This document shows positions 1 to 32,000 of a stretch of 32,000 bases of DNA, piece by piece; within the stretch, counting starts at the first letter, position 1, and every line of letters begins with the position of its first letter. Made by a program: the position numbers and the translations under genes. The notes below the pieces were generated by a model, which saw only the letters and a list, made by a program, of their open reading frames with translations, made no database searches and was not told where the DNA came from. Location: NCBI RefSeq assembly GCF_009617975.1, contig NZ_CP040089.1:240001-272000 (forward strand), read 5' to 3'. The DNA comes from Candidatus Nanohalobium constans. Its GTDB lineage: Archaea; Nanohalarchaeota; Nanosalinia; Nanosalinales; Nanosalinaceae.

Positions 1-21
1 TTTTTTAGCACCTAGAGTTTT

Positions 22-411
22 TTACTCCTCTTCTTCTTCGTCTTCTTCTGAGTCGAGGAGTTCTCTTGCTTTGCTTGCTACATCTTCGACTTCGTCTTCT
101 GCGTTTCCTGTCTGTGTAATTGCGATTGCCGCGCTTTGGACGTTGATTCCTGCTGCAAGCCCTAGTTCTTCTTTGTCGGGTACGAATGTGTAGTCTGCGT
201 CTCTCTCACTGGCTAGTGCAGGGATGTGCATTACAATTTCCTGTGGGGATACATTTCCTGCGATGACAACCAGTTCGGCGTTGTTTCTTTCGATTGCCTT
301 GGTTACTTCGTTTGTTCCGACTACAACTTTGCCTGTGTCGGCGGCTGTTTCAACTGTATTATAGGTTTTTTCTGCTAGTGACTCGTTTGGTTCGAATTCT
401 TGAAAGCTCAT
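22..411 (-). CDS. rpl7ae: 50S ribosomal protein L7Ae (also a component of box C/D and H/ACA RNPs)
   Basis: The translation contains GTNEVTKAIERNNAELVVIAGNVSPQEIVMHIPALASERDADYTFVPDKEELGLAAG, which is typical of the L7Ae/L30e fold. The ATG at 411 is preferred over the GTG at 432 used by the ORF track. The C-terminal tail is acidic. Confidence 0.9.
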   Translation of the reverse strand: MSFQEFEPNESLAEKTYNTVETAADTGKVVVGTNEVTKAIERNNAELVVIAGNVSPQEIVMHIPALASERDADYTFVPDKEELGLAAGINVQSAAIAITQTGNAEDEVEDVASKARELLDSEEDEEEEE

Positions 412-511
412 TGTTAATTTAACACCTTTCACAAAAACCTTGGATCATCAAGGGATATAATCAACTAAATGGAAAGAACTTTTTTATACCACATTAAGGA
501 AATGTGTTATT

Positions 512-739
512 CTATTGTTGTTCGGGGTCGTATTCTGCTAGTTTTTCGTTTTCGATCCAGTCGAGTTCTTCTTCTATTTCTCGGATGATTAGGTTGAGTT
601 CGTGTCTTTGGCTGTCGGTGTCTGCGTTTTTGGTTTCTAGATGTGTTATTAGTTCGTCTTTGAGTAGTTGGAGTAGTTTTTGCTCTGAGTTTGCGTCGGC
701 GTATTCTTCTAGAACTTCTTTTACTTCAGCCTGTTTCAT
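512..739 (-). CDS. hypothetical small acidic helical protein (75 aa)
   Basis: Intact ATG ORF on the coding-dominant strand with acidic composition like its neighbours. I do not recognise a family. Confidence 0.5.
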   Translation of the reverse strand: MKQAEVKEVLEEYADANSEQKLLQLLKDELITHLETKNADTDSQRHELNLIIREIEEELDWIENEKLAEYDPEQQ

Positions 740-765
740 ATGGAAGAATTGGGGTTGACAGTTTT

Positions 766-1569
766 TTAGTTGTTTCTAAGTGTCTGTTGTATTCTGTCTC
801 TGCGTGCTTGGAACTCGTCTACGATTTGCTCTGCTTCTGTCATGGTTTCTTGGTCGTCTTTTATCCCTGATTCGAGGTGTTGCATTACGTCGTCCATTTC
901 GGTGGTTAGGTAGTGCATTTCTTCGATCATTTTCTTGATGTCTTCAAATTTTTCTACTTCGAGGAATAATGGTTCTTCTCCTGATTTTTCAGGGTTGTCG
1001 TTTGTTTGTTTGTCCTGAGTCATGTCTAGTTCGGTTATATTGTTTTCTGTGGCTGTTTCATCTGTTTCAGGTTCTTCTCCTGTGTTGTCTGTTGTTGTTT
1101 TTGAGGAGGGCTGTGTCTGTGTGTTTTGTGTCTGGTCGTGTTTTCTCTGTGAGTCGTGCTGTGTCTGGGATTTCTCTAGGGAGTTTATCTCTTGTTCGAT
1201 TTCGCTCTGCATTTCCTCAAACTTTCTGTCTAGATTGTTTCGTTCCTGCTGTTGCGGCGGGTTTGTTTCCGAGTTATCTGAGTTTTCCTGCATTTCCTGC
1301 AGCTCGTTTTGCGGGTTCATCTGCAGTCCTTCTTCTACCTGTGAAATATCTTCGGACTCATTTTGTTCTGTTAAACTGTCTTGTCCTGTATCTAGTTCTT
1401 CGGATTCTCTGTTCTGATCTGGTTCTTTTCCGCCTGTGACTTGCTGGCTTATCTCTTCAAGCTCGTTTTCCTGGCTTTCTTCCTGGTTTTGACCTTCGTT
1501 CACCAGTTGCTTGATCTCTTCCATATTCTCCTCAAGTTTCTCTTTATCGCCGTTACCCAAGTCAAACAT
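766..1569 (-). CDS. hypothetical highly acidic protein, Q/E/T-rich and low-complexity, with a helical C-terminal domain
   Basis: Long ORF with an ATG at 1569 (MFDLGNGD...). A TATA-like box (CTTTATAC, 1594-1601) lies about 28 nt upstream. The central ~170 aa are compositionally biased. The C-terminal ~70 aa (PLFLEVEKFEDIKKMIEEMHYL...) look ordered. Confidence 0.6.
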   Translation of the reverse strand: MFDLGNGDKEKLEENMEEIKQLVNEGQNQEESQENELEEISQQVTGGKEPDQNRESEELDTGQDSLTEQNESEDISQVEEGLQMNPQNELQEMQENSDNSETNPPQQQERNNLDRKFEEMQSEIEQEINSLEKSQTQHDSQRKHDQTQNTQTQPSSKTTTDNTGEEPETDETATENNITELDMTQDKQTNDNPEKSGEEPLFLEVEKFEDIKKMIEEMHYLTTEMDDVMQHLESGIKDDQETMTEAEQIVDEFQARRDRIQQTLRNN

Positions 1570-1669
1570 GTATACCAAATATGAATCGACCGTGTATAAA
1601 GCTAACCGGTTGACAGTTCTCAGAAATCAGATAGAAATCAAAAGTAGAAAAATTAAATGCTGGAAGAAA

Positions 1670-2284
1670 TTATTCTTCCTCGTCTTCTTCCCGCTCAATC
1701 TCTGGAGTGAACAAGTCTTTGTCCTTCTTCAGCTCCATGCCTTTTGCCTCAAGCATTTCACGAGCCAGCAAGTAGTAAACCATTCCGATAGATTTCTCAG
1801 ACTTGTTGTTAGCTGGGATAGCAAGATCAATATCGTCCAACTTGTTCTCTGAGTCTGCGATTGAGATAACTTCTTTGTTAGTCTGAGCAGCTTCTCTGAT
1901 AGCCTGAGCATCAGTCTCAGGATCAGTTACGACAATTATTTCTGGTTCTGTAAAGTTTTCGGACTCTGGGTTGGTGAAACTACCAGGCATAAATCTTCCA
2001 ATAACAGTTTTAACGCCTGTAGCCTTTGAGAACTCGTCAATAGCATTCTTTGCTTCATCCTTTCTTCCGATTACAAGGATGTCTTCTGGTTCGTATTCTG
2101 CCAGTTTTTCAGCAGCTTTTCTAATCTGTACATCTGTGTCTTCTAGGTTAATTACTGCTAACTGGTTCTTTTTCACGTGGAAAATATAGTCTTCCATGTC
2201 GTTGTGCTGGGCTTTTGTCCCTATGTGAACACCGTGTGCTAAGTAATCATCACGGTCGATCAGGAGTTCTTCATCTTCGCTCAT
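1670..2284 (-). CDS. rps2: 30S ribosomal protein S2 (uS2)
   Basis: Contains LLIDRDDYLAHGVHIGTKAQHNDMEDYIF...GRFMPGSFTNP...VVTDPETDAQAIREA, the S2 signature. The ATG at 2284 (MSEDEELL) lies ~27 nt from a TATA-like box at 2309-2316. The track start at 2305 is an alternative. Confidence 0.92.
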   Translation of the reverse strand: MSEDEELLIDRDDYLAHGVHIGTKAQHNDMEDYIFHVKKNQLAVINLEDTDVQIRKAAEKLAEYEPEDILVIGRKDEAKNAIDEFSKATGVKTVIGRFMPGSFTNPESENFTEPEIIVVTDPETDAQAIREAAQTNKEVISIADSENKLDDIDLAIPANNKSEKSIGMVYYLLAREMLEAKGMELKKDKDLFTPEIEREEDEEE

Positions 2285-2308
2285 ACACAACTCATTCCAA
2301 GACAAAAG

Positions 2309-2316
2309 TTAAATAC
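2309..2316 (-). promoter_or_regulatory. TATA-like box upstream of rps2 (leaderless transcript)
   Basis: The minus strand reads TATTTAAC about 27 nt upstream of the ATG at 2284. The same spacing occurs at many other first-in-operon genes in this window. Confidence 0.45.
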
Positions 2317-2335
2317 CGCCCGCCGCTTTCCGTTC

Positions 2336-2743
2336 TTAGCTACTGGGTACGCCAGAATAAGTTTCTGATTCCAAGTAATTGCCAACTATCTCGGCAACCT
2401 CTTCTCTATATTCGCGACTGACTCTTGAATCAAAATATAATTCAACCGTAAGCTCTCCATTGTCATCTTCGAATTTAACGGATGCTTCAGGGTCTCTGTT
2501 CAGAAAATCAAATATTGTGTCAAAACCGGAGGGTCTCTCAGAAAATACAGCCTCTTTCGGCATCATCCCATCATATTCTGCACTGCTTTCCGAAAACCAA
2601 GGATTTCTAAGCTCTCTTATATCTGAGTGAATCTTTCTAGCTGTCTCCGCTACCGCTTCACTGTCTCCGTACTCGCCTATAAATCTGCCGTCAGGAATAG
2701 CTTCTGAGCTCGTATCGCGGGAACCTCTAATACTTCCTCCCAT
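2336..2743 (-). CDS. hypothetical protein (135 aa)
   Basis: ATG ORF with acidic composition. No recognisable motif. Confidence 0.5.
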   Translation of the reverse strand: MGGSIRGSRDTSSEAIPDGRFIGEYGDSEAVAETARKIHSDIRELRNPWFSESSAEYDGMMPKEAVFSERPSGFDTIFDFLNRDPEASVKFEDDNGELTVELYFDSRVSREYREEVAEIVGNYLESETYSGVPSS

Positions 2744-2787
2744 AAAAACCCGATTATCATTGAAACTTATAATGTAGCTGTATGCCT

Positions 2788-3000
2788 CTATTCTAGCTTT
2801 TCTTCCAATTTATTCAATTCTCTGAAATAAATCCTGCCTCCAAGAACAACTCCAACAACTAACGGCACAGAAAAACGGATAATCCTGCCTGTTTGTGTGT
2901 CAGAAGTCAGATAAAACACTGTTACTGCTGAAGCCATCACTGCTAAAATGCTTAAGACTGCTTCCTTCAGTATTTTACGGTGCTCCTCATTTAACTCCAC
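2788..3000 (-). CDS. small membrane protein (about 2 TM helices)
   Basis: GTG start preceded by GAGGTGA, a strong Shine-Dalgarno sequence that lies within the end of eno. Two hydrophobic stretches are present (AVLSILAVMASAVTVFYL and VPLVVGVVLGG). Confidence 0.55.
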   Translation of the reverse strand: MELNEEHRKILKEAVLSILAVMASAVTVFYLTSDTQTGRIIRFSVPLVVGVVLGGRIYFRELNKLEEKLE

Positions 3001-3006
3001 TTTACT

Positions 3007-4131
3007 TCACCTCTGATTTATCTCAGGTTTCTCAGCTTTATCCCACAACCGGACCAGCTTGTTTAACTTGGCTATTCTTATGTCGGCGATTCCTGCCTTG
3101 ATGACAGGACATTCCCACTCTAGAGCCAGGTCTGAAATCGTTGAGTCGCATGTCTCGCCAGAACGATGGGAAATCACAGGTGTGTAGTCTTCTTCATGGG
3201 CTAGTTCTACTGTGTCTTTGGCATCGGTTACTGTTCCGATCTGGTTAGGCTTTACAATTAATGAGTTGCATGCGCCGTTCGTGATGCCTTCTTCAAGCCG
3301 GTCTTTGTTGGTTGTGAAGAGGTCGTCGCCGCAGATCATTACATCGGGGTTTTTAGCGGTTAAGAGGGCGTGGTGTCGGAAGTCTTCCTCATCGAACGGG
3401 TCTTCTACATATACGAGATCAAACTCGTCTATTAATTCTTGTACAAAGTCTAGGTGTTGTTCTGGGCTGTTGACTCTGTTCATTGAGTCGATTCTGTATT
3501 TGCCGTTCTTATAGAATTCTGAGGCGGCGATGTCTAGACCTATCCTTGCGTCGTGTTTGTCGGCTACTTTTTTCAGCTTTCTCAGTGTTTCTTTGTCGTC
3601 CATTGAGGTTATTAGGGCGCCTTCATCGTTTATTCCTTTTATTTTCTGACTGTATTTTTCTTTGAGTTCTTGGTAGATCTCTGTATTTGTTTTGAGTGCT
3701 TCCGGGAATGTTTTGGCGTTGACTGGCAGTACGAGGAATTCTTGGATGCTTGTGTTGCCACCGTGTTCTCCTCCGCCTATTACATTGCTGAGTGGTAGTG
3801 GGAAGTTTTCTGTGTGTTGGAATCCGGCTGCGTTTTTGAATGCGAAGCTGGCTGCGATACTTACTGCGCCGAGCCTGGAGAAATCATCTGTGCCGTCTAT
3901 TTCCTTTAGTTCCTGGTCGAATTCTTTCTGTGTGAGGTCTCTTCCTTCCAGTTTCTTTTTCATGAGTTTTTCTAGGTCGTCTAGGTGTTCTGGTACATGG
4001 CACTTGGCTTCGTGTTTGCCGGTTGAGGCTCCGGAAGGTGCTTTTCCGTATGAGTTGTTTATTTCGGCTTCTACTGTGGGTTGGGTTCGTGAGTCGATTA
4101 TTTCCCTGAGCTGGATTGAATCAATTCTCAT
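3007..4131 (-). CDS. eno: enolase (phosphopyruvate hydratase), compact 374-aa form
   Basis: Motifs PSGASTGKHEA, DIAASEFY, VEDPFDEEDF, GDDLFTTN, IVKPNQIGTVT and ISHRSGET match the enolase active site and metal ligands. It sits in the conserved archaeal rpoK-eno-rps2 neighbourhood. Confidence 0.9.
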   Translation of the reverse strand: MRIDSIQLREIIDSRTQPTVEAEINNSYGKAPSGASTGKHEAKCHVPEHLDDLEKLMKKKLEGRDLTQKEFDQELKEIDGTDDFSRLGAVSIAASFAFKNAAGFQHTENFPLPLSNVIGGGEHGGNTSIQEFLVLPVNAKTFPEALKTNTEIYQELKEKYSQKIKGINDEGALITSMDDKETLRKLKKVADKHDARIGLDIAASEFYKNGKYRIDSMNRVNSPEQHLDFVQELIDEFDLVYVEDPFDEEDFRHHALLTAKNPDVMICGDDLFTTNKDRLEEGITNGACNSLIVKPNQIGTVTDAKDTVELAHEEDYTPVISHRSGETCDSTISDLALEWECPVIKAGIADIRIAKLNKLVRLWDKAEKPEINQR

Positions 4132-4209
4132 GTAGAAGAACTATCGGTACTGGGTTAAAGAACTTAGTGGAAACAGAAAGGTAGAAAGTAAAAGTTGGAT
4201 ATGTAAGAT

Positions 4210-4377
4210 CTATTTTTTGACTGTGAGCGGGAGTTTTCCAGCTTCCATTTCTCTTTCTGCGATTTTCTTGGGTTCTTCGTTGCTTTCTGCGTCTACGAAT
4301 GCTGGTGCACCCATTGATAGTTGTAGGCTTCTTGCTCCTAGGATTCGTGCCCTTTCGTATCTTGTGTATTCTGTCAT
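4210..4377 (-). CDS. rpoK: DNA-directed RNA polymerase subunit K (Rpo6)
   Basis: Hand translation gives MTEYTRYERARILGARSLQLSMGAPAFVDAESNEEPKKIAEREMEAGKLPLTVKK (55 aa). The YERARI.GAR.LQ.SMGAP core is the Rpo6 signature. GAGGTGA lies 9 nt upstream. It falls below the 60-aa cutoff of the ORF track. Confidence 0.85.
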   Translation of the reverse strand: MTEYTRYERARILGARSLQLSMGAPAFVDAESNEEPKKIAEREMEAGKLPLTVKK

Positions 4378-4403
4378 ATTTTTTGTCACCTCGCTGAAGT
4401 TTT

Positions 4404-5171
4404 TTATCCGATGTAGCCAAGGTCTCCTCCCTGGCTTTGGTCTTCTTCCGGATTCTGTTTCTTCTTCAGGTTTTGAAGTTTTTTAAGCACTTCCTGGCTT
4501 TCCTCAACCTTATCATCTAAATCGCTGTAATCTAGGTCAAGTTCCAAGATCTCTTCCATGGTTTCAAGTACTTTCTCAGTGCTTTTAGGGTCGCTTAGCA
4601 GGAATCCTGGCGTTTCTCCGAGTAGACAGATTCCGTTGATCCCTCTCTCCTGTGCGTTCCCAATCAGGAGTCCTGAGATGCCGACGATCTGTCCTACATC
4701 GTGCTCGAACTCTATTCCGTGGTCTGAGTATTTTTCTTTGACTTCTTCAGTAGTGACGGCGCCGAATACTTCCGGTTTTTCAACTACTTCGCCTGTTCCG
4801 TAGCCTCCAATAGTAAGAATTTCATTTGAACCTACATCCTCAGCTAGCTCAGTAACTTTCCCTGCGACCTCGTGATGACCTTCAGGTGTTGATGCCTGTG
4901 CATTTCCTTCTAAAAGGATTAGATCTCGTGCGTCGTCTCTCTGAAGCTGGTAGAGTTTGTTCTTGATTACCTCGACTGTTGCGTCGTCGTTTATTACTGT
5001 GTGCGGCGGGAAGTGATGGCTTTTGATCTCTCCGATCTGTTCTGCTTCTGTCTGGTCGGCGATATATGATACGGTGTTTCTTCCTATGTGGCCTATTCCT
5101 GCCAGTCCTTCTACGAATACCGGGTTTTCTACTTCTGGTTCTTTCTCTAGGTTGATTGTTGTCTTATCCAT
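4404..5171 (-). CDS. PAC2-family protein (proteasome-assembly-chaperone-like, COG1938-type)
   Basis: Contains NPVFVEGLAGIGHIGRNTV...LLEGNAQ...GGYGTG...GISGLLIG...CLLGETPG, resembling archaeal PAC2/PbaB-like proteins. It occupies the conserved position next to nop10 and aIF2-alpha. The tail ends in GYIG. Confidence 0.6.
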   Translation of the reverse strand: MDKTTINLEKEPEVENPVFVEGLAGIGHIGRNTVSYIADQTEAEQIGEIKSHHFPPHTVINDDATVEVIKNKLYQLQRDDARDLILLEGNAQASTPEGHHEVAGKVTELAEDVGSNEILTIGGYGTGEVVEKPEVFGAVTTEEVKEKYSDHGIEFEHDVGQIVGISGLLIGNAQERGINGICLLGETPGFLLSDPKSTEKVLETMEEILELDLDYSDLDDKVEESQEVLKKLQNLKKKQNPEEDQSQGGDLGYIG

Positions 5172-5182
5172 AAAATCACCTT

Positions 5183-5329
5183 TTAATTTTCTCCTTTTTT
5201 GGCTTTTCGCCGATACTCTCCGTACTTGTCAGGGAAAGAAAACTTCGGGGGTCTCGCCTTCTCAGTTTTACTGCTGCAGTGTTCTTCTTTCAAGGTATAA
5301 CTGCTGCAGCTACCACATTTTCTGATCAT
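5183..5329 (-). CDS. nop10: H/ACA RNP protein Nop10
   Basis: Hand translation gives MIRKCGSCSSYTLKEEHCSSKTEKARPPKFSFPDKYGEYRRKAKKGEN (48 aa). The YTL....RPPKFSxxDKYxxYRR motif is the Nop10 signature. The gene starts 5 nt after aIF2-alpha. It was missed by the ORF track. Confidence 0.8.
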   Translation of the reverse strand: MIRKCGSCSSYTLKEEHCSSKTEKARPPKFSFPDKYGEYRRKAKKGEN

Positions 5330-5334
5330 AAATT

Positions 5335-6090
5335 TTAAGCCCGTGAGAACTCGAATCTGCCGTCTAATTCATCGGCTTTACTTCGGATCTTTTCTACGGC
5401 TTCATCCATACGCTTTTTCGCTAGTTCCTGAGTTCTGCCCCAGGAAGTAATCGAGTAATCTGGTGCGGAAACATACTTTACCTCGACACCTTCGCCGAGG
5501 TCTTCCAGAGAGTCTTTAATCTTCTGGATGCCGTTCTCAGAGGTAAACTCAAGTTCGATCTCGCCTTCAAACTTCTCCTGCTTCAAATCAATGTTTTTCT
5601 TCGCGACTTCCTGGACAGCCTCAACTACATCCTCGTCGAGGAACTCTTTCAGCCTATCTTCCTCAGCTGTGGAAATCTCGAATCCGTGGAATGCAGAACC
5701 GACTTCTCTCTGCATAGGGAAGACAACTTCCTCAAAGATCTCATCCTTGTCCATGTCTAATTCTTCATGCAGGTCTTCGACAAATTTCTCCGCCTTCTGC
5801 TCCTTGTTCCAGCGGCTCATCGCCTCTCTCTTATTATTATCATTTACACGCTTCAAGGAAAGTGTGATAGTATCGTCATCAACATCAATTACCTGGGCAA
5901 CAGTCTTCTCGCCCTCATCAATCTCTCTTGTTAAGTCTTCGACCCAGCTACGAGAAGCCTCACTGATGTGAATTAATCCTGAAACATCTTCGTATTCATC
6001 TAAGTCAGCGTAAGCTGAGTTCTTATCAACATCCGAAATTGTGACAACAATCAAGTCGCCCTCATCCGGCCTATCCTTATACCAACGCAT
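5335..6090 (-). CDS. eif2a: translation initiation factor aIF2 alpha subunit
   Basis: N-terminal S1 domain (PDEGDLIVVTISDVDKNSAYADLDEYEDVSGLIHISEASRSWV). Length and the L44e-S27e-aIF2a-Nop10 synteny both fit. Confidence 0.9.
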   Translation of the reverse strand: MRWYKDRPDEGDLIVVTISDVDKNSAYADLDEYEDVSGLIHISEASRSWVEDLTREIDEGEKTVAQVIDVDDDTITLSLKRVNDNNKREAMSRWNKEQKAEKFVEDLHEELDMDKDEIFEEVVFPMQREVGSAFHGFEISTAEEDRLKEFLDEDVVEAVQEVAKKNIDLKQEKFEGEIELEFTSENGIQKIKDSLEDLGEGVEVKYVSAPDYSITSWGRTQELAKKRMDEAVEKIRSKADELDGRFEFSRA

Positions 6091-6112
6091 AGAAACTAAA
6101 AGAGAAGTGATT

Positions 6113-6121
6113 CTTAAAAAG
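6113..6121 (-). promoter_or_regulatory. TATA-like box in front of eif2a (internal or secondary promoter; eif2a also follows rps27e on the same strand)
   Basis: The minus strand reads CTTTTTAAG about 27 nt upstream of the ATG at 6090. Confidence 0.45.
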
Positions 6122-6142
6122 TCGGTTTATTAGTTAGATAGA

Positions 6143-6150
6143 GTTAAATC
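6143..6150 (+). promoter_or_regulatory. TATA-like box for the divergent NUDIX gene
   Basis: GTTAAATC lies 26 nt upstream of the ATG at 6173. Confidence 0.45.
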
Positions 6151-6172
6151 TCTAATCAGTAACTAATCGAAT

Positions 6173-6601
6173 ATGAGTCATGGAAGGTTTCGTGTGGTTG
6201 TCAAAGCTCTGATAACTCGGAGTGGTGAAGTTCTAATAGGCAGGAAAGAAGAGGAGGAAGGACATCCAATCAGCGGTCAGTGGCACCTGCTTGGTGGCCA
6301 CTTAGAACATGGTGAATCTCTTCATGAATCTGTTAAAAGGGAGGTAAAGGAGGAGACAGCTTTGGATGTAGATGTATCTTCTTTAGTTGAGTCTACTACT
6401 TTCGCATGGGGAGAAGACCAGGAAACAAATAGTATCCAGTATCTTTTCCATTGTGAGGTCTCACAAGGCGAGGCACAACCCAAAGATGATTTAGCTGATG
6501 TCAAATGGGTTAAACCATCAAATCTTGTTGAAGAACTTGGCGAAGAGGAAGCTGAAAGAGTAAAGGAAAGCGAGAAACAGAAAAATTTGTCAGAAAATTA
6601 G
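6173..6601 (+). CDS. NUDIX hydrolase (paralog 1)
   Basis: Nudix box GGHLEHGESLHESVKREVKEETAL (GX5EX7REUXEEXGU). Confidence 0.85.
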   Translation: MSHGRFRVVVKALITRSGEVLIGRKEEEEGHPISGQWHLLGGHLEHGESLHESVKREVKEETALDVDVSSLVESTTFAWGEDQETNSIQYLFHCEVSQGEAQPKDDLADVKWVKPSNLVEELGEEEAERVKESEKQKNLSEN

Positions 6602-6618
6602 AGTAGAAGATAGAAAAT

Positions 6619-6792
6619 TTATTCTACTTCTAGTGTCTCGATGATGTCTGCGTTGAGTTCTGCTTTGCCGCCTGTTGGCTTTGCGATTGCTGTGCTGCAG
6701 ATCATGCAGTCGACTTCTGTTGCGGTTCTTGAGAATACTGTCTGCTCGTTGCCGCATTCGCCGCATGAGACTCTGTAAAAATTTCGTGCCAT
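6619..6792 (-). CDS. rps27e: 30S ribosomal protein S27e
   Basis: Hand translation gives MARNFYRVSCGECGNEQTVFSRTATEVDCMICSTAIAKPTGGKAELNADIIETLEVE (57 aa). It has a C4 zinc ribbon and the PTGGKA motif. AGGTGA lies 9 nt upstream. The track instead lists a spurious basic ORF in another frame. Confidence 0.85.
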   Translation of the reverse strand: MARNFYRVSCGECGNEQTVFSRTATEVDCMICSTAIAKPTGGKAELNADIIETLEVE

Positions 6793-6807
6793 AATAATTT
6801 TTCACCT

Positions 6808-7110
6808 CTATCTTTCTATTTCGAATTTTGCTGCTCTTGGCTGGTTTCTAGGCTTCCAACTCTTTCCACACTCCTTACAGCTGAATTGTAGGTCGTGCTT
6901 GCTGGATGTTGGATTACTTTTTCCTCTGGCGAGGTGTGATGGGTCTTCGAACGGGAAGCTTCCGTATCCGTTGTCAATTTTTCTCTGACGCTTCCTGTGC
7001 TTCTTACTCCAAGGTGAAGCACTTTGATTCGTCGCCTCTTTTACAGTTTGGTCCGTGTGCTCATCGCAGGTCGGGCAATACCTTCGCTGCTCTTTCGGAA
7101 TCTTTACCAT
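6808..7110 (-). CDS. rpl44e: 50S ribosomal protein L44e (eL42)
   Basis: Contains MVKIPKEQRRYCPTCDEHT...GYGSFP...FSCKECGKSW, the eL42 zinc ribbon pattern. The start at the internal ATG (7110) is preferred over 7119. Confidence 0.9.
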   Translation of the reverse strand: MVKIPKEQRRYCPTCDEHTDQTVKEATNQSASPWSKKHRKRQRKIDNGYGSFPFEDPSHLARGKSNPTSSKHDLQFSCKECGKSWKPRNQPRAAKFEIER

Positions 7111-7146
7111 ATCAAACAACTCCTCGGTTAAACTTTAAAAGCCCTC

Positions 7147-7611
7147 TCAACTTGGAGTCTGGTTGTGTTGTTTTATTGCTTCAAGCGCGGCTTTTCTCAG
7201 GTTTTCGGGTATATTATCTAACTGCTTTAATTCTTCCTTAGAGAACCACTTTTGTCCGTCGTGTTCGTGGCTGTGGGTTGCTTCCTTCTTCTCTTTGGGC
7301 TTCGTGAGGTAGAGGAATGAGCAGTGCATATGATCTTCTGAGATATTATGTAAGTTCACATTGAATGGTTTAGGCAGGTTTTCTGAGTCAGGAGCTTCAA
7401 AATCAGGTTTTTCTAGGAATTCTACCTTTACTCCTGTCTCTTCCAGTGTTTCTCTCCTAGCGGTTTCATCTGGAGTCTCATCTTCTTCCACATGACCTCC
7501 CGGCTGAAGCCATTTACCTAGTTTCGAATGATTCATCAGGAGTATCTCTCCATCTTCCACTACGAGACAACCAGCTGTAAAATCCATGTCAGCGTCGTCG
7601 GGGACTCTCAT
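7147..7611 (-). CDS. NUDIX hydrolase (paralog 2)
   Basis: Nudix box GGHVEEDETPDETARRETLEETGV. Its ATG lies 2 nt after the stop of the upstream PIN gene. Confidence 0.85.
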   Translation of the reverse strand: MRVPDDADMDFTAGCLVVEDGEILLMNHSKLGKWLQPGGHVEEDETPDETARRETLEETGVKVEFLEKPDFEAPDSENLPKPFNVNLHNISEDHMHCSFLYLTKPKEKKEATHSHEHDGQKWFSKEELKQLDNIPENLRKAALEAIKQHNQTPS

Positions 7612-7613
7612 GG

Positions 7614-8030
7614 TTAACTTTCTCCATGTAGTTCTATTATTTCTTCCGTGTTTTTGACTTCCACTTTTTCTTGTTGCTGCAGATCTTTGTCATCACTCCA
7701 GATCTTGCATTCTTTGTGGAGGGCTACTGCTAGGAAAGGCACATCCTTGATATCTTCCTCACCAATCAAATTTTCGGCTTTCTCTAGTTTATGTTCATAG
7801 CTTTCTATTGGTAGAACTTCTACTTCACCGAGAACTAGGTTTAGCAAAGTTTCAACTTCGCTTTCCTTCAAACCGGATTTCTCTGTTATTAGTTCTTCGT
7901 ATTTTTCTACTTCTGTTCTCAGAAACTCTGGTGCGTAGAATCTGTGATTAGAGTCGAGAATTATTTTCCTTGTTAAACTGTCTCTGATCAGGGCAGAGAT
8001 GACTATGTTACTGTCAATTACAAGCTCCAT
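7614..8030 (-). CDS. vapC: PIN-domain protein (VapC-like toxin)
   Basis: N-terminal LVIDSNIVISALI and a distal DVPFLAVAL...WSDDKDL give the acidic PIN signature. It follows an RHH antitoxin gene with a TAATG overlap. Confidence 0.75.
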   Translation of the reverse strand: MELVIDSNIVISALIRDSLTRKIILDSNHRFYAPEFLRTEVEKYEELITEKSGLKESEVETLLNLVLGEVEVLPIESYEHKLEKAENLIGEEDIKDVPFLAVALHKECKIWSDDKDLQQQEKVEVKNTEEIIELHGES

Positions 8031-8254
8031 TAGTTCAAACCGTGTTTTTCAGCGATTCCCTGCTTAACCTTTTCTCCAATCTCCTGAACATCGTCTTCCG
8101 TCAATTCACTTCCCGAGGCTATAGAATCAGCTAGCTCAAGCTTCTTAATTTCCTCTCTGAAAGCCTCTCTAGCTATCTCACTCCAGTTAATCTGTCTATG
8201 CTCTTCCATCGACTTCTTCAAATCGTCCGGCACTCTGACTGAAACCTTCGACAT
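8030..8254 (-). CDS. vapB: ribbon-helix-helix antitoxin (VapB/CopG-like)
   Basis: MSKVSVRVPDDLKKSMEEHRQINWSEIAREAFREEI is a typical RHH N-terminus. The start was trimmed to the ATG at 8254, which removes the overlap with pyrH. Confidence 0.6.
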   Translation of the reverse strand: MSKVSVRVPDDLKKSMEEHRQINWSEIAREAFREEIKKLELADSIASGSELTEDDVQEIGEKVKQGIAEKHGLN

Positions 8255-8300
8255 AGTATATACATGTATGGACAGAAATTTAAATCTTGGCAAAATACGC

Positions 8301-8936
8301 TTAGCAAGTAATTGCCGTACCTTCAGCGTCTTCAGGGTTTTCCAGGTTGTCAATCGTCCCTTCTATTACTTTTGTTGAGATACCAGATCTCTCTATAATG
8401 TTCAGAGCAGTCTTGTCAATTAGTTCGTAGCTGCCGGCGTCGCTGCTGTTTCCGCTGACAATTTCTCTCAGCTCTGAAATCGAAACTTCATCTAGCTTTT
8501 CCGCATCTTCCTTTTTCGGATCTTCTGTGTAGACTCCATCGATGTCTGTTACAATATACAGTTCTGCACTCAGAAGTTCTGCTGTAATCGCTGCTACCGC
8601 ATCTGTAGAGAAACCAGGATTCAGACCGCCCATAACTAGGTCCTCGCCTGTTTTAGCTACTTCCTTGACTTCTTCTGCTGTTTCTGGGATTTTTGGGTGT
8701 GCTTGCATCTGTGTTCCAAGAGTCTTTGCGTTTAATCTAGTGGCCTGTATTCCTATCAGGTCTTTGTCGCCTTCTGATGCCTCGACGGCGTTAATATTTT
8801 CTTTGAGTTTGCCCGCACCGACTACCACTGATACAGGAGAGTGTTTTTGTAGTGCTTCGGCTATTTCAGGTGTTTTTTCCAGTTTGGAGGTGTAGATTGA
8901 TCCTCCTACTGCGAAAACTTTATCGTAGTTGTTCAT
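8301..8936 (-). CDS. pyrH: UMP kinase (archaeal type, amino-acid-kinase fold)
   Basis: Contains VFAVGGS...VVVGAGK...MGGLNPGFSTDAVAA...YIVTDIDGVYTEDPKK. Confidence 0.85.
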   Translation of the reverse strand: MNNYDKVFAVGGSIYTSKLEKTPEIAEALQKHSPVSVVVGAGKLKENINAVEASEGDKDLIGIQATRLNAKTLGTQMQAHPKIPETAEEVKEVAKTGEDLVMGGLNPGFSTDAVAAITAELLSAELYIVTDIDGVYTEDPKKEDAEKLDEVSISELREIVSGNSSDAGSYELIDKTALNIIERSGISTKVIEGTIDNLENPEDAEGTAITC

Positions 8937-8942
8937 GTGTTT

Positions 8943-9587
8943 TCAGCTTAGTTGTTCTGCGTTTCCTCGGTTTACGAGGATTTCTGCGTTGTCTTCAGGT
9001 ATCTCTGCCTGTTCTCCTTCCTCGAAAGGTCCGTATGCCTCTAGGTCTGTACCCATGAATTCTGGTACTTCGGAGGTGATCTCTACTATTTCGTAGCCTT
9101 CCTCCGGGTCTAAACCGTCTTCTTTCTGTTCTTCTGTTTTCTCTGTTTCAGTTACTTCTTCCATCTGGCTAGGTTCTTCGGTTGTTTCCTCTATCTCTGG
9201 TTCTTCTATTTCTTCTGTAGTATTGCTTCCTCTGTGTTCGTCTGTTACTTCTTGGACTTCGTCTCTGTGCTTGTTGAATTCTTGTTTCATTCTTCTGAAG
9301 AGTTCCTGTTCTCTTGGAAGCATGTTTAATTCAGAGGCTTGTATGTTGGATTTCAGTGATAGGCGTGCGTTTTTGACTATTTTGTCTTCTCTGAGGCTTA
9401 GTATTTTGCGGAATACTCTTTTTGCGTTTTTGTATTCTCTGTTGTCTTCTGAGGCGTCTTTTTTTCGGTCTAGGTAGTCTCCGACTTTGATGAAGAAGTT
9501 GTCGTCGAGTTCTTTGAGTTCTTCGGATCTGCGTTCTTCTTTCTGTATTTTTCTTAGTTCGCTGAAGGTTATCGCGTTTTCACTCAT
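8943..9587 (-). CDS. GINS subunit (Gins51/Gins15-like) with an acidic insert
   Basis: ITFSELRKIQKEERRSEELKELDDNFF...LREDKIVKNARL...MLPREQELF matches the archaeal GINS A-domain pattern. The gene lies immediately downstream of priS, the conserved archaeal arrangement. Confidence 0.7.
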   Translation of the reverse strand: MSENAITFSELRKIQKEERRSEELKELDDNFFIKVGDYLDRKKDASEDNREYKNAKRVFRKILSLREDKIVKNARLSLKSNIQASELNMLPREQELFRRMKQEFNKHRDEVQEVTDEHRGSNTTEEIEEPEIEETTEEPSQMEEVTETEKTEEQKEDGLDPEEGYEIVEITSEVPEFMGTDLEAYGPFEEGEQAEIPEDNAEILVNRGNAEQLS

Positions 9588-9626
9588 CTCTATTTAGACC
9601 TGTCTATCAAATTCTTTTAATCGGTT

Positions 9627-11027
9627 TTATGAGATCTTTTTGACATCTCCTTCGCTGTCACATTTCTGCACATGTTTCTTATAGTAGCTTTCCATCTCGT
9701 ACTCCTTGCCACAGTAAGGACACTCCAAATCTTTCTCTTCATCCTCCGTGTCGCCGCTGCCACTGAATTCTTCATTATCGCTCTTCCGTGCTTCTTTGAA
9801 TGCGTAGCTGACAGGGTTTGGGACATCTTCTTCTTTTCGTGTTCCTTCGTATACCTGCATGTCTTTGTAGTATCCGTTTGAGTCGTAGTTCGGTGGAGGT
9901 ACATCTTCCTCTCTGTTCCTATGCCAGTTCAACTGAGACTTGACATAAGCCTCTCTGAGTGCTTCCTTATTTCGATCATTCCACTCCCAGATCTTCTGCT
10001 CGATCTCACTCCATCCGTAACCTACACAGCGCAGGAAGTTGATGAGGATGAACAAACCTCTCTTCCTGCCATCATCTAGGCCTTCCAGAATATTGTTGAT
10101 TGTTGGCGGGAAGTATTTCTCCGGTACTGCACTATCAGGTCTCTCAAACTCTTTGTCGTCGTCAAAACGCTTTTCCTTTTTCTCCTCTCTTCTCTCTTCG
10201 ATGAAGTCCATGGCTTGAATTGCTAGGTTGGCGGCCTCGTTTTCTTCATACTCTTTGAGGAAGCTGTGCTCGAATTCGATGTTCTCCATTTTTGCCTCTT
10301 CCTTCTCGAATCCTTCAATGTTTTCTGGCTCGATTGGTTTGGATACAAGCCAGGATCCGTCGTGAAGGCTGTAGGGCATTCTGAAGAGGTGGCGTTGACC
10401 CCAGTCATTCTCTAAATCCGCTACTTGGTATGGATCAAGTCCGTTGTCGGTCTGCATATCTTCTTTAAATCCGTATTCTTCTACTTTTTGAGTCAGTTCT
10501 TCTTTCAGGTTTTTTCGGATGTAGTCCACTATCCCACGACCAAGGTTAGGATATAGATCTGTGAAGCTTTCGCCGCCGACTTCCTCTGGAAAGGCTTCAC
10601 CTCTAACTCCGATGTGAAAACCTCTATTACCGGAAAACTTCACGCTAATATTATTTATTCCATGCTGTCTTAGTTCTTCTACTACTAGAAGGGCTGCCTC
10701 TTTGGAAAGTTCAAAGCTTTCATCACAGTCGATATCTATAACCATATCCCAGTTTTCTCGGAGGTCGTCTAGGTTTGAGACATTGTCGATGAGAAGCGGG
10801 TTTCTCCATCTCTCTACAGAACTGTGGAATGCTACTGCACCGTTGTTTACAAAATCTAGGAAGTCGCCGGGAAAGTTTATTGCGTCCGGCCTTTTGCCGT
10901 ATCCGTTTGGGTATGTTGGGGCTACTTCACGGTACTGAGCAGTCTCAACAAATATTTCGACGAGTTCGTCCTGCTCGTAGTACTGTCTGATCTTCCAGTC
11001 CTGTGGTTTTTCCCCGATTTCCCCCAT
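9627..11027 (-). CDS. priS: DNA primase: PriS catalytic domain fused to a PriL-CTD-like helical module and a C-terminal C2HC zinc finger
   Basis: AEP motifs MVIDIDCDE and KFSGNRGFHI are present. Residues ~303-395 read FPPTINNILEGLDDGRKRGLFILINFLRCVGYGWSEIEQKIW, which resembles the PriL PPCM/I...GR..L..FL...G motif. The tail reads ECPYCGKEYEMESYYKKHVQKC. Confidence 0.85.
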   Translation of the reverse strand: MGEIGEKPQDWKIRQYYEQDELVEIFVETAQYREVAPTYPNGYGKRPDAINFPGDFLDFVNNGAVAFHSSVERWRNPLLIDNVSNLDDLRENWDMVIDIDCDESFELSKEAALLVVEELRQHGINNISVKFSGNRGFHIGVRGEAFPEEVGGESFTDLYPNLGRGIVDYIRKNLKEELTQKVEEYGFKEDMQTDNGLDPYQVADLENDWGQRHLFRMPYSLHDGSWLVSKPIEPENIEGFEKEEAKMENIEFEHSFLKEYEENEAANLAIQAMDFIEERREEKKEKRFDDDKEFERPDSAVPEKYFPPTINNILEGLDDGRKRGLFILINFLRCVGYGWSEIEQKIWEWNDRNKEALREAYVKSQLNWHRNREEDVPPPNYDSNGYYKDMQVYEGTRKEEDVPNPVSYAFKEARKSDNEEFSGSGDTEDEEKDLECPYCGKEYEMESYYKKHVQKCDSEGDVKKIS

Positions 11028-11058
11028 AGTTGAATTTGGCTTGGTAACTCCTAAATTG

Positions 11059-11475
11059 TTAGTCCTTCTCCAAGTAATTTCTGATGAAATCTGCTGTGCT
11101 ATTATTGAGATTAATGCTGTTTAGAGCTTCTCTAGGATCAATCCACTTATACTCTACTGCCTCCCTCTGATCCAGTTCGACATCTTCACTCTCAGCCCTA
11201 CAGACAAAGTTCAAGAAGATGAAATGGGTATCTCTTTCAAAATCGTCGGGATTGCCGCCATCTTTTACCTCAAGAAACTCTATATCAGTTACCTCTAGAT
11301 TAGTTTCTTCCCTAATCTCTTTTCTGATAGTCTCTTTCATTGAGTCGCCTTTCTCTACTTTTCCGCCGGGAACAAGCCACTGGTTCTCCCACTTTGGAGA
11401 CTTCATCAAGAAAATCTCATTTCTATCGTTTAGAATAAGTGCTCCTGTTGCCGGAACTGCGTATTCTTCCGTCAT
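11059..11475 (-). CDS. NUDIX hydrolase (paralog 3)
   Basis: Nudix box PGGKVEKGDSMKETIRKEIREETNL. It lies between the primase and PCNA genes. Confidence 0.85.
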   Translation of the reverse strand: MTEEYAVPATGALILNDRNEIFLMKSPKWENQWLVPGGKVEKGDSMKETIRKEIREETNLEVTDIEFLEVKDGGNPDDFERDTHFIFLNFVCRAESEDVELDQREAVEYKWIDPREALNSINLNNSTADFIRNYLEKD

Positions 11476-11546
11476 GGAATATGCTTAGGAGATAAATCTC
11501 AAATTACTTCTGGCTTAGAAATAGGAAAAAGCAATAAAAGAAAAAT

Positions 11547-12302
11547 TTAGTCCTCTTCAATTCTTGGAGCGAGCACAAAGTTCAGGTCTACCTGATCAGG
11601 CTGTGTGAACTCCATCCTCATTGGGAAGTCCTGTCCAAGTTTGACTGTTACTGTGTCTGCTAGTTTTTTGGCTCCGATCATTTTCGAGAGATAGTCCAGG
11701 CTGAACATTGATTTGGCGTCGCTGCCGCTCATTTCGTGGACTCCTTCTGCTCCGGATTCTACTGTGAAGTCTACTCCGGATTGGTCTCCTTCTGCTGAGA
11801 TATTTAGTGAATCTCCATCTGCTGTGATGGTTACTGCATCGCTTACTACCATTGCGTCTTTGATTGCTCCTTCCAGCACTGATGTGTCTAGATCTGTGTT
11901 GAATGTGAACTGGTCTAGGTCTCCGACTGAAGGAATATCGTCTTCTGATAGGTTTAGTATTGGTAGTGAGAAGTCTCTTGTGGAGTTGTTAACCATTTCT
12001 ATTTTGAATTTACTGGTGTCTTCGTCGACTGATAGTGTGATTGTGTCTCCGCTGTTGGCTCTGCGTAGGATGCTGTATAGGTTTTCGATGTTGAGTCCTA
12101 CTTTGGTTTCTTCGTTGATTTCGTATGTTTCGAATACTTCTTCTTTGAGTGTGAAGTCGACTAATCCGACCATCGCAGGGTCAGCTGCTACTAGCTGGAT
12201 TCCGTCCTCTGTCAGCTGGAATAGTCCCTCGCTGATGAGGTCGCTGATGGTTTTCATTGAGTCTTTGAGAAGTCCGACTTCTTCTATTTCTGCTTTGAAC
12301 AT
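11547..12302 (-). CDS. pcn: DNA polymerase sliding clamp PCNA
   Basis: Begins MFKAEIEEVGLLKDSMKTISDLISEGLFQLTEDGIQLVAADPAMVGLVDF and ends LAPRIEED. Length and pattern fit PCNA. The ATG at 12302 is preferred over the GTG at 12311. Confidence 0.9.
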   Translation of the reverse strand: MFKAEIEEVGLLKDSMKTISDLISEGLFQLTEDGIQLVAADPAMVGLVDFTLKEEVFETYEINEETKVGLNIENLYSILRRANSGDTITLSVDEDTSKFKIEMVNNSTRDFSLPILNLSEDDIPSVGDLDQFTFNTDLDTSVLEGAIKDAMVVSDAVTITADGDSLNISAEGDQSGVDFTVESGAEGVHEMSGSDAKSMFSLDYLSKMIGAKKLADTVTVKLGQDFPMRMEFTQPDQVDLNFVLAPRIEED

Positions 12303-12316
12303 TTTGACCACTTATG

Positions 12317-12646
12317 TTACTCGGTAGTGTTAACTACTTTTTTAACTCTGTCGTGGAGTTCTTGATCGATGTCTGAGAAGTCCTGTACGATCTCTCCCTG
12401 AATCTCAAAGCTGTCAGGTGTCGGCAGAACTCGTCCTAGGACTCGGATTCTCTGGCTTTCTTCCAGGTCTTCCATATCTTCTTCCTCTAGGAATACTTCA
12501 ACTGTCCCTGAGCCGTCGTCCAGGCTGACTGAGTCGTCTTCTTTCGAAAGAACTGTCCCGGTTATCCTTACTCTGATATCGCTTTGTGGGTCGATCTCAT
12601 CTATTTTTTTCGGCCTTGCCGGCGCTCTTCTTTGGTCTTCTGGCAT
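12317..12646 (-). CDS. OB-fold nucleic-acid-binding protein (small RPA-like)
   Basis: IRVRITGTVLSKEDDSVSLDDGSGTVEVFLEE...RIRVLGRV is an OB-barrel-like strand pattern. It is adjacent to the replication genes. The family assignment is tentative. Confidence 0.45.
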   Translation of the reverse strand: MPEDQRRAPARPKKIDEIDPQSDIRVRITGTVLSKEDDSVSLDDGSGTVEVFLEEEDMEDLEESQRIRVLGRVLPTPDSFEIQGEIVQDFSDIDQELHDRVKKVVNTTE

Positions 12647-12844
12647 GTAAGAATTATCTGTCTAAAATGTTTTAACTTCCAGTGCACAATCCTTCAGATC
12701 GAGCTTAGGAGGATTGCATAGACTAGTCCTAGAAACAGTGCTAGGGCAGAATCGGTTTTCGCAAGCCATATTCAGTAGTGTTTTTCGAATGTTTTGAATA
12801 TGGTTCTCGAAGGTTTGAAATACAGGTTTTACCAAATAACTTCT

Positions 12845-13390
12845 ATGGATTTTTTGGGTAAGGAAGGTGAGAAGGCGGCAGAAGCTGTGGAGAACTTGTC
12901 GGAGAGAATTGAGGATTTGGAGTCTCACCTGAATGCTCTTGATAATGCGGTTCAGGATACTAAGGAGGAATCTCGTGAAACTGATTTGAAAGTGTCTAGA
13001 GAAAATAGAGAGCGGCTTATACAGCTGGAAGAAATGGTTAAGAAATTGACGGATATCCAGAAGAAAAACTTGGATGATGTTAACTCTGAGAGAAGTAGAC
13101 AGTCTCGTATAGAGGCGAAGATTGATAGAGTTAAGGAACAGATGAATGATGTTGAGGAAGGTCAGGCAGAGCTTAGATCGCGTGTAGAGAAAGTTGAGGA
13201 TAAGCTTTTCAGTATGGAAAGAGAGTTAGGTTCGGAGATAGAGCTTAACCAAAGTAGGATAGACTCTAAGATATCTGAATCTCAATTTGAGAGTGAGAAA
13301 AAGGATTTAAAGACTCAGATTAGCCGTTTAAAGACTTCTCTGAATGCTATCGCTGATGAGCTTGATGATGGAAAGATAAGAGTAGAATAA
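12845..13390 (+). CDS. coiled-coil protein, function unknown
   Basis: Heptad-rich acidic sequence. The ATG at 12845 lies 27 nt downstream of a TTTGAAATA box, so the upstream part of the track ORF is probably untranslated. Confidence 0.5.
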   Translation: MDFLGKEGEKAAEAVENLSERIEDLESHLNALDNAVQDTKEESRETDLKVSRENRERLIQLEEMVKKLTDIQKKNLDDVNSERSRQSRIEAKIDRVKEQMNDVEEGQAELRSRVEKVEDKLFSMERELGSEIELNQSRIDSKISESQFESEKKDLKTQISRLKTSLNAIADELDDGKIRVE

Positions 13391-13394
13391 ATTT

Positions 13395-13727
13395 TTAGTC
13401 GTATTCTTTGTGCACATTTCCACAGTCTGTACATCTGTAGAACCTTGTTGGCGGTTCGTCCGATGCTCGTGTCTGTTCCATCCAGAATTCGTGTTCCATG
13501 TTTCCACATGCAGGACATTCCTTCTCGGTTGTGGGATGTGTGCTTTCTTCTGCATCGCCTTCGTTGACATTCAGGCGGTCCATTGGGTCTTCTTCTTTTT
13601 CTTCTGTTACTTTCATGTCGTCAGCGTCTACATCTTGGTATTCGCCGCAGCTCCGACACTGCATAACTGATTCGCCATTTTTCTTTTCGGAGACAAGCAT
13701 GCCTCCACATTCATCGCAGAACTCCAT
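13395..13727 (-). CDS. tfs: transcription cleavage factor TFS (TFIIS-like)
   Basis: N-terminal zinc ribbon CDECG...CRSCG. C-terminal ribbon CPACG...QTRASDEPPTRFYRCTDCG contains the catalytic acidic DE loop. Confidence 0.85.
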   Translation of the reverse strand: MEFCDECGGMLVSEKKNGESVMQCRSCGEYQDVDADDMKVTEEKEEDPMDRLNVNEGDAEESTHPTTEKECPACGNMEHEFWMEQTRASDEPPTRFYRCTDCGNVHKEYD

Positions 13728-13775
13728 GTTTGCACTAATCTATTAATGAAACTTTAAATAGTAGAAGCCTTTCCG

Positions 13776-14501
13776 CTAAGGTGAACAAGTCCTCATATTG
13801 TCGAGAACCAGAGGTTTATCTCCTTGATATCCAACAAGGTCCATGACGATAAGCTTGACAGCGCCTATACGCGGAATCTTAAACATGGCAGTACCGTGGA
13901 TCTGGAATGGTCGGACATCTGACTCAAAATCCAGTTGTCTGGAGTTCGCATCACCCTTCGTCTCCAAACTGTCCTCACTCTTACTGATAACTCTATGTAC
14001 AATAGGTACTGGCTGTCCGGAAATCCGGTCGATATCCATTCCTCTTACTTCACTGCTTTTCTCCGAAACCTTTACATCCCTACTATCTATCCTCAGTAAT
14101 GCTTGGTCATTACCGTTATTCAGGTCTGGCTTAACCTCCAAAAGACTAACCTCTCCTATAGATGTATTAACCGAGGTATTATGGTCTGGAGAGTTTTCTT
14201 CCAGAGTGTAGCCCTGACCATTCACAGTAAAATCAATCCTGTCCGGCACCTGATAGATCGCTATGTCACCAGTTTCAATATTCTCGTAATCCCTGCCTTC
14301 TACCACTAGTATATCTCCGACATTGTAAACAGGATACATAGAACACGAAATCACCGAAACAACAGGTCTATCAGTATCAAGAGCAGTACCAGTGGTTTGA
14401 ATGGTGCCGAACGCTAAAATCAGTGCCAGAGCAAGGAAATAAAACCATTCAAAGGCTTCATTCTCTCCATCAAAAAGATCACTGAAAATTTCTGTAGCCA
14501 T
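13776..14501 (-). CDS. type I signal peptidase (archaeal/ER Sec11 type) with a large internal insertion
   Basis: An N-terminal TM helix is followed by SCSMYP (Ser box), PIVHRV (His box) and TKGDANS. About 85 aa are inserted between the Ser and His boxes. Confidence 0.75.
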   Translation of the reverse strand: MATEIFSDLFDGENEAFEWFYFLALALILAFGTIQTTGTALDTDRPVVSVISCSMYPVYNVGDILVVEGRDYENIETGDIAIYQVPDRIDFTVNGQGYTLEENSPDHNTSVNTSIGEVSLLEVKPDLNNGNDQALLRIDSRDVKVSEKSSEVRGMDIDRISGQPVPIVHRVISKSEDSLETKGDANSRQLDFESDVRPFQIHGTAMFKIPRIGAVKLIVMDLVGYQGDKPLVLDNMRTCSP

Positions 14502-14583
14502 AAAATTCTGTTGAACACTGATTGTTTAAAGCGATGTTGACTTGGTGAAAAGTGATTTAACTTTTGCTTCGCCTAGTATGTTT

Positions 14584-14757
14584 ATGTCTGAAGTTGAGTT
14601 TGGTGATGATTATGTCCGTATTCCCAAGAAGGAATATGAGGCTATGAAAGCCACTATAGAGACATTGGAGGATGAAGAAGTTATGGAACAACTTAAAGCT
14701 AGTCAGGAAGAGTCTTCCAAGAATCTTGATGATTTAAAGGAAGAAGTCAATCAGTAA
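14584..14757 (+). CDS. Phd/YefM/RelB-like antitoxin
   Basis: YVRIPKKEYEAMKATIETLEDEEVMEQLKASQEE is a typical antitoxin pattern. The ATG at 14584 lies 26 nt downstream of an ATTTAAC box. ATG 14578 and TTG 14542 are alternative starts. Confidence 0.55.
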   Translation: MSEVEFGDDYVRIPKKEYEAMKATIETLEDEEVMEQLKASQEESSKNLDDLKEEVNQ

Positions 14758-15008
14758 TGCTCTTTAGCATCTTCCTTGTGTTTGACAGCTCTTACTTCAA
14801 CGGTTTCATCTTCTATAGTGTACCAAATCCTATATTTTCCGGATCTCAATTGCCACAGACCGTTTAACTGTCCGCGCAAGGGTTTGCCATACTTCTTAGG
14901 GAAGTCTTCTAGTTTCTCCAGTTGAGCGAAAATCTCTGTTTGCTTGTCGCCATCAAGGTTCTTAATCTCCTCCTCAGCAGACTCCTTAACCCCTACACTA
15001 AATCCCAT
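14751..15008 (-). CDS. relE: RelE/ParE-family toxin
   Basis: KPLRGQLNGLWQLRSGKYRIWYTIEDETVEVRAVKHKEDAKEHY matches the RelE/ParE C-terminal signature. Confidence 0.75.
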   Translation of the reverse strand: MGFSVGVKESAEEEIKNLDGDKQTEIFAQLEKLEDFPKKYGKPLRGQLNGLWQLRSGKYRIWYTIEDETVEVRAVKHKEDAKEHY

Positions 15009-15029
15009 GTATAGAAATATCTATTCTAG

Positions 15030-15037
15030 TTTAAAAG
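15030..15037 (-). promoter_or_regulatory. TATA-like box for the relE transcript
   Basis: The minus strand reads CTTTTAAA about 26 nt upstream of the ATG at 15008. Confidence 0.4.
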
Positions 15038-15106
15038 AAAAGTTCCGGTCGAACACAAGATAGATTTAAAAAGAGGTCCGAGGCGTTGAAATAAGAAATA
15101 TTAGGT

Positions 15107-15349
15107 CTAGACTTGGTCTTCTAGGTCGTCCATCCATTCTCGGACGGTTTCGATTGCGTCTTCAAGGACTTGTTCTGGGTTGTCGTCTTTGATGATTAGG
15201 TTGGATTCGTCTCCTAGTGGGTGTCCTTTGTCGTATCCTGCTTCTCCTTCGTTTTCCCAAACTGCCTTCCTGATTAGGTTGGCTAGTGTGTGGTTTTGCT
15301 GCATGTCGACGATCAAGCGTCCTTCCTTTTCAACAGTTTCAAGCTCCAT
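15107..15349 (-). CDS. rpoL: DNA-directed RNA polymerase subunit L (Rpo11)
   Basis: NHTLANLIRKAVWENEGEAGYDKGHPL matches the Rpo11 pattern EDHTLGNLLR...Y...HPL. Confidence 0.8.
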   Translation of the reverse strand: MELETVEKEGRLIVDMQQNHTLANLIRKAVWENEGEAGYDKGHPLGDESNLIIKDDNPEQVLEDAIETVREWMDDLEDQV

Positions 15350-15355
15350 AAATTA

Positions 15356-15949
15356 TCAAGTACTCCTTTTGGTGATTATCAGGTCCACAGGTGTTTCACG
15401 GCTTTCCTCAGTGTGAAAGCCGTAACTTGGCGGCAAACCGATTTCGTATTCCTGTACACCTTCTAGTTTATGGTTTGAACTTCGGACCAAACTTTTTATA
15501 CTGTCACGGGCGCCCCGCGGAGAAATCCCATAAACAGCATCACCAACCTCCAAAGCCTTCTCCCAGAAATCCAACCCAGTATCACTGTGAACAGAAAACG
15601 GAGGATTCATCACAACAGTATCAACAGACTTCCCAAATTCCTCAACATCAGACTGTAGAAAATCAATATTGGCTCCTAAATCCTCTGCGTTTTCTTTAGC
15701 CAGTTCCAGCGCAGAATCGTCTTTTTCAACAGCAACTACTTCTCCATCAATCAATTCAGCACCGATGCCAAGAATACCTGTACCTGTTCCGAGATCTGCG
15801 ACTTTTTTACTTTCGATGTCTCCCTGCATATAAGCTGTGAAGACTAGGTCGGCAGCTAAAGCGGGTGGGGTAATGTACTGTTCCAAACTGATCTTGGGGT
15901 CTTCAAAGTCTCTTACCTTTGAAAGAGCCTGTTTGAGGTCGTTTTTCAT
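15356..15949 (-). CDS. SAM-dependent RNA methyltransferase (METTL5/COG2263-like, NPPF motif)
   Basis: Motif I VADLGTGTGILG, followed by AVEKD, then motif IV VVMNPPF, which is typical of N6-adenine methyltransferases. Confidence 0.8.
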   Translation of the reverse strand: MKNDLKQALSKVRDFEDPKISLEQYITPPALAADLVFTAYMQGDIESKKVADLGTGTGILGIGAELIDGEVVAVEKDDSALELAKENAEDLGANIDFLQSDVEEFGKSVDTVVMNPPFSVHSDTGLDFWEKALEVGDAVYGISPRGARDSIKSLVRSSNHKLEGVQEYEIGLPPSYGFHTEESRETPVDLIITKRST

Positions 15950-16347
15950 TCTATTAGTTCTCCTGGGGTTACTCTTTCTAAATCCGTATTGTCGAAGTCG
16001 GTATCATAACTGATTATGTTCTCTATATTTTCCCTCTTTGCTACTGAATACTGAAGTGCATCGTCGAAGCAGAGGGAAGAGTCTTTCGAGTATTGTGATA
16101 TCATCACTTCTTCCTTCATCTTGGTCTCGAGGATTTGGATGTTTATAGTCGAGTTTACGCTTTCAAGAAATCTTTTGATAGTATCTGGATTGTCTGCCAG
16201 AGTTCCCTGAACTGCATGTATAGTAAACTCTGTCGCTGCTACGCTGATTCTTCCCTCAAAAATTTTTCCTAGTAACTTTTCACATTCATCTGCATTTTTC
16301 TGGTCTAAAAGAAGCTCCAGAAAAATGTTCGTATCAATAAGATACAT
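15946..16347 (-). CDS. vapC: PIN-domain toxin VapC
   Basis: MYLIDTNIFLELLL...SYDTDFD. The ATG directly abuts the vapB stop, and the gene's stop overlaps the methyltransferase start (ATGA). Confidence 0.8.
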   Translation of the reverse strand: MYLIDTNIFLELLLDQKNADECEKLLGKIFEGRISVAATEFTIHAVQGTLADNPDTIKRFLESVNSTINIQILETKMKEEVMISQYSKDSSLCFDDALQYSVAKRENIENIISYDTDFDNTDLERVTPGELIE

Positions 16348-16578
16348 CTAATCAACCTTTTTCCATGCTTCATCCTCGAGCTCAGTCGAGGTTTTATCGC
16401 TGTCTATAGCGCCTCGAAGTGCGCCCCAATCAACTTTCTCATCCTGCTCAACCCACTTCTCAATAAGGTCCATCGTCGCCTTCTTGATGCTACCTCGTTT
16501 CTGACCATATTCCTCTCTGGCTTTCTGCTTGAACTTTCGAATGAGTTCATCGTCGCCCTCAACCTTCAAAGTACCCAT
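16348..16578 (-). CDS. vapB: VapB-like antitoxin
   Basis: Small protein immediately upstream of the PIN gene. It reads LKVEGDDELIRKFKQKAREEYGQKRGSIKKATMDLIEKW. A TATA-like box lies 27 nt upstream. Confidence 0.6.
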   Translation of the reverse strand: MGTLKVEGDDELIRKFKQKAREEYGQKRGSIKKATMDLIEKWVEQDEKVDWGALRGAIDSDKTSTELEDEAWKKVD

Positions 16579-16601
16579 AACAAAGTAAGGTACTTTTGTT
16601 C

Positions 16602-16609
16602 TTAAAAAT
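16602..16609 (-). promoter_or_regulatory. TATA-like box for the vapBC-methyltransferase-rpoL unit
   Basis: The minus strand reads TTTTTAAG about 27 nt upstream of the ATG at 16578. Confidence 0.45.
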
Positions 16610-16652
16610 CTTTTGGGTTACTTTCTGCCAGTAAGATTTCCTCTGTTGAAGG

Positions 16653-16660
16653 ATTTAAGA
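16653..16660 (+). promoter_or_regulatory. TATA-like box for the XPB helicase gene
   Basis: ATTTAAGA lies about 26 nt upstream of the ATG at 16683. Confidence 0.45.
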
Positions 16661-16682
16661 GTTACTGTCTAACGGTAGAGGC

Positions 16683-18305
16683 ATGCCAGAAGATGAAAAC
16701 TTGGAGGATCTTCCGAGAGACGAACTTGTTGATAAAATCAAGAATCAGGTAGTGTTTTTCGAGGCACAGCGTGAAATCATTCTTTCACATCCTGACAGCG
16801 AAACCTTGAACGAGATATCTTCTCTCTCCCACATGGAGACTTCTTCAGGTGAGCATTACAAGTTTGAGGTCCGGGAAATGGATGTCTGGAACTCAGACAG
16901 AAGCCTAGAGGAGATGAAAGAAATCTATACTAGAGTAGTTGGAAGCTATCCGCGTTTCGTCGAATGGTTGGAGAGAACTTACAAGAAACAGGAAATGTTC
17001 AGCATCGAGCACAGAGGAAGATATCACTCGCTCGTCGCCGAGGAGCCTGAGAGGATGGAATGGGCTCGCAGCCTAGACAAGGTAAGAAGCAATCTCTCAG
17101 TTGATCTATCCGATACAGAGTCTCGGATCGCGATGGGGAGCAAAGCAAGAGCGGAGATCAAACAGGTACTGCTGAAGAAAGGCTATCCTGTTGAAGACAA
17201 CTCCAAGTTCCGAGAAACAGATGAGAAGATCGGAGCGGATATGGCAGACGAAATAGAACTTCGTGACTACCAGAAAGAGTATGTAGAAAAGGCACACGAC
17301 AAAAAGGCGGCAGTACTTGCTAACCCGGCAGGTTCAGGTAAGACTGTTACAGCTATCGGGTTGATGGCGAAAGTTGATTCTCCAACGCTTATCCTGGTTC
17401 CTCAGAGGAATCTAGTAGGTCAGTGGAAGCGTGAAATCCTAGACAAGACAACTTTGACCGAGGATCAGATCGGTGAGTATCACGGCGATACTAAGGAGAT
17501 GAACGATGTAACGATCGCTACTTACCATATGGCGGGTGAGAAGACTAACTTATTCAGAGATGAGTGGGGATTGATTATCTTCGACGAGGTCCACCACATC
17601 CCATCCAAACTGTTCAGAAAGACTGCTTCACTACAGTCGACAAGAAGAATTGGTCTTTCTGCCTCGCCTGTCAGAGAGGACACTAAAGAAAGAGATATAT
17701 TTGCGTTAATCGGTCAGGAAATTGGTTCTGATTGGGCACGATTCTTTGCTGAGGGCCATGTTGTCAAGCCGGATGTAGAGATTCAGCTGGTCGAATGGGC
17801 TTCCGATCACTACAGACACAAGTATGAGGAGGCGTCTGGTATTAAGAAGGCGATTATTGCTTCGAAGAATCCTGCTAAGAAGCAGAACTTTGAACAGATT
17901 ATTGACAAGCATGAGGATGAGAAGACGATTATCTTCTGTGACTGGCTGGACCAAGGTGAGGATCTAAGCCAGGAGTATGATCTCCCATTCATCTCTGGGG
18001 AGACCGACTTTGAGGAAAGAGAAGAATACTTCGAGAAGTTCAGGAATGATGAACTCAAGACAATCATAGTGTCCAGAATTGGAGATGAAGGATTAGATCT
18101 TCCGGATGCAGAGATCGGAATAGTAATGAGTGGACAAGGAGGCAGCCGTAGACAGGCTACTCAGAGAGCTGGAAGAGTTATGCGTCCTTTCGGCGATGCA
18201 CAGGTCTACATGGTTGCAACCAAGGGGAGTAATGAGGAAGACTTCGTCAAGCAGCAGGTTGAGCTTTTGAAGGAGAAAGGTGTGCCTGTAACGGTCAGTG
18301 AGTAG
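16683..18305 (+). CDS. xpb: XPB/Rad25-type SF2 DNA helicase
   Basis: LRDYQ, Walker A NPAGSGKT, DEVHH, SASPVRED (RED motif) and QRAGRVMR are present. The ~190-aa N-terminal region is longer than I expect for archaeal XPB. Confidence 0.85.
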   Translation: MPEDENLEDLPRDELVDKIKNQVVFFEAQREIILSHPDSETLNEISSLSHMETSSGEHYKFEVREMDVWNSDRSLEEMKEIYTRVVGSYPRFVEWLERTYKKQEMFSIEHRGRYHSLVAEEPERMEWARSLDKVRSNLSVDLSDTESRIAMGSKARAEIKQVLLKKGYPVEDNSKFRETDEKIGADMADEIELRDYQKEYVEKAHDKKAAVLANPAGSGKTVTAIGLMAKVDSPTLILVPQRNLVGQWKREILDKTTLTEDQIGEYHGDTKEMNDVTIATYHMAGEKTNLFRDEWGLIIFDEVHHIPSKLFRKTASLQSTRRIGLSASPVREDTKERDIFALIGQEIGSDWARFFAEGHVVKPDVEIQLVEWASDHYRHKYEEASGIKKAIIASKNPAKKQNFEQIIDKHEDEKTIIFCDWLDQGEDLSQEYDLPFISGETDFEEREEYFEKFRNDELKTIIVSRIGDEGLDLPDAEIGIVMSGQGGSRRQATQRAGRVMRPFGDAQVYMVATKGSNEEDFVKQQVELLKEKGVPVTVSE

Positions 18306-18309
18306 GGGG

Positions 18310-18335
18310 TTTTTCCCTTCCTTTTCTTGTTTTTA
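18310..18335 (+). terminator. T-tract terminator region after xpb
   Basis: GGGGGTTTTTCCCTTCCTTTTCTTGTTTTTA directly follows the stop. Oligo-T tracts act as archaeal terminators. The region overlaps the 3' end of the convergent gene. Confidence 0.4.
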
Positions 18336-18815
18336 TTCTTTTATTTCTTGTATGAGTTCTTTGAGTTCTATTCCTGCGAGTAAGGTGGCTGGTACTACTA
18401 TCAGTGCTATTTTGGCGAATTTTGTTCCTGTCAGGGTTATTATGTAGCCTAGGTAGGGTATTGAGAATATTTTTTTGCCTACTACTTGTTCTGCGTTGAT
18501 TCTTCCGGGGTCTGCTGCTTTGTTTGCTATTCCTTTTGTTTTGAAGGTTGTCTGGTTTTCTGAGGTTTCTTTGTTGATTACTTTGTGTGTGGTGTGGATG
18601 TCTCCGTCTTTGTATGTTATTGTGTCTCCTTCTTGGATTTTATCTGGGTTTGTGGCTTTGGTGAATAGGACTGAGCCTGTCATTATTTCTGGCTCCATTG
18701 ATCCTGACTGAACTATAAATCCGTTGATTCCCGGGGTTAACTGGCTTATTCCGTAGAGCATGAAGGGTGTTATAAGTATTAATAGCCCTAATTTAAGGAT
18801 TATTGAGTCTGGCAT
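18333..18815 (-). CDS. type I signal peptidase, second paralog (SipW-like, linked to a TasA-like cargo gene)
   Basis: An N-terminal TM helix is followed by SGSMEP, TTHKV and TKGIANKAADP, with a C-terminal TM helix. The start overlaps the stop of the PKD gene (TAATG). Confidence 0.8.
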   Translation of the reverse strand: MPDSIILKLGLLILITPFMLYGISQLTPGINGFIVQSGSMEPEIMTGSVLFTKATNPDKIQEGDTITYKDGDIHTTHKVINKETSENQTTFKTKGIANKAADPGRINAEQVVGKKIFSIPYLGYIITLTGTKFAKIALIVVPATLLAGIELKELIQEIKE

Positions 18816-19123
18816 TATTTTTCCACCCTTAATTGCTGATGGTACTTGTCTGTTGCGCCGTTAGATTTTTCGACGATAACAGTGATGTTGTGTTTTCCAG
18901 GGCTGAGGTTCTGCCGAGTTAATCTGCCTGTTGCGTTTCGTCCATCGTCGAACTTCCAGTGAACTTCTTCTATATATGGTTCTTGTTTCCTGGGAGTGTC
19001 TTTGGATGCTTCGGTAAAGCTTCCGGTCACTATTTCTTCATAGCCAGGTTTTATATCCGGACCTATAATTGAAAAGCTGGCTAAAGCTGCTAAAACCAGG
19101 GTGCTGGCTACTGCTATTTTCAT
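18815..19123 (-). CDS. small secreted PKD-domain protein
   Basis: Signal peptide MKIAVASTLVLAALASFS. The PKD-like segment reads WKFDDGRNATG...LSPGKHNITVIVEKSNGATD. The ATG at 19123 has a GTTAAA-type TATA-like box about 24 nt upstream. Confidence 0.6.
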   Translation of the reverse strand: MKIAVASTLVLAALASFSIIGPDIKPGYEEIVTGSFTEASKDTPRKQEPYIEEVHWKFDDGRNATGRLTRQNLSPGKHNITVIVEKSNGATDKYHQQLRVEK

Positions 19124-19198
19124 ATATAACAAGTTCTTGCCTAGTTAAACCATAGGATTTGTTATACTTCGAAATATGTGAATAATTGACGTGTTTAC

Positions 19199-19217
19199 AA
19201 AAAAAGAAGAAAAAAAA
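19199..19217 (-). terminator. oligo-T terminator after the TasA-like gene
   Basis: The minus strand reads CCCCCTTTTTTTTCTTCTTTTTTTG about 40 nt after the stop codon. Confidence 0.5.
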
Positions 19218-19259
19218 GGGGGAATAGTTTTTTGATGTGTGACAGAGTTCTCTCCGTGT

Positions 19260-20747
19260 TTACTGTGCTTGGAGTGTTACTTCTTCTGTGAGGTCAAGGT
19301 TTGTTCGATCAGGGTTGTTCATGTCTCCTGATAGGACCTGCCAGTTGTCAATTTCTCCGTCGTAGAACTCTTCGTAAAGTTCTGAGTCTTCGTTGAATGC
19401 TGGATCGATTGTGAAGCTGAAGTTCTCATCTAGAGGCTTGAATGCGCCTCCGTCTGTTCCTCCTGAGCCCCATGTCCAATCGATTGTCTGAGTGCTGGAG
19501 TTAACATCCCAGTTATCGTAGTTGGTGGATGCTTTCTCCCCGTTACTGCTCAGGTAAAGGTCGTCTTTCACAACCCAGTTTCCAGATTCGTTGAGACCTG
19601 TGATTTCCCAAGTTGCGGATCCACCATCTCCTCCTGCCTTGTCATGTACTACGACAAAGCTTAGACCGTCAGGTCCGTCGTAGAGGAACATGATAGATGT
19701 CTCCTGCTGTTGAAGGTTCTCTGTTCCAGCTGACTGGTAATAAGGCCCGTCTTCTGGATAAGTTGCTCCGTTCTGTGCCTGGTTGTCGTGGTCAAACCTG
19801 TCAGGCAGTCTGAAGTCGTAAAGCTCTTCAACTGTCTTGTTGCCGCTTATAGGACTGATTTCTACTTCTTTATCTCCTTGGTTTGCTGTGTAATCTGTTT
19901 CATTGTCCTTAGGGTCTTCTGGGTCTTCCGGGTTCTGAGGGTCTTCTGGGTTCTCTGGTTCCTCAGGTTCCTCAGGTTCTTCCGGGTTTTCTGGTTCGTC
20001 CGGTTTTTCTGAGTCATCTCCGTTGTCTCCGTCAGATTCGTTTCCTTCTTCTTTATCGTCTGTCCAAGGGTTGCTTGGATTGTCGTTGTGTCTTCTCTGC
20101 TCTGTGTAGAACTTGATGTCGTAGTTTACTGAGTCTCCTTGGATGATGTTTCCTGTCTCTAATGGTACTTTCCATTTGACTCCGATATAACCTGTCTCAG
20201 AGCCTGGGAAAGCTTCCTTGTCGTCTGTTGAAGGATTGCCGTCTAGAAGCACTCCTTTCTCCTCTCTTAGTTCATCTGCCGTTCCTTCGAAGATAATGTT
20301 CTCGTCGTCCTGTCTTACATTGTCTCCGTCGTCACTCCAGATAACGAACTCAAGCTTATCCTGGAGTTCTCCTTTACTGCCACAACTGCCTTCAGCCTCG
20401 TGTTCAGGCTCTGTACAGCTGTTATCCCAGTTGGATGTCTCGTTGATGTTCATCCAGATCCATCCAGGGTTATCCTTCAGGTGAAGGCTTACTGTCGCTT
20501 CACCGTGGTCTCCTGGCTTGATGTCTTTGAAATCGAAAATTGCTCCTGGGTCATTTGTCAGTTCCTGTGTCTCGACATGTTCTCCGTTGTAACTTTCTTC
20601 CCAATCGACCTTGAGATCCAGTTCGCCAGCCTGGAAGCTGTTGTCTGCACTGGTCTCACTGTCGTTAAATAAGGCCATGGTGCTGCTGCCGGCTAAAGCT
20701 CCGACTACACCGATCACCATGATAGAAACTAAAATGCGTTTTTTCAT
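19260..20747 (-). CDS. secreted TasA/camelysin-like protein with a SipW-cognate-type signal peptide, a PE-rich linker and an unassigned C-terminal domain
   Basis: The N-terminus reads MKKRILVSIMVIGVVGALAGSSTMALFNDSETSADNSFQAGELDLKV, followed by KPGDHGEATVSL and IWSDDGDN. GAGGTG lies 9 nt upstream of the ATG at 20747. The track start at 20807 is a TTG. Confidence 0.7.
   Translation of the reverse strand: MKKRILVSIMVIGVVGALAGSSTMALFNDSETSADNSFQAGELDLKVDWEESYNGEHVETQELTNDPGAIFDFKDIKPGDHGEATVSLHLKDNPGWIWMNINETSNWDNSCTEPEHEAEGSCGSKGELQDKLEFVIWSDDGDNVRQDDENIIFEGTADELREEKGVLLDGNPSTDDKEAFPGSETGYIGVKWKVPLETGNIIQGDSVNYDIKFYTEQRRHNDNPSNPWTDDKEEGNESDGDNGDDSEKPDEPENPEEPEEPEEPENPEDPQNPEDPEDPKDNETDYTANQGDKEVEISPISGNKTVEELYDFRLPDRFDHDNQAQNGATYPEDGPYYQSAGTENLQQQETSIMFLYDGPDGLSFVVVHDKAGGDGGSATWEITGLNESGNWVVKDDLYLSSNGEKASTNYDNWDVNSSTQTIDWTWGSGGTDGGAFKPLDENFSFTIDPAFNEDSELYEEFYDGEIDNWQVLSGDMNNPDRTNLDLTEEVTLQAQ
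19908..20006 (-). repeat. imperfect tandem nucleotide repeats encoding a (P-E/D-x)n linker
   Basis: The plus strand reads gggtcttctgggtcttccgggttctgagggtcttctgggttctctggttcctcaggttcctcaggttcttccggg... This encodes KPDEPENPEEPEEPEEPENPEDPQNPEDPEDPKD. Confidence 0.8.
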
Positions 20748-20839
20748 TAATTGATACACCTCATGTGTGTTTGTTTCAGGTTTTGAATTAGTGGAAAAGA
20801 CTGTCAACGTCCCCTCCGTAGAAACCGTTACCTAAACTA

Positions 20840-20847
20840 CTTATAAA
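20840..20847 (-). promoter_or_regulatory. TATA-like box for the TasA-like gene (implies a ~70-nt 5' UTR)
   Basis: The minus strand reads TTTATAAG. The distance to the Shine-Dalgarno-led ATG at 20747 implies a leadered mRNA, unlike most genes in this window. Confidence 0.35.
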
Positions 20848-20979
20848 CAATAATTACAGAGTTAAAGAAGTGAAAAAGGCTAGAAATCAGTGTAAAATAT
20901 CTGAAAGAGTATATAAGTTGGTTGATTCATGTTTTGTTTTGAAATAAAAATAGAGGATGTGATGTTGTGCAGTATTGTG

Positions 20980-21159
20980 CTAACTTTTTGTGGCTAAAAC
21001 TTTTTTAGCATCGTCCTTAATCTTTACTTCTTCTAGTGATTCTCTATATCGTTCGTTAACAGCTGCTAATTCGGTTTCAAATACTGAGCTCTGGTTCATT
21101 GGTGTTGGCACCTTGGAATAACTTTGTAGTGATTTTGCTAGTTTCGCTAGAGTCTTCAT
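20980..21159 (-). CDS. possible small ORF (59 aa), hypothetical
   Basis: Hand translation gives MKTLAKLAKSLQSYSKVPTPMNQSSVFETELAAVNERYRESLEEVKIKDDAKKVLATKS. Only a weak GGAG lies upstream, and the composition is less acidic than that of neighbouring genes. Confidence 0.3.
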   Translation of the reverse strand: MKTLAKLAKSLQSYSKVPTPMNQSSVFETELAAVNERYRESLEEVKIKDDAKKVLATKS

Positions 21160-21278
21160 AGCTCCATTTCTTATTCATGGTATCCTATCTAATCACCTTC
21201 ATGGCTTAGAACTACTTAACAAGTATTAATCCTGTTGTTACAGAATAAAGTATGGTAAGAACTACAATGGTGCTCTTT

Positions 21279-21593
21279 TCAATTGTCTTTTAAGCTGTAT
21301 TCTACCTTTTGGCTGTTGTTCCCATTGAGTTCTTCCAGTAGGTCGATAAACTTGTCGGCAAATTTCTCGCCTTCGGGCGTAAGTTCCAGGATTTTCTTCC
21401 TGCCTTCCTTCTTGCTTTCGACGAGATCTTCTTCCTCAAGTCTTGAAATAGTTTTTACTGTGTGTGCATACGTTGTGTCGATCTTTTTAGATATCATGCT
21501 GCAGTAAATATCTTCTCTATTCCTTCTGATTGTTACAAGTGCCATAACTGGTTTCTCCTTAAGGAAAAAGTCCTGCATTTTTTCGTCTCCCAT
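21279..21593 (-). CDS. winged helix-turn-helix DNA-binding protein
   Basis: IYCSMISKKIDTTYAHTVKTISRLEEEDLVESKKEGRKKILELTPEGEKF shows the HTH-plus-wing pattern of MarR/ArsR-like regulators. GGAGGAT precedes the ATG. Confidence 0.65.
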   Translation of the reverse strand: MGDEKMQDFFLKEKPVMALVTIRRNREDIYCSMISKKIDTTYAHTVKTISRLEEEDLVESKKEGRKKILELTPEGEKFADKFIDLLEELNGNNSQKVEYSLKDN

Positions 21594-21595
21594 TT

Positions 21596-22207
21596 TTAAT
21601 CCTCCATTAGCCTGCTAGCTGTTTTACCTTGTTTTTCTACTTGTTTGTTAGGAAATTCAGATGATAGACCTAGAACTATACCGAATACATTCTCTGCTCC
21701 TGCGTCTAGTAGTCTACTGGCTCCGTGAGCTAATGAAGTTCCGCTGAGAGAAAGGTTATCGACTAAGATCACGTTCTTGCCTTTGAAATCTTTGACATCG
21801 ATTGAGCCTTCTAGATTCACTATCTTAGCCTTCTCTGATTCTAGTTCGTGGCTTTCACGGACCTTATGTGTTCTTTCCAGGACCTGTTGATACTGTATTC
21901 CGGTTTCTTCCGATAGAGATTTGAGCAGACTCTGCATGTTGGAGTTTACATCGTCTTCAGCATGAGTTGGATAGAGCGTCATCAAATCCCATGACATCTC
22001 ATCTTCCAGGAAACGAGACTCAATCGTGTTTTTCAACTTCTCTCTAAACTCTTCTTCGATATCCTCGTCTCCGTACACATAGAACCAGACCTGCCTACGA
22101 GAAAACTCATCCTCGCCCTGATCCTTCTTGTACTCGCCTATGCCTAGAACCGGAACTTCAGTTCCAAACTCCGAAACCTCGACTTTTCCAAAATGATTTT
22201 CTTCCAT
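21596..22207 (-). CDS. ComF-family phosphoribosyltransferase-like protein
   Basis: The C-terminal PRPP-loop-like segment is GKNVILVDNLSLSGTSLAHGASRLLDAGAENV. It is preceded by LYPTHAEDD...LERTHKVRESHEL, which matches ComF/GntX architecture. The ATG at 22207 is preferred over the TTG at 22219. Confidence 0.6.
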   Translation of the reverse strand: MEENHFGKVEVSEFGTEVPVLGIGEYKKDQGEDEFSRRQVWFYVYGDEDIEEEFREKLKNTIESRFLEDEMSWDLMTLYPTHAEDDVNSNMQSLLKSLSEETGIQYQQVLERTHKVRESHELESEKAKIVNLEGSIDVKDFKGKNVILVDNLSLSGTSLAHGASRLLDAGAENVFGIVLGLSSEFPNKQVEKQGKTASRLMED

Positions 22208-22418
22208 ATACCCATACAAAACCCGCAGATCATTTTAACTATATATGTACAATACTGCATCCTTACGAATAAACATATTTAAGACAGTAAATCAACTTCC
22301 ACGCACTAAAAACAATTACCCACACATTTCTCACAGAAAAATCTCAGAAAAAATAACTTACAGCTAAAAAACCCTTATTTTTCGCTGCAAAACCAAAACT
22401 CCGTCCTGTTACTTAAAC

Positions 22419-23426
22419 ATGGCCTCAAACACAAAAACCATGACACTCATCAAAGCAGAAGACCTGTCCAAAAACTTCCGAATCTACCAAAGGGGCGACG
22501 GAATCAAAGGATACCTTAAATCCTTCGTCAAAAGAGAGTACGAAGAAGTAGAAGCAGTCAAAGATCTTAATCTGGAGATAGATGAAGGAGAAATGATCGG
22601 CTACATTGGATCAAACGGAGCCGGAAAAAGCACAACAGTCAAAATGCTGACGGGAATACTCGAACCTTCTTCAGGAACGATAGAAGTCGACGGCAGAAAC
22701 CCACATAAGGAGAGGAAGAAAAATGCGATGAACATCGGTGTAGTCTTCGGTCAGAAAACACAGCTCTGGTGGGACCTACCCGTAAAAGAAAGCTTCAAAC
22801 TCTTGAAAGAAATCTACGAAGTCTCTGACGAAGATTATGATAATAGGATTGATGAGTTTGATGAGGTTCTCCAGCTTTCGGATTTCTGGGATCAACCCGT
22901 CCGGAAACTTTCTCTGGGTCAGAAGATGAGATGTGAATTAGCAGCTGCCTTTCTCCACCATCCGAAGATTGTCTACCTAGATGAGCCTACGATAGGACTG
23001 GATGTGGCGGTGAAGGAGCGTATCAGAGACTTCATCAAGAAGATGAACCGACAGGAAAACATCACAGTCATGCTTACAACGCACGACATCGGGGATATCG
23101 AAGACTTATGCGAACGAGTGGTAGTTCTCGACACAGGAGAGAAAATATATGACGGACAACTAAACTCACTAGTCAACAGATTCACTTCAAGAAGACTAGA
23201 AATGGATATCAGAAATGGAGAAAAATTCTCAATAGAACTAGAAGGCATCAAAGAAGTGAACAAAGAAGACGGCCATGTAGAAATAGTATTCGACAGAGAA
23301 GAAATCTCAGCCTCAGACCTCATGAGAGAAGTACTAGACAACTACGAAGTCCTAGACTTCCAGATAAAAGAACCAGATATCGAATCAGTCGTGAAAAAAG
23401 TCTATAACGAAGGATTGGAGGATTAG
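22419..23426 (+). CDS. ABC transporter ATP-binding protein (ABC-2 type, with a C-terminal extension)
   Basis: Walker A GSNGAGKST, signature LSLGQKMR and Walker B IVYLDEPTIGLD are present. The alternative leaderless start at 22440 (MTLIKAEDLSKNF) has a TACTTAAAC box 26 nt upstream. Confidence 0.9.
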   Translation: MASNTKTMTLIKAEDLSKNFRIYQRGDGIKGYLKSFVKREYEEVEAVKDLNLEIDEGEMIGYIGSNGAGKSTTVKMLTGILEPSSGTIEVDGRNPHKERKKNAMNIGVVFGQKTQLWWDLPVKESFKLLKEIYEVSDEDYDNRIDEFDEVLQLSDFWDQPVRKLSLGQKMRCELAAAFLHHPKIVYLDEPTIGLDVAVKERIRDFIKKMNRQENITVMLTTHDIGDIEDLCERVVVLDTGEKIYDGQLNSLVNRFTSRRLEMDIRNGEKFSIELEGIKEVNKEDGHVEIVFDREEISASDLMREVLDNYEVLDFQIKEPDIESVVKKVYNEGLED

Positions 23427-23432
23427 ATATCT

Positions 23433-24215
23433 TTGAATATCAAAAAGTATATTGAACTTACTGCTACAGGTTTTAGGACCTCTCTCGCTTACAGGCTTAA
23501 TTCTGTAGCATCTCTTGCTAATTCTATTATTTTTCTGGCTTTGATGTATGCTTTGTGGAGTGCTATCGCTGCTTCTGGTTCTCTTGAAGGTGGTTTGTCA
23601 AGGGTTCTGGCTTATATTGTTCTCGGGCAGGTTATTTCCAGCTCTATTTTCATGAATGTGGAGAAGATGTTAAGTGGGAAGATAAGAGAGGGAACGATAG
23701 TTAATGAGTTGAAGAGACCTATATCGCTTCGTTCTCAGATCTATTTTCAGATGCTGGGCATAATGCTGTTTAACCTGGTGTTTGTAGGTTTGCCTATGAT
23801 GCTAGTTGGTTTTTTATTCCTTGATCTGAGTTTTCCAGGGGTTTTCCGGTTTTCTGCTTTTGTATTGAGCATGTTCCTTGGTTATAACCTGGTTTACTGC
23901 CTTTCTTACATTACATCAATGGCTATTTTCTGGACAAAGGTTGGCTGGAGCATCAGAATGATGAGAACCACAGTTCAAAGACTTTTCTCAGGGGTTTACT
24001 TCCCTCTTTACCTTTTACCCGCTGGACTTGAATCCTTTTTCAGTTTCCTGCCTTTTCAGTCAATGGTTGATGCCCCTATCACAATATTCATGGACTCAGG
24101 GGCTGCATTGGCGCCGATAATAGGAAAGCAGGTTATATGGATAATACTGCTGTTATTGATTGGGGAATTTGCGTGGCTAAAAGCTAAGAAAAAGATTACA
24201 GTACAAGGAGGTTGA
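23433..24215 (+). CDS. ABC-2 family permease
   Basis: About 6 hydrophobic helices. The TTG start is preceded by GGAGGAT. The gene is coupled to the ATPase gene. Confidence 0.75.
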   Translation: MNIKKYIELTATGFRTSLAYRLNSVASLANSIIFLALMYALWSAIAASGSLEGGLSRVLAYIVLGQVISSSIFMNVEKMLSGKIREGTIVNELKRPISLRSQIYFQMLGIMLFNLVFVGLPMMLVGFLFLDLSFPGVFRFSAFVLSMFLGYNLVYCLSYITSMAIFWTKVGWSIRMMRTTVQRLFSGVYFPLYLLPAGLESFFSFLPFQSMVDAPITIFMDSGAALAPIIGKQVIWIILLLLIGEFAWLKAKKKITVQGG

Positions 24216-24222
24216 TTGAAAT

Positions 24223-25035
24223 ATGAAGTCAAAGTTATTGGTTTTCAAGAAGTATTTGACGGTTTACTGGGTTTATTTCAGGCAGTACTGGAAGACTAGA
24301 TTAGTTTACAAGACGGACTTCCTTCTTGGATTTACTGCCCAGGCAGTAAGCCTTGCAATGTCGCTGGCTTTCCTTACTCTTGTTTTCACGAGGGTAGAGA
24401 GCATTAATGGCTGGACATTCAATGAAATGCTGTTGCTGACAGGTGTAGGAGGATTTATACTGAATCTGCATCACATTTTTCTTTTCAATATTTACAGGCT
24501 GGGCGAGAAATTTATCGTCAGAGGAAAATTGGACAGGCTGCTTGTCAGACCTTTAAACCCTCTTTTCCAGATTTACTCAGACGATGTGTCGGACAACAAC
24601 TTGTCAAAACTCCTGGCTAACGCCGCACTAGTGATATACGCATCGTCACAGCTCTCCCTAAGCTTAACTTTATTAGAACTGCTCTACGCTGTTGGAGTGT
24701 TAATTAGCGGGGTCTTGGTTTTTGCAGGAATCTATCTCTTGTTCGCTACTACAGCTTTCTGGACGGGAAAGAGCAAATCTGCTATGTGGCTGGTATTCCA
24801 ACTCAGTGACTTCAGAAAGTATCCTTACAGCATCTACCAGGTTCCGATACAGGCAATTCTCGTCACTCTCGTACCTCTCGCATTCGCATCCTTCTTCCCG
24901 GTAACACTCTTCCTAGACAAACCAGGGTGGGACACATGGCAATCAGCATCTATTATAGCTGGACCTCTATTCTACCTCTTGGCATACAGTTTCTGGAGAT
25001 ACGGTCTTTCAAAGTACTCAAGTACCGGAAGCTGA
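24223..25035 (+). CDS. ABC-2 family permease (second subunit)
   Basis: About 6 hydrophobic helices. AAGGAGG lies 9 nt upstream of the ATG. Confidence 0.75.
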   Translation: MKSKLLVFKKYLTVYWVYFRQYWKTRLVYKTDFLLGFTAQAVSLAMSLAFLTLVFTRVESINGWTFNEMLLLTGVGGFILNLHHIFLFNIYRLGEKFIVRGKLDRLLVRPLNPLFQIYSDDVSDNNLSKLLANAALVIYASSQLSLSLTLLELLYAVGVLISGVLVFAGIYLLFATTAFWTGKSKSAMWLVFQLSDFRKYPYSIYQVPIQAILVTLVPLAFASFFPVTLFLDKPGWDTWQSASIIAGPLFYLLAYSFWRYGLSKYSSTGS

Positions 25036-25350
25036 ATTCTCCAAGTAGTTGTCAGCAAATTCCTTTAACTTTCTTTTAGACCGTTCTAGTCTTTTGCCAG
25101 TTACTTCTTCAGGGTTGACAACAGCACTCAATTCTTCAGCAATATCTTCATCCAAATTGTTGATTAAAATTGAAGGGTCTCGATAATCACTGGCATTGCC
25201 GGTTTTAGGATCAGTATAGCTCTTCGATAGCATATTATATGCTTTAGAGTATTTCTCAACTTCATCTTCTGCTATTAACTCGACTGCCCTGTCGACTTTG
25301 CCATCAGAAATTCCTTCCGAATTATTGTTGGAATCTTGAGTGGTTGCCAC
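25018..25350 (-). CDS. hypothetical acidic protein (110 aa)
   Basis: ORF with a GTG start. It is convergent with the ABC permease and overlaps it by 18 nt. No recognisable motif. Confidence 0.4.
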   Translation of the reverse strand: MATTQDSNNNSEGISDGKVDRAVELIAEDEVEKYSKAYNMLSKSYTDPKTGNASDYRDPSILINNLDEDIAEELSAVVNPEEVTGKRLERSKRKLKEFADNYLENSASGT

Positions 25351-25432
25351 AACATATTTACTTGAGAAAATTTTAAGTTATCTTTCCAAAAATTCGATAA
25401 AATAAGAAAGAGAAAAACCCAGTTTTAATGTT

Positions 25433-25966
25433 TTATTCAAACTCTTCTTGGTAGAGGTTCTGGCTCTTCTCGATTGCTTCGTGTGCCTCTGCTTTGCTGC
25501 CCCAGCCTTCGATTTCTACTTCTTTCTTTGGTTCTAGGTTCTTGTAGGTCTTGAAGAATTCTGCGATTTCCTTCTTCTTGTGTTCGTTGACATCGTCTAG
25601 GTCTTCAACATCTTTCCAGCGTGGGTCTTCTTCAGGCACTGCGATGATGTTGTCGTCTTGTTCTCCGTCGTCGTCCATGTAGAGGATTCCGACTGGTCTG
25701 CATTCGATGACGCATCCCGGAAAGGTGCTGTGTGTTGTCAGGACGAGGATGTCCATTGGGTCGCCGTCTTCGTAGTAGGCCTTCGGAATGAATCCGTAGT
25801 CGCCTGGATAGTTGATTGAAGAGTACAGTACTCTGTCTAGGACGACGCTTTCTTTTTCCTTGTCGTATTCGTATTTGTTTTCTGTTCCGTCTGGGTTTTC
25901 GATTACAGCATTGATAACTTCCGGTGCGTCCGGACCTGTTTCGTAGTCCTGCCACTTGTTAACCAT
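25433..25966 (-). CDS. ppa: inorganic pyrophosphatase (family I)
   Basis: Contains NAVIENPDGTENKYEYDKE...YPGDYGFIP...DGDPMDILVL...DDGEQDDNIIAV. Confidence 0.92.
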   Translation of the reverse strand: MVNKWQDYETGPDAPEVINAVIENPDGTENKYEYDKEKESVVLDRVLYSSINYPGDYGFIPKAYYEDGDPMDILVLTTHSTFPGCVIECRPVGILYMDDDGEQDDNIIAVPEEDPRWKDVEDLDDVNEHKKKEIAEFFKTYKNLEPKKEVEIEGWGSKAEAHEAIEKSQNLYQEEFE

Positions 25967-26011
25967 TGTTACTCACGAAGAAATATCAGTTGAATATGCT
26001 TTTATGGGCTT

Positions 26012-26167
26012 TCACTCCTTCTGTTTAACAGTAGCAGAAAGCCTGATCATCGACACATCAGTCACTGTCCCACACTCCGAACAGACTACTCTCACCCAGT
26101 CAACATTAGGTCTATCAACAGGATTAACAAATAAATCCTCACCGCAGTTCTCGCATTCTGGAGCCAT
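26012..26167 (-). CDS. small zinc-ribbon protein (51 aa)
   Basis: Hand translation gives MAPECENCGEDLFVNPVDRPNVDWVRVVCSECGTVTDVSMIRLSATVKQKE, with two CxxC pairs. GAGGT lies 4 nt upstream. It is below the track cutoff. Confidence 0.5.
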   Translation of the reverse strand: MAPECENCGEDLFVNPVDRPNVDWVRVVCSECGTVTDVSMIRLSATVKQKE

Positions 26168-26196
26168 CTAACCTCTACTTACTGTGAGGCTCCGAG

Positions 26197-26204
26197 TTAT
26201 TTAA
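26197..26204 (+). promoter_or_regulatory. TATA-like box upstream of the tRNA pair (possibly shared with the divergent zinc-ribbon/ppa unit)
   Basis: TTATTTAA lies 44 nt upstream of tRNA-Val position 1. The reverse complement lies about 33 nt upstream of the minus-strand ATG at 26167. Confidence 0.4.
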
Positions 26205-26247
26205 GCCTAACCAAAGAATCCTCAAACACAGGTAAATCACGGTACGA

Positions 26248-26321
26248 GGGTTCGTGGTCTAGTTGGTTATGACACCGCCTTGACATGGCGGAGATCCCCG
26301 GTTCGAATCCGGGCGAACCCA
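26248..26321 (+). tRNA. tRNA-Val (anticodon GAC)
   Basis: Hand-folded cloverleaf. Acceptor stem is GGGTTCG/CGAACCC. Anticodon stem is CCGCC/GGCGG with loop TTGACAT. T arm is CCCGG-TTCGAAT-CCGGG. The discriminator is A and no CCA is encoded. Confidence 0.9.
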
Positions 26322-26442
26322 TCTCGCAATTAGGCGAGGACTAATAAGCCATGACGAGCATGGCTTTCGGAAGTCTTCATTACAAAGGTGCATTCAGCTT
26401 TTGCCTGAATGCTCTATTGCGTTTGCTTAGCGTAACAAGAAT

Positions 26443-26628
26443 GGGAAAGTAGCTCAGGGGCTAGAGCGCTGCGCTCATAACATTAAGTTGTGAGCAATGA
26501 GGGATGCAGCCTTTTTCTGGAAAGGTTGCTTGAGAAGATCTTTTGATCTTCGTGCCCGATGATTAAACCAAGAATTCCAGAAATTGTGAGATACGCAGAG
26601 GTCCCGGGTTCAATTCCCGGCTTTCCCA
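26443..26628 (+). tRNA. tRNA with anticodon CAU (elongator Met or Ile2), interrupted by a 113-nt intron at position 37/38
   Basis: Acceptor stem is GGGAAAG/CTTTCCC. D arm is GCTC-AGGGGCTA-GAGC. Anticodon stem CTGCG/CGCAG is split by the intron. T arm is CCGGG-TTCAATT-CCCGG. G1-C72 and the lack of a GGG/CCC anticodon stem argue against an initiator tRNA. Confidence 0.85.
26480..26592 (+). other. tRNA intron (113 nt) with a bulge-helix-bulge splice motif
   Basis: The 4-bp helix CTCA(26474-77)/TGAG(26587-90) is flanked by 3-nt bulges TAA (26478-80) and ATA (26591-93). Internal hairpins include GAAGATC-TTTT-GATCTTC (26534-51). Confidence 0.75.
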
Positions 26629-26645
26629 AAAACCCCTCTTTTCTT

Positions 26646-28502
26646 TTAGTCAATTCTTTTCTCAAGTTCTTCCTGCAGAATCTGTGAGATAGTTGCTCCG
26701 TCGGCATCGACTTTCTGCTGTAGGATTCCCATCAAAGGTCCTTGTGCATGCATACCCTGTTCTTCTACCATGTCGGCTTTCTCTTCTAGGACTTCTTGGA
26801 TGGTTTCCCGAATTTCGCTTTCATCTGTCTTGCTGCTGACAACTTCTTCAATTGCTTCTTCAGGGTTGCGTTCTTCCATCTCACTGATTACATCTGCTAG
26901 GTCGCCTTTCTGGATTTCTTCGCTTTCCAGTGCTGAGAAAATAGCTTCAAGTTCTTCATCTTCCAAGCTTTCTATCTCTACGCCTTGGTCTTCTAGATTG
27001 GCTTTCAGATTGGTGAAGAAGTTTGCAACCAGTCGAGAATCATATTCTCCCTTGAACTCCTCAAACTGTGGAAGTTCTGGTGATGAAACAATCTGTGTTG
27101 CCAGTTCCTCACCTATTTCCTCTGAGTAGTCTTCCTGCTTTTCGTCTAGTGTCTTCGGCAGATTCTCATCAATTTCCTCTATATCGTCTTCTGTAACTCG
27201 AATCGCAGGTATATCGGTTTCAGGATACATTCGAGCTGATCCTGGCAGAGGTCTTGCATAAGAGGTTGTGAAGTCCTGTTCTGCTGTCCTTGTCTCTTCT
27301 GGTATTTCTCCGGTATAGATTTGCTTGGCTCTTTCTCTTACTGCCTGTGCTGCAGCTTTTGCCTGAGACTCTTCTGCAGCTATAACAGCTATAACATCTT
27401 CATCGTTTTTCTTGAAGTCCTCAGCTACTTTTCCAAACTCTTCTACCAGCCCATAGTTTTCTAGGTCTTCATCTGTGTGTAGGATTCCCTGTACTCCTCT
27501 TGTTTTGGCGTAGTCAACTAATTCCTTGGCTACATATCTTTCTCCAGATATTTTCTGTTTCATCTTTCCTGTCATCTGTGGAAGTTTCAATGCGTAGACT
27601 GCGCCGTTGTTTTCCAGTACGGTCGATACAATATGGTTTTCAGTGTCTTCGAAGTGGTGTGTTACATTGTCTCCGACAATTTCATCGACCAGGTTGTCGT
27701 CAAACTCGTTTCCGAGTTCTACAAGGTTTTTCTGGCGTTCGACTTCTAATTCGATTAAATGGTCGATGTTTTTGACATCCTGGAAGCCCTTGATCTCGAC
27801 TCTTGATCCTTCTTCGATTGAGACATTGACGTCCTGACGGATGGTTCCGATTCCTCTTCGGGCTTTACCGGTGGATCTGAGCAGCATTCCGATCTCCATT
27901 GCAACCTGTTTAGCATGTTCAGGTCCTTTGATTGATGCGTCTGTTCCTACCTCGATTAGGGGAACTCCTAGCCGATTTAAATCATAGATTGCTTCGTCAT
28001 CTTTCCTCTTATGAATCCCGGCAGATTCTTCCTCCAGTTCAACATCTTCTACAGCGACCGAGCCTTTTTCAACATCTATTTCTCCATCAAGACCAACCAT
28101 TGCAGTCCTCTGGAATCCTGAAGTGTTGGATCCGTCGACAACCATCTTACGCATAACTTGAATTTCCTCAGGAACCTCTCCATCTATCATTCGGACAAAA
28201 GTTAGCGCTGTATCCAGTGCTTCCTCATCTATTTCATGAGGCGGCTCCTCATCCAATTCAACTAAACAATTATTTCTCCTGTAGTAGTTGTATACGAACT
28301 TCTTGGATTTTGCGGCTTCAACCTCTGCAGCCTCATCTTTCTCACCTGTCTCGCCGGCAACAGCACTGAGAAATCTTTCAACATGTGCATCGGCAGCCTC
28401 ATCTTCTAGCTCGACTGGGCACTCACAGAAAAGCTTTGTCTCTGTGTTTAACTGCTGGTGAATCTCAACACCGCATTTAAATCCAAGTTCTTCGTAATTC
28501 AT
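26646..28502 (-). CDS. gatE: Glu-tRNA(Gln) amidotransferase subunit E
   Basis: The N-terminus reads MNYEELGFKCGVEIHQQLNTETKLFCECP, followed by GSNTSGFQRT. The length of 618 aa is typical of archaeal GatE. Confidence 0.9.
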   Translation of the reverse strand: MNYEELGFKCGVEIHQQLNTETKLFCECPVELEDEAADAHVERFLSAVAGETGEKDEAAEVEAAKSKKFVYNYYRRNNCLVELDEEPPHEIDEEALDTALTFVRMIDGEVPEEIQVMRKMVVDGSNTSGFQRTAMVGLDGEIDVEKGSVAVEDVELEEESAGIHKRKDDEAIYDLNRLGVPLIEVGTDASIKGPEHAKQVAMEIGMLLRSTGKARRGIGTIRQDVNVSIEEGSRVEIKGFQDVKNIDHLIELEVERQKNLVELGNEFDDNLVDEIVGDNVTHHFEDTENHIVSTVLENNGAVYALKLPQMTGKMKQKISGERYVAKELVDYAKTRGVQGILHTDEDLENYGLVEEFGKVAEDFKKNDEDVIAVIAAEESQAKAAAQAVRERAKQIYTGEIPEETRTAEQDFTTSYARPLPGSARMYPETDIPAIRVTEDDIEEIDENLPKTLDEKQEDYSEEIGEELATQIVSSPELPQFEEFKGEYDSRLVANFFTNLKANLEDQGVEIESLEDEELEAIFSALESEEIQKGDLADVISEMEERNPEEAIEEVVSSKTDESEIRETIQEVLEEKADMVEEQGMHAQGPLMGILQQKVDADGATISQILQEELEKRID

Positions 28503-28509
28503 TAATATT

Positions 28510-28809
28510 TCACCTTAGTTGCTCTATGTATTCTTCAGCGATTTCCTCAGCCTCTTCTTCTGACTTGTGAGGGATGTAAACCGCATTTCCTTCCTGTTTT
28601 ATTCCTGGTTTGAAGCTTAGTACCGAAATTTTATGCCCCAGAATCTCAGTTGCTGTTGTGAAGTCTTGCATGAATTCATAGGCGAGATCTTCGGAAAAGC
28701 CGTTTTCTTTCCCATCGTAATTGAATTCTACTTTTACAGTATTTGATTTAAACCCTACATCTTCTACTTCATATTCTATTAGCTCTGGTTTATACTCTCT
28801 AGTCGACAA
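28510..28809 (-). CDS. hypothetical protein (99 aa) inside the gatD-gatE operon
   Basis: ORF with a TTG start that overlaps the upstream kinase gene by 11 nt and ends 8 nt before gatE. No recognisable motif. Confidence 0.5.
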   Translation of the reverse strand: MSTREYKPELIEYEVEDVGFKSNTVKVEFNYDGKENGFSEDLAYEFMQDFTTATEILGHKISVLSFKPGIKQEGNAVYIPHKSEEEAEEIAEEYIEQLR

Positions 28810-29335
28810 TGTCGTTCACCTTTTCTTCAAGTTTGCTCATGTTGATGTTTTCATTTTTAATCATTTTATCACTCAGTGCCATCAGTTTTCCAACTCCGTT
28901 TTCGATTTCTCGGAGGTCTCTTTCGTGGAATTCGTCTCCGACCTGGTCTTCTTCTCTCTGTCTTTCTTTTCTTCTTTCTTTGCGTGTTTCTCTTGAGGTC
29001 CAGACTGCGATGATATCTATTTCTTCTCCTGTTTCTTCTTCGAATCTTTGTTTTTCGTTCCAGCTTCTCATTCCTGTTATGACGACTTTGTCTTTTTCTT
29101 CCAGTATTTCTTCTAGGTATGGAACGCTTAACTGGGCTATTGCGTCCATTCCGTGGAGTTCTCGCATCTTGTTGACGAATTCTCCTGTTTGCTCGGTTGG
29201 TATCTCTCTTTCCTTCATTTCGATTCTTACTACTTCTCCCATGTCCAGTACGGCAAATCCTTCGTCTTCAAGCATCTCTGCGACAGTTGTCTTTCCTGAG
29301 AGAGGCATCCCGGTCACGCCATATATTTCTGTCAC
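28799..29335 (-). CDS. P-loop nucleotide kinase-like protein (UPF0200/dephospho-CoA-kinase-like fold)
   Basis: Walker A GVTGMPLSGKTT is followed by VLDMGEVVR, VITGMRS and a basic R/K-rich lid (RETRKERRKERQR). This resembles the archaeal UPF0200 family. Confidence 0.65.
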   Translation of the reverse strand: MTEIYGVTGMPLSGKTTVAEMLEDEGFAVLDMGEVVRIEMKEREIPTEQTGEFVNKMRELHGMDAIAQLSVPYLEEILEEKDKVVITGMRSWNEKQRFEEETGEEIDIIAVWTSRETRKERRKERQREEDQVGDEFHERDLREIENGVGKLMALSDKMIKNENINMSKLEEKVNDIVD

Positions 29336-29625
29336 TTTCCGTTCACCTTTTTCCTCAGTTTGTCGAAGTATTTTCCACCGAACTGGCGCTTAACCTCAGT
29401 CTGAATCACTGACTTAGCTACACGATATTCAGTAAAGTCCTGAATGTTATCTACATCTATGCCGGAGGTTTTCAGGAACCGGAGAGGATCTCTTAACTCC
29501 TCATCGTATTTATAGGCCTGATCCAGGGCATACTCCCGCAGTACATCTTTTAGCTTGTCGAAACGGCCGTCATCAATAAACTTCTTAGCCTTCTCATCGA
29601 ACTCGTCTAACAGTTTTCTTGTCAC
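29332..29625 (-). CDS. hypothetical protein (97 aa) inside the gatD-gatE operon
   Basis: ATG ORF that starts 7 nt after the gatD stop. Its stop overlaps the kinase start (ATGA). No recognisable motif. Confidence 0.5.
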   Translation of the reverse strand: MTRKLLDEFDEKAKKFIDDGRFDKLKDVLREYALDQAYKYDEELRDPLRFLKTSGIDVDNIQDFTEYRVAKSVIQTEVKRQFGGKYFDKLRKKVNGK

Positions 29626-29632
29626 TTTCTAT

Positions 29633-30931
29633 TCATCCCTCGTACATACTTCTATCACTAATCTCTCCATTAACATTCTCTTGGAAAACTTCTTTAGCGT
29701 CTTCCATGCTATCTGTCTGGCCTAAAGACCACATCAGTTTGACATAGGCCAGTTCAGGATGCATATCCTGTGATTCAATTACTCCTGCGTCCTGGATTTT
29801 TATTCCTGCATCGTATACATTCATGTCTGTCCTACCGTCTAGGCATTGTGATGCTAGAACCACTACTGTATCTTCTGATAATTTTTCTAGTTTTTCTAGT
29901 ATGTCTTCGTGGTGCTGAGTCTTTTCGTCGAAAGCATTGACTGGCATATGCCCCAGCCCGGTTCCTTCGATGACAACTCCGCTGTAATCTTGTTCAATCA
30001 GGAACTCTATCTCTTTGGGCTTCATGCCTGGTCTTACTTTCAGTACTCCGACTTCCTCATCTAATTCTGTATTTTTCTCGTATTCTTCATCGTCTTGATC
30101 GAAATTAGTCTCTATTCTTCCGGTCTGGTAGTTTACTGAGCCTAATTTCTCCGCATTTATCGGCTTAAAAGCGTCTCTCTTTGAAGTATGCATTTTTCGG
30201 ACTTTCTGCGGTGGTAGGATGTTGCATGTGTCGTCGCTACTGGTTTCATGCATGCAGACTCCGAATCCTGTGAAATCTGTTTCTGTCAGGAATCTGGATG
30301 CACAGTACATGTTCATTTTGGCGTCTGTGCTTGGCCGGTCGGATGATCTCTGTGAACCTACTATCATTACTCCTGTATCCAGATTCTGAAGCATCAGGCT
30401 GAGTCCTGCTCCTGTCCAGCTCATAGTGTCGGTTCCGTGACCTAGGATAATTCCGTCATAATCGTCTTTGACTTCGTCAATTGTTTCTGCGATATCTTGC
30501 CAGTGACCTGGCTCCATATCTTCTGAAAGCATCTGTGCGACGACTTCAGAATGAAGATTTACTTCCTCTGCCAGTTCCGGATACATCTGAACAAGGTCTT
30601 CTGGGTCGAAAGCCGGCTTGACTCCTCCTTCCTCATAAGAAACTCTTGAGGCGATTGTACCTCCTGTGTGTAGTACTAGTATATTTGGTTTGTTCTCTGA
30701 GTGTTTTAGGTCGATATCTAATTCTCCAGAATCTTCGTTTTTTTCTATCAGTTCTATTTCTTCTGGTTCTAGACCTATGTTGTATCCTGAGTCCAGTTTT
30801 AGATTCAGGATTTCTGGGTCGCCTGTTCCGGGTTTGGGCATCAGTCTGCCTTTTCTGCCGTTTACCTGGATGCGGTCTCCTGTTTCTATGTTTTTGTTTT
30901 CGAGGAGTTGCTGGATGTTTTCAGAATACAT
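29633..30931 (-). CDS. gatD: Glu-tRNA(Gln) amidotransferase subunit D (asparaginase domain)
   Basis: LHTGGTIASRV and GHGTDTM are asparaginase motifs. The ATG at 30931 (MYSENIQQLL) has a CTTAAGTTT box about 25 nt upstream. The track start at 31018 is a GTG. Confidence 0.9.
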   Translation of the reverse strand: MYSENIQQLLENKNIETGDRIQVNGRKGRLMPKPGTGDPEILNLKLDSGYNIGLEPEEIELIEKNEDSGELDIDLKHSENKPNILVLHTGGTIASRVSYEEGGVKPAFDPEDLVQMYPELAEEVNLHSEVVAQMLSEDMEPGHWQDIAETIDEVKDDYDGIILGHGTDTMSWTGAGLSLMLQNLDTGVMIVGSQRSSDRPSTDAKMNMYCASRFLTETDFTGFGVCMHETSSDDTCNILPPQKVRKMHTSKRDAFKPINAEKLGSVNYQTGRIETNFDQDDEEYEKNTELDEEVGVLKVRPGMKPKEIEFLIEQDYSGVVIEGTGLGHMPVNAFDEKTQHHEDILEKLEKLSEDTVVVLASQCLDGRTDMNVYDAGIKIQDAGVIESQDMHPELAYVKLMWSLGQTDSMEDAKEVFQENVNGEISDRSMYEG

Positions 30932-31063
30932 ACGGTGAAAGTGTTTACCAAAACTTAAGAAGTAGTCGTTGACTGGTTCTCTTTTAAAAAGATGTGCGCC
31001 GAATCTGTTATTATACACTTGCTAAAATACGCGAGAATTTACTAATCAGAGGTTTTTCTAATT

Positions 31064-32000
31064 ATGAAAGTACACACAATTGGAGGCTACGAAGAGATCG
31101 GCAAGAACATGACCGCCGTCGAAGTTGACGGAGAGGTCGTCGTATTCGATATGGGATACGACATGGAAAATGTTGTCGGCTCTGACGAGCAAATCGACGA
31201 ACTTACAACAAATCAAACCCTAGAAACAGGAGCAATCCCTAAAGACGAACAAATCTACGAGAAGAATGTCGTGGCAATCGTTATCGGCCACGGACACCTT
31301 GACCATGTAGGAGCAATTCCAAAATTGGCAGGAGCATACGACGCACCGATTATATGCACACCGTTCACGGAGAAGATTATCGAGAACGGCTTAGAGAGCG
31401 ACAGGAAGAACATCAACAATCAGATCATCTCCATGGAGCCAGGAGAAGAGTTTGACATCTCAGGCAAGATGGAGCTAGAGTTCCTGCATGTCAACCACAG
31501 CATCCCAGACGCAACACTCTCACTTCTCAAGACTCCGGACGGAAATGTCATCTACGGAAACGACATGAAGTTCGACAGAAGACCGGTAATCGGAGAGAAC
31601 ACTGATATCGACCGACTGAAAGAAGTTGGCGAAGAAGGAATAGAACTGATGATCCCAGGAACAACTTCCGTCGACGAAGACGGAAGAGTACCGCCTGAAG
31701 AATCAGTCAAGGTTGAACTGGAAAATGTTCTGAACGCTTCATACGAAGCAGGAGGAGCAGTAGTCATCACAACATTCTCCAGCCAGATCGCACGACTCAA
31801 CTCCATCCTTGAAGCAAACGATGGAAGAAGAAAAGTCGCATTCGTAGGAAGAAGCCTGAAAGAGTACACCAAAGGCGCAGAAGAATGCGGACTGATCGAT
31901 CTTTCACAGGTTGAAGTAGTTTCATACTTCGATGAATGTGAAGACTTGATGAGAAAAGTTGATGGTGAAAGAGAGGAATGGCTTGTAGTTGCTACAGGTA
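31064..32000 (+). CDS. rnj: RNase J (metallo-beta-lactamase/beta-CASP ribonuclease), truncated at the window edge
   Basis: Hand translation from the ATG at 31064 is open to the end of the window. It reads MKVHTIGGYEEIGKNMTAVEVDGEVVVFDMGYD...VIGHGHLDHVGAIPKL...LHVNHSIPDA. It is absent from the ORF track because it has no stop codon in the window. Confidence 0.85.
   Translation, partial: MKVHTIGGYEEIGKNMTAVEVDGEVVVFDMGYDMENVVGSDEQIDELTTNQTLETGAIPKDEQIYEKNVVAIVIGHGHLDHVGAIPKLAGAYDAPIICTPFTEKIIENGLESDRKNINNQIISMEPGEEFDISGKMELEFLHVNHSIPDATLSLLKTPDGNVIYGNDMKFDRRPVIGENTDIDRLKEVGEEGIELMIPGTTSVDEDGRVPPEESVKVELENVLNASYEAGGAVVITTFSSQIARLNSILEANDGRRKVAFVGRSLKEYTKGAEECGLIDLSQVEVVSYFDECEDLMRKVDGEREEWLVVATG

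Follow-up and report, generated by a model that had tools for sequence, protein, structure and literature searches.

The locus around LC1Nh_0310, a gene annotated as "hypothetical" in Candidatus Nanohalobium constans LC1Nh, is on balance probably a TasA-superfamily module for an extracellular filament or matrix; by analogy, a role as an attachment fibre is plausible. From the letters of the window (the whole stretch of DNA analysed, 32,000 nucleotides), an original prediction had described a TasA-like secreted protein, a PKD protein and a second signal peptidase in a putative ectosymbiotic archaeon. The three ORFs were found where this prediction had placed them, all on the minus strand (Table 1), and the source organism is a nanohaloarchaeal ectosymbiont (PMC7443923). 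The TasA-like protein starts at the ATG at 20747, as proposed, and is 495 aa long, the earlier count of 496 having included the stop codon. Gene linkage was counted in eight nanohaloarchaeal loci: LC1Nh and seven others (L001, L003, L005, L012, L013, L014 and L015).

Table 1. Coordinates of the features of the LC1Nh_0310 locus, as positions in the window
Feature	Position	Strand	Basis
Second signal peptidase I paralog, outside the module	13776..14501	-	TIGR02228, 69 bits
Archaeal/ER-type (SipW-like) signal peptidase I, plausibly dedicated	18333..18815	-	TIGR02228, 160 aa
Small PKD-like protein, 102 aa	18815..19123	-	Partial PKD_4 match, N-terminal hydrophobic segment
Oligo-T tract T8-C-TT-C-T7	19199..19217	-	Sequence reading; ~40 nt past the TasA-like stop codon
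TasA-like gene LC1Nh_0310	19260-20747	-	ORF, 495 aa
C-terminal beta-sandwich "head" domain, residues 285-495 (211 aa)	19263..19895	-	AF2 model
Acidic Pro/Glu-rich linker, residues 233-284	19896..20051	-	Composition, 50% Asp+Glu
TasA/camelysin-like jelly-roll, residues 26-232	20052..20672	-	PF12389, AF2 model, Foldseek
Signal peptide, residues 1-25 (MKKRILVSIMVIGVVGALAGSSTMA)	20673..20747	-	TIGR04088 covers residues 12-43
Putative promoter and leader of the TasA-like gene	20748..20850	-	Sequence reading
Winged-helix (MarR-like, HTH_27) DNA-binding protein	21279..21593	-	PF13463, 34.6 bits, cut-off 22.2
Phosphoribosyltransferase-like gene (ComF-like, type I PRTase fold)	21596..22219	-	Weak matches only

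The N-terminal sequence quoted for the large protein was exact, and its assignment to the TasA family, as a cargo with a SipW-cognate signal peptide, was borne out by profile matches far beyond chance. With 33.1 bits over residues 12-43, the NCBIfam profile TIGR04088 (cognate_SipW) exceeded its cut-off of 19, and PF12389 (Peptidase_M73) scored 34.9 bits (cut-off 22.5; E=1.8e-8), aligning residues 1-218 with profile positions 2-192 of 196. The SipW-cognate motif was kept in all TasA-like homologs compared. The equivalog model of Bacillus subtilis TasA (NF046066) reached 15.1 bits, the cut-off being 450, and matched the N-terminal 47 residues only. Judged by these scores, LC1Nh_0310 is a member of the TasA/camelysin family and not an ortholog of B. 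subtilis TasA.

The N-domain resembles the TasA fold, as had been expected. Its AF2 model (pLDDT 80, pTM 0.73) found the TasA fibre (8AUR, chain 8aur_A) as best Foldseek match, with E=1e-6, probability 1.0 and 16% identity over 233 aligned columns; this was the sole PDB match below 1e-3, and the weaker ones that followed were chaperone-usher pilins and CanA. Two results count against a fibre: the TM-score with TasA was just 0.48, and profile searches of PDB sequences gave no match. The similarity to Pyrobaculum AbpA that had been suggested was not recovered, 7UEG being absent from the best 50 PDB matches of the model.

The signal peptide is the sole hydrophobic segment of LC1Nh_0310. Its n-region reads MKKRIL, without RR, and would be cut short by the start given in GenBank (M10). 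Cleavage is predicted between A25 and L26, a site chosen because both the mature TasA protein and its donor strand start at residue 28. The mature protein would then begin with L-F-N-D-S-E-T-S-A-D-N-S-F, a conserved part of the TasA-like domain and, by analogy, a putative donor strand. The mature N-terminus of TasA, A-F-N-D, has the same x-F-N-D start. The segment following the predicted cleavage ranks among the best conserved of the family: in 25 homologs F27, D29 and E31 never vary, while F38 is nearly invariant (90% or more). Donor strands of the AbpX family are reported to carry an aromatic-2/acidic-4 signature (10.64898/2026.01.04.697558), and the agreement of F27 and D29 with it supports the donor-strand reading. 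In TasA the donor strand comprises residues 28-38, and one of its contact residues, F29, lies close to the beginning (PMC9674648). Residues 1-31 are unstructured or of low confidence in the AF2 monomer (pLDDT below 50), which fits a donor role in trans.

Beyond the jelly-roll the protein continues into the acidic linker and a domain that the original prediction could assign to no family and thought might be a binding head. Pfam and NCBIfam searches with this domain indeed returned no match. Its AF2 model is a beta-sandwich of high confidence (pLDDT 93.8, pTM 0.92); nothing in the PDB matched it below 1e-3, and the best weak fold neighbours were MSCRAMM, CNA, Als and cohesin sandwiches, a resemblance to adhesins that favours an adhesive role. 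The family comprises about 560 cluster representatives and is common to nanohaloarchaea and haloarchaea (40-56% identity). Its place is mostly distal in surface proteins of haloarchaea, some of which also have PKD, CARDB and PGF-CTERM domains, and this fits the idea of a binding head: in Tat-secreted haloarchaeal proteins, as in PKD/CARDB/PGF-CTERM surface proteins, it takes the N-terminal position, and large proteins carry it in tandem copies. At the position of the linker, relatives have PKD or other inserts. In relatives the same TasA-like scaffold carries diverse binding domains (PKD, vWA, LamG), as insertions or as additions.

The signal peptidase of the module scored 106 bits with TIGR02228 (cut-off 51.85) and 92 bits with the SipW equivalog model, below the cut-off of 190. 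An alignment with human SEC11A/C matches its catalytic residues Ser39, His77 and Asp102, and it has two membrane segments (1-27 and 131-155). A homolog with Ser, His and Asp intact was found after the TasA-like gene, on its 3' side, in 8/8 nanohaloarchaeal loci, so that the linkage of peptidase and cargo is conserved in relatives. Within the window a SipW-type signal peptide is found only on the neighbouring TasA-like protein, and the SipW-type motif is confined to TasA-like genes. Identity is 34-37% to haloarchaeal peptidases located beside TasA-like genes, versus 26% to the peptidase's own paralog. This separate paralog, noted in the original prediction, is TIGR02228-positive, with some 75 inserted aa and a single membrane segment, and is probably the housekeeping signal peptidase. 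That the module peptidase is dedicated to the TasA-like cargo is plausible from gene order and signal peptide type. In haloarchaea the dedicated peptidase TafD was found experimentally to be required for donor-strand pili, the tafi (PMC11821415).

A one-base overlap, TAATG, joins the gene of the small PKD-like protein to the peptidase gene, as had been described, and couples the two translationally. Of the claim that this is a PKD protein with a signal peptide, the hydrophobic N-terminal segment (residues 1-24) stood; the PKD match was partial and just under the Pfam threshold (PKD_4, 24.4 bits, cut-off 27, E=3e-5, profile positions 31-80 of 85; PF18911 and PF00801 tested). The core W-x-F-D-D-G...G-x-H-N-(I/V)-T is kept in homologs. 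The gene overlaps the peptidase start in five of the eight loci (LC1Nh, L001, L012, L015 and L014, the last with a 193-aa PKD version) and is absent from L003, L005 and L013. The F-x-D...F-x-AG-x-LDL donor-strand motif was not found in the 102-aa protein, nor was any other family match in Pfam or NCBIfam. Its absence from three loci and the lack of a TasA-like donor-strand motif speak against the TapA-like role once suggested; only the coupling to the peptidase gene is conserved.

Transcription signals were read from the sequence. The Shine-Dalgarno sequence claimed for the TasA-like gene is present (GAGGTG at 20757-20762, 9 nt 5' of the ATG), and a TTTATAA box lies at 20841-20847, some 95-100 nt 5' of the same ATG. 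The oligo-T tract is likely an archaeal termination signal. The leader of about 70 nt, the leaderless bicistron and the high expression that had been proposed are suggestions drawn from motif positions. The models of the sigma-70/intrinsic-terminator scan are inapplicable to archaeal DNA.

Upstream of the module, homologs of the winged-helix protein (61-82% identity) adjoin the TasA-like gene in 8/8 loci, and in 6/8 the gene is immediately upstream on the same strand. The protein is a candidate regulator of the module by analogy to TafB and to DUF7344 genes of haloarchaeal loci. The phosphoribosyltransferase-like gene (Pfam Pribosyltran, 18.7 bits; TIGR00201 comF, E=4e-6) has homologs of 44-66% identity at most 5 kb from the TasA-like gene in 7/7 other loci.

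We propose that the 495-aa preprotein is exported via Sec and cut after Ala25 by the two-helix ER/SipW-type peptidase of the same locus. The new N-terminus would act as donor strand and, in the manner of TasA, enter the jelly-roll of the following subunit, so that the subunits would polymerise into fibres. Each subunit would carry a beta-sandwich head on an acidic Pro/Glu linker of about 50 residues, and the fibre may thus show many copies of a binding module that recurs, in outermost position, in cell-surface proteins of haloarchaea. The likely function would be adhesion or matrix formation, from cell to host, to cell or to substrate. The upstream winged-helix protein would be the probable regulator, and for the small PKD-like membrane protein a partnership with the peptidase is likelier than the part of a TapA-like initiator. 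Electron microscopy of LC1Nh has revealed an extracellular matrix and thick stalks unwinding into thin filaments (PMC7443923), which we count in favour of a filament or matrix.

LC1Nh_0310 could instead be a secreted or surface binding protein that does not polymerise, its jelly-roll self-complemented, its head a soluble lectin or substrate-capture domain (for polysaccharide or host glycan) and its N-terminal motif a peptidase recognition site only. We regard this as possible, though clearly the less probable reading. TasA itself has a stable self-complemented monomer, and its C-terminal residues make an inter-subunit interface (PMC9674648); in LC1Nh_0310 the C-terminus runs on into linker and 211-aa domain, and subunit packing might therefore be hindered. 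No TapA-, TafF-, TafC- or AbpB-like anchor or initiator was identified among the module genes, the conserved motif belongs to a signal-peptide model (TIGR04088), and the addition of PKD, vWA and LamG domains in relatives would be explained equally well by a generic secreted carrier. According to the authors of the AbpX preprint, none of the archaeal TasA homologs clustering nearest bacterial TasA has, to their knowledge, been experimentally characterised (10.64898/2026.01.04.697558). Against a non-polymerising protein, the top structural match is TasA in its fibre form, and the motif, with its invariant F-x-D, reaches about 20 residues past the cleavage site, more than a peptidase site usually needs. 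Moreover, TasA, AbpA, AbpX and the tafi pilin TafE assemble by donor strands (cryo-EM), and CanA and the Sulfolobus threads are called donor-strand filaments in the AbpX preprint (10.64898/2026.01.04.697558).

Lateral assembly on the cell surface without a fibre, as a cell-envelope or S-layer-associated component, appears quite unlikely. The protein is secreted, single-copy and strongly acidic (pI ~4), with 8 N-glycosylation sequons, and its head family occurs in PGF-CTERM-anchored haloarchaeal surface proteins; yet the protein itself lacks a C-terminal anchor, a PGF-CTERM and a membrane segment, and no similarity to S-layer proteins emerged from Pfam, NCBIfam or PDB searches. The name of the Pfam family, and reports of camelysins as zinc proteases (PMC5879678), might point to a secreted metalloprotease (MEROPS M73) acting on host or environmental proteins. 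This is very improbable: in TasA, the member with a characterised structure, protease activity is absent and metal binding negligible (PMC5879678), and no protease fold is among the structural neighbours of the N-domain.

A TasA-superfamily filament module with its own peptidase, as preferred here, is a locus type already known, on which the LC1Nh locus is a variation. With B. subtilis tapA-sipW-tasA it shares the PF12389 family, the SipW-cognate signal peptide, the TasA fibre as top fold match and a two-helix ER-type signal peptidase encoded beside the cargo. Unlike it, the locus belongs to an archaeal DPANN lineage and lacks a TapA homolog, and the protein is halophile-acidic, the subunit being extended by linker and head. 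The TasA-like/SipW-type clusters of haloarchaea (Halobellus sp. H-GB7, Natrinema longum) are known bioinformatically and uncharacterised. They have the same N-terminal motif (A-Y-F-N-D-T-E...AGELDLKVDW), a neighbouring signal peptidase and a winged-helix gene nearby, as in LC1Nh, and extra domains that interrupt or extend the TasA scaffold, one of them a distant copy of the LC1Nh head domain. They differ from LC1Nh in their tandem arrays of 4-5 paralogs and Tat-type-looking n-regions (SRRK), whereas nanohaloarchaea have one or two genes (one per genome in LC1Nh), variable K/R n-regions, a C-terminally fused head and a linked pair of PRTase-like and regulator genes specific to them.

The Tat-fimbriae (tafi) known from Haloarcula hispanica and Natrinema sp. 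J7-2, TasA-superfamily filaments of the same hypersaline community with a demonstrated biofilm role, follow the same locus logic: a donor-strand pilin (TafA/TafE), a signal peptidase dedicated to it (TafD), a transcription regulator (TafB) and accessory proteins. Unlike LC1Nh_0310, their pilins carry no extra head domain, are about 150-350 aa long and leave the cell as Tat substrates; their peptidase TafD spans the membrane with four helices and pairs with TafG (DUF5305), and with the tip TafC and anchor TafF these are all absent from the LC1Nh module. The n-region without RR, the two-segment peptidase and the lack of a DUF5305 gene, none being present in any nanohaloarchaeal neighbourhood examined, do not match tafi. 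No tafi structure ranked among the top structural hits of the N-domain. AbpA (Pyrobaculum) and AbpX (Pyrodictium) have the TasA-superfamily jelly-roll and N-terminal donor strand proposed here for LC1Nh_0310. AbpX shares with LC1Nh the donor signature and a dedicated peptidase, which in its case has ten membrane helices (10.64898/2026.01.04.697558); AbpA, related to TasA at the profile or structure level only, has no dedicated peptidase.

How DPANN ectosymbionts grip their hosts is largely unexplained, and proposals for nanohaloarchaeal attachment have so far invoked giant lectin-like (LamG/ConA) proteins (PMC7443923). The LC1Nh locus offers a small candidate, single-copy in LC1Nh and conserved across the phylum in the eight loci examined. 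Assembly of this type is well understood for bacteria, and since 2022-2025 also for other archaea; LC1Nh is available in culture together with Halomicrobium LC1Hm, and a proteome has been deposited (PXD016346). A bolder proposal, which we hold to be doubtful, is that bundling fibres, each subunit bearing a head domain exchanged with surface proteins of the haloarchaeal hosts, form the symbiont-host tether or matrix and the stalks seen to unwind into thin filaments. If so, the head would recognise a ligand on the haloarchaeal surface, for example a glycan of the S-layer, or would bind in a homotypic manner to the copy of this domain that the host carries. No paper in the literature searched treats "DPANN" and "TasA" together. 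With this finding the TasA superfamily reaches DPANN archaea, and the head domain defines an unnamed extracellular family of about 560 clusters that merits a name and a ligand.

The product of LC1Nh_0310, annotated as 'hypothetical' on the 973-kb contig of Candidatus Nanohalobium constans, was found to be 100% identical to the 495-aa translation of the TasA-like ORF, referred to here as the cargo. This archaeon has been grown in culture as a nanohaloarchaeal ectosymbiont of Halomicrobium sp. LC1Hm, a haloarchaeon that degrades chitin (PMC7443923). All three ORFs of the original prediction were located in the window, as were the N-terminal sequence it cited and the TAATG stop/start overlap. The GenBank model of LC1Nh_0310 has 486 aa and starts at M10, which appears to be nine codons too late: the longer form is preferred because it is preceded by a GAGGTG Shine-Dalgarno sequence and restores a K/R-rich n-region kept in most homologs. 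The leader length, the leaderless bicistron and the putative high expression were deduced solely from the positions of such motifs. A bacterial-type promoter and terminator scan of the window was uninformative for an archaeon. A short ORF lying between the TasA-like gene and the winged-helix gene, a candidate regulator, was dropped, as it reaches a stop after 32 codons.

Positions of the module, its sequence signals and the other features discussed (window coordinates unless a locus is named)
Feature	Position	Strand	Remarks
Paralog signal peptidase	13776-14501	-	
Two probable toxin-antitoxin pairs	14542-15008 and 15946-16578	-/+	Judged by eye
Module signal peptidase	18333-18815	-	160 aa
PKD-like gene	18815-19123	-	102 aa
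TasA-like gene, LC1Nh_0310	19260-20747	-	495 aa
Head-domain model m87d74b82f0cb	19263-19895	-	
T8-C-TT-C-T7 tract	3' of TasA-like stop codon		Direct sequence reading
Signal peptide whose n-region was compared among TasA-like proteins	20673-20747		
Codons between the upstream ATG and the GenBank start	20720-20747	-	
Shine-Dalgarno GAGGTG	9 nt 5' of ATG at 20747		Direct sequence reading
TTTATAA box	~95-100 nt upstream of ATG at 20747		Direct sequence reading
Small ORF, dropped	~20980-21180		
Winged-helix gene	21279-21593	-	
PRTase-like gene	21596-22219	-	
tRNA-Val(GAC)	26248-26321		
Candidate intron-containing tRNA	26443-26628	+	186 nt
TasA-like paralogs, Halobellus sp. H-GB7	L011 3596-9120		
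Two TasA-like genes with PKD-peptidase pair	L014 8001-12606		

Elsewhere in the window, Rfam detected a complete tRNA (52.4 bits), unreported by ARAGORN, which adjoins tRNA-Val(GAC) and is probably an intron-containing archaeal tRNA. One of the probable toxin-antitoxin pairs consists of a small ORF and a RelE/ParE-like 85-aa ORF, the other of a PIN-like 133-aa ORF (MYLIDTNIF...) and an overlapping 76-aa upstream ORF.

PF12389 (Peptidase_M73, the TasA/camelysin family) matched cargo residues 1-218 above its gathering threshold (E=1.8e-8), and the NCBIfam model TIGR04088, 'SipW-dependent-type signal peptide', matched residues 12-43 above its cut-off. The equivalog model of B. subtilis TasA scored 15 bits against a cut-off of 450, so the cargo is not an ortholog of that protein. 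An AlphaFold2 model of residues 1-235 was built on 25 homologs (pLDDT 80, pTM 0.73; residues 1-31 unstructured). The sole PDB match below 1e-3 obtained with it by Foldseek was 8AUR, a TasA fibre solved by cryo-EM (E=1e-6, probability 1.0, TM 0.48), followed by weak matches to chaperone-usher pilins and Pyrodictium CanA. The predicted membership of the TasA/camelysin family was thus borne out by the family models and by the structural check; the predicted likeness to Pyrobaculum AbpA was not, 7UEG falling outside the top 50 PDB matches of the N-domain model. PDB sequence searches with the full cargo and with profiles of both domains gave nothing, or low-complexity matches to the PE linker only, and the N-domain profile had no matches. 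Close relatives are already annotated in databases as 'SipW-dependent-type signal peptide-containing protein' or 'TasA family protein', so assigning the cargo to this family adds nothing new.

By analogy with TasA, the cargo is predicted to be cleaved after T-M-A25, leaving the mature N-terminus L-F-N-D-S-E-T-S-A-D-N-S-F-Q-A-G-E-L-D-L, whose second residue is F and whose fourth is D. The corresponding sequence of mature TasA is A-F-N-D. Among 25 cargo homologs F27, D29, E31, N36, G41 and L45 are invariant and F38 and D44 nearly so; few parts of the family are conserved as well as the stretch after the predicted site. In TasA, the mature protein and its donor strand (residues 28-38) both start at residue 28, and the hydrophobic donor-strand contacts are F29, I32 and F39 (PMC9674648).

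The haloarchaeal TasA-like paralogs of Halobellus sp. H-GB7 carry S-R-R-K-(V/A)-L n-regions, Tat-looking, before an A-Y-F-N-D-T-E motif, and the nanohaloarchaeal n-regions are KKR, NRR, KRN or NKH. This difference recalls the switch between Tat and Sec described for the TafE pilins (PMC12337348) of the Tat-fimbriae (tafi).

The window was compared with the loci of Ca. Nanohalovita haloferacivicina (L001), with four from metagenomes (L003, L012, L013, L014) and with two from MAGs (L005, L015). The TasA-like proteins of these seven further nanohaloarchaeal loci are 45-80% identical to that of the window. A peptidase homolog lies 3' of the TasA-like gene or genes at all eight loci, the window included. 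A PKD-like gene with its stop overlapping the peptidase start is present at five (window, L001, L012, L015 and, in a longer form of 193 aa, L014); of the predicted three-gene linkage, the peptidase-cargo part is conserved and the PKD-like part only in these five of eight. The winged-helix gene, which the HTH_27 model matched above threshold, and the PRTase-like gene are within 5 kb at 8/8 loci, and at 6/8 they lie immediately 5' on the same strand. The PRTase-like gene is ComF-like, of phosphoribosyltransferase fold; this pair accompanies the module in all nanohaloarchaeal loci examined, and the winged-helix gene is sometimes duplicated.

The product of the module peptidase gene scored 106 bits against TIGR02228 (archaeal signal peptidase I, cut-off 51.85) and 92 bits against the Bacillus SipW model, below the equivalog cut-off of 190. 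Alignment with human SEC11A/C showed that Ser (SGSMEP), His (THKV) and the distal Asp (AADP) are present; in the KGDxN box, Ile takes the place of the first Asp here and in Nanohalovita, and other relatives have Asp. The protein has hydrophobic segments at both ends, and the paralog has one such segment and a ~75-aa insertion. Identity to the paralog is 26%, and to haloarchaeal peptidases adjoining TasA-like genes 34-37%. A six-frame motif scan found the SipW-type N-terminus once in the window and only in TasA-like genes; since this N-terminus is so confined, the predicted dedication of the second peptidase, linked to the cargo at every locus, is a well-supported reading of the sequences.

The PKD-like protein comprises an N-terminal hydrophobic segment and about two thirds of a PKD domain, which scored 24.4 bits, slightly short of the cut-off of 27. 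Neither a motif scan nor homolog comparison revealed a donor-strand-like motif in it, and the TapA-like role originally proposed was rejected. Its origin as a fragment split from the PKD inserts of relatives' TasA-like proteins was unsupported, the best match being marginal (E=8e-4 over 51 residues). Given the conserved translational coupling of the two genes, it may, speculatively, be a partner of the peptidase, as TafG is of TafD in tafi. At L014 the PKD-peptidase pair lies between two TasA-like genes, the second of which carries a laminin-G insertion in its jelly-roll and so is similar to TafC, the tafi tip protein that bears LamG.

Cargo residues 285-495 were modelled by AlphaFold2 as a beta-sandwich with very high confidence (pLDDT 93.8, pTM 0.92). 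A PDB structure search with this model gave no match below 1e-3, its weak neighbours being the adhesin-type sandwiches FnBPA, CNA, Als and cohesin (all TM <=0.33), and no Pfam or NCBIfam model matched when 34 family members were scanned one by one, in agreement with the prediction of a domain without a named family. An exhaustive HMMER search collected 560 cluster representatives at E <=1e-3. Nanohaloarchaeal TasA-like proteins have the domain as their conserved C-terminus, separated from the N-domain by variable PKD or other inserts. Haloarchaeal copies (40-56% identity) come first after a Tat-type signal in proteins of 270-500 aa with highly charged tails, sometimes as tandem paralogs; at four such loci, all that a single-sequence genome scan gave, no TasA or peptidase genes were found nearby. 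In Halorussus-type surface proteins of ~1000 aa the domain is distal and N-terminal, followed by PKD repeats, CARDB and PGF-CTERM. Three tandem copies occur in one protein and 11 partial copies in a 4747-aa protein, and a distant copy is inserted within haloarchaeal TasA-like proteins. This distribution argues for a putative extracellular binding 'head'.

The unnamed BFVD entry A0A248SJG3_1 (867 aa) strongly matched the head-domain model (E=7e-10, TM 0.66, 22% identity). By sequence, no head domain was found in viruses by tblastn against INPHARED phages or by a pattern scan of IMG/VR.

Well-documented filament loci with donor strand and dedicated peptidase are Bacillus tapA-sipW-tasA, the AbpX loci, and tafi of Haloarcula and Natrinema, for which genetic work has shown that the peptidase TafD is needed (PMC11821415). 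PF12389 homologs, none of tested function, are on record for Halobacteriales and further orders of archaea (PMC9245690), and the AbpX preprint describes archaeal TasA homologs clustering beside bacterial TasA, none characterised to its authors' knowledge (10.64898/2026.01.04.697558). In the literature searched we found no description of the module in DPANN or Nanohaloarchaeota, no joint mention of DPANN and TasA, and no description of the phylum-wide fusion of a TasA-like domain to an unnamed head domain or of the conserved five-gene arrangement; the top matches on TasA do not mention nanohaloarchaea. Overall, the observation was confirmed and its interpretation partly supported: what stands is the TasA/SipW-type cargo with its dedicated peptidase, together with the unnamed head domain.

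In the mechanism proposed, the TasA-like preprotein would be exported through Sec and cleaved by the linked peptidase; its jelly-roll domains would then polymerise by donor strand and display the head domains laterally on acidic Pro/Glu linkers. The mature N-terminus fits a strand acting in trans, being strongly conserved and having no intramolecular role in the monomer model, which is not proof of polymerisation; that the cargo is instead a monomeric secreted binding protein is rather unlikely, and deserves some weight. An envelope component is improbable. A camelysin-type protease is a very improbable reading, since TasA itself is no protease (PMC5879678).

Donor-strand polymerisation would yield an adhesive fibre or matrix with many binding sites. 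The cargo has no membrane anchor, and no gene for an anchor was recognised. It is plausible that the TasA-like module forms fibres and serves in attachment to the host. An extracellular matrix has been described around LC1Nh cells (La Cono et al. 2020; PMC7443923), and bundling TasA-like fibres may be an alternative explanation for what was seen there.
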